From Acidobacteriota bacterium (GTDB lineage: Bacteria > Acidobacteriota > UBA6911 > RPQK01 > JAJDTT01): a stretch of 64,000 bases of DNA. Location: the NCBI GenBank assembly GCA_965263035.1, contig OZ253580.1, forward strand, positions 3,296,001 through 3,360,000. Direction: 5' to 3'. Within the stretch, counting starts at the first letter, position 1. Every line of letters starts with the position of its first letter. Made by a program: the position numbers and the translations under genes. Under the pieces are notes generated by a model. It did not search any database and was not told where the DNA came from. It saw only the letters and a list, made by a program, of their open reading frames with translations. Positions 1 through 64,000 of this stretch are shown piece after piece.

Positions 1-900
1 CAAAAGGATGCCGGTTCCGGTATCTCCAGAGTCGAAGTCGAGATGCAGCTGGAGCACATCCGGGTCACTTTCCTGGTGCGTGACGATCGGGGCCATCTGA
101 TCCGAGATCTATCGAAAGACGACTTCGTTGTCCTGGAGAATGGCCGGCCCCAGAACATCACCATGCTTGAGGAGCAGGAGGTTTCCATCAACGTGGCGGT
201 CATGTTGGATTCCAGCTGGAGCCTCCAGGACCTCCTGAAGAATGCCGTGGAGACGGCTATCGACTTCTTCCGCGGGCTGGAGCACGAAAGTGCGGCCGTC
301 GTCCGATTCTCCCAAACTCCCGAGTTGATCCTGGACTGGGACGAGAGACCGCAGGATATCCGGTCGCTGATGGCGCGCGTCTCCAGCGACGGCAAGACGG
401 CTCTCTACGATTCGGTGATCTGGGTCTGCCGAAACGTCCTGAAGTCTCGACCAGGCAAGAAAGTGGTCGTTCTGATCAGCGACGGAATAGACACCGCCAG
501 CAGAGCCAGTTTCCGCGACATGATCAGAGTCTCGCGCCAGGAGGGAGTCACCGTCTACCCCATCATCTACACCAACCGGTTCATCGAGAACTACCGCCGG
601 GAGTTGGGCGAACGAGAGGCGCCGATCCGGAGCACCATCAGTCGCGCCTTCCACCGATTTGTCGTCGCCCAGAACCGATTTCTCGATCAGACTCGGCGCT
701 ATGGGGGACGGACCATCTTCTCGGACTCCTTTCTCGATCTGCAACAGATCTACACGGACATCATCGAAGAGATGAAGAGCCACTACGTCCTGTATTATCA
801 GTCTGACGCGCGAGATGAGCGAGATGAGGAAGAGTCGCGCGAAGTCCGGATGTTCACCCGACGTATTCCGGGAAGGATTTTCGTCGAGATCAGTCAGTGA
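1..900 (+). CDS. VWA domain protein, Acidobacterial VWFA-related type (probably 5'-partial)
   Basis: DSSWS MIDAS motif, TALYDS, LISDGID, and the N-terminal 'V.D..G..I.DL.K.DF...ENG..Q.I' segment typical of this family. The frame is open from base 1. Confidence 0.85.
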   Translation, partial: QKDAGSGISRVEVEMQLEHIRVTFLVRDDRGHLIRDLSKDDFVVLENGRPQNITMLEEQEVSINVAVMLDSSWSLQDLLKNAVETAIDFFRGLEHESAAVVRFSQTPELILDWDERPQDIRSLMARVSSDGKTALYDSVIWVCRNVLKSRPGKKVVVLISDGIDTASRASFRDMIRVSRQEGVTVYPIIYTNRFIENYRRELGEREAPIRSTISRAFHRFVVAQNRFLDQTRRYGGRTIFSDSFLDLQQIYTDIIEEMKSHYVLYYQSDARDERDEEESREVRMFTRRIPGRIFVEISQ

Positions 901-988
901 CGGGGCGCGCCGCTGGATTGAAGGGGCGTGTAGAATAGAGGGGCAACGTTTCCGCCGGCCAACGTTCTCTAGAGACTGGAAGTGAGAT

Positions 989-2068
989 ATGAGTGACAAG
1001 CAGGAGATTCTGGAGGCGCTGAGAAGAGTTCAGGACCCGGATCTCCGACGAGATATCGTTTCCCTCGGGTTCGTCAAGGAAGTCAAGCTCTGCGGCCCGG
1101 CGGCCGCCGTCACCATCGAACTGACCACGCCGGCCTGTCCGGTGAAGGATCTGATGAAGGAGCAGGCGCGGCAAGCTATCTTGTCGGTGCCGGGAATCGA
1201 AGAGGCCCACGTCACCATGACGGCGCAGGTGCGATCCTCGATGGGATCCCGAGGGGCCGCCCTTCTGCCCGACGTGAAGAACGTCATCCCGGTGGCCAGC
1301 GGAAAGGGCGGCGTAGGGAAGTCGACAGTGAGCGCCAACCTGGCTCTGGCTCTGGCCCGGAGCGGGGCAAGTGTCGGCCTGTTGGATGCCGACGTCTATG
1401 GGCCCAGCATTCCCACTCTCATGGGGATCACCGGTAAGCCGGACATGGCGCCCGGGAACCGCATCCTCCCGATCCGGCAGTACGGCGTCGGCGTCATCTC
1501 CATGGGATTCTTCCTCCCCAGCGACAAGGCCGTCATCTGGCGGGGTCCCATGCTGGACAAGATGATCGGCCAGTTCCTGGGCGGCGTTCAATGGGGGGCG
1601 CTGGACTATCTGGTGATCGATCTGCCGCCGGGTACGGGGGACGTTCAGTTGAGCCTCTGCCAGAAGATCTCCCTGACCGGAGCCGTCGTCGTCTCAACCC
1701 CGCAGGACGTGGCCCTGAACGTGGCTCAGAAGGCTATCATCATGTTCAACCAGTTGAACTGTCCCGTCCTTGGGATGGTGGAGAACATGAGCTACTACGT
1801 CTGCAGTTGCTGCGGCACGCGAGAGGCCATCTTCGGATCCGGAGGCGCGCAGCGGGTCAGTGAGCAACTGGAGCTTCCGCTGTTGGGGGACATCCCTCTC
1901 TCCACCGACATTCGAGTTCAGTCCGACCGGGGCCGTCCCATCGTTCTGGATGCTCCCGAGTCGCTGGCCGCCCGATCCTTCGTGAGCGTGGCCGAAAACC
2001 TCGCGGCGCAGATCAGCATCCGCAACATGTCCAGCGAGCTGAATCAGGAGATTCAGATCGCATTCTAG
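989..2068 (+). CDS. mrp: Mrp/NBP35 (ApbC) iron-sulfur cluster carrier ATPase with N-terminal DUF59 domain
   Basis: VQDPDL/LTTPACP (DUF59), SGKGGVGKST deviant Walker A, DADVYGPS, IWRGPM, DLPPGTGD, ENMSxxxCxxC. Confidence 0.95.
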   Translation: MSDKQEILEALRRVQDPDLRRDIVSLGFVKEVKLCGPAAAVTIELTTPACPVKDLMKEQARQAILSVPGIEEAHVTMTAQVRSSMGSRGAALLPDVKNVIPVASGKGGVGKSTVSANLALALARSGASVGLLDADVYGPSIPTLMGITGKPDMAPGNRILPIRQYGVGVISMGFFLPSDKAVIWRGPMLDKMIGQFLGGVQWGALDYLVIDLPPGTGDVQLSLCQKISLTGAVVVSTPQDVALNVAQKAIIMFNQLNCPVLGMVENMSYYVCSCCGTREAIFGSGGAQRVSEQLELPLLGDIPLSTDIRVQSDRGRPIVLDAPESLAARSFVSVAENLAAQISIRNMSSELNQEIQIAF

Positions 2069-2081
2069 GTCAAGCGGGCAG

Positions 2082-2390
2082 TTGAACATTCCTCGCCGGA
2101 TCAGCCGGGCCAATCAGCACGATGTCGCCATTGCCTGGAGTGACGGACACCAGAGTCTCTATCCGGCTCGAGATCTCAGGCTCGCCTGCCCCTGTGCCTC
2201 CTGCGTCGACGAAATGACGGGCCTGCGCATCCTGCTGCCGGGCCAAGTCAACCAGGGTATCGCTCCAGCGTCTCTCGAGTTGGTGGGGCGTTACGCAATC
2301 CGGATCTGGTGGCAGGACGGGCACTCCAGCGGCATCTACACCTTCGACTACCTGAGGGACCTTTGCCCCTGCCAGGAGTGCCGGGGCTGA
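2082..2390 (+). CDS. DUF971 / gamma-butyrobetaine hydroxylase-like N-terminal domain protein
   Basis: WSDGH, LRLACPCASC, VGRYAI, DGHSSGIYTFDYL; directly downstream of mrp. Confidence 0.9.
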   Translation: MNIPRRISRANQHDVAIAWSDGHQSLYPARDLRLACPCASCVDEMTGLRILLPGQVNQGIAPASLELVGRYAIRIWWQDGHSSGIYTFDYLRDLCPCQECRG

Positions 2391-2391
2391 T

Positions 2392-3192
2392 TCAGACGGT
2401 CTTCTTGAGTTGACGGCGGCCCACCCAGGCCGTCGCACGGGCGGTCAGGGCCGGCGATAGACGGTTCAAGCCGATGAGCAGCCTTCCGAGTCCCGTCATG
2501 TGAACTTCCCGGCGCCGGCGCCGGACCGCACTGACGATGGCGCGCGCCACCGATTCCGAGGTGTCCGGCCGGAATGGCCTGCTGGCGGCCTGGGCGCTTT
2601 CGCTCCGCGTGGCCGCCTCGTGAAACTCGGTCGCCGTATATCCGGGACAGATGAGGCTGACCCCCACGCCACTCCCCCTGAGTTCGCCCCAGAGCGATTC
2701 GGCCAGTGCCGCCTGCGCGAACTTGGTCACGCAGTACGCCGAGTTGAAGGGCATGGCCCTTTTGCCGATGATGCTGCTGACCAGAACGATGTGTCCGCTT
2801 CCTTGCCGAAGCAGCCCGGGAAGGGCGGCATGGATGGTCTCGTATCCGGACTGGAAGTTGACCCGCCAGATGCGATTCACCGTCTCCGGGGGAATCTCGA
2901 CCACCGGGCCAACGACACCGTAACCGGCATTCGAGACAACCACGTCGAGACCCTGGAGATGCTGGCGGCACTCGTGGACGATGGCCGTCCCGCGGTCCGG
3001 CTGACTCAGATCGTGGGATGCCCAGAGGGCTTGGGGAGCACCTCTGCGGCGGCACTCGCCGGCCACCTGCTCCAACCGTTCGCTTCGTCGGGCCACCAGA
3101 AAGAGCTCGCACCCTTCCTCGGCAAACGCGTAGGCAGTGGCTTCACCGATTCCGGCCGACGCCCCGGTGATGAGGACCTTCTTGTGGTGCAT
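2392..3192 (-). CDS. SDR family NAD(P)-dependent oxidoreductase
   Basis: ITGASAGIG, VSNAG, SS, YCVTK catalytic YxxxK; ATG at 3192 preferred. Confidence 0.92.
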   Translation of the reverse strand: MHHKKVLITGASAGIGEATAYAFAEEGCELFLVARRSERLEQVAGECRRRGAPQALWASHDLSQPDRGTAIVHECRQHLQGLDVVVSNAGYGVVGPVVEIPPETVNRIWRVNFQSGYETIHAALPGLLRQGSGHIVLVSSIIGKRAMPFNSAYCVTKFAQAALAESLWGELRGSGVGVSLICPGYTATEFHEAATRSESAQAASRPFRPDTSESVARAIVSAVRRRRREVHMTGLGRLLIGLNRLSPALTARATAWVGRRQLKKTV

Positions 3193-3282
3193 GGATCTGC
3201 GATTCGACGGCGTCCTTGGCTCAGCGGCCAAAGCCGATCCGCAGCCGCCGTGACGGGTCGAGCCCGTCCGTTCCCGGGTGGT

Positions 3283-4065
3283 TCATCTCCGAGTCTTGGC
3301 CAGAATCATTGCACCTCTCCAGCGGATTGCCTTGAGTCGCTCCAGCTTCATCTCGAGGGAAGTGCCGGGCAGGTCGCTGTCCGCCAGGGTCAGGAGCAGG
3401 GGGATGGTCCTTCCCGACTTGGGTTTGATGCTCATCTCCTTCCAGGAGAAGAGGACCTCCAAGGTGGCGGTGTGCTGTTTCTGCCTGGCCGTGACGATGG
3501 GAGCGGAGGTGGCGGTCTCCATGCCCTTGTAACCCTTCAGCAGGCGGTGCCATCCAAAGGGTCCCCGGCTTTCGATTCGCGGCGTCAACCAGAAGGTGTA
3601 GTCATAGTCGGAGCGGCGAATGTGGAATTTCAGGTAGTCGTAGAAGAGTGTCCGGTCCCGGCGCCTCCGATCCGGGGTCAGCCAGACCGCATCCCGCCTG
3701 CGGACGCGCTCGATATCCCAGATGTCGTCGGTCCAGTGCATCGCCAGATAGAGATTTTCCTTGTCCCAGAGGCCCTGAACTCGAAGCTCGACGTCTCCTT
3801 CCTTGAACCCCTCGTCGCCGCTTGAGGGTGAGAGCTTCAACCAGGGAACTCCCTGCCACTCGTCGGTGAATCCGTCGATCTGGATGTGTCTCTGCCGTTC
3901 AGGAATCTCCCAGCGCTGCTGCGCCCGAACCGGGACGTCACCCAGGAAGAAACAAGCCAGAAGAGTCAATGATGCTGTTTTGGGAACTAGGAGTCTGCGC
4001 GGTAGAAATGATCGCAGCGAGAAAGTGGGGAATCGAGGCCAGATTTTCTCGATTTTGAGGTGCAT
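3283..4065 (-). CDS. Secreted CBM9/DOMON-like sugar-binding protein whose 5' end is disrupted or replaced by a MITE
   Basis: IQIDGFTDEW and LWDKENLYLA motifs (CBM9_1-like); hydrophobic signal ending VRA-Q. The upstream ORF part lies inside the 3987-4153 element. Confidence 0.65.
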   Translation of the reverse strand: MHLKIEKIWPRFPTFSLRSFLPRRLLVPKTASLTLLACFFLGDVPVRAQQRWEIPERQRHIQIDGFTDEWQGVPWLKLSPSSGDEGFKEGDVELRVQGLWDKENLYLAMHWTDDIWDIERVRRRDAVWLTPDRRRRDRTLFYDYLKFHIRRSDYDYTFWLTPRIESRGPFGWHRLLKGYKGMETATSAPIVTARQKQHTATLEVLFSWKEMSIKPKSGRTIPLLLTLADSDLPGTSLEMKLERLKAIRWRGAMILAKTRR

Positions 4066-4153
4066 AGTTGTTCTATTCGCCGAGAAATCGGGGAAATCTG
4101 GACCGATTCTACCGCTTTCGCAGTAGATCAATTTCTGCGGCGCAGGCTCCTAG
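3987..4153. mobile_element. MITE copy 1 (~165 bp, imperfect TIRs, CTAG at both ends)
   Basis: Left end CTAGGAGTCTGCGCGGTAGAAATGATC vs reverse complement of right end CTAGGAGCCTGCGCCGCAGAAATTGATC; near-identical inverted copy at 16249-16415; no transposase. Confidence 0.85.
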
Positions 4154-4239
4154 CCCACGCTGGCTCCAAGTCAAGGTCTTCACCCCTCCACTGATCCGGT
4201 CAGAGTCTTCAGGAGCAAACGCATTGTAGCACCCAGACA

Positions 4240-4434
4240 CGGGATAAGGAGGAAAGAGCAAAGAGGAAAGAGTGAAGAAAGGCGCGTAGTTTACGCGTAG
4301 CGGGCACGTCTACCGAAAACGATCTGGTTAAGGATTCTGGAGCCAGATTGGTTCGAAGGCTTGTTTCTTCCATGAATCCCCCGGAGCCCAGCCGGTGAGG
4401 GAGCTTTCCTCTTTCCTCATTTCCTCCTCTCCCG
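4240..4434. repeat. ~195-bp element bounded by ~31-bp imperfect inverted repeats, with internal hairpins (candidate ncRNA or second MITE type)
   Basis: CGGGATAAGGAGGAAAGAGCAAAGAGGAAAG (4240-4270) pairs with CTTTCCTCTTTCCTCATTTCCTCCTCTCCCG (4404-4434); internal stems CGCGTA/TACGCG and CGATCTGGTT/AGCCAGATTG. Confidence 0.45.
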
Positions 4435-4504
4435 GGGGTTGTCAGACAGTCCACATGGAGCGTAATCTCTGCCGGGAGCCGGAGTAAGCCCGGCGGTCAC
4501 GACG

Positions 4505-4930
4505 ATGGTAAAGATGCCCTCCGTTCTTTTCGTATGTACCGGCAACTCCGCCCGCAGCCAGATGGCCGAGGGCTTCGCTCGGCGCCATGGTTTGAAATGG
4601 GTCCGGGCGGAGAGCGCGGGGTTCCGCCCAGCCGGTCTCAACCCGTATGCCGTCTGGGCCATGAACGAGGTGGGCATCGATATCTCGCAGCAGACCTCCG
4701 ACGTGTTGGGAGACAAGGATCTCCGGCGCTACGATCATTTCATTACCCTGTGCCGGAACGCCCGGGACTCATGTCCGGTGCTGCCGGCGGAGCTTCGATC
4801 GGAGCATTGGGACCTTCCCGACCCGGCGCGGATCTGGGGGACCCCGGAGGAAAGGATGAGCGGCTTTCGGGTGGTCCGATACCTGATCGAGCAACGGGTC
4901 CTGGAACTGCTGAATCGGCTCACTCGTTGA
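4505..4930 (+). CDS. arsC: Arsenate reductase ArsC / low-molecular-weight PTP family
   Basis: P-loop CTGNSARSQMAEG, ITLC...SCP redox cysteines, HWDLPDP. Confidence 0.8.
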   Translation: MVKMPSVLFVCTGNSARSQMAEGFARRHGLKWVRAESAGFRPAGLNPYAVWAMNEVGIDISQQTSDVLGDKDLRRYDHFITLCRNARDSCPVLPAELRSEHWDLPDPARIWGTPEERMSGFRVVRYLIEQRVLELLNRLTR

Positions 4931-4975
4931 GGAAGTATGTGACGGCTGATGTTGGAGGCTGCTAGAATCCAAGTC

Positions 4976-5266
4976 ATGGTCCGGTCTTTTCTCTGCGCCG
5001 TATTGTTGCTCACGCTCCTTCAACCCGCCTGCTTCTGGCGGAAGAAACCCATCGAAGAAAGGGTCTTCGACGTCTATGGGACGGTGGAGTCCATCACCCC
5101 GGACGAGTTGGTCGTCACCGCCCGCAAGAAGGGCCGCCTCACCTTCGCCATGACCGACGCCTCCATCAAGGGAGGGGAATTCGGACCCGGCGCCTACGTC
5201 CACACCTACTACAAGCTCAAGGGGGACGTGAAGGAGGTGACCATGGTCGTCGAGAAAATCGATTGA
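4976..5266 (+). CDS. Hypothetical small lipoprotein (OB-fold/DUF5666-like)
   Basis: Hydrophobic N-terminus ending QPAC; beta-rich body; host-like codon usage. Confidence 0.65.
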   Translation: MVRSFLCAVLLLTLLQPACFWRKKPIEERVFDVYGTVESITPDELVVTARKKGRLTFAMTDASIKGGEFGPGAYVHTYYKLKGDVKEVTMVVEKID

Positions 5267-6081
5267 CACTGAACCGGGAGGCCATGAGCGGACCGATTCG
5301 ACTCCCCGAGGATTTCGATCGTTACCTGGCGATACCCAACGGCGAGGCTCGCTTGGAAGAGGCCTTGGAAGTGGGGGAAAAGATGGCCGGGGCCGGGATT
5401 CCCCTGCTTCCCAATCCGGACCATGCGGCCGTCTTCAGCGATCCTCCGCATCTGGTCGCCGGACCGCTGAGGGAACTGGGGTATGTGGCCGGATGGGACA
5501 CTCGCTGCTACCCCTCACCGGTGGACGGCCACGACTACATCAACGTTCCTTCGGGCCTGCCGGGAAACAGCGCCGCCAGAGACCGGGGCTGGTTCGACTA
5601 CGTCGCCGTGGTCCATCCGGTCGATGAGTCGGCCCGGGATCACATGCTCCGGCAGGGACACGGCAATCCATTCATCCATCACATCACGTGGGGTATCCAG
5701 CCGCCGGATTCAGGAGGTTCGGAAGATTCTCTGGAGCGAGCCGGCCGGATCATCTCCTTCATGGCTGAAGTCAGGACCCGGATCCCAGGCTTGCTGGCCT
5801 CGGAGCCGGGAACGCTGATCATGGCCCTTCCCCGGGAGATCGCCGAAAACCCGGAGTTGGAACGCCGGCTACCCGATTGGCTCGGTGATTTGACGGAGGA
5901 GGATTACCAGATCGAGACCATGCAGGGAGGCGGGTTCCTGCTTCAGTTCTTCGTCCTGACCGGCGGCAGAATCGAGGTCGCCCTTCGCTCCGGCACACGG
6001 CAGACCTTCAACCCCAAGAGCGTCCACAAGATCTCCCGCGACGAGATCAGCACCGATCAGATCGACAAACCTCAGATGTGA
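5263..6081 (+). CDS. Hypothetical protein, possible VOC/HPPD-like metalloenzyme
   Basis: 272-aa ORF coupled to the upstream stop (TTGA); DH, HHITW, LLQFF and IEVALR segments resemble HPPD C-terminal motifs. Confidence 0.65.
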   Translation: MTLNREAMSGPIRLPEDFDRYLAIPNGEARLEEALEVGEKMAGAGIPLLPNPDHAAVFSDPPHLVAGPLRELGYVAGWDTRCYPSPVDGHDYINVPSGLPGNSAARDRGWFDYVAVVHPVDESARDHMLRQGHGNPFIHHITWGIQPPDSGGSEDSLERAGRIISFMAEVRTRIPGLLASEPGTLIMALPREIAENPELERRLPDWLGDLTEEDYQIETMQGGGFLLQFFVLTGGRIEVALRSGTRQTFNPKSVHKISRDEISTDQIDKPQM

Positions 6082-6114
6082 CGAGCGTTGGCGAACCCGG
6101 CGCCGGGTTTTTCT

Positions 6115-7527
6115 TCACCGGCGTGCGTCCGGGCTTCGGTGGGCGAGTCTGTCTTCACCGAGAACCATCTGGGACTGGTGGTCGGCGACCAGCGTCTCGA
6201 TGCTCTGAATCACGTCCGGGTAGAGGTGGGCCACGTCGTACTGCTCACCGGGGTCCCGGTCCAGGTGGTACAGCAACGGCGGATCGTGGTGCGTCTCGGC
6301 TTCGGTCCGGCCGGTGTAGACCGGCTTGGTGATGAAGTGAGCCTTGAATTCGCCCTGTCGGACGGCGTAGAGCTTCGACTCCCGGTAGAAGAACATGTTC
6401 TTGCGCGGGCTCTCGCCGCTGCCGAACAGAGCCGGAGTCAGATCGTAGCTGTCCATCACCCGGTCGGACGGCAGTTCGGCGCCGGTGAGAGCGCAGAAGG
6501 TGGCGAACAGGTCCAGCGTGGAGCCGATCCCCATCACGACCCCCTTGGCGAGCCGCCCCGGCCACCAGAAAATGGTGGGTTCCCGCATACCCCCTTCCCA
6601 GGTCGCCCCCTTGCCCTCGCGGAGCAATCCCGCCGAGCCGCCATGCTCTTTGTAGGGAAGCCAGGGGCCGTTGTCCGAGGTGAACACCACCAGCGAGCGC
6701 TCGGCAATGTCCAGGTCGGTGAGGGCCTGCATGATCTGTCCCACGCCGTGGTCGATCTCTTCCACCACGTCGCCGTAAAGACCTCGTTTGCTGGTCCCCA
6801 GGAAGCCCTCCGACGCGAACAGCGGCACGTGGGGCAGGTTGTGGGCCAGATAGAGGAAGAAAGGCCGCTCCCGGTTCTCCCGAATGAACCGGACCGCTTC
6901 TTCGGAATACCGCTTGGTGATGGTCCGCTGGTCGGCCGGCCGTTCCACGACCTCCCGGTTTCGGAGCAGGGGGACGTTCCAATACTCGACTCGCGCCCTC
7001 TTCACCAGATCCCGGGTCGATCCTTTCCGCGTCTGGTCCATGTCGTTGGAATAGGGGATGCCGAAGTAGGAATCGAAGCCGTTGTTGGTGGGCAGATATT
7101 GGGGCAGGTGCCCAAGGTGCCACTTCCCGACGCAGCCGGTGGCGTAACCTTCAGCCCGGAGCGCCTCCGCCAGCGTGACCTCGTTTGCGGGAATTCCGCT
7201 TGCGGAATCGGGGAACAGCACCCGGTTCTTCGGACTCATCATGCCGTTGCGCACCGGCAGCCGTCCCGTGAGGAGAGCGGCTCGGCTGGGGGTGCAGACG
7301 CTGGCGGCCGCGTAGAAGTGAGTCCACTTCTGCCCCTCCTGGGCCATACGGTCCAGATTCGGAGTCCGAATGGTGGGATGCCCGAAGCTGCCCAGGTCTC
7401 CGTACCCCAGGTCGTCGCAGAAGATGACGATCAGGTTGGGCCGGAGTGCCTCAGGTGGTGCTTGGCAGGAGAGAAGCGAGAGCGTCAGGATCAGAAACGA
7501 GGACACGGCAAATTGAGGATGTCTCAT
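6115..7527 (-). CDS. Sulfatase (arylsulfatase A-like, S1 family), lipoprotein
   Basis: PNLIVIFCDDLGYGD, CTPSRAALLTGR, GKWHLG, SDNG, EGGMREP; lipobox LLSC. Confidence 0.95.
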   Translation of the reverse strand: MRHPQFAVSSFLILTLSLLSCQAPPEALRPNLIVIFCDDLGYGDLGSFGHPTIRTPNLDRMAQEGQKWTHFYAAASVCTPSRAALLTGRLPVRNGMMSPKNRVLFPDSASGIPANEVTLAEALRAEGYATGCVGKWHLGHLPQYLPTNNGFDSYFGIPYSNDMDQTRKGSTRDLVKRARVEYWNVPLLRNREVVERPADQRTITKRYSEEAVRFIRENRERPFFLYLAHNLPHVPLFASEGFLGTSKRGLYGDVVEEIDHGVGQIMQALTDLDIAERSLVVFTSDNGPWLPYKEHGGSAGLLREGKGATWEGGMREPTIFWWPGRLAKGVVMGIGSTLDLFATFCALTGAELPSDRVMDSYDLTPALFGSGESPRKNMFFYRESKLYAVRQGEFKAHFITKPVYTGRTEAETHHDPPLLYHLDRDPGEQYDVAHLYPDVIQSIETLVADHQSQMVLGEDRLAHRSPDARR

Positions 7528-7604
7528 GAATGAATCTCTCTACTCCAGGGTGGCATGCGAAGCGGCCCTGACCACGGCATCCACGTAACGCTCCAAAGCC
7601 TTGC

Positions 7605-9890
7605 TCAATACCGGCGAACCCGGGAAATCCGGATCTCGCCGATCTGTCCGAAGAAATTCCCAAACCCCAGCCAATTGAAGTTCCCGCCGTACCGGGCGCG
7701 TCCGTTGAGACGGCTCCCCACCGAGAACTGAGCCAGATGCCTTCGATTGTTGACCAGCCTGTGGCCGTCCGGGCTCTTCATTTCCCAGATCAACCGGCCG
7801 TCCAGGAAGAGTTGGTGGAGGTCCTCGGCGTAGGAGTACTGCCAGGCGATGTGGTGCCAGGCGGTGTCGCGGATCCCCACCCATCCTGGTGCCGCTACCG
7901 TTCCCTCGGGACGGCTGTAAGGATGCAGGTCCCTGAGGGCCTGCTCCGGCTCGGCCCCGAAAAAGTGGACCCCCGGCGCCATGCCACCGTCGAACGTACC
8001 CTGATCGGAAAGATAGAGCTCCCAGACTCCCCGTTCGGTGTTGTCGTAGGTGCCGCAGACGTGGCCGTAGTGAAACTCCCGAAAGTAGCCGTCGATGGGG
8101 CCGGCCCTGCGGACCCACGCCTCCACCGTCCACTCGGTATCGAGGGTCTGAAGATCCACCTTCCGGTTCCACTGGGGCCCGACGAAGCCCCCTTCACCGC
8201 CGCCGATGAAATGGGGATAACGTCCCCAGCCCGGCCGGGGCAGGCGTGTGTCTCCCTTGGTGTTGACCCAGGTCAGAGTCAATTCCGAATCTCCCGTCAG
8301 GTCCGGAATGTACCGGCCGCTGGGTCCCTGCCAATCCCAGAGGGCGACGGTCTGGTCGTCGGGTCCGATCCGCCGGAGCTGTGCGGGAGCGACCTTCAAT
8401 TCGAACCGTCTCGATGCCGTCTGGCCCGCCGCATCGGTGGCCTCGAGCCGAATGCTTCCGAGCTCCAGAGCCGTCGGGTCGCCCTGGATCTCACCCTGCT
8501 TCGGGTCGAGGGAGATCCCCACCGGCAAGCTTCCCTCCGTCATCCGCCAGGTCACCGGCTCCACCGTATGGAGAGTCTCAAGTGTCTGGCGGTACGGAGT
8601 CCCGATGAAACCGACGGGGAGGGAGGAGGTGACCACCTCGGCCGCCGAAACGGTGACGGCGAAGGTGTGCTCGTCGTCGTTCCCGGCCGAATCGGTCGCT
8701 CGCAGCGTGAAGGAACGTTCCTTGACGGGTTCCGCCGGCTGGCCTTCCAAGGTCCCCGCAGCCTCGTTGAAGGTCAATCCATCCGGCAGCTTTCCCCCGA
8801 TATGCTCCCAGCGGATGTTCCCCCGGGCCGCATCGGTGGAGAATTTCACGGCGTAGGGGGCGTGCAACCCGGCTTCCGGAAGCAGCCGCCGGACGATGGC
8901 CAGTTTCTCGGCCACCGGGTAGCGCATGACGTCGGAGATGCGGAGCTCGTCCACCTCCCCTTCGAAATCGTAGGTCTTGACGTGGTAGGGCGGGTCCAGC
9001 GAATTGACGATCCCACCGACCATGAAGGGGATGTCGTTGCGTTCGGCGTCATTGATCACATGCCGGCTCGGGGTGATCTTCCAGATCAGCTTTCCATCCA
9101 GGAAAAGATAGTGGGTCTGGTCTTGGTAACGGAACTGCCAGGCCACGTGGCGCCATTCCGGGTTCTGAATGGCGTCGGCGTGGACCAGGGTTCCGGAACC
9201 GGCCTTGCGTCCCGCGTAGACATAGCCACCGGTGTCGCTGTGAGGCGCCCGCTTCTGCGAACCGATGAACCGGGCCGCCGGCAGCAACCCGGGCTGAACC
9301 GGCCATTCGTCCAACCAGGAGTGCAGGCTGAAATCCCATCCGCCACGGACCCCGGGCGGCAGGCTGAAGCCCTCGTCGTCGGTCCCGCAGATCTTGGCGA
9401 AGGGTCCCGCGGTTCCGGAACCGAGCGGCCGATAGGAAGCCGGATGGTTCAAGCGGATTCCGCTCAGGGCGAATCCGTCATAGCGCACCCAGGCCTCCAC
9501 CGTCCAAGCCTCGGTGCAGGTGCGCAACTCCAGCTTGTCGTTGTTCACCGGTCCGATCCGCAGATTGGCGTCGTCCTCGCGAACGGTGAACCGGGCCGTG
9601 GAGCCGAATCCGGGACGGGTCCCCCACAGGGCCTTCTTGTGGGTCTTCAGAGTCAGGGCCGGATCGCCCATGGCGTCGTGGGCTTCCTCGCCGGTTCCCT
9701 CGTCGAAGTGGTACAGGACCACGGTGTTCGGGTCGGGGCGGAAGGGCTCGCGCAACGAGGCCGGCAGGGAGCCGGTGGCAGGCACGGAGAGGGCCCACGA
9801 TCCGAGCAATGCCGCCGGACCGATCCAACCCACCCAATTCAGGGATCCCCACAGAGTCGGTTTCCGATTCTCCGAATGCATGACAGACAT
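7605..9890 (-). CDS. Secreted LamG-like / putative Ig (He_PIG) domain protein
   Basis: Two LamG-like modules (WTVEAWVR...W.H.AWQ...LFLDG.LIW...E.RIS) flank two Ig-like repeats (GKLPDGLTF, GSLPVGISL). Confidence 0.8.
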   Translation of the reverse strand: MSVMHSENRKPTLWGSLNWVGWIGPAALLGSWALSVPATGSLPASLREPFRPDPNTVVLYHFDEGTGEEAHDAMGDPALTLKTHKKALWGTRPGFGSTARFTVREDDANLRIGPVNNDKLELRTCTEAWTVEAWVRYDGFALSGIRLNHPASYRPLGSGTAGPFAKICGTDDEGFSLPPGVRGGWDFSLHSWLDEWPVQPGLLPAARFIGSQKRAPHSDTGGYVYAGRKAGSGTLVHADAIQNPEWRHVAWQFRYQDQTHYLFLDGKLIWKITPSRHVINDAERNDIPFMVGGIVNSLDPPYHVKTYDFEGEVDELRISDVMRYPVAEKLAIVRRLLPEAGLHAPYAVKFSTDAARGNIRWEHIGGKLPDGLTFNEAAGTLEGQPAEPVKERSFTLRATDSAGNDDEHTFAVTVSAAEVVTSSLPVGFIGTPYRQTLETLHTVEPVTWRMTEGSLPVGISLDPKQGEIQGDPTALELGSIRLEATDAAGQTASRRFELKVAPAQLRRIGPDDQTVALWDWQGPSGRYIPDLTGDSELTLTWVNTKGDTRLPRPGWGRYPHFIGGGEGGFVGPQWNRKVDLQTLDTEWTVEAWVRRAGPIDGYFREFHYGHVCGTYDNTERGVWELYLSDQGTFDGGMAPGVHFFGAEPEQALRDLHPYSRPEGTVAAPGWVGIRDTAWHHIAWQYSYAEDLHQLFLDGRLIWEMKSPDGHRLVNNRRHLAQFSVGSRLNGRARYGGNFNWLGFGNFFGQIGEIRISRVRRY

Positions 9891-9980
9891 TCAAGAATCC
9901 AGGTAGAGAGATGTCAACAGCCCCCGTGCGGGACTGTCCAGGATCGTATACCCTGAACCCAAAGCCGCGGGAATCCAGTG

Positions 9981-11897
9981 ATGAATCCTCATTCCAAAGC
10001 CTTTGTCCTGGTTTTTTGCATCGCTTCCATAGCCTTGCCGTCGTCCGGCTGCCAGACCGGAGCGCCGCCCTCCGAAACCGCCCGGAGCGATCCCCAACGC
10101 CTTGAGTTCACCCGGATGATCGTCCACTGGACCCGGTACGTGGAACCCGGCTACCTGGATTTCGTCCGGGAGGCCGAGCCGGAGATCGCCCAGGTCGGCT
10201 TCTACGGCGCCGACTTCTGGTCCATCGCCCATCTCCCGGACAAGAACAAGGGCGTCACCGGCCCCCTGCTGCCCATCCATGCCGGGGTGGTCGAGGCTCA
10301 GGACCCCGCCGAGCGGATCCGGCTGAGCGGCGACTACTTCCAGGAGCTCAACCGTGAGCTCAAGCAACGCGGAGTGAAACCCATCGGACACTTCGACGTC
10401 GCCAAGTACCTGCTGGGGCGGCCGGACCAGTCGGGCCGGCCCAGGGACGGTTTTTTCAAGTTCTACGAAGAGCTCTGGGACGAGAAGGAGCTGGGCCCGA
10501 AACCGGTGGCGGACCCCTTGGAGCTCTTGTCCAAGAATCGGGATGGGTCTCCCTACATCAGTTTCGATGAGGACGCCGCGCCTTACACCGTCTATTGGGG
10601 CTGCCTGGCCAACCCCCACTGGCGCCGGGTGTTGAAGGCCTGGGTCAAGCGGGGGATCGAACGGGGATTGGACGGCTTCCAGATCAACTACTTTTATCGG
10701 GTCGACTGCCACTGCCGCTATTGCGTGCACGGCTTCAAGGCTCATCTGGCGTCCCGCTACGATCCGGAGGAGCTGCGCCGCCGGTTCGGAATCGAAGACC
10801 TTGAGGCTCATCAATTCAGTGAGATCGTCTCCCGGCATCGTCCCGCCGAGACGACCCCGTTGCGCCTGGAGATGCAGCTCTTCTCGGACCTGGTCAACAA
10901 GGAGGCCTTCGACGACGTCTTCCACCAGTACGGCCGTTCCCTCAAGCCGGACCTGATCACCTCCATCTGGGGCCACAGCTCCCAGGATTTCGGGAATCCG
11001 CCCACCGGGAACAACGACGAGCGGATGATGCTCCCCTCCGAACTCTGGGGAGAGGACGAGAGCTACCTCTGGTACTGCCTGGGCCGGCAGGAACCGACGC
11101 TGCAACTGCGTTACATCCGGGGCGCCTTCGACGACAAGCCGTACACGGTCTGCCATTACGAAAAGGTCAAGATCCGGGCCTCCATGGCCGAGCTCATGGC
11201 CAACGGCGGAGCGCCCATGGCCCGGTACATCGATTTCACCGATCCGGCGGCCAAGCAGGAATTCGTGCGCTACTACCAGTTCCTGAAGCGGTATGATTCA
11301 GTCTTTCGCGCCAATCGGCCCTACGGCGAGGTCCTGCTGGCGCACCCCCGCAGCCACAACCACCAGGGCCGGTTGCTCCCGGCCATGACGGCATTTCAGA
11401 AGATCGGACATCACCTGATGGACCGTCACGTGCTCTTTGACGTGGTCCCGGACGAGATCATCCGGCCGGAGCAGAGGAGCGCCTACCGCCGGGTCTACGA
11501 GATCGACTCCGCCGAGGGAATGGAGACGGAGAACTTCGGGGACTTGAGCCGCTTCCAGGCTCCGGCGACGGTGCGGGTCTCGGCCAGCCGGCCCGCCGGA
11601 GGAGGCGAGGTGACACTGCACTTCGTGAACTACGACCGGGAAGCCGGCCCGGAGGGCTATGCAGGAACCGGGATCGCCGACGAGAACCCCATCGCCGTCG
11701 ACGGAATCGGCGTCGACTTCGTGGTGCCGGCGGCTTCCCGAGTGGTGAAGGTGGAAGCGTTGTCGCCGGAGCGGCCGGAGCCGCAGACGGTTGCCATTCA
11801 GGTCGACGGCGGCCGGCTTCGGTTCACCCTGCCGGAGTTCCTGGTCTACGGCATGGCTCGCATCCACCTGGAGCCGATCCTGTCGGCCCGGCGGTAG
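9981..11897 (+). CDS. Hypothetical secreted glycoside-hydrolase-like (TIM barrel) lipoprotein
   Basis: Signal ending SSGC; CLANPHW, GLDGFQI, CHCRYC as in GH42/GHL-like barrels. Confidence 0.7.
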   Translation: MNPHSKAFVLVFCIASIALPSSGCQTGAPPSETARSDPQRLEFTRMIVHWTRYVEPGYLDFVREAEPEIAQVGFYGADFWSIAHLPDKNKGVTGPLLPIHAGVVEAQDPAERIRLSGDYFQELNRELKQRGVKPIGHFDVAKYLLGRPDQSGRPRDGFFKFYEELWDEKELGPKPVADPLELLSKNRDGSPYISFDEDAAPYTVYWGCLANPHWRRVLKAWVKRGIERGLDGFQINYFYRVDCHCRYCVHGFKAHLASRYDPEELRRRFGIEDLEAHQFSEIVSRHRPAETTPLRLEMQLFSDLVNKEAFDDVFHQYGRSLKPDLITSIWGHSSQDFGNPPTGNNDERMMLPSELWGEDESYLWYCLGRQEPTLQLRYIRGAFDDKPYTVCHYEKVKIRASMAELMANGGAPMARYIDFTDPAAKQEFVRYYQFLKRYDSVFRANRPYGEVLLAHPRSHNHQGRLLPAMTAFQKIGHHLMDRHVLFDVVPDEIIRPEQRSAYRRVYEIDSAEGMETENFGDLSRFQAPATVRVSASRPAGGGEVTLHFVNYDREAGPEGYAGTGIADENPIAVDGIGVDFVVPAASRVVKVEALSPERPEPQTVAIQVDGGRLRFTLPEFLVYGMARIHLEPILSARR

Positions 11898-11975
11898 ACT
11901 CGCCAGTCTTCCGAAGCCACGTATCGATGGGAGCAACCGGAAGAAAATGGCAAACGAACACGAAAGGGAAACGGC

Positions 11976-13196
11976 ATGAACGGAGCCATCTCAGCCCAGG
12001 AATTCGAGTCCAGGCACGAGCGGGTCCGGGAATTTCTGCGGGAACGGGACCTGGGCGCTCTCTTCGTCTATTCGCCCCCCGCGGAGCACAAATGGGGCCA
12101 GACCGCCCATGTGGCCTATCTCTCGGGCTGGGCCAACCACGATCGCATCGTGGACTCGGTGGTGGTAGTCCCGGTCTCCGGACCGCCGGCACTCCTGTTT
12201 GCGGGCATTCAGTACATGCAGGAGCAGGTGCAGGAGGTGTCGCCGCTGGAAGATATCCGTCTGGTCCAAGCCGTCGATCCGCATGCGGTCGCCGTCGCCC
12301 GGGGACGGGGCAAGGGACCTCGCGACTTTGCTGCCGAAACCGTCGCCATCCTGGAGGAGAACGGAGTCGGGGATAAGGACGTAGGTATCGTCGGGATTCA
12401 GAACATGCCGCTGGCTTTCTACGAGGCATTGGCCGCCGGGCTCGGGTCCAAGCTCCGCCGGGTGGACGACGTGGTCGCCCGGCTGCGCGGCGTCAAGTCG
12501 CCGGCCGAAGTGGGATTGATGAAACGGGCGGCCGAGTTGAGCGATCTGGGTTTCCGGACCATGCTCGAAGTGGCCCGGCCCGGAATGCGGGGCATCGAAG
12601 TCCTGGCCGAGATGGAGCGCGTCGTCCGCCGCGAGGGGGCCGACCACGCCAAATACTGGATGGCGTCGGGGCCGCCCACCGATTGGAGCGAGACCCGTTT
12701 GGACATCAAGCCCCATGAGCGAGTGCTGGGGGAGGGGGACCTGATGGCCTCCTGTTCCTACGTGGTCTACAAGGGTTACTGGTGCCACGGTCAACGGACC
12801 GGAACCCTGGTCCGTCCCTCAGCAAAGTTGGAGGAGATCTTTCGAACGGCGCGGGAATGCCAGGACGCCGGACTGGAGCATCTCCGAGCCGGAGTCCCCA
12901 TCGCCCGGGTCGCCAAGACCATCGGCGACCTGGCCGCCCGGCGCGGGATGCCGCTGATGGGAGGACGCATCGGCCACGGGATCGGAATGGACTACAGCGA
13001 GCAGCCGGCGCCCCTCACCGAAGCCAACCAGGAGCTGCTGGAAGAGGGCATGACCTGCGTGATCCACGCGGCCTACACACTGCCCGGTTCAGGCAAGATG
13101 TTCGTGCCGCTGGGCGACGTCTGTCAGGTGACGGAGAGCGGCCCCGAATTCCTGATGAGCTTCACCCGAAACCTGTTTCTGGCGGGGCAGGGGTAA
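11976..13196 (+). CDS. M24 (Xaa-Pro peptidase / creatinase) family protein
   Basis: Creatinase_N-like N-terminus, R.VKSPAE, GY...QRT, GHGIG. Confidence 0.85.
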   Translation: MNGAISAQEFESRHERVREFLRERDLGALFVYSPPAEHKWGQTAHVAYLSGWANHDRIVDSVVVVPVSGPPALLFAGIQYMQEQVQEVSPLEDIRLVQAVDPHAVAVARGRGKGPRDFAAETVAILEENGVGDKDVGIVGIQNMPLAFYEALAAGLGSKLRRVDDVVARLRGVKSPAEVGLMKRAAELSDLGFRTMLEVARPGMRGIEVLAEMERVVRREGADHAKYWMASGPPTDWSETRLDIKPHERVLGEGDLMASCSYVVYKGYWCHGQRTGTLVRPSAKLEEIFRTARECQDAGLEHLRAGVPIARVAKTIGDLAARRGMPLMGGRIGHGIGMDYSEQPAPLTEANQELLEEGMTCVIHAAYTLPGSGKMFVPLGDVCQVTESGPEFLMSFTRNLFLAGQG

Positions 13197-13250
13197 CGAG
13201 ACGGGATTTGGGGGAACCCCGCCGTCAGCCGTTCGCGGCCGAAAAATCGG

Positions 13251-13571
13251 TCAGCGGACCCTCACCGCCGTGCCGCTGGCGGTGACCATGAGCATGCTTC
13301 CACCCTTCCCCACGACTTCGTAGTCGAGATCGATGCCGACCACGGCGTCTCCGCCTCTCCGGCGGGCCACGTCCGCCATCTCGTCGAGGGCGATCTCGCG
13401 GGCCCGCTGAAGCTCCTTCTCATAGGCCGCGGACCGCCCGCCGACGATGTCTCGAATGCCGGCGAAAAAATCCCGGAAGATATTGGCGCCGACGATCGCC
13501 TCTCCCGTGACGATTCCGCAGTATTCGCGGATGGTTTTGCCTTCGATGCTTTGAGTCGTGGTCATGATCAT
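13251..13571 (-). CDS. YbjQ / UPF0145 heavy-metal-binding domain protein
   Basis: [42 protein letters not shown]. Confidence 0.95.
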
Positions 13572-13729
13572 GGGTTGGGCTCCTTGTCAAAACGGCGCCG
13601 CAAGTATCTGAATTGCGACTGGCGGATGCAACCGGTTCTTGAGGTGGACTGTCCCCGTTTTACGGGTGGAGCGCCCGCTTTTCCGGGTTGCGGATATCCC
13701 GGCATAGTGCGGAGGCTTTTCGTAGCGAC

Positions 13730-14392
13730 TCAATCCACGACGGGATAATAGGGCGGGCCCCAACCGCCGTCCGGGTGATCCATCATCAGATCAATGAAAT
13801 GCGGAACGAGAAAGGCCATGATGTTCGCTCCGTCCCGGACCTGACGCCGATTCACCCCGCTGTTCCAGGTCGCTCCTCCATGAAAGAGTTGATTCCTCAG
13901 AACGTAGAGCCGGTCGAACAGAATACTCAGAACGACCCGTGTGTCCTGGCGGGCAAGCGCACGCCCGATCAGCTTCTGGTCTCGGATGAAGAAGTTCTCC
14001 CAATTACCGTACCCTGGCATCTGATTGTGGTGTCTCCAAAACGGCTGAAACACATATCTGTTGTTCAGGAGCAACCGGATCGGACCCGAAAACGTCGACC
14101 AGATGGCATCGTAGATTGTCCGGTCGGCATCGAATCTGACGATCTTTTCGAAATACTCGCCGAACAGCTCACGCTCCTCGGCTCCGTACGACTCGGGAAT
14201 GTCTTTCGCATATGCTGCGTTGAAGGCAATCCAGTAGAAGATGAAGGTGGCGTCGATGTCCTCCGCTTCCTTCTCGGCGCGCTCGATCCAACTCAGCGAG
14301 CGGTGCAGGCGCAGCCGAAGACCGCTCGGCAGGCCATCCGAAACGCCGGAAAACTTTGATCTCAGGCTTTCGGTGGTCAACTCGTCCCGCAT
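13730..14392 (-). CDS. HEPN domain-containing protein
   Basis: LHRSLSW, FYWIAFNAAY, RxxxxH motif RNQLFH; more AT-rich than neighbours. Confidence 0.8.
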   Translation of the reverse strand: MRDELTTESLRSKFSGVSDGLPSGLRLRLHRSLSWIERAEKEAEDIDATFIFYWIAFNAAYAKDIPESYGAEERELFGEYFEKIVRFDADRTIYDAIWSTFSGPIRLLLNNRYVFQPFWRHHNQMPGYGNWENFFIRDQKLIGRALARQDTRVVLSILFDRLYVLRNQLFHGGATWNSGVNRRQVRDGANIMAFLVPHFIDLMMDHPDGGWGPPYYPVVD

Positions 14393-14447
14393 GCCCTCCG
14401 GCCTCGAATTGACTGGAACACGACTCGGTCCCTCCTTATCTCCTGAA

Positions 14448-16076
14448 TCAGCCCGCGACGATCCAGGGCCATCCCAGGATGAGGACGATCAAGGGGAAAA
14501 GGGGCAGCAGAGCGAGGGCCGACTTGACGGCGATCCGTCCCCTGGAATCCTCGGTTTGAATCACCTTGCTGAGGGCGGCCCCGGCGGCCAGGTTGACCAG
14601 CAGCGAGAGCGGACTGATCCATTGAAAGCTGATGGGCGAGACGTCGATGGCGCCGCTAGAACCCAGGAATGCCGAGTCTTGAAGAAGGCTGTAGAAATTT
14701 CCCGAGAAGGCGATCAACGCGCCCACCGTGATGCCGTAGACAGCCCCCACAACGGCCCCCGCCGGTTTTCCGAAACGGCAGAAGAGAGCGAAGAAGAACA
14801 GGCTGAAGGCGGGTGTGGCCAGCAGGTTGGTGGTTCGCTGGGTCATGCCCGTGATGTTTCCCGGGACGTTCCCCATGTAGGAACTGCCGACGACCACGAT
14901 GGCTCCCAGGCCGAAGGCCAGGCACTGGGCCACGCGGACATGTCCTTTTCTGGTCTTGGGCATGAGGCCGAACCGATCCAGGAAATCGGTCGTCACGACG
15001 GCAGTGATCGAGTTCACGCCCGAGTCGAGACTCGACATGGCCGCGGCGAACATGGCGGACACGACCAGCCCGGCGATTCCGACCGGCAGGTGGTAGGCGA
15101 TGAACCTGGGAAAGATCCGGTCTCCATCCACAGCCAGGTTCAGTCCGGCCGGCAGCGCATCAGGCCGGGCCTGAAAATATCCCATGAGGGCGAAGCCGAC
15201 GAAGAGCAGGGTGAACAGGACGGTGGAGGCCACCAGAGTCTGAGCCAGATAGGAACGCTTGGCGGCTTCCGCGTCGCCGGTGGCCATGAACCGCTGAATG
15301 CTCAACTGGTCTCCTCCGGCGGTGCAGACGGTCCAGACCAGGACCGAGAAGAAGGTTCCGAACATGGTGACCCGGACCCGGGGATCGAAGCTGAAGGCGG
15401 GCTGACTGTCCCAGGTGGGTTGCCAGGAAGTGGGAATCCAACTGAAATCGCCGAGCTCGACGGTCACCAGGACGATGACCACGATCGCCCCTCCCAAGAG
15501 CAGGGCCGTCTGCAGGAAGTCGGTGATCACGACGGCTCCCAAACCGCCCAGAGAGGTGTAGATGATGGAAACGAATCCGGTGACCAGGACGATCCACGGG
15601 ATCCATTCCTCGCTGACGCCCAGCATCACCGTCATGGCTCGGGCCGCCACGTAGACCAGCAGGCACATCCAACTCAGACGCACCACGACGAACATGCCGG
15701 CGCCCAAGAGGCGCACGCCCAACCCCAGTCTGTCCTCCAGCAACTCGTAGGCGCTGGTCACGCGGTGCCGCATGTAGACGGACAGGAGGTACCGGCGCAC
15801 GATGAAGTAGGACACGGGATAACATGGAATGATCAACAGGATCATGATCGGGCCCTTGGAGATCGTCTCGCCCGGAACCGAAAGGTAGGAGATGGTGCTC
15901 AAGTGGGTGGCAAAGAGGGAGACGCCCACCAGTACAGGGTTCAGGCTGCCGCTTCCGATGAAGTATTCGCGCGAGTCCTTCTGCCTGCGGCTGTAGTACC
16001 AGCCCAGGACGATGGTGGAGCTGGCATAGACGACGATCACCGTCCAATCGATCCAGGAGAGTCCCGTCTGTTCCAA
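14448..16076 (-). CDS. Sodium:solute symporter (SSS family)
   Basis: Many TM helices; SAYELLEDRLG, YTSLGGLGAVVITDFLQ, DQLSIQRF, AAAMSSLDS. Confidence 0.93.
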   Translation of the reverse strand: MEQTGLSWIDWTVIVVYASSTIVLGWYYSRRQKDSREYFIGSGSLNPVLVGVSLFATHLSTISYLSVPGETISKGPIMILLIIPCYPVSYFIVRRYLLSVYMRHRVTSAYELLEDRLGLGVRLLGAGMFVVVRLSWMCLLVYVAARAMTVMLGVSEEWIPWIVLVTGFVSIIYTSLGGLGAVVITDFLQTALLLGGAIVVIVLVTVELGDFSWIPTSWQPTWDSQPAFSFDPRVRVTMFGTFFSVLVWTVCTAGGDQLSIQRFMATGDAEAAKRSYLAQTLVASTVLFTLLFVGFALMGYFQARPDALPAGLNLAVDGDRIFPRFIAYHLPVGIAGLVVSAMFAAAMSSLDSGVNSITAVVTTDFLDRFGLMPKTRKGHVRVAQCLAFGLGAIVVVGSSYMGNVPGNITGMTQRTTNLLATPAFSLFFFALFCRFGKPAGAVVGAVYGITVGALIAFSGNFYSLLQDSAFLGSSGAIDVSPISFQWISPLSLLVNLAAGAALSKVIQTEDSRGRIAVKSALALLPLFPLIVLILGWPWIVAG

Positions 16077-16248
16077 ATCGACCTCCTAGCAGTCCGTGGT
16101 GAAAGTCTCGCGAGCACCGAGACCGTTCCTGCGCCCGCCGGACCAGGCGCGATGAGGGAGCATACCGGGAGTATGTGACCGAGTCGCAACGCAGTCCGCG
16201 CACGATGCAGGGACGGTCGAATGCCGTGATGACTTTTGCCACGGGCTG

Positions 16249-16415
16249 CCAGGAGCCTGCGCGGCAGAAATTGATCTACTGCGAAAGCGGTAGAATCAGT
16301 CCATATTTCCCCGATTTCTCGGCGAATAGAACGACTATGCACCTCAAAATCGAGAAAATCTGGCCTCGATTCCCCGCTTTCTCGCTACGATCGTTCCTAC
16401 CGCGCAGACTCCTGG
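16249..16415. mobile_element. MITE copy 2 (inverted relative to 3987-4153)
   Basis: Near-identical reverse complement of copy 1; ends CCAGGAGCCTGCGCGG...CCGCGCAGACTCCTGG; intergenic. Confidence 0.85.
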
Positions 16416-16477
16416 GTCTCAGTTGTCCGGCGACGTGCCGGTGAATCGAAACGGCGGACAGCTCGGCGGGCAGCCGG

Positions 16478-18355
16478 CTACCAGGCCAGGGCCGTGCTCC
16501 CTTCCATGCGGGGGTTGGTGGCGGACACCAGGGTCCCTGTCTTGGGGTCGATCATGACCACCATGGTGTTGTCCCCGCTCCAGGGATTGGCGATCTGCAC
16601 CTTGTGGCCCCTGCCGCGGAGGTCGGCGGAGATCTCCTCCAGGTTGGCCAACCGCCCTTCCAGTAGGGCGCGGCCGGGAAACGCCCGGTGGGGATAGAAG
16701 AGGCCGGGGAAATGGCGGGTCCAGACCTTGGGGGCGTCCAGCGCGTCCTGCAGACTCATCCCGAAGTCCACGACGTTCAGGAAAAAATGCAGGGTTCCCT
16801 GGTCCTGGACGTCTCCTCCCGGCATGCCGAATCCCATCCAGGGGCGTCCGTCCTTGGTGACCAGAGTGGGTGTGAGGCTGGTGGAGGGCTGCTTTCCCGG
16901 CGCCAGAGATTTGGCCAGGCCTTCCTCCAGGTAGAACATCTGCACCCGGCTGCCCAGGCAGAATCCCAGGCCGGGGACGATGGGAGAGGATGCCGGCCAG
17001 CCGCCACTGGGCGTGGAGGAGAAGATGGTCCCGTGGGAATCCACGGCCCGGACTCCGGTGGTCCCGTCATCCCGCAAGCGAGGCTGGACCGGCGCCAGGC
17101 TCAAATTCGGCGGCCGTTTCTCGGGATGGGCGTCGAAGGGGAAGGGGTCCCCGGGACGCAGTTCCAGAGAGGCAGTCTTCCAATCGATGAGTTTTCGTCT
17201 CAGCTTGGCGTATTCCCGGGAGAGAAGCCCCTGACGGGGAACGTAAACGAAGTCGGGATCGCCGTAGTACTTCTCCTTGTCGGCGTGGGCCAGCTTGGCC
17301 GTCTCCAGCCAGAGGTGGAGGTAGTCGGCGCTGTTGTGCTTGAGCGCCGCCAGGTCGTAGCCTTCCAGTAGCGCCAGTTGCTGAAGGAAGACGGGCCCCT
17401 GGGTCCAGGGTCCGCACTTGTAGACCCGATACCCGCGGTAATCGAAGCTCCAGGGCTCCTGGATCCGGGCTTCGTAGTCGGCGAAATCCGCCTCGGTCAA
17501 TAGAGCGGAGTGGCGTCCCCCTTCGTTGTCGCGAATCTTGAACTCCCGGGAGAATCGAACCAGTTGCCGGGCGATGGGACCCTTGTAGAAGTAGTCGTGG
17601 ACCGCCCGTAGCGCCTCGCTGCGGCCGGCGCCTTGCTTCAGCGCCCCCTTCTCGGCTGCGGCCAGCCGTCGGAAGGTGCGGGCCAGGTCGGGAAGGCGCG
17701 TTACCTCCCCCACCTCGGGGACCCGGCCGTCGTGGAGAAAAGCCGCGCCCGAGCTGGGCCACTCCCGGCGGAAGGTCTTGGCTCCCCGATACTTTTCCGT
17801 CTCCTTGCGGCCAACGCCACGGCGCCAGCGCTCGTCGACCGGAAATCCATCCGCCAGGCGGATCGCACCTTGAACGATCTGGGAGAAGCTGAGGGTTCCG
17901 TACCGGTCCAAGCTCAGAACCACTGCCCCCAGCACGGCGCAGACTCCCGCCGGCAGGAAGCCGTCTCCCGGGATCATCTCGTATCCCTGCTTGCGGAACC
18001 ATGCGATGTTGGCCGCACGGGGGGAGCGGGTGTTTCCGTTCACTGAGACGACCCGCCGCTCCCTGGGGGAATAGATGAGGGTGGGCATCTCGCCCCCGAA
18101 TCCGAAGGAATTGAACTCCACCACCGAGGCCGCCAGGATCATGGCCACGCCCGAATCCACGGCATTGCCCCCCTGGTGGAAGATCTCCATGCCCACGCCG
18201 GCTACCAGGGGATGACCCGCCGCCACCGCGCCGCGCAGTCCCCGAGCCTCGGTTCGAGTACCCTTGGCGCCCAGCAGGGTTGCGGACGGCGAGACCGCCT
18301 CCAACAGGAGAACTCCCGTCAGAATCAGAGCCGCCCGGTTTGTTCTATTGGCCAT
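16478..18355 (-). CDS. ggt: Gamma-glutamyltransferase family protein (Ntn hydrolase), exported
   Basis: GGNAVD, GFGGE, GTT nucleophile site, LAPGKQP, GMPGGDVQDQ; N-terminal signal peptide. Confidence 0.9.
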   Translation of the reverse strand: MANRTNRAALILTGVLLLEAVSPSATLLGAKGTRTEARGLRGAVAAGHPLVAGVGMEIFHQGGNAVDSGVAMILAASVVEFNSFGFGGEMPTLIYSPRERRVVSVNGNTRSPRAANIAWFRKQGYEMIPGDGFLPAGVCAVLGAVVLSLDRYGTLSFSQIVQGAIRLADGFPVDERWRRGVGRKETEKYRGAKTFRREWPSSGAAFLHDGRVPEVGEVTRLPDLARTFRRLAAAEKGALKQGAGRSEALRAVHDYFYKGPIARQLVRFSREFKIRDNEGGRHSALLTEADFADYEARIQEPWSFDYRGYRVYKCGPWTQGPVFLQQLALLEGYDLAALKHNSADYLHLWLETAKLAHADKEKYYGDPDFVYVPRQGLLSREYAKLRRKLIDWKTASLELRPGDPFPFDAHPEKRPPNLSLAPVQPRLRDDGTTGVRAVDSHGTIFSSTPSGGWPASSPIVPGLGFCLGSRVQMFYLEEGLAKSLAPGKQPSTSLTPTLVTKDGRPWMGFGMPGGDVQDQGTLHFFLNVVDFGMSLQDALDAPKVWTRHFPGLFYPHRAFPGRALLEGRLANLEEISADLRGRGHKVQIANPWSGDNTMVVMIDPKTGTLVSATNPRMEGSTALAW

Positions 18356-18594
18356 ATTTCCGCTCCTGTTTTCTTCAAATTCCTGGGGAAGATCCGGCCG
18401 AACCGACCGACTCGTGGGCCGAGTCTAGTGAGGCGCGCGGACGGTTTCAAGAGTGGCGGGAGCCCGATCACTACCGGCGCGTTTCCCGTGTGTTGCCGGA
18501 CCCGCGGGGTCGCCTCGTCGCGAGAACTTCCATGGATCCTCTCCATGGGAGCCGGTCTCACCCCGTATCGAGCCACGGTCCAAGTCGAGATTCG

Positions 18595-18664
18595 TTCGAA
18601 TCTCGGGGGATGTGGAGATATAATAAAAATTAAACTTGGAAGCGCAGAATGACAATAGTTCTCG
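18595..18664 (+). promoter_or_regulatory. Candidate sigma70 promoter and possible Fur-like box upstream of TonB-dependent receptor
   Basis: Perfect TATAAT 18619-18624 with TTCGAA 18 bp upstream; AATGACAATAGTTCTCG 18648-18664 loosely resembles a 7-1-7 Fur box. Confidence 0.35.
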
Positions 18665-18725
18665 TCTCCAAAGTGCAATTTCCGGCACTGGAGTTTCCGG
18701 CCGAACCTTAATAGGGGGATGTGCA

Positions 18726-21700
18726 ATGCAATCTGAATTACGTGCCCAGCCAAGTGTTCGATTCCGCAGCATGATGATCGGCTTGGTACCGATCCTGTTG
18801 GCCGCCTTCATCCCGGCGTCAGCGCAGGTTCTCACCTCCCGGGTCGATGGCACGATACGGGACCAGAGCGGCGCCGTCCTGCCCGGGGTTTCGGTGACGC
18901 TGACCAACGTCGATACCAACGCGGCCGAGGAGGCGGTGACGAGTGACATCGGTCTCTACGTGTTTCCGCAGATTCCCCGTGGAGCCTTTCGACTCACAGC
19001 CCAGCTACCCGGGTTCAAGACCGCGGTCGTCGAAGGCGTTCGGGTCGAGTTGGCCACGCCCGCCACGGTGGACGTCGTGCTGGAGGTCGGCGGGCTGGAC
19101 GAGATGGTGACCGTGAGCGCGGCGCTGGCCCAATCTGTCATCAACCAGACCAATGCCGAGATCAACACCAACCTCAACCGGGAGCAGGTGAAGGAGCTTC
19201 CCCTGAACGGCCGCAACGTGACCCAGCTGGCGCTCACCCAGGCCGGAGTGACCAGCGTGGGAGGGGCACGATCGGCCTCCATCAACGGCACTCGAGGGAC
19301 CTTCAACAACTTCACCCTGGACGGGATCAACAATCAGGACACCTTTATCCGGACGGATTCCCTATTCGGAGTCATTCCGGTCCAGGAGAGCTTCATTCAG
19401 GAGATCAACATCACGACCGCCAACTCGGAGGTCGACGCCGGCCTCGGAGCCTCACAGACGCAGTTCGTGACCCGTTCCGGCAGCAACGAGTTCCACGGAG
19501 AGCTGTTCTACTACCATCAGAACGACGCCCTCAACGCCACCGACTTCTTCAACAACGCCGCCGGAGTCCCCAAGGAGAGGCTCCTGAACCATCAGTACGG
19601 TTTCAACGTGGGCGGGCCCATCCTGAAGGACAAGCTCTTTTTCTTCTTCAACTATGAGAGGGAGCCCAGCCCCTCTACGGCCTCCGTCGTCAGGAGCGTG
19701 CTGACGAACTCGGCCCGCGCCGGGAATTTCACCTACGTCAGGCAGGACACTGGCGAGTTGGCCACGCTGAACCTGTTCGAACTCACCGGACTTTCCCCGG
19801 ATCCCGTCATCCAGTCCCTGATCGGCCTGACCCCGCCGCCCAACGACGCCACCGTCGGCGATGGAAGAAACACCGCAGGTTTCCGGTTCAACAGTCCCAA
19901 TTCCTCCACGGGCGAATGGGTGGTGTTTCGGGGAGACTACGAGATCAACTCCAGCCACTCCCTCACCGGCACGTTTCACCAGTTCACACTTGATGTTCCC
20001 AACTCCGCGGGCAACGCCATCGGTTCCGTCTTCCCGGGTCTTCCCGGAGCAGGCCAGGGGTCCGACCGCCGGCTGGGATCCTTCTCCCTCAGAAGTGGGC
20101 TCAGTCCGACCGTCACCAATGAAGGGCGTTTCGGTTTCCAGATCGCCAGTGTCAAGTTTTTTACCAACGAGACCTTTCCGCAGGGGTACCGGCTCGGTTT
20201 CTCGGGGGGCTTCGCGAATCCGATACGGAATTTTATGCCCCAGGGTCGTGATACGCGCAACCTGGACGCGATGGACAACCTGACCTGGGTGAATGGAAAT
20301 CACACCGTCAAGGTCGGGGGGAGCGTGCGCTGGACCAAGGTCGACAGTTTCAACGATGCGGGGATTGTTCCCACCTATGCTCTCGATTTCGGTCCGGGGA
20401 ATCCGGACCCGCTGGCTCCCGGCCTGTTCCCCGGCGGGATTTCGTCCAGTGACCTGAACAGTGCCTCGGGGATGCTGGCAACCATGGCCGGGGTTGTCGA
20501 CTCGGCAGACCAGACGTTCAACGCCACGTCGGGAGCTTCGGGGTATGTGGACGGGGCCTCTCAAACCAGTATCCTCGAACAGGATTTCATCAATTTCTAC
20601 CTCGCGGATACCTGGCGCATCATCCCCGAATTCACCTTGAATTTCGGGTTTCGATGGGAATTTCACTCGGTCCCGGACGAGACCCAGGGATTGGCCCTGC
20701 TGCCGGTGGGTGGCCCCGAGGCAGTGCTCGATCCCAATGCGAGTATCGATCTCGCCGGCGCCACCAATGGAAGGCCGTTCTTCAAGAACGACCTGAACAA
20801 CTACGCTCCCAGCCTCGGGTTCGCGTGGCGAGTCTCGGACAAAACCGTTCTCCGCGGCGGCTACGGCCTCAACTACGTGATCGACAGCAGCTTCACGACG
20901 ACGCTCAACGCGGTGCGGGGCAACGCGGGCCTGAGCCTGGATCAGGTCCTCCCGGGAATTGGCGGCACCGTCAGCAGCGGCGGCCTGGTGCCGATTCCGG
21001 TACCCGAATTCAAGCTCCCCAGGACCGCGCGCGACCAGATCCTGGCCGATGCCACTGCTGCCCTCTTCACCATCGATGAGAACCTGAGGACCCCCTATGT
21101 GCAGCAATGGAACATCGGCCTCCAGCATGAGTTGCTGCAGAACACCGCCGTCGAGTTGCGCTACGTGGGAAACCACGGCGTCAAGCTGACCCGTGCCGTC
21201 GATCTGAATCAGGTCCTGCTGCCGTCGGAATTCGTGGCGGACTTCAGGCGCGCCCAGAGGAATCTGGCCGCCTATGGCGACCCCTACGCCGGTGAGCCTT
21301 TGGAGATCTTCCCGCGACTCGGTTTCGGCGGATTCCTGCAGTCCGGCGGCGTTCAGAACTGGATTCGAAACGGTGAGATCGGGCAGTACATCGGCGGGTT
21401 CCTGGCGCCCAACCGGGTGTTCTTCTTCAACGGCGAAGGGGGCGAGAGGTTCGGAGCCACCCTGCCCATCAGCTTCTTCCTCCGCAATCCCAATGCCTTC
21501 GTCGGCGACGTGGTCGGAAACGGCGCGTTCTCCAAGTACAATGCGCTCCAGTTCGAGATCCGGCGGCATTTCCGCGGGGGGTTCGCAGGCCAGTTCAACT
21601 ACACCTGGGGCAAGGTGCTGACGAATTTTGCCGGCAGCCAGACCAATTTTCGCGGGTACTTCGACAATGCCCAACCGCATCTGGAGATCATGCGTCCCGA

Positions 21701-22355
21701 CTACGACATCACCCACACCTTCAACGGCAACTGGGTCTGGGAGATCCCCTTCGGCCAAGGGCGCAGGTGGATGAACGGCGGCGGATTCATGGACTATCTG
21801 GCCGGTGGATGGGACCTCAGCGGATTCTTCAGGCTCCGTTCCGGCGAGGTCGTCAACATCATCTCCGGAAGAGGAACCATCAACCGCGGCGGTTCCCGAG
21901 CGCTGACCAATACCGTTCATCTCACGGGAATCGACATTCCCGAGCTCCAGAACAAGACCGGGTCGTACCGCGACGCGCAGGGGCGTGTGATCCTGTTCGA
22001 TCACCGCCTGATTGCACCGGGAGGTGGAATGAATCCGAGGTATTTCGCGAATCCCGGCCTGCTGGAGGCGGGGACGCTGGGTCTGTCCCCGGTCAGTGGA
22101 CCCTGGTACGCGTCGTTGGATCTCGGGGTTCGCAAGAGTTTCCCGATCCCGGTGACGGAGGAAGCCCGGCTCCAGCTCCGGTTCGACTTCTTCAACAGTC
22201 TCAATCGCACGAATTTCGCCATAACCAACAAGGGCGGAGGCATAAGCGGCCTCGGTGTCACCAACAGCCACAATCCCAACAGCCCCCTGTTCGGCCAGAT
22301 CAGCTCCGCCTTTTCTCCCCGCGTGATGCAGGTTGGGATGAAAATCACATTTTAG
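18726..22355 (+). CDS. TonB-dependent receptor with N-terminal carboxypeptidase-regulatory-like domain (Oar-like, Acidobacterial type)
   Basis: DQSGAVLPGV, LPLNGRN, TRSGSNEFHG, GGPILKDKLFFF, C-terminal QVGMKITF; start ATG 18726 after AGGGGG. Confidence 0.93.
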   Translation: MQSELRAQPSVRFRSMMIGLVPILLAAFIPASAQVLTSRVDGTIRDQSGAVLPGVSVTLTNVDTNAAEEAVTSDIGLYVFPQIPRGAFRLTAQLPGFKTAVVEGVRVELATPATVDVVLEVGGLDEMVTVSAALAQSVINQTNAEINTNLNREQVKELPLNGRNVTQLALTQAGVTSVGGARSASINGTRGTFNNFTLDGINNQDTFIRTDSLFGVIPVQESFIQEINITTANSEVDAGLGASQTQFVTRSGSNEFHGELFYYHQNDALNATDFFNNAAGVPKERLLNHQYGFNVGGPILKDKLFFFFNYEREPSPSTASVVRSVLTNSARAGNFTYVRQDTGELATLNLFELTGLSPDPVIQSLIGLTPPPNDATVGDGRNTAGFRFNSPNSSTGEWVVFRGDYEINSSHSLTGTFHQFTLDVPNSAGNAIGSVFPGLPGAGQGSDRRLGSFSLRSGLSPTVTNEGRFGFQIASVKFFTNETFPQGYRLGFSGGFANPIRNFMPQGRDTRNLDAMDNLTWVNGNHTVKVGGSVRWTKVDSFNDAGIVPTYALDFGPGNPDPLAPGLFPGGISSSDLNSASGMLATMAGVVDSADQTFNATSGASGYVDGASQTSILEQDFINFYLADTWRIIPEFTLNFGFRWEFHSVPDETQGLALLPVGGPEAVLDPNASIDLAGATNGRPFFKNDLNNYAPSLGFAWRVSDKTVLRGGYGLNYVIDSSFTTTLNAVRGNAGLSLDQVLPGIGGTVSSGGLVPIPVPEFKLPRTARDQILADATAALFTIDENLRTPYVQQWNIGLQHELLQNTAVELRYVGNHGVKLTRAVDLNQVLLPSEFVADFRRAQRNLAAYGDPYAGEPLEIFPRLGFGGFLQSGGVQNWIRNGEIGQYIGGFLAPNRVFFFNGEGGERFGATLPISFFLRNPNAFVGDVVGNGAFSKYNALQFEIRRHFRGGFAGQFNYTWGKVLTNFAGSQTNFRGYFDNAQPHLEIMRPDYDITHTFNGNWVWEIPFGQGRRWMNGGGFMDYLAGGWDLSGFFRLRSGEVVNIISGRGTINRGGSRALTNTVHLTGIDIPELQNKTGSYRDAQGRVILFDHRLIAPGGGMNPRYFANPGLLEAGTLGLSPVSGPWYASLDLGVRKSFPIPVTEEARLQLRFDFFNSLNRTNFAITNKGGGISGLGVTNSHNPNSPLFGQISSAFSPRVMQVGMKITF

Positions 22356-22459
22356 CGCCAAGCCTCAGGGGGCATGGTTGTGCCGGAAAGAACGTTGTGG
22401 GTATTGTGGCGCCAATTCCGACGGCAGATCCGGTTATTTCCCAGGGAGGAAAATGAATC

Positions 22460-23755
22460 ATGAGTCAATCGTCCATTCACCGGCGCTCTTTCCTGTCCCG
22501 TTCTGCGGGGGCCGGACTGGCGCTGGCGGGGTTTCCCGGCATCCTCAGTGCGCGCAACGTCAACAACAACATCAACGTGGGAATCGTGGGCCCGGGAGGG
22601 CGCGGCACCGGTCTCCTGAAGAGGTTTTTGGAGAGCGCCAGCCAATACGGAGCCCGCCTCACGGCGGTCTGCGATCTCTGGAATTACCGCCGCGACCGGG
22701 CCGCTGCCCTGGTGGAGGAAAAGGAGGGCCGGGCGCCCAAGATCTACCGGCACCATGAGGAGATCCTGGCCGACAAGGAGGTTGATGCCCTCATCATCGC
22801 CACCCCCGACCACGCCCATGCCCAGATCCTCAAGTTGACCGCCGAAGCCGGGATGGACGCTTACTGCGAGAAACCCATGTCCAACGTGCTCTCCGAGGCC
22901 AACGAGGCCCTGGATGCCGTGCGGAAATCAGGCGTCATCGTCCAGATCGGCACTCAGAGGCGCGCCAATCCCCGGTACCGGAAGGCGACCCGCATGATCG
23001 CCGACGGATTGATCGGGGACGTGGTCAAGGTGGACCTCCACTGGAGCTTTTACAGTCCCTACCGCTGGGCCAGGAAGGAGAAGGACATCCTGATGGCTCG
23101 AGAGAGCGATCTGGACTGGGGCACGTGGCACATGGGCCGGCCACAGCGGCCCTTCGATCCCCGCATCTTTCGCTGCTTCCGCCTCTTCAAGGACTTTTCC
23201 AGCGGAATCATCGATCAGTGGATGAGCCACGGCATCGATCTGGCCCACATGTTGACCGGTGTCTCCTATCCGGTGAGTGCCGTGTCCCACGGCGGAATCT
23301 ACAAGTGGAAGGACTTTCGGGAGAATCCCGATACCCAGGAGGTCACCCTGGAGTACCAGAAGGGTGACGAGAAGTTCCTGGCCGTCTACTCCACCAATTG
23401 GATCAACGGTTACGGCAACGGCACCCGGGTCCACGGCACCCTGGGGAGCTTCGAGGGGGAGTCCTTCTCCAACCCCGACGCGGATTGGCAATTTTCCGGT
23501 CAGGGCGTGAACTCCGAGGGCAAGATCCAGGATCGCATCGTGGTTCCCCGGGAGTCCGTAGACATGGACGAAATGGGAATGGCTCACATGACCAACTGGC
23601 TGGACGCCGTGCGCCGCCGCGACCCCAAGGGACTCTTCTGTCCCGTCGAGGCCGGCTACGGGCACTCCATCGCCTGCATCATGGCGACCGACGCCTACTG
23701 GAGCGGCAAGCGCATGGTGTTCGATCCGAAGACACGAGTCATTCAGGCCGGCTGA
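22460..23755 (+). CDS. Gfo/Idh/MocA family oxidoreductase with Tat signal
   Basis: RRSFL Tat motif, GPGGRG, IATPDHAH, YCEKP, QIGTQRR. Confidence 0.93.
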   Translation: MSQSSIHRRSFLSRSAGAGLALAGFPGILSARNVNNNINVGIVGPGGRGTGLLKRFLESASQYGARLTAVCDLWNYRRDRAAALVEEKEGRAPKIYRHHEEILADKEVDALIIATPDHAHAQILKLTAEAGMDAYCEKPMSNVLSEANEALDAVRKSGVIVQIGTQRRANPRYRKATRMIADGLIGDVVKVDLHWSFYSPYRWARKEKDILMARESDLDWGTWHMGRPQRPFDPRIFRCFRLFKDFSSGIIDQWMSHGIDLAHMLTGVSYPVSAVSHGGIYKWKDFRENPDTQEVTLEYQKGDEKFLAVYSTNWINGYGNGTRVHGTLGSFEGESFSNPDADWQFSGQGVNSEGKIQDRIVVPRESVDMDEMGMAHMTNWLDAVRRRDPKGLFCPVEAGYGHSIACIMATDAYWSGKRMVFDPKTRVIQAG

Positions 23756-23851
23756 CAAAGCGGCAGGGTCCAGCGGTCCATGGCAGGAACCGCCGCGCAG
23801 ATTGAATTTCGGTGCATTCCGCCCGAATGTTTCGGTTTTAAAGTCAGATCC

Positions 23852-23884
23852 AATGTGAAATAATTGTGACACTGATGTGATCAT
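23852..23884. promoter_or_regulatory. Three TGTGA direct repeats at 11-bp period (OmpR/PhoB-type binding array candidate)
   Basis: TGTGA at 23854, 23865 and 23876 in the AT-rich intergenic region upstream of TBDR 24016. Confidence 0.45.
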
Positions 23885-24015
23885 TCTATGATTGGGCCAG
23901 GCGTAATGAATCGGCCTCCCCACCTCGTGGGGTCGTGTCGGAGACATCGGATATAACGTTTACCAAGTTGTACTCGCACACGGACTAGGCAGTACAAACT
24001 ATTTGGAGGTGCATC

Positions 24016-26901
24016 ATGGTGTCATTGTTGTCTCGGAATCAGTGGTTTCCTGCAAGGCTGGGCTTACGCACAGTCGGCGTACTTGCGGTACTGACTCTGG
24101 CAACCCTGGTGGCTACGGGTTCCGCTGCTGGCCAATGTCTTGAAGTCCGGGTGCTGGACCCGTCAGCCGCCGCCATAGTTGGGGCTTCGGTACTGATCGG
24201 AGCCCAGGAGAAGACGACCGACGAAACCGGGACCGCAGAGTTTTGCGATCTCGGCACACCTCCTCACGCGGTCGTGATCGTCGCTCCCAACTTCCAGGTG
24301 CTGGAAGACCTGGTGCAGAAATCCGAGGGTAGAGTTGCCTTCACGCTGGCGGTCCTCGTGGAGACCGAACTGATCGTGGTCGGGACTCGTGCCGAAGCGC
24401 GGTCGAGCACCGAATCGATGGTTCCCGTCGACGTGATCGGCGGCGCGGATTTCATCAATCAGGGAACCACCGACGTGACCGACCTGATGCGCACGCTGAC
24501 CCCCTCGTTCAACGTCAACACCCAGCCCATCAGCGACGCGGCCACCATCGTGCGGCCGGCCAACCTGCGCAACATGGCCCCGGACCACACGCTGATCCTC
24601 GTCAACGGCAAGCGCCGCCACCGCGCGGCCGTAATCGCCTGGCTGGGCAATGGTATTGCCGACGGGGCGCAGGGGCCGGATCTGTCCACCATACCCGCCA
24701 TCGCTCTGCGGCAGGTCGAGGTGCTGCGCGACGGCGCGGCCGCGCAATACGGTTCCGACGCCATTGCCGGCGTCATCAACTTCGAGTTGAAGAACGCCCG
24801 CTCCGGGGGCAGCATGGAGTTCCGCACCGGCCAGTACTTCGACGAGAACGACGGCGACCCGGGCACGTGCGGTACCATCGGCCGCTCGTGCAACGGCATC
24901 GGCGGTCGCGGTATGAACTACGCTTTCGCCGGTAACGTGGGTCTGCCGCTCGGCCCCGAAGGGTTCGTGAATATCAGCCTTGAGTACGGCGGCACGCAGC
25001 CCACCAATCGGGCCGTGAATGACAGCGGTACGGCGGCGGTGATCAACGGCGGCAACGCCCACGTGCGGACCACGTCGCGTGTCTGGGGCACGCCGCTGAT
25101 CGAGGACGACCTGAAGCTGTTCGCCAACTTCGGCACCGGGGGGGATCGGGCGGAGTTCTACGGCCACACGAACTACGCCAGCAAGAAGGTGACTGGCGGC
25201 TTCTATTACCGCAATCCCAACAACCGCGGCAACGTGTATTCGGTCGACGGCGGCGAGTCGTTGCTGGTCGGCGACGGGCTGGCGGCGAAGGGCACGGGCT
25301 CGGCCAATTGCCCGACGGTCAACATCGTCGACGGCACGCCGGATCAGGCCGCCTTCGCGGCGGTCCGCAACGATCCGAACTGCTTCACGTTCCACCAGCC
25401 GTTCCTTGGCGCACCGGACGGCCTGCCGGGCGGCTTCACGCCCCAGTTCGGCGGCGACGTCAACGATTACTCACTGGTTTCCGGCGTGCGCGGGACCATG
25501 ATGAACGGACTCCACTGGGACATCAGCGGTTCCACCGGCCGGAGCCACGTGCAGACCTTCATCTTCGACACGGTCAACGCCTCTCTCGGCCCCGAGAGCC
25601 CGACCCGGTTCGAGCCGAACCTGCTGCAGCAGACCGAAAACAGCCTCAACGCGGACATGTCGTACGCCGCGAGCGACATGGTCAACGTCGCCGGGGGCTT
25701 CGAGTGGCGGAACGAGCAGTACCACCTCGGCGAAGGCGATCAGGCGTCCTGGGCGATCGGCCCCTACGGCGCGCAGGGCTTCAGCTCCGCCTCCAACGGC
25801 TACAACGGCACCCGACCCGAGAACGCCGGCACCTGGGACCGCGCCAATTACGCGGGGTACGGCGACGTCGAGCTGCACGGCGGCGCCAACGACTGGAACC
25901 TCGGTGCCGCCGTACGCGTCGAGGACTTCTACGACAGCTTCGGCACGACGATAAACGGCAAGCTGTCGGGGCGCTACGGCGTCACCGACATCTTCGCGCT
26001 GCGCGCCGCGGTCAGCAGCGGCTTCCGCGCCCCAACGCCGGGTCAGCAGAACGTGCTGAACGTGACGACCGAGTTCGACTACGCGCTGAACGACCTGATC
26101 AACAACGGCACCATCCCGTCCACATCGCCGGTCGCGGCACTTCGGGGCGGGGAGCCCCTGCAGCCGGAACAGTCGACCAACTACTCGTTCGGGACGGTCG
26201 TCGACACCGGTGGTCCGTTCACCGTCACCACCGACTATTTCCGCGTCAACGTGTCGGACCGGCTCACCATCACGAGGAACTACAGCCTTTCGGAGGACGA
26301 GGTCACGACGCTGGTGGCCGACGGGATTACCGAAGCCGGCAACCTCGCCGCGTTCCGCTTCTTCGTGAACGACTTCTCGACCCTCACGCAGGGGGTCGAC
26401 GTCGTCGCGTCCTGGACGCCGCTGGCCATCGGCGGACGGACCACGTTCACCGGCGTCTTCAACTACACCGACACGCAAGTGACCGAGTTCAGCGAGGAGC
26501 ACTTCGACACGGACCGAGTCACGTCGCTGACCCTGGGGCTGCCGAGGATTCGCTGGAACTTCGGGGCCACCCACACCGCAAACCGCTGGACCCTGATGAC
26601 CCGGCTGCACTACTACGGTTCGTACTGGGATCGGGAGGACGCGCGCTCGGCGAGGGGCGTGGCGATGTCGCACATGTATCCGCTGTACAGCGGCAAGCCG
26701 CTGGTCGACGTCGAGCTCGGCTTCCCGATCAGCGACGTCACGCTGTCGTTCGGGGCGCAGAACGTCTTCAATACCTACCCGGACGAGAATCCGGGCGCCC
26801 TCGCCGGGGTGGGCAACCGTTACGGCCAATTCGGGCCGTTCGGCTTCAACGGCGGCTACTACTATGTCCGGGTCGGCTACACCTTCGGCAACAACTTCTA
26901 G
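24016..26901 (+). CDS. TonB-dependent receptor
   Basis: VVGTR TonB box, plug LVNGKRRH...EVLRDGAAAQYGSDAIAGVINF, GFRAP, C-terminal F; GGAGG RBS. Confidence 0.95.
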   Translation: MVSLLSRNQWFPARLGLRTVGVLAVLTLATLVATGSAAGQCLEVRVLDPSAAAIVGASVLIGAQEKTTDETGTAEFCDLGTPPHAVVIVAPNFQVLEDLVQKSEGRVAFTLAVLVETELIVVGTRAEARSSTESMVPVDVIGGADFINQGTTDVTDLMRTLTPSFNVNTQPISDAATIVRPANLRNMAPDHTLILVNGKRRHRAAVIAWLGNGIADGAQGPDLSTIPAIALRQVEVLRDGAAAQYGSDAIAGVINFELKNARSGGSMEFRTGQYFDENDGDPGTCGTIGRSCNGIGGRGMNYAFAGNVGLPLGPEGFVNISLEYGGTQPTNRAVNDSGTAAVINGGNAHVRTTSRVWGTPLIEDDLKLFANFGTGGDRAEFYGHTNYASKKVTGGFYYRNPNNRGNVYSVDGGESLLVGDGLAAKGTGSANCPTVNIVDGTPDQAAFAAVRNDPNCFTFHQPFLGAPDGLPGGFTPQFGGDVNDYSLVSGVRGTMMNGLHWDISGSTGRSHVQTFIFDTVNASLGPESPTRFEPNLLQQTENSLNADMSYAASDMVNVAGGFEWRNEQYHLGEGDQASWAIGPYGAQGFSSASNGYNGTRPENAGTWDRANYAGYGDVELHGGANDWNLGAAVRVEDFYDSFGTTINGKLSGRYGVTDIFALRAAVSSGFRAPTPGQQNVLNVTTEFDYALNDLINNGTIPSTSPVAALRGGEPLQPEQSTNYSFGTVVDTGGPFTVTTDYFRVNVSDRLTITRNYSLSEDEVTTLVADGITEAGNLAAFRFFVNDFSTLTQGVDVVASWTPLAIGGRTTFTGVFNYTDTQVTEFSEEHFDTDRVTSLTLGLPRIRWNFGATHTANRWTLMTRLHYYGSYWDREDARSARGVAMSHMYPLYSGKPLVDVELGFPISDVTLSFGAQNVFNTYPDENPGALAGVGNRYGQFGPFGFNGGYYYVRVGYTFGNNF

Positions 26902-26909
26902 GAGCGCTG

Positions 26910-26985
26910 GGAGCGGCGGTTTTCTTACCGCCTGGAGGGGCGACTTTCTTGTCGCCCATTAGGAGCAGCGACTTTCTTGTCGCCG
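26910..26985 (+). repeat. REP-like GGAG-tagged palindrome cluster (3 tandem units)
   Basis: GGAGCGGCGGTTTTCTTACCGCC, GGAGGGGCGACTTTCTTGTCGCCC, GGAGCAGCGACTTTCTTGTCGCCG; same family as 55590-56391. Confidence 0.8.
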
Positions 26986-26993
26986 ACAGGGGC

Positions 26994-27097
26994 GTCTAGG
27001 GGGGACGCAGTCCTCCCTAGACATTCCGGAATAAACGACAACCATCCGCCTCTTCTCATCGGACGAAAGAGGGCACCCACACAAGGGGTGCCCTTAC
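26994..27097. terminator. Two further hairpins between convergent genes (terminator / GTAG-REP-like)
   Basis: GTCTAGGGGGGAC-GCA-GTCCTCCCTAGAC (26994-27022); AGGGCACCC...GGGTGCCCT followed by TAC (27070-27097), overlapping the stop of 27094..28767. Confidence 0.5.
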
Positions 27098-28767
27098 CGG
27101 TAGTCGATAAACACCTCCACCCCCTGAACCCGTATCGGCTTGAGCGGGGGCTTCCCGTTCCGGCGTCTCAGCCGAATCGTCAGCTCATTGAGCCCCTGCC
27201 GGACGGGAGCATTTTCGAATCGTAGTTCCCAGCTTCCCATCTCTCCCCGCAACCCCCGCCCATTCAGCTCCAGCCGCAGATCGTCGTCCCACCGGCTGTA
27301 TCCACTCAAACTCACTACCAGACTCACCGATTCAATAACCCCATCCTCCCGAGCCCCCTCCAAGTCGTCCCCCACGAAAAGGCGAAGAGTCTTCTCCTGC
27401 CCCGCGCCCAGGTCGACGGGAAGCTGCATTTCTCCTCCCTCATCCGGAGTCCTGGCCGCCATGTCCCTGGTGATGAAGTAATGCTTGTCCTTTCGTGAGA
27501 TGAGCCCGGAATCGCCGATCTCCATCAGCATCTGCCGTTCTTCAGGGCCCAGGAGAGGATTCCGGGACGTATCGATCAAGGAGTTGACGGCATTGTGGCG
27601 CTGAATGCCGCTGGCGTGGGTGTCGAAGTTGAAAAGATGCAGCCCGCTCACGCCCTGGCCCCATAAACTCTGGGCCGCCGCCCGCATCATCTCCAGGCTG
27701 GCCCGTCCCGTCTTGGAACCCGTGTAATCTGTGACATAGAGGTCCGAGATCCCGCCGACCACCTGGACCCGAGTTCCGCGGGCCGCTTCCACGAAGCTGA
27801 CCAAGTCCGGCATCATATCCAGGTAGCCCCGGGTCGCAGGCGCCACCATGTCCACCAGGTCCTCCCGGATCCAGGTCATCACATCGAATCCGATCTTCCG
27901 GTTCAGGGCCAAGGTAGGGAGAACCCGGACCATGAGAGTGATCCGGCGCCCCTTCTGACGTTCGATCTCCTCCAGCCGGTTGCGAATCCGCCGCACGAAG
28001 CCGGTCATGATGGGAACGGCCGCTTCCTCCCGGCCCTTTTTGAACACCATGGGGTGGCTCAGGAAATCGAGCTCGATCCCGTCCACGTCGTAGTCGCGGC
28101 AGATCTCCTCGATGAGTCCGAATTTCAGGTCCCGGACCTCCTGCTGGGCGTAGTCGAAGGCGTAGCTGAAATCCCGCCCGTAAAGGCTCACATAGCGGTC
28201 CGGAACATCTTTGCCGATGGCGACGTGGGGCCTATCCCGCTCCCACCGGCCCCGTTTCGACGGCCAGCGCTCCACCCAGTCCTTGTGGATGTCGTTCATC
28301 CTGAGGCTGGCCCAGAATTCCATTCCCAGCTCGCGGGTGCGGGCCGCCCAGATCTCCAAGGGGTCGGTCCCTTGCTCCAGAAGGCCCAGGACGTTTTGGG
28401 CCAAACGCCGGAAGTTGGGGTTCTCTAACTCGGTCATTCCCCGGCCGTACACTTCTCCCACCTGGGTGTCGTAGAGCACGTAGGTTCCATAGGAGGCGCA
28501 CTGGATGAAGACGTCCACCTGAGTCCCTTCCAGTTCGTTGACCACACGGCAGACCTGGTCGGGTGTGATGGGAGGGCCGTTCGCGTACAAAGCTCCGCTC
28601 CCCCCGTCGCTGCTGAGATAGAGGCGGGCCGGTTTGCGGGGCGCCGCCGCCGATTCCTCTGCCTTATCCGAACTCCGCTCGGGTCCACTTCCGCCGCAGC
28701 CGCTGAGAAGGATCAGGGCCGCGAGCAACCAAGCGGCAACCATTCTGGTGACGGGTCTCATCTCCAC
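27094..28767 (-). CDS. GHL10-like TIM-barrel glycoside hydrolase-like lipoprotein (paralog A)
   Basis: Lipobox LSGC; SLRMNDIH, DYA..EVR, YDVDGIELDF. Confidence 0.75.
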   Translation of the reverse strand: MEMRPVTRMVAAWLLAALILLSGCGGSGPERSSDKAEESAAAPRKPARLYLSSDGGSGALYANGPPITPDQVCRVVNELEGTQVDVFIQCASYGTYVLYDTQVGEVYGRGMTELENPNFRRLAQNVLGLLEQGTDPLEIWAARTRELGMEFWASLRMNDIHKDWVERWPSKRGRWERDRPHVAIGKDVPDRYVSLYGRDFSYAFDYAQQEVRDLKFGLIEEICRDYDVDGIELDFLSHPMVFKKGREEAAVPIMTGFVRRIRNRLEEIERQKGRRITLMVRVLPTLALNRKIGFDVMTWIREDLVDMVAPATRGYLDMMPDLVSFVEAARGTRVQVVGGISDLYVTDYTGSKTGRASLEMMRAAAQSLWGQGVSGLHLFNFDTHASGIQRHNAVNSLIDTSRNPLLGPEERQMLMEIGDSGLISRKDKHYFITRDMAARTPDEGGEMQLPVDLGAGQEKTLRLFVGDDLEGAREDGVIESVSLVVSLSGYSRWDDDLRLELNGRGLRGEMGSWELRFENAPVRQGLNELTIRLRRRNGKPPLKPIRVQGVEVFIDYR

Positions 28768-28769
28768 TT

Positions 28770-29204
28770 CACCTGTGTTGCCAGATTACGCGCCAGAGGA
28801 TGAAGAGCCCGCTGGCCAGGCAGCGGACCCGGACGTCGAAACGGTGCTCCAGGTATTCGTAGGCGCTGTAGAGCCGCAAACGGTTGTAGATAGGGAAGGA
28901 AGATCCGGTTGACGATGGGCATGCACAGCAGAATCACGAAGGGACCCACGAAGAAGATCAGGCCGTTCTCCTGGGTGACCGAGGGGAGGGCCATGTAGCT
29001 GTTGGCGCTGAAGAGAGTGGCGATCAGGGAGAGTCCCACCGGCATCCAGGCCATGGAACGTCCGGCCAGGAAGAAGTCCCAGGTTGTATTCTGACCCCTG
29101 TAGAAGGAAGCCCCCAACAACACCGTGGCCGCCAGGTAACCAGCCAGGATGATCCAATCCAGAGTCTCCCGCCCACCGGGTACGATCGCCGATTCTGATG
29201 TCAT
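28770..29204 (-). pseudogene. Truncated, frameshifted SSS symporter remnant
   Basis: LDWIILAGY...FFLAGRSM...LSLIAT; after a frameshift near 28890 the alternate frame reads YNRLRLYSAYEYLEHRFDVRVRCLASGLFILWR, then abuts the next gene. Only about 150 of about 500 codons remain. Confidence 0.8.
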
Positions 29205-29237
29205 GGACGGAAGCTCTCCAACCGTGGATCGTCCGGT

Positions 29238-30908
29238 TCAATCCCGGTAGTCGATGGACAGCTCGACGCCTTGGATCCGGATGGGATCCTGGCGCGAAGA
29301 CGGCCGGTTCCGGAGGTTCAGAGACAACAGGTTTTTTCCTTGCTTCGGGGTCACGCCTTCGAAACGCAGGGCGTCCCCCTCGAACCTTCCCCGCAACCCG
29401 CGGCCGTTCAACCGCACCCTCAGATCGTCGTCCCAGCGATCGTATCCCTCCACCGAGACCATCAGGGAGGTGGATTCCAGAAACCCGTCCTCGCGCGCCG
29501 CCGCCACGTCGTCTCCCACCAGGAACCGAAGCTCCCGGGTGTCTCCGCGGACCATCTCGGTGGGAAGCTGCATCTCTCCTCCCGCTTCCGGTGTCAGCCC
29601 ACCCATCTCCCGAGTCACGTAGTAATGCTTGTCCCTGCGGGCGATCGTGGCCGGATCGCCGATCTCCTTCAGGGCCTGGATCTCTTCCGGACTGAACAGC
29701 ACCCCCGGCTTGCCCTTGCCAGTGGCGTGGCAGTCGTAGTTGAACAGATGGAGGCTCGTCGCGCCGGCCTGCCAGGCGGCCGCCGCTGCCGCTCGTAGCA
29801 TCTCGAGGGAGGCCCGGCCGGTCTTGCTCCCCGTATAGTCGCGCACGTAGAGGTCGGACAGGCCGCCGGAAATCTCGACGCCGGTCCCCCGCGCCAGCTC
29901 CACAAAAGGCGTCAAATCCGCCGAAATGTCCAGATAGCCCCGGGTCGCCGGCGCGATCATGTCCACCCATCCCTCCCGGATCCAGGCCGCGACGTCCAGC
30001 CCGATCCTCTCGTTGAGTTCCAGAGAAGGGAGGATCCGGACCAGCAGCGTCAGTTTGCGCCCCTTGGCCTGGCCGATCTCGTCCAGCCGCGCGCGGACCT
30101 GACGCACGAAATCGTTCATCAGAGGCATGCCGCGGACTGCCTCCCCCTTCTTGAAGTAGTAAGGGTGGCTCAGAAAATCCATTTCGAAGCCGTCCACGTC
30201 GTAGTTGGTGCACACTTCCTCGATGATGGCCAGCTTTCGGTCGCGCACTTCTTCCAAGGCATAGTCCATGGCCCAGGAGTAGCCGTGGGAGGGCTGGGGA
30301 GAGCGGTTCGAGTGATGCAGATAGCGGTCGGGTACGGCGGATCCGAGCCGCACCTGGGGATTGGCCCGTTCCCACTGGCTCCGGAAGGATGGCCAGCGCT
30401 CCGACCAGTCCTTGTGGATGTCGTTCATCCTCAGGCTGGGCCAGAATTGCATCCCCGCCTCACGGCTCCGGCGGCTCCAGATCTCCAGGGGATCCTCTCC
30501 TGCCTCCAGCATGGCGTCGACATTCCGGGCCCAGCGTCGAATTCCGGGATATTTCTCGAAGTCCCGCTTGTGGTCCTCGCTGATGGGCTTGGCATAGACT
30601 TCGGTGACCTGGGTCGGGTAGAGCATCTGCTCGTCGCTCCACTGGATGCACTGGATGAAGACGTCCACCTGGGTCCCTTCGATCTCGTTCACCGCCCGGC
30701 AGAGCTGCCGCGGCGTGATGGGTGGCTCGAATGCCATCAGAGCGGCGTCGCCGCCGTCGCTGTTCAGAAGCAGTCTCAGCCCGCCCGGGCGCCGAGTCTC
30801 CAGCGGCGTCGCGCCGCCGGTCTCGGCGGGGTTGGATTCCTGGATGGAGCATCCGGACAACAGAGGAGCAATCAGAAGCCCGGTCAAAAGGCGGAAGCAC
30901 TTGTTCAT
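29238..30908 (-). CDS. GHL10-like TIM-barrel glycoside hydrolase-like lipoprotein (paralog B)
   Basis: Lipobox LSGC; colinear with 27094..28767 (EGTQVDVFIQC, SLRMNDIHKDW, APATRGYLD, DYTGSKTGRASLEM, GGEMQLP). Confidence 0.75.
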   Translation of the reverse strand: MNKCFRLLTGLLIAPLLSGCSIQESNPAETGGATPLETRRPGGLRLLLNSDGGDAALMAFEPPITPRQLCRAVNEIEGTQVDVFIQCIQWSDEQMLYPTQVTEVYAKPISEDHKRDFEKYPGIRRWARNVDAMLEAGEDPLEIWSRRSREAGMQFWPSLRMNDIHKDWSERWPSFRSQWERANPQVRLGSAVPDRYLHHSNRSPQPSHGYSWAMDYALEEVRDRKLAIIEEVCTNYDVDGFEMDFLSHPYYFKKGEAVRGMPLMNDFVRQVRARLDEIGQAKGRKLTLLVRILPSLELNERIGLDVAAWIREGWVDMIAPATRGYLDISADLTPFVELARGTGVEISGGLSDLYVRDYTGSKTGRASLEMLRAAAAAAWQAGATSLHLFNYDCHATGKGKPGVLFSPEEIQALKEIGDPATIARRDKHYYVTREMGGLTPEAGGEMQLPTEMVRGDTRELRFLVGDDVAAAREDGFLESTSLMVSVEGYDRWDDDLRVRLNGRGLRGRFEGDALRFEGVTPKQGKNLLSLNLRNRPSSRQDPIRIQGVELSIDYRD

Positions 30909-30973
30909 AAGGGTTCTCCCGGGAGGTGCCTGCGGCGGTCAGTATAGGCACGCCATGCCTCCAAGTGTAGTCT

Positions 30974-32740
30974 TTGAAGGAGATGCTCCAGATCCGCCTG
31001 CTCGCTCGTTGTTTGCATCTTTTTCTGGTTTCGGTGCCGGCCTCCTGGTCTCTTCTGGGCGCCGGAGAAGCGCCGCTGCAGGTGGGGAGCACGAAACAGC
31101 TCTTCCTGGGACCCTGGACAGAGGACGGACGGGACGGACACCTGGTGGAGTCCATGACCGGAGTCACCATCCGGATGAACGAGGCCCGGGCCACGGGCGA
31201 GCGTCTCATGGTCCAGGATCGACCCTGGGAGGGCACCGGAATGCTGGACATGCGGCAGTTCGTCCTGAGGGATGGGGACCGATTTCGCATCTACTACTCG
31301 GCCCTCCTCTTCCATGTCGTCCCCGAATCGGACCCGGCTGCCGCGAACCGTCAGCCCCGGTTCTGGACCCGGGCGCACCAGCGCATCCTCTGCTACGGCG
31401 AGTCGCGGGACGGAATCCACTGGAAGAAGCCCCACCTGGGCCTGGTCTCGTGGAACGGCTCGCGGGAGAACAACATCCTCTTTCCCAACGACGACTTCCC
31501 TTATCTCTTTTCGGAGATGGAGGGCGCCTGGGTCTTCATCGACACCGACGCGCCGGGCCCCGGTGAGGAGTACAAGATGTTCGTCAAGATCTCTCCCATT
31601 CGCGACGATCCATCGAGACCGCACGAGGAAGATCCGCCAGCAGACGCCAAGATGTTGGCGAAGGGCCAGTACGCCTTCGTGTCTACCGACGGCATCCGCT
31701 GGAGGTTGCTGAGCCAGGAGCGAATACCGGTCAAGCACAACGACACCCAATTCTCCGTCTTCCGGGACCAGCGCATCGGAATGTACGTGGCCTATACCCG
31801 GCGTCGCCGCCCGAGTCCGGCCCAGATCGCCTACTATCGAAAACGTTACGGTATCGACGGCCGCACCGTCGTCCTGACGGCGGGACGGATCGTCTCCAGA
31901 GACTTCCGAACCTGGACCGGGGAGGACGCCTACGACTGGAACGACCCAGGCTCCCATCCGGTCTCGACCATTTCGCCCGACGCCATCGATCAGGCCGGTT
32001 CTCCCCGGGGACTCACCCGGATGGACTTCTACGGTCCCAACGTCTCCAAATACGCCGGCATTCCCGATGCCTACATCGCCCTGCCCAACGCCTACTACCA
32101 TTGGGAGTTCGACCTGACCCGGAAGAGCCGGCGCGGCAAGCCGATCCAGCTTCCCTCCACTCTGGACGTGCAATTGATGACCAGCCGGGATGGAATCCGC
32201 TGGAGCCGGACCCCCGAGCGGCGGCCCTTCATCCGGCTGGGGCCCAAGGGGAGCTTCTGGAGCAGCACCCTTTGGCCCGGCAACGTCCTGGTGGTGGGCG
32301 ACGAGGTCTGGATCTACTTCGCCGGACTGGCCGTCTCCCACAAGGAGCAGTCGCTGCTGAAAAGCGACGGGGCCCGGACCCGGGCCGTCCTCCGGCTGGA
32401 TGGATTCCTTTCGGCCGATGCCGCCTATACCGGCGGGGAGTTGACGACGCGGCCCCTGGTCTTCACGGGAGACCGGCTGCAGCTGAACCTGTCCACCGGC
32501 GCGGGAGGGGTTCTGCAGGTGGAGATCCTGGACGAGAGGGGGAAGCCGGTCTCCGGATACGCCCTGGCGGAGGCCGACGAGATCAACGGCAACTACATCC
32601 GAGTCCTGGCCAGTTGGCAGGGAAGCTCCGAGCTCGGTTCACCGGCCGGCGAGCCCGTCAAGTTGCGCTTCGTCATGCGGGACACGAAGCTCTATTCCTT
32701 TCAGTTCCTCTCCGCGAACGAGTCTGGGAGATCAAGATGA
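30974..32740 (+). CDS. Secreted five-bladed beta-propeller glycosidase-like protein (GH32/43/130-like), unknown specificity
   Basis: CYGESRDGIHWKKPHLG, STDGIRW, SRDGIRW, LRLDGF.S, GGELTTRPL; paralog of 57725..59290. Confidence 0.75.
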   Translation: MKEMLQIRLLARCLHLFLVSVPASWSLLGAGEAPLQVGSTKQLFLGPWTEDGRDGHLVESMTGVTIRMNEARATGERLMVQDRPWEGTGMLDMRQFVLRDGDRFRIYYSALLFHVVPESDPAAANRQPRFWTRAHQRILCYGESRDGIHWKKPHLGLVSWNGSRENNILFPNDDFPYLFSEMEGAWVFIDTDAPGPGEEYKMFVKISPIRDDPSRPHEEDPPADAKMLAKGQYAFVSTDGIRWRLLSQERIPVKHNDTQFSVFRDQRIGMYVAYTRRRRPSPAQIAYYRKRYGIDGRTVVLTAGRIVSRDFRTWTGEDAYDWNDPGSHPVSTISPDAIDQAGSPRGLTRMDFYGPNVSKYAGIPDAYIALPNAYYHWEFDLTRKSRRGKPIQLPSTLDVQLMTSRDGIRWSRTPERRPFIRLGPKGSFWSSTLWPGNVLVVGDEVWIYFAGLAVSHKEQSLLKSDGARTRAVLRLDGFLSADAAYTGGELTTRPLVFTGDRLQLNLSTGAGGVLQVEILDERGKPVSGYALAEADEINGNYIRVLASWQGSSELGSPAGEPVKLRFVMRDTKLYSFQFLSANESGRSR

Positions 32741-33237
32741 AACACGTTGTGCAACGAATCTTCGTCCTTGCCGCGATTCTCCTTTGTGCCTGTGCCGGCG
32801 GACCCCAGACGCCGGTGTCCGAAACGGGAACGAGACCCCGCCTGAAGGAGGATCTGGCCCAGTTGGGCCGCATGCGCACCGCCTTCATTCGGGCCATGAA
32901 CGAAGGTGGAGTGGAGGAATGGATCCGATCCCACCTGGACCCGGGCGTGGCCGTCATGCCCCCGGGGCGGCCGACCATCTCGTCCAGGGAAGAGGTGGCC
33001 GCTTGGGCCCGGAGGCTCCTGCAAGAAAATCGGATCCACGATTTCGCCTTCACCGGGTCCAAGACGGTGGCCGGAGACTGGGCCTTCGAAAACGGCGTCT
33101 ACCTGCTGGAGTCGAGTCCGGCCGCCGGCGGCGAGAAACAGGGGCAGCGGGGCAAGTTGATCTTCGTCTGGAAGCGGGGAACCGAAGGGTGGAAGGGGGC
33201 TCTTGTTTCCTTCAATACTGACGGCCATTGGCCCTGA
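32737..33237 (+). CDS. NTF2-like (DUF4440/SnoaL) lipoprotein
   Basis: ATGA overlap with upstream stop; lipobox CAC; MPPGRP, GDWAFENG, GKLIFVWKR. Confidence 0.8.
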   Translation: MKHVVQRIFVLAAILLCACAGGPQTPVSETGTRPRLKEDLAQLGRMRTAFIRAMNEGGVEEWIRSHLDPGVAVMPPGRPTISSREEVAAWARRLLQENRIHDFAFTGSKTVAGDWAFENGVYLLESSPAAGGEKQGQRGKLIFVWKRGTEGWKGALVSFNTDGHWP

Positions 33238-33495
33238 ATCTCCAGTTGTGGCATGAAATGGGGTTGTAGTCGGGACCGGTCGATGTGGATCGGGTATTCT
33301 CGTGCAGCGTTTGGGGAAGGAGGGGCGTTGTTGGGATAATGGGCTTAGCTTGCGAATTTCGAGTTGAACTGCGCGGTTGCGTGGCGGATTTATGGATGGA
33401 CTGAATTAGTGGATACGGTGCCTAACTGGATAGATATCAACACCATCGGGGACCATTTTCAGTTGGCGCCGAAAGGAACCCGGACAGAGTAGAAC

Positions 33496-34701
33496 ATGCA
33501 AGGCAAGAGGATAATCCGAACGATCCGGCTGCAGAAAATTCTCTCGTATGGTTCCTGGGATGCTGAGTTCCCATTGGAGCCGCTGAACGTTCTTATTGGG
33601 CCAAACGCTTCCGGGAAGTCGAACCTGATCGAAGTACTGTCGCTTCTCGCGGCGGCACCGACCAGGGATCTTCAAAAGCCGATTCGAGCCGGGGGAGGCG
33701 TTCGCGACTGGCTCTGGAAAGGTGCGCCACGACTCTCTACGGCAGCCGTGGAAGTTACGGTCGAATACTCTGCCGGACCACGCCTGAGATACAAGTTGTC
33801 ATTCACGGAAACCGGGTCGCGTTTCGAGCTCAGGAATGAGGCCGTAGAGAACGAGAGGCCTGCTCCGGGTAATAAGGATCCCTATTTCTACTATCGCTAT
33901 CAGGACGGCAATCCGGTTCTGAACGTCTTTACTAAGGACACTAAGGAACAGCCTCGGTCCGAGCGGCGTCTCACTCGGGAAGACGTGAAGCCCGACCAGT
34001 CGATTCTCTCCCAACGCCGGGACCCCGATTCATATCCCGAGTTGACGTATCTGGCTGACACATTCGAGCAGATGCGCTTCTATCGTGAATGGAATCTCGG
34101 ACGCGGCACCCCGACCCGCCTTCCACAGCAGGCCGATCTTCCCCAGGACTGGCTCCTGCAGGACGCTTCGAATCTCGGTCTCGTACTAAGCGATTTGCTG
34201 AACCGCCCCCCCGTAAAGCGCCGGATCCTGGACCGCTTGAGAGCCTTCTACCCGTACGTCGAGGATGTCGTTGCCACCATAGTAGGTGGCCCAGTGCAGA
34301 TATTTTTCCACGAAGAAGGCCTGCACTATCCGGTGCCTGCCACGCGGCTCTCTGACGGGAGCCTGCGGTATCTCTGCCTCATCGCCGTGCTTTGCCATCC
34401 CGATCCGCCGCCGGTCATCTGCATTGAGGAGCCGGAGATCGGCCTTCACCCCGACGTGATCCCGGAGGTGGCAAAATTTCTGATCGAGGCGTCTTCGCGT
34501 AGCCAGATCTTCGTCACGACACACTCCGACATTCTCGTCGATGCACTCACCGACACTCCGGATTCCGTGATCGTTTGTGAGAAATCCAACGGGGCGACGA
34601 GACTCCGCCGCCTCGAAGCAACGGAACTCAGACCTTGGCTGGAGAGATATCGGCTCGGCGAGCTCTGGTTGCGTGGAGATATCGGAGGAAATCGCTGGTG
34701 A
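33496..34701 (+). CDS. ABC-type AAA ATPase (AAA_21/AAA_15, putative AbiEii/OLD-like)
   Basis: Walker A GPNASGKS, signature LSDGS, Walker B ICIEEPE, H-loop VTTHS, C-terminal LGELW..G.IGG. Confidence 0.9.
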   Translation: MQGKRIIRTIRLQKILSYGSWDAEFPLEPLNVLIGPNASGKSNLIEVLSLLAAAPTRDLQKPIRAGGGVRDWLWKGAPRLSTAAVEVTVEYSAGPRLRYKLSFTETGSRFELRNEAVENERPAPGNKDPYFYYRYQDGNPVLNVFTKDTKEQPRSERRLTREDVKPDQSILSQRRDPDSYPELTYLADTFEQMRFYREWNLGRGTPTRLPQQADLPQDWLLQDASNLGLVLSDLLNRPPVKRRILDRLRAFYPYVEDVVATIVGGPVQIFFHEEGLHYPVPATRLSDGSLRYLCLIAVLCHPDPPPVICIEEPEIGLHPDVIPEVAKFLIEASSRSQIFVTTHSDILVDALTDTPDSVIVCEKSNGATRLRRLEATELRPWLERYRLGELWLRGDIGGNRW

Positions 34702-35306
34702 GCGCCAAGCTCTTCGTGGAAGGTGGAGGCGGTAGCAAGACGCTGAAGACAGCGTGCCGCAAGGGTTTTCGGTTATTCATCGAAAAAGCGGGCTTGCGGG
34801 GAAGGATGCCCCGAATTGTGGCCTGCGGCAGCCGCAGGAATGCGTACCAGGACTTCACCAGAGAAAATGAGTCTCCCGCGCGTCAAGATGGCAACCCCCA
34901 TCTTCTCGTGGACTCCGAGGAGCCCGTAAGAGAAGCCGGGCCGTGGCAACATCTCAAGGTCCGCGACGGCTGGGATCGTCCTGACGGTGCGATGGACGAC
35001 CAATGCCACCTTATGGTGGAGGTCATGGAATCGTGGTTTTTGGCGGATCGTGAGGCTCTTGGGGCATTTTATGGTCAGGGCTTTCGCGGAACCGCACTTC
35101 CGCAAAATCAGCATGTCGAGCAGATTTCGAAACGGGATGTCCTGTACGACCTTGTCCAAGCCACTCGGCGTACACGAAAAGGTCCCTATGACAAGGGATC
35201 GCACGGCTTCGAGATCCTGGCGAGACTGGACCCATCGAAGGTCAGGAACGCGTCTCCTCACGCAGATCGATTTCTCGAAGCGCTTTCCGTGTTGGTAGAC
35301 AGTTAG
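34698..35306 (+). CDS. DUF4276 family (TOPRIM-like) protein
   Basis: GTGA overlap with ATPase stop; LFVEGGG, LLVDSE, MESWFLAD, YDKG. Confidence 0.8.
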   Translation: MSAKLFVEGGGGSKTLKTACRKGFRLFIEKAGLRGRMPRIVACGSRRNAYQDFTRENESPARQDGNPHLLVDSEEPVREAGPWQHLKVRDGWDRPDGAMDDQCHLMVEVMESWFLADREALGAFYGQGFRGTALPQNQHVEQISKRDVLYDLVQATRRTRKGPYDKGSHGFEILARLDPSKVRNASPHADRFLEALSVLVDS

Positions 35307-35491
35307 GAGCCGCCGTCCCAACGCTGGATTCGTTTTGAGAGTGTAAATCAAAATGCGAAAACCCATGGCAGCATGTCCTCTTTCTATCCCTGACCGCTAA
35401 GTGGGCACTGAGCCGAAACCCGATGCCGCCAAACCGGACGTAACTGTCGAGGCAACCTGAGAACCCTGGGGTTGGAATGACGGCTCGTGCA

Positions 35492-35780
35492 GTGAGGATC
35501 ATTCGGCCGACCGAAGTTGAAGCCTGCGAGGGATACGGGATATGGCTCTGTTACTCAGACGGATCAGCCGGAGAGGTTGACCTGTCCCATCTGGTGGGGC
35601 GAGGGTGTTTCGGCTTGGGGTAAACCAGGGTGTCTCGAAAAAATCTATATCACGTCCCACGGAGCCATAGCGTGGGACGATGACTGTGAACTGTGGCCGG
35701 ATGCGCCGTATCTGGAACTTCCGGGCGAATCGTTCGACGAATTGCCCGTCGAAATCGACACGATAGTTCACGGCGCCTCA
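35492..35780 (+). pseudogene. Frameshifted DUF2442-family (antitoxin-like) gene
   Basis: One frame reads IRPTEVEACEGYGIWLCYSDGSAGEVDLSHLVGRG, then a shift near 35605 continues SAWGKPGCLEKIYITSHGAIAWDDDCELWPDAPYLEL; both halves match the recalled DUF2442 pattern. Confidence 0.65.
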
Positions 35781-35823
35781 CAAGGGCCGCCTCTATGGGA
35801 AAATTCCCGGACGGAGGAATGTC

Positions 35824-36063
35824 GTGACCGCCAAAGAATTGATACGGATTTTACAGAAATATCCGCAGGGGATGCGCGTCGTTGTGAATGGCTATGAGAC
35901 TGGGTTTGATGACCTTGAGGCGCGTCTTGTTTCTGTACGTGAAATACGCTTGAACGCTGGCGAAGAGTGGTGGGACGGACAACATCTCGCGGCGGAGGAC
36001 GCCCGGAAAAAAGGCAGTCCCTTCGTCAAAGCCTTGGTGCTTCCCCAGCCTGTGAACGCATAG
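35824..36063 (+). CDS. Small hypothetical protein upstream of hsdM
   Basis: GGAGG RBS, GTG start, 79 aa ([24 protein letters not shown]), ends 1 bp before hsdM ATG. Confidence 0.7.
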
Positions 36064-36064
36064 C

Positions 36065-37660
36065 ATGACGCGCACCAAGCGGAAGTCCAATACCGGGGCC
36101 AACTTGGGCTACGAAGGCGAGCTCTGGAAGATGGCCGATGCCCTGCGCGGCAGCATGGACGCGGCCGAATACAAGCATGTCGTTCTCGGCCTTATCTTCC
36201 TGAAATACATCTCCGACGCGTTCGAGGAGATGCATGTCCGCCTGGAAGGCGAGCGGGACCAAGGCGCCGATCCGGAGGATCCGGACGAGTACCGTGCCCA
36301 GAACATCTTCTGGGTGTCGCCCGAGGCTCGCTGGACGAGTATCAAGGCCCGGGCCAGGCAATCGACGATCGGTAAGTTGGTCGACGATGCGATGTCCGGG
36401 ATCGAGCGGGACAACCCGGCGCTCAAGGGGGTGCTACCCAAGGAATATGCTCGACCTGCACTCGACAAGATCCGTCTTGGCCGGATTATTGATCTCGTCA
36501 GCAACATCATGGTGGGTGATGAGGATGCCCGGTCGAAGGACGTGCTGGGCCGCGTCTACGAGTACTTCCTGTCGCAGTTCGCCAGCGCCGAGGGCAAGAA
36601 GGGGGGCGAGTTCTACACCCCCCGCTGCATCGTCAAGCTGCTAGTGGAAATGCTGGAGCCCTATCAGGGCCGGGTCTACGACCCCTGCTGTGGGTCTTCG
36701 GGCATGTTCGTCCAGTCGGTCGAGTTCATCCGTGCCCACGCCACCGGCAATGGCAACGGCGGTCAGGTTTCGGAGGGCGGCAGAGCCGACATCTCGATCT
36801 ACGGGCAGGAGTCGAACTACACGACTTGGCGGCTCGCCAAGATGAACCTTGCCATTCGCGGAATCGAAGGGCAGATCGCTCACGGCGACAGCTTCCACAA
36901 CGACCGCCATCCCGACCTCAAGGCCGATTTCATACTGGCCAATCCACCTTTCAATGTCTCGGATTGGGGCGGTGCCCGTTTGGCCGATGACCAGCGCTGG
37001 CAATTCGGAAGGCCTCCCGTGCGGAACGCCAACTACGCTTGGGTCCAGCACATCGTCCACCATCTGACGCCGAACGGCATGGCCGGTTTCGTGCTCGCCA
37101 ACGGTTCCATGTCGTCCAACCAGTCCGGCGAGGGGAAGATCCGCAAGAGTCTCATCGAAGCGGATCTTGTGGACTGTATGGTGGCGCTGCCGGGCCAACT
37201 CTTCTATTCGACACAGATTCCCGCGTGTCTGTGGTTCCTTGCCCGAGACCGGAAAGGGGGCAAGTTCCGAGACCGGCACGGCGAAGTCCTGTTCATCGAT
37301 GCTCGCAAGCTGGGCCGTATGGTGGATCGCACCCACAGAGAGCTGACCGACGCGGATATCGGCCGAATCGCCGGCACCTACCATGCATGGCGAGGCGAGG
37401 ACGGCGCGGGTGACTATGCCGACGTGCCCGGCTTCTGCAAGAGCGCCGCGCTTAAGAAAGTGCGTCGGCACGGCCACGTCCTGACTCCCGGCCGTTATGT
37501 TGGGGTCGAGCCGCAGGAGGACGACGGCGAGCCGTTCGAGGACAAGATGAAACGGCTCGTCGCCAAACTTCGCGAGCAACAGGCGGAAGCTGCGAGGTTG
37601 GACGCAGGCATCAAGGCAAACTTGAAGGCGCTCGGGTTCCCGCTCGGAGGGGACCGCTGA
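36065..37660 (+). CDS. hsdM: Type I restriction-modification methyltransferase subunit M
   Basis: [29 protein letters not shown] (m6A), FYSTQIPAC. Confidence 0.97.
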
Positions 37661-38076
37661 TGATCGATTACGAAAAGTTCCGGATGTCGCTCAAACGCCT
37701 GGAGGAGCAGCACGAGAATTACCGGACACTCGAGACGTCACTACCTGGTTTGATTCAGGAAGCCGTCGCCGAATCGGTCATTCAGCGTTTCGAGACCTGC
37801 TACGACTGTTTGTGGAAAGTACTGAAGCGATACCTGATTTATGAGCTGGGCATCGCGAGTGTACCCAACAGTCCCAAACCCATCTTCAGATTGGCGAATG
37901 AGAACAATCTCTTCGCCGTATCGATTGAAGTCTGGCTGCGTTATGCCGACGCTCGAGTCGATACCACTCACGACTACGATGGCGAGAAAGCGAAAGCGTG
38001 CCTGGCCATCATGCCCGACTTCATCGACGATGCTATCGGCCTTTACCAAACCATGAGCGGATCGGTATGGGAGTAG
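37660..38076 (+). CDS. Nucleotidyltransferase substrate-binding protein (HI0074-type HEPN)
   Basis: VIQRFETCYD..WK.LK, SPKPIFRLA, RxxxxH motif RVDTTHDY. Confidence 0.9.
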   Translation: MIDYEKFRMSLKRLEEQHENYRTLETSLPGLIQEAVAESVIQRFETCYDCLWKVLKRYLIYELGIASVPNSPKPIFRLANENNLFAVSIEVWLRYADARVDTTHDYDGEKAKACLAIMPDFIDDAIGLYQTMSGSVWE

Positions 38077-39692
38077 ATCCAGCCATCGACATCACCACTG
38101 AACAGCGAGAGACGATTCTCGCTTTGCTAGAAGAACACTTGCCGGATACGGCCGCGTGGATCTATGGCTCGCGCGTGAAGTGGACCTCGCGACCACAATC
38201 CGACCTTGACTTGGTAGTCTTTGCAACCCCAGAGCAGGGTGGCCGAGTTGGTGATCTCCGGGAAGCGTTTGAGGAAAGTAACCTATCGTTCCGTGTGGAT
38301 CTATTCGTTTGGGACGATGTGCCGGAGGCATTCAGGAAGCAAATTGAACTGTCGCATGTGGTGCTGGTAACCGGAAAACGTACGCGCTTCGGCAAAGGGG
38401 TTCCGTTTGGAGCGAACAAGTGGCAACGAGTCGACCTTAACGATGTCGTAGAAATCTTCGACGGACCCCATGCCACACCGAAAAAGACTCGTAGTGGGCC
38501 GGTCTTCCTCGGCATTGGCAACCTGAGTTCCGGTCGCATTGATTTAACAAAAACGGAACATCTCAACGAGGAAGACTACGTACAGTGGACGCGTCGGGTA
38601 ACTCCTAGTCCAGGTGACGTCGTTTTCTCCTATGAGACTCGAATTGGCGAGGCTGCACTCATTCCTGCTGGCCTTCGGTGTTGCCTTGGTCGTCGGATGG
38701 GGTTGCTTCGTCCGAAGGGCGATAAGGTAGATCCTCGTTTCCTTCTTTACGCGTATTTGGGCCCCGGATTTCAGGACATATTGCGATCTCGAACGATCCA
38801 TGGCAGTACGGTGAATCGGATTCCATTGACCGAGATGGGGAAATTCCCAATCGAGATCCCGGCAACCATTCGCGAACAACGTAGGATTGCCCAAGTCCTA
38901 GGCACGCTGGACGATAAGATAGAATTGAGCCGGCGTATAAACGAGACGCTGGAGACGATGGCGTGGGCTTTGTTCAAGTCCTGGTTCGTCGATTTCGATC
39001 CCGTCCGAGCCAAAATGGACGACCGGGACCCCGGTCTGCCTCAACATCTTGCCGACCTCTTCCCCAACCGGCTCGTAGAGTCTGAACTTGGCGAGATCCC
39101 GGAGGGGTGGGAAGTGAAGACGCTCCGGGAATGTACTCACCTTACGATGGGACAGTCTCCCCCGGGACGCACCTACAACGAACGTGGTGAAGGTCTACCA
39201 TTCTTCCAGGGCCGAACTGACTTTGGCTTTCGTTATCCTTCGAATCGAAGATTCTGTTCTGTTCCAACACGAATTGCTCAGCCCGGGGATACGCTGGTCA
39301 GTGTGCGCGCCCCGGTCGGCGATATCAACATGGCCTGGGACCGTTGTTGTATTGGACGGGGCGTTGCTGCCCTGCGCCACAAGTCAGGTACAGCGTCCTT
39401 CACCTACTATTCTGCGCGGAAGATTCAGGTAGCCCTCCAAGAATACGAGCATACAGGGACAGTGTTTGGGGCCATCAATAAGGGCCAGTTTGAAGCCCTA
39501 TTGGTCATTGAACCACACACCAGAATCATTGACGCATTCGATGCATATTCTGGCGCTATAGATGCGAAGATCAAGTCGAATACTCGCGAATCCCGAGTTC
39601 TTGTGGCCCTCCGCGACACATTGTTACCGAAGCTGATCTCGGCCACAATTCGGGTTCCGGAGTCTCACAAACAAACCGGTGCGTTTGTATGA
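38067..39692 (+). CDS. hsdS: Fusion: minimal nucleotidyltransferase (MNT) domain + type I RM specificity subunit HsdS
   Basis: N-terminal YGSR-x-SDLDL...VDLFVWD (MNT) continues in frame into TRD1, EQRRIAQVLGTLDDKIE, LFKSWFVDFDP, GEIPEGW, TRD2, LRDTLLPKLIS. Confidence 0.92.
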   Translation: MGVDPAIDITTEQRETILALLEEHLPDTAAWIYGSRVKWTSRPQSDLDLVVFATPEQGGRVGDLREAFEESNLSFRVDLFVWDDVPEAFRKQIELSHVVLVTGKRTRFGKGVPFGANKWQRVDLNDVVEIFDGPHATPKKTRSGPVFLGIGNLSSGRIDLTKTEHLNEEDYVQWTRRVTPSPGDVVFSYETRIGEAALIPAGLRCCLGRRMGLLRPKGDKVDPRFLLYAYLGPGFQDILRSRTIHGSTVNRIPLTEMGKFPIEIPATIREQRRIAQVLGTLDDKIELSRRINETLETMAWALFKSWFVDFDPVRAKMDDRDPGLPQHLADLFPNRLVESELGEIPEGWEVKTLRECTHLTMGQSPPGRTYNERGEGLPFFQGRTDFGFRYPSNRRFCSVPTRIAQPGDTLVSVRAPVGDINMAWDRCCIGRGVAALRHKSGTASFTYYSARKIQVALQEYEHTGTVFGAINKGQFEALLVIEPHTRIIDAFDAYSGAIDAKIKSNTRESRVLVALRDTLLPKLISATIRVPESHKQTGAFV

Positions 39693-39799
39693 GCAGCCCC
39701 CTCGCTGCCCTGAGGGACGTTTTGCTGCCAAAGCTGATGTCGGGCGAAATCCGCACCCTCGCCGCCAATAGACAGGCTGAGGCAATTGCACGAGCATAG
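39689..39799 (+). other. 36-aa mini-ORF duplicating the HsdS C-terminal conserved region
   Basis: ATG overlaps the hsdS stop (ATGA); translates MSSPLAALRDVLLPKLMSGEIRTLAANRQAEAIARA*. Confidence 0.7.
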
Positions 39800-39840
39800 T
39801 TACGGGCGTCGAGAAGCACCACCTCGAGGAAGTTGTAGCC

Positions 39841-40713
39841 ATGAGCGCCAGCAACCAGATAAAGGTCGGGGATGCGATTAGGCACCTTCTCTCGACGAGT
39901 AGAACCGATCCTTCGTACGAGCGCGAGAGCTACGCTGAGATGCGAGCTTTTCGCGATATCCATAAGCTGGCTTGCGAAGGGAACATCCGAATCTCTGGCC
40001 GTGCGTTCGGTGATGCTTATCCAAAGCTAATTTCCCCTGAAACGCTTCGCGGTTTGCAGCCCATCGATATCTGCGTTCCCCGCTCGTGTCGAGCCCCAGA
40101 AGGGCACGTTTTCGGATTAGGGCCAGTGAATCCTGACACCACTCGGGAACACTCCGACGGGGGCGGTGTCTACGAGGATCTGCTCGTACACAGCCAGGAC
40201 ATCTACGAGTATTGGCCTATGTTAGGCGACCACGAGGTCGAAGAAGACTTCCTGAACAAGGAATTCGAGATACCTAATGTTCAAAGATTGCCCGTCGAAT
40301 CCCGCGTAGCCAAGATTATTGAGAGCCGGTTGAATGAGGTGGGCGTTGTTTTGGCCAATCGCGCGTATCTTTCCGCCATTGTCCTGTGCGGGAGTGTTCT
40401 GGAGGGGGTTCTGCTCGGAGCGGCTAAAAAGGATCCAGAAAAATTCAACCGGTCTCCAGCCTCGCCAAAACGTGACGGCAAGGTGAAATCATTGCGCGAG
40501 TGGGGACTGGCAGATTTAATCAATGTCGCGTGCGACATCGGTGTGTTAAAGCCTGATGTGAAAGAGTTTAGCCACGGACTCCGTCATTTTAGAAATTATA
40601 TCCATCCATATGAGCAGATGGCCTCGAACTTCACACCTGACGAACACACGGTCAAAGTTTGCTTCCAGGTTCTCAAGGCCGCACTTGCAAGTGTAGCCGG
40701 GGAGCGACTATAG
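39841..40713 (+). CDS. Hypothetical cargo protein with C-terminal HEPN-like (DUF4145-like) domain between hsdS and hsdR
   Basis: AYLSAIVLCGSVLEGVL, W.LADLI, LRHFRNYIHP; low GC. Confidence 0.7.
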   Translation: MSASNQIKVGDAIRHLLSTSRTDPSYERESYAEMRAFRDIHKLACEGNIRISGRAFGDAYPKLISPETLRGLQPIDICVPRSCRAPEGHVFGLGPVNPDTTREHSDGGGVYEDLLVHSQDIYEYWPMLGDHEVEEDFLNKEFEIPNVQRLPVESRVAKIIESRLNEVGVVLANRAYLSAIVLCGSVLEGVLLGAAKKDPEKFNRSPASPKRDGKVKSLREWGLADLINVACDIGVLKPDVKEFSHGLRHFRNYIHPYEQMASNFTPDEHTVKVCFQVLKAALASVAGERL

Positions 40714-40802
40714 GCCATGTCTTAACGATTTGAATTAGAAATGCATCCGGAACTTACTCGTTCGTTCTTTCTGGACGAGTCCGAATAGATAATGAAGTCG
40801 CG

Positions 40803-43800
40803 ATGACCACAATCTCAGAATTCACCGTTGAGACCGCCACACTTGGTTGGCTTGAGACTCTCGGCTGGGACGTTGCTCACGGTCCCGACATCGCTCCGTA
40901 TACGGTGGGTTCCGAGCGCGACGACTACGGTGAGGTCGTGCTTCACCGAAGGCTGCGTGAGAACCTCGCGATCCTCAATCCTGACCTTCCTTTCGAGGCA
41001 CTGGAAGATGCATTTCGTAGGGTGACTCGGTCGGTGGGGCCGACGCTGGACATTCGCAACCGTGTCTACCACCGGATGGTAGTAGAGGGTGTGACGGTGG
41101 AATATCGTGCGGCTAACGGCGCGATCCGCGGGGCGCAGGTCCGTGTCATCGACTTCGAGAACCCTGACAGCAATGACTGGCTGGCTGTCAATCAGTTCAC
41201 CGTTACGGAAGACAAAAACACCCGTCGGCCGGACATCGTGCTGTTCGTCAACGGTCTGCCGTTGGGCGTGATTGAGCTCAAGAACCCGACGGACGAGGAC
41301 GCGACGATCTGGACTGCTTGGCAGCAACTCCAGACCTACAAGGCGGAACTGCCCGCCTTGTTCTCCATGAACGAGATTCTCATGGTCTCCGATGGGATCG
41401 AGGCCCGTATCGGATCTCTCACGGCCGGGCGGGAGTGGTTCAAGCCTTGGCGGACAATCTCTGGCGAATCCTTGGCCGACCCGCACATGACCGAGCTTCA
41501 GGTGATGCTGGAGGGCACCTGTACGCACCACCGCTTCCTCTCCCTGGTGCGTGACTTCATCGTGTTCGAGGACGACGGAAGCGGCGCTCTGGTCAAGAAG
41601 ATGGCCGGCTATCATCAGTTCCACGCGGTGCAGGTGGCCGTCACCGAAACCCTGCGTGCCACCCGATTGCAGCGCAAGGTAGACCGGATCGCCGAAGCCC
41701 GCGGCCGCTACGAGTCAGGCCGAAAACCCGGCGGCAAACTTGGGGACCGGCGCATCGGCGTGGTCTGGCACACTCAGGGCTCGGGCAAGAGCCTGACCAT
41801 GGCCTTCTATGCCGGGGCCATCATCCGCGAGCCGGCCATGGCGAACCCCACAATCGTCGTCTTGACCGATCGCAACGACCTGGACGACCAACTCTTCGGA
41901 ACCTTCTCCCGCTGCCATGACCTCTTGCGCCAGCCACCCGTGCAGGCTGAGAGCCGAACCGACCTGCGGCGGAGATTGTCCGTCGAGTCCGGAGGAGTCG
42001 TATTCACCACCATCCAGAAGTTCTTCCCCGAAGAGAAGAGGGACACCCACCCGACCCTCTCCCAGCGCCGCAACATCGTTGTGATCGCGGACGAGGCCCA
42101 TCGCAGCCAGTACGATTTCATCGACGGGTTCGCCCGCCACATGCGCGACGCGCTGCCCCGAGCGTCCTTCGTCGGATTCACCGGCACCCCTATCGAGCTT
42201 CAGGACGCCAACACCCGTGCGGTGTTCGGCGACTACATCAGCATCTACGACATCCAGCGCGCCGTGGCGGACGGGGCCACCGTCCCCATCTACTACGAGA
42301 GCCGACTCGCCAAGTTGTCCCTGGATGAGATCGAGCGGCCCCGCATCGACCCGGAGTTCGAGGAGGCCACAGAGGGTGAGGAGGTCCAGCGCAAGGAGAA
42401 GCTCAAGACCCGATGGGCGCAGCTGGAAGCCATCGTCGGGACGGAGAAACGGCTGGGTCTCATCGCCCAGGACATCGTAGACCACTTCGAAAAACGCCTG
42501 GAAGCCTTGACCGGCAAAGCCATGGTGGTGTGCATGAGCCGGCGGATCTGCGTCGAGCTCTATCGAGAGCTGGCACGCCTGCGCCCGGACTGGCATCACG
42601 ACGACGATCGCAAGGGACGCCTCAAGGTCGTGATGACCGGGTCCGCGTCCGATCCGCTCGACTGGCAACCGCACATTCGCAACAAACCCCGGCGCGAGGC
42701 GCTCGCCAACCGCTTCCGCGACGCTGGTGATGAACTGCAAATGGTCCTGGTTCGAGACATGTGGCTCACCGGCTTCGATGCACCGAGCCTGCACACCATG
42801 TATGTGGACAAGCCCATGCGGGGCCACGGCCTGATGCAGGCCATCGCCCGGGTCAACCGGGTGTTCAAGGACAAGCCGGGCGGTCTGGTCGTGGATTACC
42901 TGGGCCTCGCCCATGAGCTCAAGCGAGCCTTGGCCACCTACACCGAAAGCGGCGGCACCGGCGAGACGGCGCTCGATCAGTCGGAAGCGGTGGCCGTGAT
43001 GATGGAGAAGCACGAGGTCTGCTGCGGCCTGTTCCACGGCTTCGACCGGTCCAGGTGGATCGACGGCACTCCTCAGGAAAGGCTGGGACTGCTTCCTGCC
43101 GCACAGGAACACATACTTTCGTTGGAAAACGGCAAGGACCGATGTGTGAAGTCGGTGCGTGAGCTCTCTCAGGCCTTCGCCCTCGCCGTCCCGCATGAGG
43201 ACGCGATTCGGATCCGGGATGACGTGGCGTTCTTTCAAGCCGTGCAGTCTGTGCTGTCCAAGCGTTCTCCAGCCGAAATGCGGTCCCAGGAAGAGCTGGA
43301 CCACGCCGTGCGCCAGATCATTTCCCGTGCGGTGACCTCCGAGGGCGTGGTCGACATCTTCGCCGCCGCCGGTCTGGACAAGCCTGATATTTCCATCCTC
43401 TCCGATGAGTTCCTGGCCGAGGTGCGGGGGATGCCCCATCGCAACCTCGCCGTGGAGCTGCTTCAAAAGCTGCTCAAAGGGGAACTGGTCACCCGGCGCC
43501 GGAAGAACGTGGTCCAGGCGCGTTCGTTCGCCCAGATGCTGGAACAGACCCTGCGCCGGTACCAGAATCGGGCCATCGAGGCGGCACAGGTGATCGAGGA
43601 GTTGATCCAGTTGGCGCGGGAACTGCGCGAGGCGGACGCACGTGGAGAGGAGCTCGGGTTGTCGGAAGACGAGCTGGCTTTCTACGACGCCCTCGAGACC
43701 AACGACAGCGCGGTACAGGTCCTGGGCGACGAGACTCTGCGCACCATCGCCCGGGAGTTGGTCGAGACCGTCCGCAACAACGTCACCATCGACTGGACGC

Positions 43801-43943
43801 TACGCGAGAACGTACGGGCGCATCTGCGCGTCCTGGTCAAGCGCACGTTGCGCCGGTATGGCTATCCGCCCGACAAGCAGGAGAAAGCGACCCGGACCGT
43901 CCTGGAGCAGGCCGAGGTCCTGTCCGCTGGCTGGGCATCCTGA
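40803..43943 (+). CDS. hsdR: Type I restriction endonuclease subunit R
   Basis: [18 protein letters not shown] nuclease motif, [33 protein letters not shown]. Confidence 0.97.
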
Positions 43944-44030
43944 GCCGTTGCCGACGGTAGCCTGCCTCGAAAACGAACCAGGTTCGGCATTTGTGCTGCC
44001 CGTCGGCTGGCATGAGAAATCCACCACCGA

Positions 44031-44102
44031 TTGACAGTCACAGAGCATCTTTTCCATTTACTCAATACAAAGAGCAGAATTACTCATTGTGTTGAGTAAT
44101 TC
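44031..44102 (+). promoter_or_regulatory. TTGACA -35 and perfect 10-6-10 inverted repeat over the ATPase start
   Basis: TTGACA 44031-44036; GAATTACTCA-TTGTGT-TGAGTAATTC 44077-44102; extra half-site TTACTCA 44058-44064. Confidence 0.55.
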
Positions 44103-45297
44103 GGGATACACGCGGCCTCACACCACAGATTTGCACTCCCGTCTGCGCGAGCCGCGCCGTTTCCTCCAGATCGTCACCGGGGCTCGCCAGGTCCGCAAGA
44201 CGACCCTCGTCACGCAAGTCGCCGAACGGTGCGGATTGCCCCATCACTACGCCAGCGCCGACGAGCCGACCTTGCGCGGCCCGGATTGGATCGCCGGACA
44301 GTGGGACGCCGCGCGGCTCCTGGCTGGCGGCGCCGGCCCCGAGGGTGCTCTTCTCGTCTTGGACGAGGTCCAAAAGGTTCCCAACTGGACCGAGGCCGTC
44401 AAACGCCTGTGGGACGAAGACACGCGGCGAGGGCCCCGACTCAAGGTGGTGCTGACCAGTTCCGCGCCGCTTCTGATCGGCCGGGGCTCGACCGAAAGTC
44501 TCGCCGGGCGTTTCGAACTCCTGCACCTGCCGCACTGGGGATTCCCCGAAATGCAGACCGCCTTCGGATGGTCCCTGGACGAATTCCTGTTCTATGGCGC
44601 CTATCCCGGAGCGGCTCCGCTGATCACAGAGCCGAATCGCTGGTCACGCTACATCCGCGACTCGCTCATCGAAACCACCATCTCCCGAGATGTCCTGTTG
44701 CTCTCCCGGGTGGACAAACCGGCCCTGCTGCGCCGGCTGTTCAACTTGGGCTGTGCGTATTCAAGCCAGATCTTTTCCTACACGAGGATGCTGGGACAGC
44801 TCCAGGATGCCGGGAACACCACGACCCTGGCCCACTACCTCGATCTGCTGGCGGGTGCGGGAATGCTGACCGGTTTGCAGCAGTACGCCGGCGCTGCCGC
44901 CCGGCGACGTAGCTCCAGCCCGAAGCTGCAAGTCCTCAATACCGCCCTGATGACTTCCGGGTCCGGCCTCACCCTGGAGCAGGCCCGCACGGATCGTGAG
45001 TTCTGGGGACGTCTGGTCGAATCCGCGGTGGAAGCTCATCTGGCAAATGCGGCTGCTGCAGGCGCCTGTCAAATCTTCTACTGGCGGGACCGCAACCGGG
45101 AGGTCGATTTCGTCGTGAGCGTGGGACGGACGTTGACGGCGATTGAAGTCAAGAGCGGCCGCACTCAGCAGTCGCTGCCTGGAATGGCCGCGTTTGCCAA
45201 TGCATTTCAGCCAATCCGACGCTTGCTGATCGGATGGGACGCCATCGCCGTGGGCGAGTTCCTGTCCAAACTTGTGGAACACTGGGTGGGGCCCTGA
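44089..45297 (+). CDS. AAA_14 + DUF4143 ATP-binding protein (possibly decaying)
   Basis: GARQV(R)KTT, LDEVQK, ESLAGR, YGAYP, EVDF...IEVKSG PD-(D/E)xK tail. Confidence 0.85.
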   Translation: MLSNSGYTRPHTTDLHSRLREPRRFLQIVTGARQVRKTTLVTQVAERCGLPHHYASADEPTLRGPDWIAGQWDAARLLAGGAGPEGALLVLDEVQKVPNWTEAVKRLWDEDTRRGPRLKVVLTSSAPLLIGRGSTESLAGRFELLHLPHWGFPEMQTAFGWSLDEFLFYGAYPGAAPLITEPNRWSRYIRDSLIETTISRDVLLLSRVDKPALLRRLFNLGCAYSSQIFSYTRMLGQLQDAGNTTTLAHYLDLLAGAGMLTGLQQYAGAAARRRSSSPKLQVLNTALMTSGSGLTLEQARTDREFWGRLVESAVEAHLANAAAAGACQIFYWRDRNREVDFVVSVGRTLTAIEVKSGRTQQSLPGMAAFANAFQPIRRLLIGWDAIAVGEFLSKLVEHWVGP

Positions 45298-45428
45298 AAC
45301 GCATCGCGGAATCCATGGCCGAAAGAGCGCCGCTATTGATAGCGGTAGATTCGGTAAAGGGTCGAATACAACCGCACAGGCAAGCTGATGCTCGGTTGGA
45401 CCAGGATCGCCCATTCTTCAACTCCACC

Positions 45429-48215
45429 CTAGAAACTACTCCCCCACGAATAGTTGAGGCGGGCGTAGTAGTAGCCGCCGCTCAGGCCCCAGGGGGTGAA
45501 CTGGCTGTAGGGGAGGCCGAAAATATCGGCGAAGAGGTCCAGCCGCTGCGAGAAGGTGTTCAGGACGTTCTGACCGCCGAACGCCAGCGTCACGCCTTCG
45601 CCCAACCGGATGCTCGCTTCCAGGTCGACGATATAGCGGCCTTCCAGCAGTGGTGAGTCGGCGCCGCGGACGAACCGGGCGTCGAAGTGGTCCACCCACG
45701 AGCCGTAGTAGTTCAACCGTCCCAGCAGGCCGACCCGGCCCACCTTCTGGTTGACGGCGGCGTTCCAGCGGATCCGGGGTACGCCGCGCTCCAGGCCCAG
45801 GACGTCGCCGGGGGTGAGTAGCTTCGACTCTTCCGTCAGTTCCGTATGGGTGTAGTTCATCGCAAAACTGAACACCGTGTTGCCGCCCAACCCGGGGGGG
45901 TTGTACGTCGAGACCAAGTCGATCCCCTGGTTTCGGCTCGAGAAGTCGTTGATGAAGAACCGGAAGAAGGCCAGCGTGCCGGCGGAGGCGATTCCCTCCG
46001 AGATCAGCAGCGTTCGTTCGTCCTCCGTGAGCGTGAACGTTTGCGACAGGGCGAGGCGGTTGGAGAGGTCGACGCGGAAATAGTCGGCCGTCAGCGTGAA
46101 CGGTCCGGTGTCGATCACCAGCCCAGCCGTGGTGTTGACGGACGTCTCGGGCTCCAGCGGCTTGCCGCCCTTCAGCTCCGCCGCCAGGAAGGTGGAGGGC
46201 ACGTTGGCGCTGTCGACCAGTTGGAGTGTCTTCGGGTCGATGGTGGTCTGTACGTTGAGCGTGTTCTGTTGGCCGGGCGTCGGTGCGCGGAACCCGGTGC
46301 TGACGCCGCCGCGCACGGAGACCACGTCGCTCAGCCCGAAACGGGCCGACAGCTTGCCGTTGGTGGTGGAGCCGAAGAGGTCGAAGTGTTCGAACCGGAG
46401 GGCGCCGCCCACCGTCCACCGGTCCCCCGGGTCCCGCAACTCCAGGTCGCCGTAGAGCGCCACGTTGCTGCGATCCCAGGCTCCGGCCGTATAGTCGGGA
46501 AATCCGGGGAAGCCGTTGGAGCCGGAGACGAAGCCCTGCGCGGCGTACGGTCCGACCTCCCAGGACGGCCTCCCACCGGCTCCGATCTCGAAACGTTCGT
46601 TGCGCCACTCGGTGCCGGCCGCGATGTTGACCATGTCGGTGGCGGCGTAGGAAACGTCGAAGTTGAGGTTCAAGTCTTCCTGACGGTACAGGCCCGGATC
46701 GAATTCACGCGGGGTTTCGGGTCCGAGCGACGCGTTGACGGTGTTCTTGAAGAAGAAGTCCGACTCGTGGGCGCCGTAGCTGGCACTGGCGTCCCAGTTC
46801 AGGCCGTTGGCCAGGATCCCTCGGACACCGCCCACCACGGACATGTCGGTGACCACGCCGCCGAACTGGGGTGTGAACCCGCCCGGGGCGATCTCCCGGA
46901 AAGAGAAGCAGTTCGGGTCCTCGAACACCCGCGCCAGGGCGGCTTGGTCCGGCACGTTGTCGGTGATGCGCACGGTGGGGCAGTTGGCCGATCCGTCGAC
47001 GACGCCGTCATCCGCATCCAGCACATCTGCGATCATCAGCGTCTCGCCCTCGTCGAGGCTGTAGATGTTGGCCCGGTTGTTGGGATTCCGGAAATAGAAA
47101 CCTTCCGTCACCTTTTTCTCGGCGTAGTTGGTGTGGCCGTAGAGCTGCACGCCGTTGGAGAACAGGTGGCCGAAGTTGCCGAAGAACTTGACCTCGTCCT
47201 CGATGGTCGGATTGCCCCAGATCTGCGCCGGGTCGGCCACGGCGGTGTTGCCGGCCGCGATCAGGGCCGCCGCGTCGGCGCGCTGCACGCTCCGGTTCGT
47301 GGGGTCGGAGTTGCCGTACTCCAGGCTGAGGTTGGCGAAGCCTGTCTCGCCCAGCGGCAGTCCCACGTTGCCGGCGATGGTGTACGAATCACCGTCGCCC
47401 GCGCGGTAGGTGCCGGTGTTGAACTCGACACTGCCACCCTTCCGGGCGTCTTTGAGCAGAAAATTGATCACGCCGGCAATGGCGTCCGAGCCGTACTGGG
47501 CCGACGCGCCGTCCCGCAGCACCTCCACCTGGCGCAGCGCGATCGAGGGAATGGTGGAGATGTCGGGACCCTGTGCGCCGTCCGTCACACCGGCGAACCA
47601 GGCGATGACCGACGAGCGGTGGCGGCGCTTGCCGTTCACCAGCACCAGCGTGTGATCGTGGGCAAGGTTGCGCAGGCTGGCCGGCCGCACCAGGGTGGCC
47701 GCATCACTGATGGGGTGCGTGGCGACGTTGAATGAAGGGACCAATGTCCGCAACTGGTAGTCGAGGGTGGTGGAGCCCTGGCTGATGACGTCTTGCAACG
47801 GGATGGCGTCGATGGGGACCGGAGATTTGGTCACCGACCGCGGTTGGGCGCGGCTCCCCACCACCACCAGTTCCGTCTCCAGACGGGCCTGGAGGGTGAT
47901 GGTGACCATACCCTCCGATTGGTCCGCGGAGCCTTCGTCGACCCGAAAATTCTTGGCCGTCACGATGACCCAGTGGGGTCCGGGACCGAGTCCGCAGAAC
48001 CTGGCGACGCCCGCGTTGCCGGTCCTTTCCTCTCGATCCCCGATGGTGACCGTGGCGCCCTGTATCGACGCGGACGAAGGGTCGAGAACCCGAACCTCGA
48101 GGCATTGGTCTTCCGGCTGGCCGGTCTGTTGCGCGATCGCCGGAAGCGTCGATAAAGGTGCAAGCAGAGCTATTAACCCGAACAGATAGCCGGGACGACT
48201 GGCTTTCAATCTCAC
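45429..48215 (-). CDS. TonB-dependent receptor (paralog of 24016..26901)
   Basis: VVGSR TonB box, LVNGKRRH, EVLRDGASAQYGSDAIAGVINF, GFRAP, terminal F; AAGGAG RBS before GTG. Confidence 0.95.
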   Translation of the reverse strand: MRLKASRPGYLFGLIALLAPLSTLPAIAQQTGQPEDQCLEVRVLDPSSASIQGATVTIGDREERTGNAGVARFCGLGPGPHWVIVTAKNFRVDEGSADQSEGMVTITLQARLETELVVVGSRAQPRSVTKSPVPIDAIPLQDVISQGSTTLDYQLRTLVPSFNVATHPISDAATLVRPASLRNLAHDHTLVLVNGKRRHRSSVIAWFAGVTDGAQGPDISTIPSIALRQVEVLRDGASAQYGSDAIAGVINFLLKDARKGGSVEFNTGTYRAGDGDSYTIAGNVGLPLGETGFANLSLEYGNSDPTNRSVQRADAAALIAAGNTAVADPAQIWGNPTIEDEVKFFGNFGHLFSNGVQLYGHTNYAEKKVTEGFYFRNPNNRANIYSLDEGETLMIADVLDADDGVVDGSANCPTVRITDNVPDQAALARVFEDPNCFSFREIAPGGFTPQFGGVVTDMSVVGGVRGILANGLNWDASASYGAHESDFFFKNTVNASLGPETPREFDPGLYRQEDLNLNFDVSYAATDMVNIAAGTEWRNERFEIGAGGRPSWEVGPYAAQGFVSGSNGFPGFPDYTAGAWDRSNVALYGDLELRDPGDRWTVGGALRFEHFDLFGSTTNGKLSARFGLSDVVSVRGGVSTGFRAPTPGQQNTLNVQTTIDPKTLQLVDSANVPSTFLAAELKGGKPLEPETSVNTTAGLVIDTGPFTLTADYFRVDLSNRLALSQTFTLTEDERTLLISEGIASAGTLAFFRFFINDFSSRNQGIDLVSTYNPPGLGGNTVFSFAMNYTHTELTEESKLLTPGDVLGLERGVPRIRWNAAVNQKVGRVGLLGRLNYYGSWVDHFDARFVRGADSPLLEGRYIVDLEASIRLGEGVTLAFGGQNVLNTFSQRLDLFADIFGLPYSQFTPWGLSGGYYYARLNYSWGSSF

Positions 48216-48342
48216 TTCTCCTTGCTTTCCATGAGCGAAAAACAGGCCGGTGCTATCGGGTCGTGGAACGACAATGCGGCTGGAGACAAAAAGCCGTCTG
48301 ATTGGTTGGAAAAAAACGGAATGGCAGGGGTGACGGTGGAAT

Positions 48343-48419
<77 letters not shown>

Positions 48420-48432
48420 ACAGAGACGGGGA

Positions 48433-48462
48433 ATCGTAGTTGAAGGCGGGAGAGCTTGTCAA
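48433..48462 (-). promoter_or_regulatory. sigma70 promoter of tRNA-fMet
   Basis: TTGACA (48462-48457), 18 bp, TACGAT (48438-48433) just upstream of the tRNA. Confidence 0.7.
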
Positions 48463-48500
48463 GCTCCCCCGTCGCCTGGGTCATGGGTCCGTCGCCTTGA

Positions 48501-49340
48501 TTACTGTTCTCCGGCGCCCTCCGCGGAAGCCTCTTCCTCGGCATCCTTGGCGCACCGGAAACCGGTCCCGTACTGGGCCTTGGCCGGGTATCCGCTGCGG
48601 GTCATCAGCGTCATGCTGACCCCCTTGAAGGCGAAGGACGCGCCTCTGAGAGCGTAGAGCTTGAACCGGGGATTGAACGCATCGTTGTTGCGAGCCTTGC
48701 TCTTGGGATAGGGTCGGAGCCGGTCGCTGGTCCACTCCTGGACGTTGCCCATCATGTCGTAGACGCCGTAGCCGCTCTTGTCCGTCTCGAACATTCCGAC
48801 GTCGACCGGACGGTGGTAACTCGTGTCATTGGTATTGGACTTGCTCGGGTCGTAGGTATCGCCCCAGGGGTAAGAGAAGTTCTCCGGTCCTCGGGCGGCC
48901 CGCTCCCACTCCGCTTCGGTGGGGAGGCGGCTCCCGGCCCACTCGCAGTAGGCTTTGGAGTCATCCAGAGTCAGATTGGTGACGGGAACATCCTCCTTCC
49001 CGATCGAGTACATGGGTCGCCAGTTGCTCTCCACCTTGGTGCCGCTCTCGGTCAGGAACTTGATCCACTGTCCGTTAGTGACCTCATAGACGTCGATATG
49101 GTAGGGCTTGTCCATGGTCACGTTGTGGGCCGGTGTTTCCAGGCCGGCAGCGTTCTTCGGGACGTTGTCGGTTCCCATCATGAACTCCCCCGCGGGGATC
49201 AGAACCATGTCCCCCGGCTTGGGCTTGGGTGGAGGCAGATCGACCGGAGCCTGCTCAGGCTCCGGTGGCGGCTCAGAGCAACTGAACAGGGCCAGTGACG
49301 CGATCATGAGAACGGCGGAGAACAGAATTCTGAGTGTCAT
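48501..49340 (-). CDS. SUMF1/FGE-sulfatase domain lipoprotein (no catalytic Cys pair)
   Basis: Lipobox FSC; IPAGEFMMG, EVTN, RLPTEAEWERAARG, YDMMGNVQEW, GFRC. Confidence 0.9.
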   Translation of the reverse strand: MTLRILFSAVLMIASLALFSCSEPPPEPEQAPVDLPPPKPKPGDMVLIPAGEFMMGTDNVPKNAAGLETPAHNVTMDKPYHIDVYEVTNGQWIKFLTESGTKVESNWRPMYSIGKEDVPVTNLTLDDSKAYCEWAGSRLPTEAEWERAARGPENFSYPWGDTYDPSKSNTNDTSYHRPVDVGMFETDKSGYGVYDMMGNVQEWTSDRLRPYPKSKARNNDAFNPRFKLYALRGASFAFKGVSMTLMTRSGYPAKAQYGTGFRCAKDAEEEASAEGAGEQ

Positions 49341-49410
49341 GGTGTCCCATTTATACCACCCGATTCGACGATAAGATAGATGCCGGACGGCGAATGAACG
49401 GCGCGCACGG

Positions 49411-50733
49411 CTACGTTCGATAGGTCTTCCGAACCCACGACAGAGCCTCTTCCCGAGCGGTCAGGATCCCTTCCAGTTGGAGGTCCTCGGCTTGCTGGAG
49501 GATCTCCGAGAATACCGGGCCCGGCTTCAATCCCAGTGCAATCAGATCGTGCCCGTTGAGGAGCGGAGGAGGGGTCAGGGCCTCCTGATCCAGCTCGCGC
49601 AATTTCTCCCGGCAGAAGTCGTAGTTGGAAAGATCTCCGTGACTTGCCAAGCAGTCCAGACGATGGAGTTCCAGGTGTTCGTCGAACCCCTCCGTTCGAA
49701 GAAAGCGGCGGAGCGTGCTCTCGCGCATCTGCCGGACGTGCATGAAGCGGAGGTGATCCTTCACCAGACGGACCACCTGCTGGATCTGGGTCCCCGAGAG
49801 CTTGAGCCGGCGGCAGACCTCTTCGGCCATCCGGGCCCCCAGTTCGGCATGTCCGTCGAATCGGATCCGCTCCCCGAAAGCGAACGTTTTGGGCTTGCCC
49901 ACGTCGTGAAGCAGTACTCCCAGGGCCAGGGTCGGGCTCAAATTCCGAGCCATGGAGAACATCAGGCGCGTGTGCTGATAGACGTCCCCTTCCGGATGGA
50001 ACTCCGGCGGCTGCATCACCCCGTGCAGGGCGTAAACCTCGGGCAGGACGGTCTCCACAACGCCCGTGTCGGACAGCAGCGTCAAGCCCCGCGCCGGCGC
50101 GGGACCTCCCAGGATCTTGAGGATCTCTTCCCGGATCCTCTCCCAGCTGATCTGGTCGAGCCGGTGGGCGAAGCGGGTCACGCCGTCGTAGGTGGGGCCG
50201 TCGATCCGGAAGCCGAGCTGGCAGGCGAACCGTATCCCCCTCAGCACCCGGAGCTTGTCCTCTCCGAACGTCAGCCGGGGTTCCCGGACGGTCCGAATCA
50301 GGCCTCGATCCAGGTCCTTCCTTCCTTCGGTGAAGTCGATGACCTCCTCGGTTTCCGGATCCAGGAAGAGCGCATTGACGGTGAAATCCCTTCGCAGGGC
50401 GTCCTGACGGGCATCGGTGAACCGGACCTTCCCGGGATGCCTGCCGTCCGTGTAACCCGACTCGGCCCGAAAGGTGGCGACCTCGTAGTTGAGCTTTCCC
50501 AATACGACCACGACGACGCCGAAATCGCGGCCCACTCCGATGGTGCGGGGAAAGAGCCTCTCCACGACGTCGGGAGGAGCCGCGGTGGCGATGTCGATTT
50601 CGGTGACGTTCCGGTTCAGGAGAAGGTCCCGAACGGCGCCTCCGGCGAAATAGACTGGGTAGCCTTCAGCCCCCAGAACCTTGGTGATGTGGAGAGCCCC
50701 TTCCAGAAGGCGGGGCTCGATTCGTTCCAGCAC
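49411..50733 (-). CDS. cca: CCA tRNA nucleotidyltransferase / poly(A) polymerase family with HD domain
   Basis: GGAVRD, EIDIAT, RRDFTVNAL, EDKLRVLR, ERIREE, HPEGDV, LLHDVGK. Confidence 0.9.
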   Translation of the reverse strand: MLERIEPRLLEGALHITKVLGAEGYPVYFAGGAVRDLLLNRNVTEIDIATAAPPDVVERLFPRTIGVGRDFGVVVVVLGKLNYEVATFRAESGYTDGRHPGKVRFTDARQDALRRDFTVNALFLDPETEEVIDFTEGRKDLDRGLIRTVREPRLTFGEDKLRVLRGIRFACQLGFRIDGPTYDGVTRFAHRLDQISWERIREEILKILGGPAPARGLTLLSDTGVVETVLPEVYALHGVMQPPEFHPEGDVYQHTRLMFSMARNLSPTLALGVLLHDVGKPKTFAFGERIRFDGHAELGARMAEEVCRRLKLSGTQIQQVVRLVKDHLRFMHVRQMRESTLRRFLRTEGFDEHLELHRLDCLASHGDLSNYDFCREKLRELDQEALTPPPLLNGHDLIALGLKPGPVFSEILQQAEDLQLEGILTAREEALSWVRKTYRT

Positions 50734-50782
50734 TCGCCGCCCTTTCGGTTCGATGTCAGGATGGAAGGATCGGGTCCCCGCG

Positions 50783-51388
50783 TCAGGTTTGGATCGTGGC
50801 CCGGCCCGGACTTATTGTGACATCTTTGATGCCGTACGGCATGGAGAAGGGCTGCCGGGGATCGACCGGGAGTTGAGTCGCCTCGAGGAGACGGTCTATG
50901 AGGGACTCCAACAGCAGGGCAGGGAACGTGACGCCGTCCAGTGTCAATCCCATAAAACGGTAGCGTCCGCGGCCATCCTCCACCTCCAGGACACCGTCCA
51001 CTTCCACCTGATGGCGGCCTCCCAGGAGTGCCGTCAGGAGACCCGCCTGCGGCGTGTTCTTGCTCGAGGCGACCTTGCTGAGGTCAACGTCGGCCTGAAC
51101 CAGCAGACGATCTTGCCGGAAGCGCACCTTTACCGATTCGACGCCCTTGGGATTGTATTTCCGTAAGCGGAAGGCCAGAAAGGCATTGAGATCTTCTTCA
51201 CTGAGAACGTAGGTTTCGGGACGCGACCCGGAGGAATCGGATTGCGTCTCCAGCCGTTTGAGCAGCTGTTCAACCCGGACCACCGCCTCGCTCGGATCCC
51301 CGAGGGACTCGCCGGGAACGGGAACCAACAGGACGGCCGCCAGCAAGACCCCGGCGGCTCCGCGAAGAGTCCCAGCGAATCGTCTCAT
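50783..51388 (-). CDS. Hypothetical exported protein
   Basis: Signal peptide; overlaps the thiI stop by 4 bp; host-like codon usage. Confidence 0.7.
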   Translation of the reverse strand: MRRFAGTLRGAAGVLLAAVLLVPVPGESLGDPSEAVVRVEQLLKRLETQSDSSGSRPETYVLSEEDLNAFLAFRLRKYNPKGVESVKVRFRQDRLLVQADVDLSKVASSKNTPQAGLLTALLGGRHQVEVDGVLEVEDGRGRYRFMGLTLDGVTFPALLLESLIDRLLEATQLPVDPRQPFSMPYGIKDVTISPGRATIQT

Positions 51389-52602
51389 GATGGATCGTTC
51401 CGAGTGCTGAGTCCTGCCTCGGTTATCGGTGTTTCCGAGGAAGCCGAATCGAAGGTCTCTCGTTCGGCACCGTCCAGGGCGGCTGCCACCAGTGCCTCCA
51501 CGTCGAGAGCTGCTTCGGTCTCCTCGATCGCCGCCGCTTGGGCGCGAGTCTCGGGATGTCTGGGCACGAAAAGGGAACAGCAGTCCACGTCGGGCAAGAT
51601 GGAGACGGGAAAGGTCCCGATACGCCTGGCGGTCTGAATGATCTCCTCCTTGTCGTCTCCCACCAAGGGACGGAGCACGGGTATGCTAACGGTACTGGAA
51701 ATGACTGACAGGTTCGGCAGCGTCTGGGACGCTACCTGACCGATGCTGTCTCCGGTCACCAGGGCCAGCGCACCCTCCCGGAGGGCCAACCGTTCCGCAA
51801 TCCTCATCATGAATCGCCGGTAGAAGATCACCCGAGTCTCCGGCGGCGTCAGGGCGACGATCTGTCGCTGGGTGTGGGCGAACGGCACTCGATAAAGGAC
51901 GGATTGAAACTGGTACTGGTTCAACAACCGGACCAGCCGACGAACTTTTTCCTGGGATTCCAGGTTGGTGAAGGGGTAGCTGTGAAAATGGACGAAGATC
52001 ACCGGACAACCCCGTTTCATGATCTTGTAGGCCGCCACCGGCGAATCGATCCCTCCTGACAGGAGCGCCACCACCGGTCCCGAAGTGGTGACGGGAAGAC
52101 CGCGGACACCTGGCAGCTTGGTGAAGTAGAGGAAGGCGTACCGTTCCACGATGTCGACGTGGCAGGTCAGATCCGGAGCGGTGAGGTTGACCCCCTTTCC
52201 CGAACGCTCCACCAGATAGGACCCCAGAAGACGGTTCAACTCGGGTGACGTCAGCGGAAAACTCTTCTGAGCGCGCCGGGCCTCGATCTTGAAGGTGGCG
52301 TACTCGCGGTCCCGGACGAGCGTCCAGAGGTTCCGTTCCAACTCCTCCAGGGATTGCCCCGAAAGCCACGCGGGAGAACAGGACGCCAGCCCGAATACCT
52401 TCTGAAGGCGCTTTCCGATCTGCTGGTGAGGGGCATCCTCCGGCACTTCGACTAGAATCCGGCCGGAGATTCGGCGAACCGATCTGTACGGATACCGGGC
52501 CAGAGCCCTGCGGATGTTCTGGCAGAGCCGCCTCTCGAAGAAGGCTCGGTTTCCCTTCTTGAGCCCGATCTCATGATAGTGACAGAGGAAGAATCGGCGC
52601 AC
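51385..52602 (-). CDS. thiI: tRNA 4-thiouridine(8) synthase ThiI (no rhodanese domain)
   Basis: HYHEIGLKKGNR, THUMP domain, PP-loop LSGGIDSPVA, GQVASQTL, DCC. Confidence 0.95.
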   Translation of the reverse strand: MRRFFLCHYHEIGLKKGNRAFFERRLCQNIRRALARYPYRSVRRISGRILVEVPEDAPHQQIGKRLQKVFGLASCSPAWLSGQSLEELERNLWTLVRDREYATFKIEARRAQKSFPLTSPELNRLLGSYLVERSGKGVNLTAPDLTCHVDIVERYAFLYFTKLPGVRGLPVTTSGPVVALLSGGIDSPVAAYKIMKRGCPVIFVHFHSYPFTNLESQEKVRRLVRLLNQYQFQSVLYRVPFAHTQRQIVALTPPETRVIFYRRFMMRIAERLALREGALALVTGDSIGQVASQTLPNLSVISSTVSIPVLRPLVGDDKEEIIQTARRIGTFPVSILPDVDCCSLFVPRHPETRAQAAAIEETEAALDVEALVAAALDGAERETFDSASSETPITEAGLSTRNDPS

Positions 52603-52798
52603 CGGATCATTATAGACCGGAGAGGAAAGAGGAGATTCCCTCCGGCCAGGAGCGGCAGTTTCCTAACCGCCGAACTCCGGTGGAACAATGTGGCGAGGCG
52701 GGAGCGGACGATTAAACTGCCGTCCCTGCAGTCGTCCACGCTGCCTCGGAAATTCCGCGCAAACGGCGTGGTCAATCGGGGTGCGGTAGAATTACCCC

Positions 52799-53191
52799 AT
52801 GAATCGCCGCAACTATCTTCTTGGTTTTCTGGGAATCGGGCTCTTCTCCGGCCGCGCTTCCCTTGCTGCCCATCACAAGCCGATCCAACTCCACGTGGAC
52901 CTGGAAGTGGACCCGGCCCGGGAAGGAGAGATGGTGGAGAACTTCCACAAGATCTTCCGCCCGGCCATCAGCGGCCAGCCCGGCTTCGTCGAGGTTCGCC
53001 TGATGAAGCTGCGGCAAGCCCTGGCGGGTCCGGCTCCCGGCAACTTCAAGTACCGGCTCCTCATCAGTTTCAAGACCGAGGAGCAGCGCCAGACCTGGGT
53101 GGCCACGGATGAGCATCAGCGGGTCTGGCCCACCATCGAAAAGACGCTCACCGGAACCAAGTACGGTGTCCTTCTCTACGACGTGGTTTGA
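52799..53191 (+). CDS. Small Tat-exported dimeric alpha/beta-barrel (ABM-like) protein
   Basis: MNRRNYL twin-arginine; QPGF, F.TEE.R..W.A..EH..VW pattern. Confidence 0.7.
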   Translation: MNRRNYLLGFLGIGLFSGRASLAAHHKPIQLHVDLEVDPAREGEMVENFHKIFRPAISGQPGFVEVRLMKLRQALAGPAPGNFKYRLLISFKTEEQRQTWVATDEHQRVWPTIEKTLTGTKYGVLLYDVV

Positions 53192-53245
53192 CGTTCCCAA
53201 CGAGCCGTGCCATGGGCTCGCGCGTGGACATCCACGGGAAATTCT

Positions 53246-54208
53246 TCAAGTGACGACGTTCCGCGGGCGGCCCTCGAGGAAGGCGATGACGTTGTCGACG
53301 ACGCCCTGGTTGAGGAGGTCGTAGCCTTCGGGGGTCTGGTCTGCGCTGTGCGGGGTCAGGACCAGTTGCTCGCATTCCAACAACGGGTCGTTCGCCGGCA
53401 GCGGCTCGGTGTCGTACACGTCCAGGCCGGCGCCTCCCAGATGTCCTGAACGGAGGGACTCCACCAGGGCGGCCGCGTCGACGATGGGTCCTCGCGCCGT
53501 GTTGACCAGCAGGCTTCCCGCTTTCATCAGCGACAATTCCCGGGTGCCGATCAGATGATGGCTCTCGGGAGTCAGCTTGACGTGGATCGTCACCACGTCC
53601 GACACTCGCAACAACTCGTCCAGCTCCAGAAAGCGGACCCCCAGCCTTCGGCTTCGCTCGGCGGACGGATTGAAGGTCCAGGCCACCACCCGCATTCCCA
53701 GCGCCCGGCAGAGCTCGATCATCTTGGCGCCGATGGCGCCGGTCCCGATGACGCCGGCGGTCTTGTCGCGCAGGTAGACGTTGTTCATGCCTATCCACCG
53801 GCCCGCCCGCAGCTCGGCGGTCTGGTAGGAGACCCGCTTGGAGGCGGCCAGCATGAGAGCGAGTGCATGCTCGGCCACCACCGAAGCCGTCTGTCCCGGA
53901 ATGTTGGAGACGATGATGTTCCGCTCCCGTGCCGCCTCCAGATCGATGGAGTCGGTTCCGATCCCGCATACCGTGATGAAGCGTAGACGGGGAAGCTGCT
54001 CCAGCAAATGCCGAGGCCATTTGACCGCGCCCCGGGAATTGATCATGACCTGCGCGTCCCGGACCCGGCTCAGTTTCTCGGCGTCGCCGGCGGGAGAAGT
54101 GGAGTAGAGGACCACCTCTCCGTAAGGGCGCAGGCGCTCCAGGTGCGGGGATCCGGCCAGTTGCACCGGGTTGTCACCGGGGACCACGATCAGGGGTCTT
54201 TTTTCCAT
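53246..54208 (-). CDS. D-isomer-specific 2-hydroxyacid dehydrogenase (SerA-like)
   Basis: VAEH, GTGAIG, LVNTARG, GAGLDV..EP, LTPHSA. Confidence 0.93.
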   Translation of the reverse strand: MEKRPLIVVPGDNPVQLAGSPHLERLRPYGEVVLYSTSPAGDAEKLSRVRDAQVMINSRGAVKWPRHLLEQLPRLRFITVCGIGTDSIDLEAARERNIIVSNIPGQTASVVAEHALALMLAASKRVSYQTAELRAGRWIGMNNVYLRDKTAGVIGTGAIGAKMIELCRALGMRVVAWTFNPSAERSRRLGVRFLELDELLRVSDVVTIHVKLTPESHHLIGTRELSLMKAGSLLVNTARGPIVDAAALVESLRSGHLGGAGLDVYDTEPLPANDPLLECEQLVLTPHSADQTPEGYDLLNQGVVDNVIAFLEGRPRNVVT

Positions 54209-54410
54209 TGGAATCGGTCCTTTCTTCTGGTTGGTGATAGGATTCAGTGAAACTGTTTCTCACTCTCTGCCGCCGTTGAGGACGCCTGATGATGAGCGGA
54301 TTTTTCGCTATTCCGGCTCGGCAGCCGCCCTCCTCCACCGGCCGGAACGCCGTTCACAGTAGTCCTTTGGGCCGGGACGCGGCAAGGCCAATGGACGCGA
54401 GGCGGGTGAA

Positions 54411-55583
54411 GTGATCAGGCGCCGGGAATTCCTCAGAAGGACTGCCGCGGCGGGGGTCGTGGCCATGATCGGAAGGGTGACTGCGGGAGCCGCCGGCTCC
54501 GGAAGAGGAGACCGGGGAACCGCTGTCCCCGCCCCCTTTTCCTACGAGATTCCCCACACCCGATCCACGACTCCCATCCAGAGGGCCAGAATCTACCCCA
54601 TGTCCAGTCCCTTCACCCGGACCGACACCCGAACCGGCCTGACCCGAAACGGCCACGTCTACGCGGCCGGCAGCGGCTACCTCTGGGCGTCCCGGGATCG
54701 GGGCAGGACCTGGACCATGCGGAAGCTCCCGGTGGGAACCGGCGGCGGATTCGGAATCCTGAACGACGACGTCTTCATCCTGATCCATGACGCGCCGGAT
54801 CATTCGGTGACCTACGTTCAGCGCTCCACGGACTACGGTGAAACCTGGAGCGAGCCCTTTCCTCTGGACGTGAGCCCCTACACCTTCAGCGGCTCCGGTT
54901 GGAGCGACGTCTACCAGCACCCGGACGGTACCGCCATGATCACCGTGACGCTCCGCTCCCGGGACGGGGTCGACGAATGGGACAATCCTCAGGTTCGCGG
55001 TTTCCACGACCACATCTTTCGCTCCCGGGACGGGGGCCGGAACTGGGGAGACCGGACCCTGATTCTGCCCTATTCGGCCGAGACCACCCTGATGGCGGTG
55101 AAGGACTCGAACCGGATGTTGGCCTATATCCGAGCCCAGAGACCCATGCTGAAGGAGGATCCGGCCGACTTCCGGGAGCGGACCGGGGCCACCCCCACCG
55201 AGGAGTGGGTTCTCAAGAACGGGGTCATCGCCGAGTCCGTCGACGGCGGCCGGAACTGGGTGAACCCCAGGTTGTTCGACCTTCGGGGCAGCGTCCCGGG
55301 CGAGTTCGTCCAGGTTCCCGACGGAAGGGTCGCCGCCATCTGGTTGCAGCGCTACCCCTACGAGCTGGCCGAGATCCGGGCCCGCATCAGCTCCGACGGA
55401 GGACGGTCCTGGGGCCCGACGACTTACTCGCTCATGCACGGGCACGGCTACCCGGACAGCGTGGTCTATCCCGACGGATCCATCGTGACCGTCTGCGAAA
55501 ACACGGACTTGAACCACCGGGGCCGGGTGCTGGGAAGCCGAACCATGGCGGCGCTCCACTGGCGGCTCCCGGACCAGGAATAG
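54411..55583 (+). CDS. Tat-exported BNR/Asp-box (sialidase-family) beta-propeller protein
   Basis: RRREFL; Asp boxes SRDRGRTW, STDYGETW, SRDGGRNW, SVDGGRNW, SSDGGRSW. Confidence 0.85.
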   Translation: MIRRREFLRRTAAAGVVAMIGRVTAGAAGSGRGDRGTAVPAPFSYEIPHTRSTTPIQRARIYPMSSPFTRTDTRTGLTRNGHVYAAGSGYLWASRDRGRTWTMRKLPVGTGGGFGILNDDVFILIHDAPDHSVTYVQRSTDYGETWSEPFPLDVSPYTFSGSGWSDVYQHPDGTAMITVTLRSRDGVDEWDNPQVRGFHDHIFRSRDGGRNWGDRTLILPYSAETTLMAVKDSNRMLAYIRAQRPMLKEDPADFRERTGATPTEEWVLKNGVIAESVDGGRNWVNPRLFDLRGSVPGEFVQVPDGRVAAIWLQRYPYELAEIRARISSDGGRSWGPTTYSLMHGHGYPDSVVYPDGSIVTVCENTDLNHRGRVLGSRTMAALHWRLPDQE

Positions 55584-55589
55584 CCGCAT

Positions 55590-56391
55590 GGAGGGGCGAC
55601 TTCCAGTCGCCCAACAGGAGCGGCGGCTGTGCGCCAGGCTAACTGGCACAAGATAGGCGGTGAAAGTCCGCTGAAACGAAAGGACTAACCATCCACGTTT
55701 CTCCGCGAGCCGTGCGTGGGCGTCCGTGAGGGCGTCGGCGAAGCGTCGGTAGCGGTGCGTATGGGCAGGCTATTGAGCATCGAAAGCTCCTTGATCGGAA
55801 GTGCCGAGGCTGTAGTCGCGGTCGAAGGCAACACTGGCTGGACCGCCAAGGTGAGGGACGGCCGGGCTCCGCGGTGTCAAAGAACCCATGCACGTACGTA
55901 CATCTGGTGTCGGGACCTGGGAGGGCTTGGTCTCTCCCCGGCGAGAGCCGGGGCCTCGTGGGAAAGGAGAAAGCCGTAACCCATGAGGGGAAAGAGCAAG
56001 CAATCGGATACATCCATAGTAGTGATGAAGCGGGCGAACAAGGAGGGGGAACTCTCTGCGGAGTCGGTGGAGCGAAGGGGTGGAACCAAGGGGAATTCGG
56101 CTCACCAAAGTACGGACCGGACTCAGAGCCGGGCTACCGTGACACAGGCGGGGGTCGGATACGGCGGGCGTCGCGACCTGCCGTCATTACCTGAGGTAGG
56201 AGCCGTGTGCCTTAACGGGCACGCACGGATCTGCGCGGGGGGCGCTGGGCAACCGGTGTCCCTACCGCGACTTCTTGCTGCCGGGAGGGGCGACTTTCTT
56301 GTCGCCCACTGGGAGCGGCGGTTTTCTTGCCGCCGAACGGGAGGGGCGACTTTCTTGTCGCCCATTGGGAACGGCGGTTTTCTTGCCGCCG
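55590..56391 (+). repeat. Alternating REP-like palindrome array (6 units, B-A-B-A-B-A), second unit split by the intron
   Basis: B = GGAGGGGCGACTT(TCTT/CCA)GTCGCCC at 55590, 56284, 56340; A = GGA(G/A)CGGCGGTTTTCTTGCCGCCG at 55617 (split), 56312, 56368. Confidence 0.85.
55629..56271 (+). mobile_element. ORF-less group II intron (IIB-like, bacterial class E-like)
   Basis: 5' GTGCG; domain V GAGCCGTGTGCCTTAACGGGCACGCACGGATC (56200-56231, AGC triad); domain VI ending CCCTACCGCGAC; no RT ORF; removal restores an intact repeat unit. Confidence 0.92.
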
Positions 56392-56460
56392 ATCTCCGGA
56401 GGAACAACACGCCGACCAATTTATGGGCAATTCGAAAACCCACGCTTCAAAGGAGTCAAC

Positions 56461-57690
56461 ATGCACCGGTTTCACGTAATCCACTCCCTATGGGCATTGA
56501 TCCTGGGATTCGGCTGCGGTCCCTCCGGAGGCCCCGATGTCGAGCCGGCCGCTCCCGACCCCTTCACCCCCAACGGCGAAATCCGAATCACCCGGGACCA
56601 CCAGGTCATCGGAACCCTCCCCGCCGAATACATCCCCCTCGACTATCCGAACATGCCCTGGCGGGGTGACCCCGGCATCGGAATGACCCGGGACCGCGTC
56701 ATCTACGTCTCCCTCTATGCCCGGATCTTCCTCTCCCGCGACGGCGGAAAGACCTGGGAGAGCCGTTCCATCGACGTCGAGTCGCTGGATCCGCCCATGC
56801 GGGTCAAAAACTATGACTCCTTCGGCGTGCGCCGGGACGGCACCCTGCTCTGGGCCTACCGCGCCGACGATCCGCCCACCGACTTCCTGCTGCGAAGCAC
56901 CGACGGCGGCGAGTCGTGGCAGCCCTGGAGCCGGTTGGAAAACCTGTCGCCGTTCATCCGGGCGGGGGGGAACCAGAACTGCCTCCTGGAGCTTCGGGAC
57001 GGCACCCTCTTGTGGCCCACCATCATGGCCGCCCAGCATGCCTATGATCACACCGAGGACGCCTCGAAGCCGCCGCCCACCACCTACGTCTTCCGCTCCA
57101 CGGACGGAGGCAAGAGCTGGGAGGAAAAGCACGCCCTGCAGGAATGGGGGACCGAGACCAATCTGTTGGAACTGAACGACGGCCGTCTGCTGGCCGCCAT
57201 CCGTTACCAGCGCGTATTCGAAGCTCCGCCTCCGCAGAACGAACCGCCGGTTCTGATCGAGGAGCACGCCGGGCGGGAGATGCAAAAGAGCATCGTGGGA
57301 AAACGGGTCTTCCTGGCGGACTCGGCGGACGGGGGCCGGAGCTGGCAGAATTTCCGCCCCGTCTGGCGCCAGCCGGACGGACCCATGGATCTGGAGTTCG
57401 GCCAGGCCCACGGCCACATGGTTCAGCTTTCGGACGGCACGGTGGTCCTGGTGGTGGAAGACCGCTACCCCTATCCGGAGGGCGACGTCAGGGCCCGGAT
57501 CAGCCGGGACGGGGGCCAGACCTGGTTGCCCGAGGTCTACCATCTCAGCCCGGGGCACGGCTACGGCGGCAGCGTCGTCCTGGAGGACGACACCATCGTC
57601 ACCGCCTTGGGGAATACGCCGCTGGACGAGAGTGGTCGGCCGCAAGGAGACTACACGGCCCAGATCGTCCGGTGGCGGCTTCCGAAATGA
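56461..57690 (+). CDS. BNR/Asp-box (sialidase-family) lipoprotein
   Basis: AAGGAG RBS, lipobox GFGC; Asp boxes SRDGGKTW, STDGGESW, STDGGKSW, SADGGRSW, SRDGGQTW. Confidence 0.85.
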   Translation: MHRFHVIHSLWALILGFGCGPSGGPDVEPAAPDPFTPNGEIRITRDHQVIGTLPAEYIPLDYPNMPWRGDPGIGMTRDRVIYVSLYARIFLSRDGGKTWESRSIDVESLDPPMRVKNYDSFGVRRDGTLLWAYRADDPPTDFLLRSTDGGESWQPWSRLENLSPFIRAGGNQNCLLELRDGTLLWPTIMAAQHAYDHTEDASKPPPTTYVFRSTDGGKSWEEKHALQEWGTETNLLELNDGRLLAAIRYQRVFEAPPPQNEPPVLIEEHAGREMQKSIVGKRVFLADSADGGRSWQNFRPVWRQPDGPMDLEFGQAHGHMVQLSDGTVVLVVEDRYPYPEGDVRARISRDGGQTWLPEVYHLSPGHGYGGSVVLEDDTIVTALGNTPLDESGRPQGDYTAQIVRWRLPK

Positions 57691-57724
57691 GGCGTGCGGC
57701 GCACGGAGCCGTCACCGGCGACGA

Positions 57725-59290
57725 CTATCGGAAGCGAATGGAGTAGAGATCCGCGTCCCTGAGGACGAAGCGAAGGCGAACGGGCTGCCCCGCCAGGGAC
57801 GAGACGTCCACCCCATCCTGCCAGGCGGCGACGCGCTCGATCTCGTCCCCGACGATCTCCAACGAATCCTCCAGCGCATAGCCGGCGATGGGCTCCCCGG
57901 TGGGCGACTGGATTTCCACCCGGATGCTGCCGGCGGCGGAAGTGGAGGTGTTGAGCACCAGTTCCTTCCCCGAGAAAGTGAGCGGACGGGTCACCATTTC
58001 TCCACCGTCATAGGGAGCGTTGACCGACGCGAACCCGTCCACTCTCAAGACGTACCGCCGGATGTGCCAGTGGCGGGTGCCGGTCTCCCGGGTGACGTAC
58101 ATGGAGATCTCCCGCGGGCTGGTGGGCACCACGCCGCGAAGGGCGTAGGTGGTGCGCGTGATCCAGTTCCGCGCTCCCGGTCCGGGACGAATGAAACCCT
58201 CCCGGAAGGTCGTGTCATAGTGGTTGCCGGGTCCACGCGTGGTCATGAGGACCGTCTCCGAGCTGTCCATCCATCTTCCTTCCGGAACCCCGGCTGTCCG
58301 AGCCTCCTCGTCGGTCAGAACCTGGCGGCCCACCATGAGCCGGGCCGGGAAAGCGAGATAGATCTGAGGCGCCCGGTAATAGGGAAGCGTCAGGTTGATG
58401 TAGAGGTGGTTCTCCGGAATGGTCCCGCCGTCCCCGAAGGTCATGGGTTGGAACTCGGACCACTCGAACAGATTGGGGGCCGTGAGCCGCCCGATGGCCC
58501 GCCGGCCCACTGATCGATTCGGGGAGGTGAAGTAGCGTGAGTAGATGACGTACCGCCGCTCGATCTCCGACCAGAAAAAGGAAAAGTCACCGTCCAGAGT
58601 CCCGTACAGGTTGTCCCGGAAAAGCGGCCTGTCTCCGAGTCTCTCCCAGGCCTTCCCATCCTCGGAGACCCAGGGGATGACGTCGGTGGGAGATCCCTGC
58701 CACAATCCTCGTTCGTTCACCGTGAGCTTCCGGGCCAGTTCCTCTTCGGTGGGATTCGCCCGGTACCCCTCGTTCAACTTGAGCGCTATGAGGCGCCGGC
58801 CTGCAGGGACACCAGGCCGGGTGTCGAGATAGACCCTGGCGGCAGGCTCCTCCAGATGATCGTAGAGATACTCGCCGCCGGCCGTTCCCACCAAGTTGTT
58901 CTGCCGGCTCCCGTCGACCTCGATCAGGCCCAGCGCCGGCTTGGTCCAGTGGATCCCGTCCCGGCTCTCGGCATAGCAAAGCTGGTTGGAGCCGTGGTAG
59001 TACATGAGGTACTTGCCCCGGTGCAGGATCACGGTCTGGCCGAATCCGAGTTCGCCTTCCCAGGGCCGGTCGCCCCGGACCACCGTTTCCGCAGGCCTGG
59101 GATGATGGAGCTTGAGGCGAGCGCCCTTCAGGCGATCGATGAGGTGATGATCGACGAACAACTCCAGCCGGTCTCCCATCTCGACCAGGACCGGCCGGTT
59201 CAAAAGGGCCGGAGTTTCGGCGGCGGTTTCCTGGGCCGTGAGGAATACGAATAGGAGCCAGTGCAGGAAGAAAAGTCGGTAACGCAGCAT
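57725..59290 (-). CDS. Secreted beta-propeller glycosidase-like protein (paralog of 30974..32740)
   Basis: Signal peptide from ATG 59290; LELFVD, CYAESRDGIHWTKPALG, LRVDGFAS, GGEMVTRPL, DADLYSIRF. Confidence 0.78.
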   Translation of the reverse strand: MLRYRLFFLHWLLFVFLTAQETAAETPALLNRPVLVEMGDRLELFVDHHLIDRLKGARLKLHHPRPAETVVRGDRPWEGELGFGQTVILHRGKYLMYYHGSNQLCYAESRDGIHWTKPALGLIEVDGSRQNNLVGTAGGEYLYDHLEEPAARVYLDTRPGVPAGRRLIALKLNEGYRANPTEEELARKLTVNERGLWQGSPTDVIPWVSEDGKAWERLGDRPLFRDNLYGTLDGDFSFFWSEIERRYVIYSRYFTSPNRSVGRRAIGRLTAPNLFEWSEFQPMTFGDGGTIPENHLYINLTLPYYRAPQIYLAFPARLMVGRQVLTDEEARTAGVPEGRWMDSSETVLMTTRGPGNHYDTTFREGFIRPGPGARNWITRTTYALRGVVPTSPREISMYVTRETGTRHWHIRRYVLRVDGFASVNAPYDGGEMVTRPLTFSGKELVLNTSTSAAGSIRVEIQSPTGEPIAGYALEDSLEIVGDEIERVAAWQDGVDVSSLAGQPVRLRFVLRDADLYSIRFR

Positions 59291-59320
59291 TTGGAGTTTC
59301 TCCAGAGGAGGATTCGGCTC

Positions 59321-60613
59321 ATGATACTGGAAGAGGTGAGAGACACAAGACGAAGAATCGACATCGCCCTGTTCCTGGCAGCGGCCGGTTTCCTCTCTTG
59401 CGCGGCGCCGCGGAATGAAAAACCACCTCCTGCGTCCGCTTCCGCCGCCATTCATTTTACCGAGCATCTGATCATGGACGGGTACACCTATCCCTTCGGA
59501 ATCGCCGCCGCGGATCTGGACGGGGACGGCGACCTGGATCTGACCAGCGCCGACGCGCTCCCGCACAACGACCTCTACTGGTTCGAAAACGACGGGACGG
59601 GGGACTTCACCCGCCGTTTCATCCAAAAGGACGACCCCGAGCGTCTCGAGCGGCACGCCGTGGGGGACATCAACGGCGACGGGCATCCGGACGTGGTGAT
59701 CGTGAAGAACCTGCACGGAGACCTGCTCTGGTTCGAAAACAGCGGCAGTCCCCGGGACGGAGAGCTTTGGAAACGGAGAAACATCGCCAAGGGAACGTTG
59801 CCGGGCGCGTACGACGTGGCGCTGGCCGATTTCGACACCGACGGCGATCTGGACGTGGCCGCCTCTTCCTGGTGGTTGGGCTACCAGTTCGCCTGGTTCG
59901 AAAACCCGGGGAACCCCATGGACCCGGCGGTCGAAGCCTGGGATCAGCACCTGATCGAAGGCGATCTTCGGGAGACCACCACCATTCGGGCCGCGGATAT
60001 CGACGCCGACGGCGACTGGGATCTGCTGGCCACCGCCGCTCCCGAGGAGATCGTCCGGATCAACGGTGCGGAAGCCGGCGACGCCGTCGTTATCTGGTAC
60101 GAGAACAGTGGCCTCCCGGCGTCCGGACCCTGGAAGAGACACATGATTGCCGAAGCACCGCGGGCCCTCCACGGACAGCCGGTCGACCTGGATCTGGACG
60201 GCGACCTGGACGTGGTCATGGCCGCTGGCCGGGAGCTCACGCCGGGGCAATCGACCCACTCGGTCCTCTGGTACGAGAACGCCGGCGACCCGGCCGAGGG
60301 TCCGTGGCCGGTCCACGTGATCCGGGAGCCCTACCAGAATGCGTTCGAGGCGGATGCCGCGGATCTGGACGGCGATGGAGACGTGGACGTGGTGGCCACC
60401 GGTTGGGGCCAGCCGGGCCGTGTCGCCTGGTTCGAGAACGGGGGCGACCCCAAGGGCGAATGGACCATGCACGTGTTGAAGGACAATTGGCGGCGGGCCA
60501 ACCAGGTCATCATCGCCGACCTGGACGGAGACGGAGGCCCGGACCTTGCCGCCGTGGCCGAACGGGGCACTCTGGAATTCCGGTGGTGGCGGAACCAGGG
60601 TAGACAGCCATGA
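59321..60613 (+). CDS. FG-GAP/VCBS repeat lipoprotein (Ca-binding beta-propeller)
   Basis: Seven DxDGDGDxD repeats, most followed by W(F/Y)EN; lipobox FLSC. Confidence 0.88.
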   Translation: MILEEVRDTRRRIDIALFLAAAGFLSCAAPRNEKPPPASASAAIHFTEHLIMDGYTYPFGIAAADLDGDGDLDLTSADALPHNDLYWFENDGTGDFTRRFIQKDDPERLERHAVGDINGDGHPDVVIVKNLHGDLLWFENSGSPRDGELWKRRNIAKGTLPGAYDVALADFDTDGDLDVAASSWWLGYQFAWFENPGNPMDPAVEAWDQHLIEGDLRETTTIRAADIDADGDWDLLATAAPEEIVRINGAEAGDAVVIWYENSGLPASGPWKRHMIAEAPRALHGQPVDLDLDGDLDVVMAAGRELTPGQSTHSVLWYENAGDPAEGPWPVHVIREPYQNAFEADAADLDGDGDVDVVATGWGQPGRVAWFENGGDPKGEWTMHVLKDNWRRANQVIIADLDGDGGPDLAAVAERGTLEFRWWRNQGRQP

Positions 60614-61740
60614 AGATCGTGGAAAGAGGCATCCTGGCCGAGAGCGAGCCCGGCACCGACCGCGCCGTGACCACCTTTCCGGCGCTTGCCGTCCTCGCGG
60701 GCGGCGGCCTCCTGGCCACCTGCCGCGCCGGGTCCAGCAAGGATGGCGCCGACGAGTGTCCCGAGCTCTTTCGTTGGGACGGGGAGGCGCGGCGTTGGAG
60801 CGCTCCGAGCCGCCCCTGGACGGCCCCCACCGTGGACGGAGTGCGGGGATCGCTCAAGATCTGCTACCTCACCGAGACGGCGCCGGGACGTCTTCTGGCC
60901 GCCGGGATGTGGGTGGACCGCCAGACCTACCCGGGCGGTGGGCTGTTCAACCCGGAGACCGAAGGCTGCCTCCCCATGGCGGTGATCCTGGCCGAGTCCG
61001 ACGACCAGGGGAGGACGTGGTCGCCATGGCGGGTCGTTCCCATGCCGGAAGAAATCGGTCCGCCCAGCCTGACCAGTCCCGTCTTTCGCCTCGCCGATGG
61101 AAGGCTCGGGATGAGCATCGAGAGCAACAAACACTACGACGACGGGTCCAAGTGGTACCAGAAGGTGGTCCTCTTCCACACCCGGGACGGAGGTCTGACG
61201 TGGGGAGATCCGGTCGTGGCCGGTGAAGACCCGAGCGGACGCATCTTCAACTGGGACCAGCGCGTCGGGGTCGCGCCCGACGGCCGGATCGCGGCTTTCC
61301 TCTGGACCTACGACAGTGAGGCTAACAAGTATCTGAACGTCCACCGGCGCCTGAGCGCCGACGGCGGCCTCACCTGGTCCCGCGCTCAGGATCTGGGTTT
61401 CGCGGACCAGGCCGCCCATCCGGCCATCCTCCCCGACGGCAGAGTCGCGCTGGCTTGGGTGGACCGGTACGGGACCCACTCCATCCGGGCTCGGCTGGCC
61501 CGGAGCGTGGACGCGGATTTCGATTCGGCCAGCGAGGTGATTCTCTACACCCACGGCCCTTCAGGGTCGCAGGACTCGCCGGAGGATGAGACCGGAGAGC
61601 TGCTCTCGGAGATGTCCCTCTGGAGCTTCGGGTTGCCGTTCGCCGAAATCCTTCCCGACGGGAGTGTGATGGTGGTCTACTACGCTGGCGACGCCGACTC
61701 CATGAGCTGCTACTGGGCCCGCCTGGATCCGGATGCCTGA
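60610..61740 (+). CDS. BNR/Asp-box (sialidase-family) protein
   Basis: SDDQGRTW, TRDGGLTW, SADGGLTW; ATGA coupling. Confidence 0.82.
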   Translation: MKIVERGILAESEPGTDRAVTTFPALAVLAGGGLLATCRAGSSKDGADECPELFRWDGEARRWSAPSRPWTAPTVDGVRGSLKICYLTETAPGRLLAAGMWVDRQTYPGGGLFNPETEGCLPMAVILAESDDQGRTWSPWRVVPMPEEIGPPSLTSPVFRLADGRLGMSIESNKHYDDGSKWYQKVVLFHTRDGGLTWGDPVVAGEDPSGRIFNWDQRVGVAPDGRIAAFLWTYDSEANKYLNVHRRLSADGGLTWSRAQDLGFADQAAHPAILPDGRVALAWVDRYGTHSIRARLARSVDADFDSASEVILYTHGPSGSQDSPEDETGELLSEMSLWSFGLPFAEILPDGSVMVVYYAGDADSMSCYWARLDPDA

Positions 61741-63436
61741 CGCCGGCGGGGAAACGCCGGAAATCCACATCGAGATGGATGTCGAGGTCCCGGTCCGGGA
61801 CGGCCTCGTCCTCCGCGCCAACGTCTTTCGGCCCGAGGGCCCCTCTCCCTGTCCCGGCCTGCTGATGCGGACCCCTTACGGGAAGCCGGACAGCGGGTTC
61901 GAACCGTTCGTGCGGGCCGGCTACGCGGTGGTCGCCCAGGACAGCCGCGGCCGCTATGCCTCCGGAGGGGAGTACGTCCCGTTCACGGTGGAGCGGACTC
62001 AGGATGGGGAGGACGGGTACGACAGCGTGGAGTGGCTGGCCCTGCAGCCTTGGTGCAACGGCAAGGTGGGCACCTTCGGAGTCTCGTACAACGGCTGGAT
62101 GCAGTGGTCCCTGGCCCGTCTCCGGCCGCCTCACCTGGTGGCCATGTGCGCCAATTCCATCCCCCTGGAGATCACCGACCTGGACTGGTGGGGCTCCTTC
62201 CGTCCGGGCCGCCGGGTCAAATGGTGGATGACCAACATCGCCCCGGACCTGCGCCGCCGCCATGGGTTGCCTCCGCCCCACACACCGGAGCAGGCCGAGG
62301 AGATTTGGGACGGTCAGGAGCAGATGCGCTGGATCTGGTTCCTCCCCTGGATGGATCTTCCCAGGTACCTTCCACCGGGGCTTCGGAAATATGCTCGGGA
62401 CTGGTTCCAAGACCCGGCCCGCCGCTGCTGGCGATTCGACCGGGTCCACCACGAGGTGGAGGTCCCCAACCTGGACTTCAGCGGCTGGTACGATCACTGC
62501 AACGGTTCCATGGGACACTTGCAACTGATGCAGAAGCACGCCCGTACTGCGGAGGCGCGCGAACAGACCCGGCTCATCATCGGACCCTGGAATCATAAGC
62601 ACCTGGGGGAGCGCGCCCTCGGCTCCATCGACTACGGACCCGGGGCCCAGGTCGACCTGAGCCAGGTGATGATTCGCTGGTTCGACCATTGGCTCAAGGG
62701 AACCGGAGACGGACTGCGGCGGGAGGCGCCGGTGCGGTACTTCGTCATGGGATCGCAGGTTTGGAAAGGGGCCCAGACTTGGCCTCCACAGGATGGCATC
62801 GGCCAGTGCAAGTTCTATCTGGACAGCGACGGCGACGCCCATCGTCCGGACGGCTCAGGCAGTCTGCTGGCGTCGGCTCCATCGCGGTCCGGTGGAGATG
62901 CTTACGACTACGATCCCCAGGATCCGGTCCCGACGCTCTGGAGCCCGGAGATGTTCACCCAATCCTCCGATCGCTCCGCCCTCTCCCATCGCCGGGACAT
63001 CCTGAACTACCGGACCGGTCCCCTGGAGCAGGAGGTGGAGGTGGTCGGCTACCCCGAGGCCGTCCTCTTCGCCTCGACCTCGGCCCGGGACACGGACTTC
63101 TTCGCCCGGCTCGTGGACGAACATCCCGACGGCCGGGCCTTGGACGTCGGTTACGGCATGGTCCGCGCCCGGCACCGGATCTCCATGGATCGGGAGGACT
63201 TGGCGACTCCGGGTGAGATCGTCGAGTACCCCATCAGGCTGGGACCGACCGCCTGCCGGTTTCTCAAAGGACATCGAATCCGGGTGGAGATCACCAGCAG
63301 CGACTTCCCGAACCACGATCGCAACCACAATACCGGAGGGAACGATCTGGCCGAGACCGAGCTGGTGACGGCCCGTCAGGTGATCCACCACTCCCGGAGA
63401 AACCCTTCCCGGATCGTGCTTCCAGTAGCACGTTGA
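61733..63436 (+). CDS. CocE/NonD family hydrolase (peptidase S15)
   Basis: RTPYGK, QDSRGRYAS, GVSYNG nucleophile, GWYD, IGPWNH, SSDFP. Confidence 0.93.
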   Translation: MPDAGGETPEIHIEMDVEVPVRDGLVLRANVFRPEGPSPCPGLLMRTPYGKPDSGFEPFVRAGYAVVAQDSRGRYASGGEYVPFTVERTQDGEDGYDSVEWLALQPWCNGKVGTFGVSYNGWMQWSLARLRPPHLVAMCANSIPLEITDLDWWGSFRPGRRVKWWMTNIAPDLRRRHGLPPPHTPEQAEEIWDGQEQMRWIWFLPWMDLPRYLPPGLRKYARDWFQDPARRCWRFDRVHHEVEVPNLDFSGWYDHCNGSMGHLQLMQKHARTAEAREQTRLIIGPWNHKHLGERALGSIDYGPGAQVDLSQVMIRWFDHWLKGTGDGLRREAPVRYFVMGSQVWKGAQTWPPQDGIGQCKFYLDSDGDAHRPDGSGSLLASAPSRSGGDAYDYDPQDPVPTLWSPEMFTQSSDRSALSHRRDILNYRTGPLEQEVEVVGYPEAVLFASTSARDTDFFARLVDEHPDGRALDVGYGMVRARHRISMDREDLATPGEIVEYPIRLGPTACRFLKGHRIRVEITSSDFPNHDRNHNTGGNDLAETELVTARQVIHHSRRNPSRIVLPVAR

Positions 63437-63465
63437 CCGAAAAGTTTTCCCGCCAACGCGGCTGA

Positions 63466-63517
63466 TTTGCTATTAATAGCGAAAATCGACGCCAGTTTTG
63501 CTATCAATAGCAAAACT
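63466..63517. promoter_or_regulatory. Tandem palindromic operator-like sites GCTAT-NN-ATAGC
   Basis: GCTATTAATAGC 63469-63480 and AGTTTTGCTAT-CA-ATAGCAAAACT 63494-63517; centres 31 bp apart. Confidence 0.55.
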
Positions 63518-63523
63518 TTCCTA

Positions 63524-64000
63524 GGAGGGGACTTCCCACCCTTTGTCAAGGGGGAATCGACCCCCAGCGGGAGGCCCCGCTCTGGTCGCTACGCTCCCTT
63601 CACCGGGCCTCCCGCTGGGGGTCGCCTTTTCGCTGGCCATAGACCTCCTGGACCCTTCTCGGCCCGGAGCCCATTTGGTACCGGATGGACGCCCCGTGGG
63701 CCTCACCCTCGAGCTCCTGCAGCGGCCGCACACGGGCGAAGCCTGGAGTGGACCTCGGCCCGGATCGGGATCAAGCGGCACGGCGCTGTCTCGCATGATT
63801 CGGATCGAACAGGGTCTGGTCTCGCAACATGGCGCAGGCCACCGCCAGCAGACGGTCCGCAACGGATCGCAGGGCCCGGGCATGGCCGTGACCCCGCTCG
63901 CGCAGGGCATCGTACTTGGCCCGGCTGATCGGGTCGTGTTGCACGGCCACGCGGGCCCAGTGGTAGGTCGCCTCGCGCAGCCGAGGATGAACGGCTTGGC
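63524..64000 (-). mobile_element. IS110-family element, right end (continues beyond window)
   Basis: Transposase C-terminus plus ~245-bp non-coding end with TTGACA (63549-63544) about 20 bp inside the inferred terminus; exact boundary uncertain by a few bp. Confidence 0.75.
63771..64000 (-). CDS. IS110-family transposase, C-terminal part (partial)
   Basis: Manual translation QAVHPRLREATYHWARVAVQHDPISRAKYDALRERGHGHARALRSVADRLLAVACAMLRDQTLFDP...*; not in the supplied ORF track. Confidence 0.85.
   Translation of the reverse strand, partial: QAVHPRLREATYHWARVAVQHDPISRAKYDALRERGHGHARALRSVADRLLAVACAMLRDQTLFDPNHARQRRAA

Follow-up and report, generated by a model that had tools for sequence, protein, structure and literature searches.

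Results

The window, a 64,000-nt stretch of the genome of a soil bacterium of the Acidobacteriota (G000), carries two BNR-repeat genes separated by an array of REP-like units. The upstream gene (54411–55583, + strand; Pfam BNR_2 9.4e-11, BNR 1.9e-8) stops 45 nt before a group II intron with which it is co-oriented, and the downstream gene (56461–57690, + strand; Pfam BNR_2 1e-14) follows the array. REP-like units are short, GC-rich, imperfect palindromes present in high copy number. Six of them lie on the + strand between 55590 and 56391, in strict B-A-B-A-B-A alternation, and the second is split by the intron. The first is an intact unit B (55590–55613), which reads GGAGGGGCGACT TCC AGTCGCCC. 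The split unit A supplies both exon ends: its 5ʹ half, GGAGCGGCGGCT (55617–55628), closes the 5ʹ exon, and its 3ʹ half, TTCTTGCTGCCG (56272–56283), opens the 3ʹ exon. Four intact units follow with a 28-nt period (56284–56391): B at 56284–56308, A at 56312–56335, B at 56340–56364 and A at 56368–56391. All three intact B units are empty, perfect matches to the IBS2/IBS1 target described below. Joined, the two exon halves give a 24-nt unit that resembles the intact A units at 56312–56335 and 56368–56391, and two related genomes, G004 and G001, carry the intact unit, GGGAGCGGCGGCTTTCTTGCCGCCG. An earlier note on this DNA had claimed that the intron splits unit A exactly, that the units alternate strictly and that the family recurs at 26.9 kb. 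All three statements hold; the recurrence is a second array of three units at 26909–26985 (+ strand), and a lone unit of the same family lies at 52649. Units in the window were listed with a loose regular expression, the 1762 genome-wide matches of which are mostly false and were not used as a census.

The interval 55629–56271 (+ strand) is a complete, ORF-less group II intron of 643 nt, and is one of seven copies in G000 (copy c1). It begins with GTGCG at 55629 and ends with CCGCGAC, the last base being 56271. The earlier reading of this element as a group II intron is borne out by cmscan. The domain I core (55663–55886, + strand) matches the Rfam model group-II-D1D4-6 (RF02005) over the full length of the model (1–225); its 164.5 bits compare with a gathering score of 49. 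The segment 56198–56271 matches the domain V/VI model (RF00029) with 36.9 bits (E 2.4e-5), slightly below its gathering score of 40. Domain V (56200–56233, + strand; GAGCCGTGTGCC...GGCACGCACGGATC), placed by RF00029, reads GAGCC, with the AGC triad at positions 2–4. Domain VI (56234–56271, + strand), placed by a consensus fold, has its bulged A at 56264, a distance of 7 nt from the 3ʹ splice site, and ends in GAC. Every part of the group II end signature is present in c1: the 5ʹ GUGYG, the 3ʹ AY and the bulged A of domain VI at the expected distance of 7–8 nt from the 3ʹ end. Evaluated over 32 distinct sequences, the consensus fold pairs 99.4% of 6045 cells, and compensatory changes occur at 22 of its 189 pairs, a number that was matched in none of 500 shuffles; slid controls reached 0–6 pairs. 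In the domain V helix, ORF-less and full-length copies differ by double compensatory changes at two pairs; the domain VI helix has compensatory changes in three pairs. Divergence among the ORF-less copies is lowest in domains V and VI (0.013–0.016) and highest in the domain IV stub (0.10).

The ORF-less form is a non-autonomous derivative of a reverse transcriptase (RT)-encoding intron. Introns of 1912–1917 nt with an open frame for the intron-encoded protein (IEP; 506–618 aa, stop to stop) are present in four of the eight congeners that we compared, all Acidobacteriota MAGs (G002, G004, G005 and G007). Pfam finds only RVT_1 in the parent IEP, and no HNH domain. The closest annotated IEPs, all labelled simply ltrA, are on proteobacterial plasmids (52–58% identity). 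Alignment of c1 to the parents places the junction of an internal deletion of ~1274 nt, which removed the RT/maturase, at 56170–56180 (+ strand). A tblastn search with the IEP of the G002 parent recovers its residues 1–57 at 67–73% identity in all seven G000 copies; in c1 these first ~57 codons lie within domain IV, from the ATG at 55983 to ~56153 (+ strand), and ~20 nt of the 3ʹ end of the ORF and domain IV are kept at 56180–56199. A Pfam scan of this stub in c1 found no family. The earlier note was thus right that only stubs of the RT gene are left, but it placed them at 56138–56195, short of their true extent. The same deletion junction is present in all ORF-less copies of four species (G000, G005, G006 and G007), and the ORF-less copies form one clade in the tree. 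Hence, the ORF-less branch arose from one deletion. In G005 and G007, ORF-less and RT-encoding forms occur together in one genome.

What determines where the intron lands? A genome-wide blastn search of G000 recovers seven full-length ORF-less copies (90.7–100% identity) and a truncated 68-nt 5ʹ fragment. All seven copies are inserted in a REP-like unit, at the 5ʹ edge of its loop, which upholds the expectation that every copy would occupy the same REP position. Covariation over 39 copies identifies the pairing partners. IBS2 is GGAGC (55617–55621) and IBS1 is GCGGCT (55623–55628), both on the + strand; EBS2, GCTCC, is at 55786–55790 and EBS1, AGTCGC, is in a terminal loop of domain I at 55814–55819 (both + strand). 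Seven covarying variants of EBS1 each fit their own IBS1, with pairing at 6/6 positions in 36 of the 39 copies and 5/6 in the other three. EBS2 has three variants (GCUCC, CCUAC and CAUGC), each of which fits its own IBS2; pairing is 5/5 in 20 copies, 4/5 in 18 and 3/5 in one. A candidate EBS3, the A at 55767 (+ strand), would pair with the first base of the 3ʹ exon, T56272. This pair has partial support, being Watson-Crick in 29 copies, G-U in six and unpaired in four.

Across the genus, 41 copies have both exons, and in 34 of these a hairpin spans the junction. Of the other seven, three occupy REP units whose stem contains a mismatch, and four are at non-REP sites. The earlier note took copies in unrelated targets as the sign that would speak against its reading; G000 has none, and the four non-REP copies of the genus (three in G004 and L053 in G007) still have a matching IBS. 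Since these non-REP sites are IBS-matched, the choice of landing site is better attributed to base pairing, and the sequence comparisons support a rule in which the site is selected by EBS-IBS pairing that involves the GGAG tag and the hairpin's 5ʹ arm, and not demonstrably by the loop or hairpin structure.

An alternative explanation is that the hairpin is recognized as a structure rather than as a sequence, as for class C (IIC) introns, which insert behind intrinsic terminators or attC hairpins (Robart et al. 2007, cited in PMC7306698). The hairpin that flanks the junction in 34 of 41 copies, and a junction that is always 0–2 nt into the loop, are consistent with this idea. Class C introns likewise occupy non-coding hairpins behind genes in many copies, and their bias to one replication strand may have a parallel in the c1 family. 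However, class C introns recognize the stem-loop by its structure and insert behind it, whereas the c1 family inserts inside the hairpin, in the loop, has a 5-nt EBS2 and a 6-nt EBS1 complementary to the tag and the 5ʹ arm, and uses IBS-matched sites that form no hairpin. Moreover, the family resident in G000 that does insert after the hairpin falls under other Rfam domain I models (RF02001 and RF01998). We consider recognition of structure extremely improbable. The presence of EBS2, insertion within the hairpin and the AGC of domain V (GAGCC) make the intron IIB-like and not IIC, as the earlier note had argued from the AGC triad and the IIB-like size.

The REP-like family is abundant in G000. 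Its 12-nt core, GGAG[CG]GGCG[AG]CT, occurs 192 times, against 11.9 expected from base composition; hence, the repetition exceeds chance. Hairpins after G[GT]AG have two dominant loop types, TCC (157) and TTTCTT (127). The main class is tagged by GGAG, and copy c7 has been retargeted to a class tagged by GTAG that has 30 core matches; REP/REPIN elements are reported (PMC3733652) to be tagged by GTAG, or by CGTC, at one of their ends. Only five of the 192 exact-core targets are occupied. In all seven copies a co-oriented long ORF ends 12–206 nt upstream, as judged from stop-to-stop frames that were checked against Pfam beside c1 and c3. The extragenic position refers to occupied units and is likewise judged from stop-to-stop ORFs; lengths of ORFs that span the junctions are uninformative in a GC-rich genome, and the nearest co-oriented ORFs were used instead.

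The association with REPs raises the possibility that the copies are passengers, spread with REP/REPIN elements by a RAYT-like transposase or by recombination rather than by retrohoming. A Y1_Tnp (RAYT-like) ORF of 238 aa (34.9–36 bits) ends directly at the REP of c3, and in some occupied units the 5ʹ and 3ʹ halves do not match; both observations fit passive spread. A second Y1_Tnp ORF is broken, and we saw no inverted REP pair flanking the Y1_Tnp ORF. Against this explanation, c1 and c2 are identical at 643 of 643 positions, yet occupy REP units that differ in stem type and have unrelated flanking sequence; each copy has precise intron ends; EBS1 and EBS2 change in step with the exons, which passive transport would not predict; and the four non-REP copies are still EBS-matched. 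Passive spread is thus largely refuted, and we regard it as very improbable.

Insertion of c1 is recent. The orthologous locus lacks the intron in all eight congeners, with an intact empty site in G004 and G001, and contigs of the sequencing runs X1 and X2 represent a strain ~99% identical to G000 that lacks c1. Since the locus is empty in 8/8 congeners and c2 is identical over 643 nt, c1 must have inserted after the lineage split from the sequenced congeners. The c2 locus lacks the intron in G007; the comparison of orthologous sites covered the c1 and c2 loci of the seven. Copies c4, c5 and c6 are at least 99.8% identical.

The RT-encoding parent that the earlier note had sought exists in the congeners G002, G004, G005 and G007 and not in G000. 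Neither a cognate RT nor a full-length copy was found in the G000 assembly, which is a single 6.2-Mb contig with 97% completeness, so that a plasmid bearing the parent could be missing from it. The best RTs of G000 are 33–36% identical to the parent IEP, and none is accompanied by a strong RF02005 domain I. These observations suggest another alternative, in which the parent was lost and the seven copies are now immobile, possibly unspliced relics stranded in neutral repeats. The copies are located where selection for splicing does not act, and the truncated 68-nt fragment would fit this explanation as well. On the other hand, c1 and c2 are identical, c4, c5 and c6 are nearly so, the c1 site is empty in all eight congeners and in the ~99% identical strain, and domains V and VI are still nearly invariant. 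Identical copies and empty c1 sites imply that loss of the parent, if it occurred, was very recent. We judge this explanation unlikely.

G000 contains two other intron families with RT frames. Family X has frames of 438 and 471 aa. Family Y numbers 24 copies and inserts directly behind the REP used by the c1 family, on the other strand; it has a 515-aa RT frame and includes two full-length and 19 ORF-less copies. The RT of one of these resident families could splice and move the orphan family in G000. Their RTs are intact, family Y clearly sustains ORF-less derivatives of its own, and the orphan family has been active recently without a cognate RT. However, IEPs are usually specific to their own intron RNA, the X and Y RTs share only 33–36% identity with the parent IEP, and a blastn search of the c1 intron against G000 found no similarity to the introns of family X or Y, domain IV included. 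Mobilization by a resident RT is accordingly improbable.

Relative to dnaA and the GC-skew minimum, all seven G000 copies are in the leading-strand sense. Empty targets in G000 are themselves in this orientation in 128 of 187 cases (68%) or 112 of 156 (72%), and because of this the bias in G000 alone is not significant (p about 0.07–0.08). The strand of the listed copies switches at dnaA in G002 (10 copies), G005 (12), G007 (14) and G004 (4), with REP backgrounds and termini available from G000 only. Together with those of G000, 47 of 47 copies fit a two-block strand pattern.

We compared four sequencing runs, all as contigs. Contigs from an RNA library that bridge the c1 site lack 751 nt instead of 643 and also differ at other positions, which points to a strain without the intron and with a shorter array rather than to spliced RNA. 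The 643-nt exon-exon joint was not found in the run contigs. In X1 and X2, depth over the intron is ~5–6 times that of the flanks, which could reflect copy number as well as expression. Contigs of X18 agree with the 5ʹ junction at every position, and X18 may be the source sample.

Discussion

We propose that the 643-nt element is a ΔORF derivative of a 1912–1917-nt IIB-like intron that homes to REP hairpins by base pairing, an explanation that we hold to be very probable. The parent is an IIB-like intron encoding an RT without an endonuclease domain, from which internal deletion produced the 643-nt form. EBS2 pairs with the GGAG(C) tag ahead of the REP-like hairpin, EBS1 with six bases that comprise the 5ʹ arm of the hairpin and the first loop base, and the probable EBS3 with the next loop base, and the intron would then reverse-splice at the 5ʹ edge of the loop. 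Retrohoming would be carried out by an RNP that integrates into the template of the lagging strand at the fork of replication, and the intron would be spliced from a read-through transcript, at the c1 site perhaps one that links the two BNR genes, as the earlier note had suggested. The REP family has hundreds of copies, which probably lie just behind stop codons in non-coding sequence and are presumably transcribed by read-through; this copy number and non-coding position would offer many harmless targets. The ORF-less branch has been retained by several species of this genus and has to rely on an RT provided in trans, so that mobilization in trans is the expected mode of spread. In G000, which lacks a cognate RT, the copies may by now be stranded.

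Parts of this system have counterparts elsewhere. Mohr, Ghanem and Lambowitz reportedly described in 2010 that ORF-less TeI3-type introns of Thermosynechococcus elongatus are mobilized by TeI4-type IEPs. As in that case, an ORF-deleted IIB-type intron has proliferated in a genome, presumably dependent on an RT supplied in trans, with an EBS that diversifies for new sites. In contrast, the introns described here target one family of REP-like hairpins, their deletion form is common to several species, and G000 lacks any cognate RT. RmInt1 of Sinorhizobium meliloti, a bacterial class D, IIB-like intron without an endonuclease domain, homes into an insertion sequence. Similarities to RmInt1 include an IEP without an endonuclease domain and a target defined by EBS1, EBS2 and EBS3, the last of these a candidate in the c1 family. 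The orientation of RmInt1 follows the replication fork and its ΔORF forms can be complemented in trans, as may also hold for the c1 family; this likeness is not an assignment to class D. The difference is in the home, which is an insertion sequence for RmInt1 and a REP for the c1 family.

REPs are known as landing sites of other elements. Tobes and Pareja 2006 (PMC1525189) list insertion sequences that target REPs (ISPpu9, ISPpu10, IS1397 and ISPa11); these likewise use REPs as a multicopy, neutral landing site, but are DNA transposons. A table in the same paper gives a group II intron of P. putida KT2440 as REP-associated in two of nine copies, compared with 37 of 41 copies of our genus that are in REP-family units at one fixed position. 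We found no report of a REP-homing IIB-like intron in the literature searched, including passages of two surveys, the supplementary tables of which might list such sites. Family Y of G000 behaves as class C introns do, with insertion after the stem-loop, on the other strand of the REP.

A more far-reaching explanation, which we offer tentatively and consider rather unlikely, is that this IIB-like lineage is a specialized parasite of REP/REPIN elements, with an EBS1 that tracks the stems of at least two REP classes, and that its gene-less branch persists across species as a third-tier parasite, still mobile without a cognate RT, with a class C-like family using the opposite strand. If this is true, mobility without a cognate RT would imply either a heterologous, cross-class RT or an intron that targets hairpins formed by extrusion on the template of the lagging strand.

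What is the significance of an intron at the edge of a REP loop? Group II introns are already known in mobile elements and behind terminators, and the REP loop edge would be a third, renewable refuge. A REP-homing intron joins two kinds of selfish DNA that are usually studied apart. The seven EBS1 and three EBS2 variants, matched to REP variants, constitute a natural data set on retargeting. Lastly, an orphan ORF-less family with signs of recent insertion and no cognate RT makes the specificity between intron and RT directly testable in vivo.

Structure of the window intron

The insert in the window is 643 nt long. Its 5ʹ boundary, GGAGCGGCGGCT followed by GTGCG, falls at 55628/55629, and its 3ʹ boundary, CCCTACCGCGAC followed by TTCTTGCTGCCG, at 56271/56272. 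The Rfam model RF02005 (group-II-D1D4-6) matches over its full length at 55663-55886 (164.5 bits; gathering score 49), and RF00029 (D5/D6) scores 36.9 bits (E 2.4e-5) at 56198-56271, slightly below its gathering score of 40. The surrounding array has a 28-nt period and is built from two alternating stem types, A and B, of a REP-like hairpin unit: B at 55590-55613, an A unit split by the intron, then B, A, B and A at 56284-56391. A three-unit array of the same family lies at 26909-26985, and both flanking genes encode BNR-repeat proteins (Pfam). These boundaries, Rfam matches, arrays and genes bear out every coordinate of the earlier note, which had described an intron splitting a B-A-B-A-B-A array. 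The note had also placed stubs of a reverse transcriptase (RT) ORF around 56138-56195; a remnant is indeed present, but it is larger, comprising the first ~57 codons (55983 to ~56153) and ~20 nt at 56180-56199.

When 32 distinct family sequences were folded to a consensus, limited to the columns of the window copy, six domains resulted, including D5 (56200-56233; AGC at its positions 2-4) and D6, whose bulged A (56264) lies 7 nt from the 3ʹ end. Scored on the same sequences from which the structure was derived, the alignment has standard pairs in 99.4% of 6045 cells and changes on both sides in 22 of 189 pairs, a number reached by 0 of 500 shuffles; sliding the partners by 1-3 columns gave 0-6 such pairs. 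Two compensatory pairs are in D5 and three in D6. Within the ORF-less group, conservation is highest in D5 and D6 (mean pairwise difference 0.013-0.016) and lowest in the D4 stub (0.10), which is the pattern that selection acting on catalysis, not on coding, would give. Judged by its sequence, the window intron is a complete ribozyme.

Copies, parents and origin of the ORF-less form

The genome containing the window, G000, is a single contig of 6.198 Mb with 62% G+C. A blastn search found seven full-length copies, c1 to c7, with 100, 100, 98.3, 97.0, 96.9, 96.9 and 90.7% identity to the window copy, c1, and a 68-nt 5ʹ intron fragment. The fragment (G000:C1:4424636-4424703) is preceded by a REP-like 5ʹ exon and cuts off abruptly; the congeners G002, G003, G006, G007 and G008 have fragments that share one query range (917-997, or close to it). 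An RF02005 scan of G000 returned nothing above threshold beyond the seven copies. A weak match of 34.9 bits lies at G000:C1:2513011-2513270 (minus strand), starts GTGCGCCGTGCAAAGG and is not close to any RT; it may be a further intron of degenerate or ORF-less form, akin to family X.

Family X is one of two other intron families in G000, with RT frames of 438/471 aa, three intact copies and one disrupted copy, and a domain I matching RF02003. The other, family Y, has a 515-aa RT frame in two RT-bearing copies and a domain I matching RF02001 and RF01998. Since the RTs of both share only 33-36% identity with the intron-encoded protein (IEP) of the parent described below, we found no cognate RT for the RF02005 family in G000. 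One family X copy (L011, G000:C1:5840766-5844434; RF02003, 471-aa RT frame) stops ~160 nt short of the beginning of a 23S rRNA gene (LSU match from 2871), and another (5053399-5056941) is split by a ~2-kb insertion. Outside any intron, an open frame of 1253 aa (G000:C1:1812359-1808598, minus strand), which matches RVT_1 weakly at 30.7 bits, may encode a defence-type reverse transcriptase.

RF02005 matches are present in 28 of 61 related genomes, a tally that takes in the unpublished G016 (used for no other result), and in seven of the eight congeners. It is in congeners that the RT-encoding parent, which the earlier note had proposed to look for, is found, as introns of 1912-1917 nt with an open IEP frame. 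Counting only copies with both ends recognised, G002 has eight full-length copies and G004 three, with no ORF-less copy found in either; G007 has ten full-length copies and ORF-less copies of 643 nt (two) and 755 nt (one); G005 has one full-length copy and eight ORF-less copies of 640-648 nt; and in G006 we found no full-length copy and one ORF-less copy of 755 nt, a second (L025) being recognised by its 3ʹ end only. Left out of all counts are loci with one end missed by the end motifs (L040 and L041 in G002; L045, L046 and L049 in G005; L064 in G007; L025) and those with both missed (L068 in G004; L070 in G003). RVT_1 is the sole Pfam domain of the parent IEP, HNH being absent. Among annotated IEPs, those nearest to it are ltrA genes carried by proteobacterial plasmids (52-58% identity).

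The deletion junction is identical in all ORF-less copies of G000, G005, G006 and G007, and in a FastTree phylogeny of ribozyme columns the ORF-less copies form one clade, separate from all full-length copies. By this common junction and single clade, the gene-less form has a single origin, with later diversification within and between species. The 755-nt variant (L065:12-766 in G007; L069:1791-2545 in G006) carries a ~113-nt palindromic insertion in a terminal loop of domain I and is likewise inserted in REP loops.

The REP-like repeat and target choice

The 12-nt core of the repeat, GGAG[CG]GGCG[AG]CT, occurs 192 times in G000 against 11.9 expected, and five of these sites are occupied. In hairpins preceded by G[GT]AG, the dominant loop types are TCC (157) and TTTCTT (127). 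A second REP class, with a GTAG tag and 30 core matches, hosts c7. The host hairpin of c2 is part of a ~125-nt composite repeat downstream of c2, with 13 further G000 copies at 94-98% identity; at L085:922-1050 (G000:C1:3743921-3744049) it forms the first arm, and the second hairpin is inverted (REPIN-like). The TAG stop of a 238-aa Y1_Tnp frame (RAYT-like, IS200-like; L072:1390-2106, minus strand, or G000:C1:2483529-2482813) directly abuts the REP holding c3, and a second Y1_Tnp gene (G000:C1:3478063-3478464) is broken by a frameshift. We call the elements REP-like, and would limit the REP/REPIN label, given that GGAG is their main tag and that their arrays consist of direct, not alternating, units. 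In several congeners, e.g. at L076 in G007, the upstream BNR gene appears to extend into the first REP unit, with a TAG stop within the loop (GACTTCCTAGTCGCC).

All seven G000 copies occupy the same hairpin-unit position, which the earlier note had proposed to check, with GGAG[C/G]GGCG[A/G]CT before the junction and T(T)C...G.CGCC after it. The host of c7 is a different hairpin, GGTAGGGGTGCCC then CTTGTGGGTGCCC across the junction, and c7 is retargeted: EBS1 now reads GGGTGC in place of AGTCGC, and EBS2 CCTAC in place of GCTCC, the substitutions falling exactly on the loop bases expected to pair with the exon of c7. In 39 copies with known exons from five genomes, each EBS1 and EBS2 variant matches its own 5ʹ exon. 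EBS1 has seven variants (pairing 6/6 in 36 copies, 5/6 in three) and EBS2 three (5/5 in 20, 4/5 in 18, 3/5 in one); a candidate EBS3 (55767) forms a Watson-Crick pair with the first 3ʹ-exon base in 29 copies and a G-U pair in six, and fails in four. Among 41 copies scored, the insertion point is 0-2 nt inside the loop and the hairpin across it passes in 34; three more (c3, L062 and L063) are in recognisable REP units with one stem mismatch. The other four, three G004 copies and L053 in G007, are in non-REP sites, yet these match their own EBS. The three full-length G004 copies (L029, L066 and L067) have a common target, GCATGGGCATCT then A.AAGGTG, with an integrase-like frame directly downstream; co-amplification with a larger mobile element, instead of homing, may account for them.

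Taken together, the covarying EBS variants, the retargeting of c7 and the matching non-REP sites say that the site is recognised by RNA-DNA base pairing. IBS2 is the GGAG tag, and IBS1 the 5ʹ arm plus the first loop base; the hairpin as a structure would not be needed for targeting. Such EBS1/EBS2 pairing is the IIB mode and not that of IIC; the earlier note had pointed to an AGC triad and a IIB-like size. More distant RF02005 introns, in G050, G029, G049, G045 and G055, have unrelated 5ʹ exons, and REP homing is thus a trait of this genus-level lineage. At L020 (G055:C1:156658-159882), two RF02005-type introns form a head-to-tail tandem, in which GTGCGCC of the second directly adjoins the 3ʹ end CCCTACCGCGAC of the first.

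The elements of this picture are each already known: ORF-less introns mobilised in trans, EBS retargeting, refuge in non-coding hairpins, and REPs as targets of insertion sequences. In the full texts searched and the survey passages covered, we found no account of REP loops as the homing site of a IIB-like lineage. What comes nearest is a table entry for a Pseudomonas putida group II intron with two of nine copies REP-associated (PMC1525189).

Recency, context and strand

The introns c1 and c2 are identical, yet they sit in A-type and B-type stems, respectively, with unrelated flanks. In all eight congeners the orthologous BNR-BNR spacer lacks the intron and has REP arrays that differ in length; in G004 and G001 it has the intact empty unit. 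The intron is also absent from the c2 locus in G007. In contigs of the RNA-library runs X1 and X2, which represent a strain ~99% identical in the upstream gene, 55627/8 is joined to 56379/80. We considered this joint as splicing and rejected it: four REP units are missing together with the intron, and the joint is therefore a difference in DNA. Each of the seven copies has, 12-206 nt upstream, the end of a long frame in its own orientation (with Pfam support for those beside c1 and c3 only), so that the intron would be transcribed by read-through with no gene interrupted.

The strand bias of endonuclease-less introns arises by insertion into the lagging-strand template. All seven G000 copies are in the leading-strand sense (cumulative GC skew minimum 2,873,575; dnaA 2,872,067), which would mean insertion in the lagging-strand template. 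The 7/7 bias is not significant by itself, because 68-72% of empty targets in G000 share the orientation. The listed copies of G002 (10), G005 (12), G007 (14) and G004 (4) all switch strand at dnaA, in two blocks, a pattern scored on the intron copies relative to dnaA. Passages of PMC8919778 describe such a bias for introns of this kind.

A second intron family on the same repeat

The 24 copies of family Y in G000 comprise two of 1849 nt with an RT (e.g. L008, G000:C1 2574643-2572795, and L007, 531335-529487), 19 ORF-less copies of 631-632 nt, two interrupted copies and one truncated copy; 19 of the 24 are in the leading-strand sense. Most lie directly after CGGCG[G/A]CAAGAAAG[C/T]CGCCGCTC, which is the same REP unit in reverse complement, with the insertion point following GCCGCCGCTC. 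The remaining 5ʹ exons listed end in a GC-rich hairpin and then GCTC. Such insertion is of the class C or class C-like mode. With family Y on the opposite strand and inserting in this way, one repeat thus hosts two intron families, one per strand, by two different rules.
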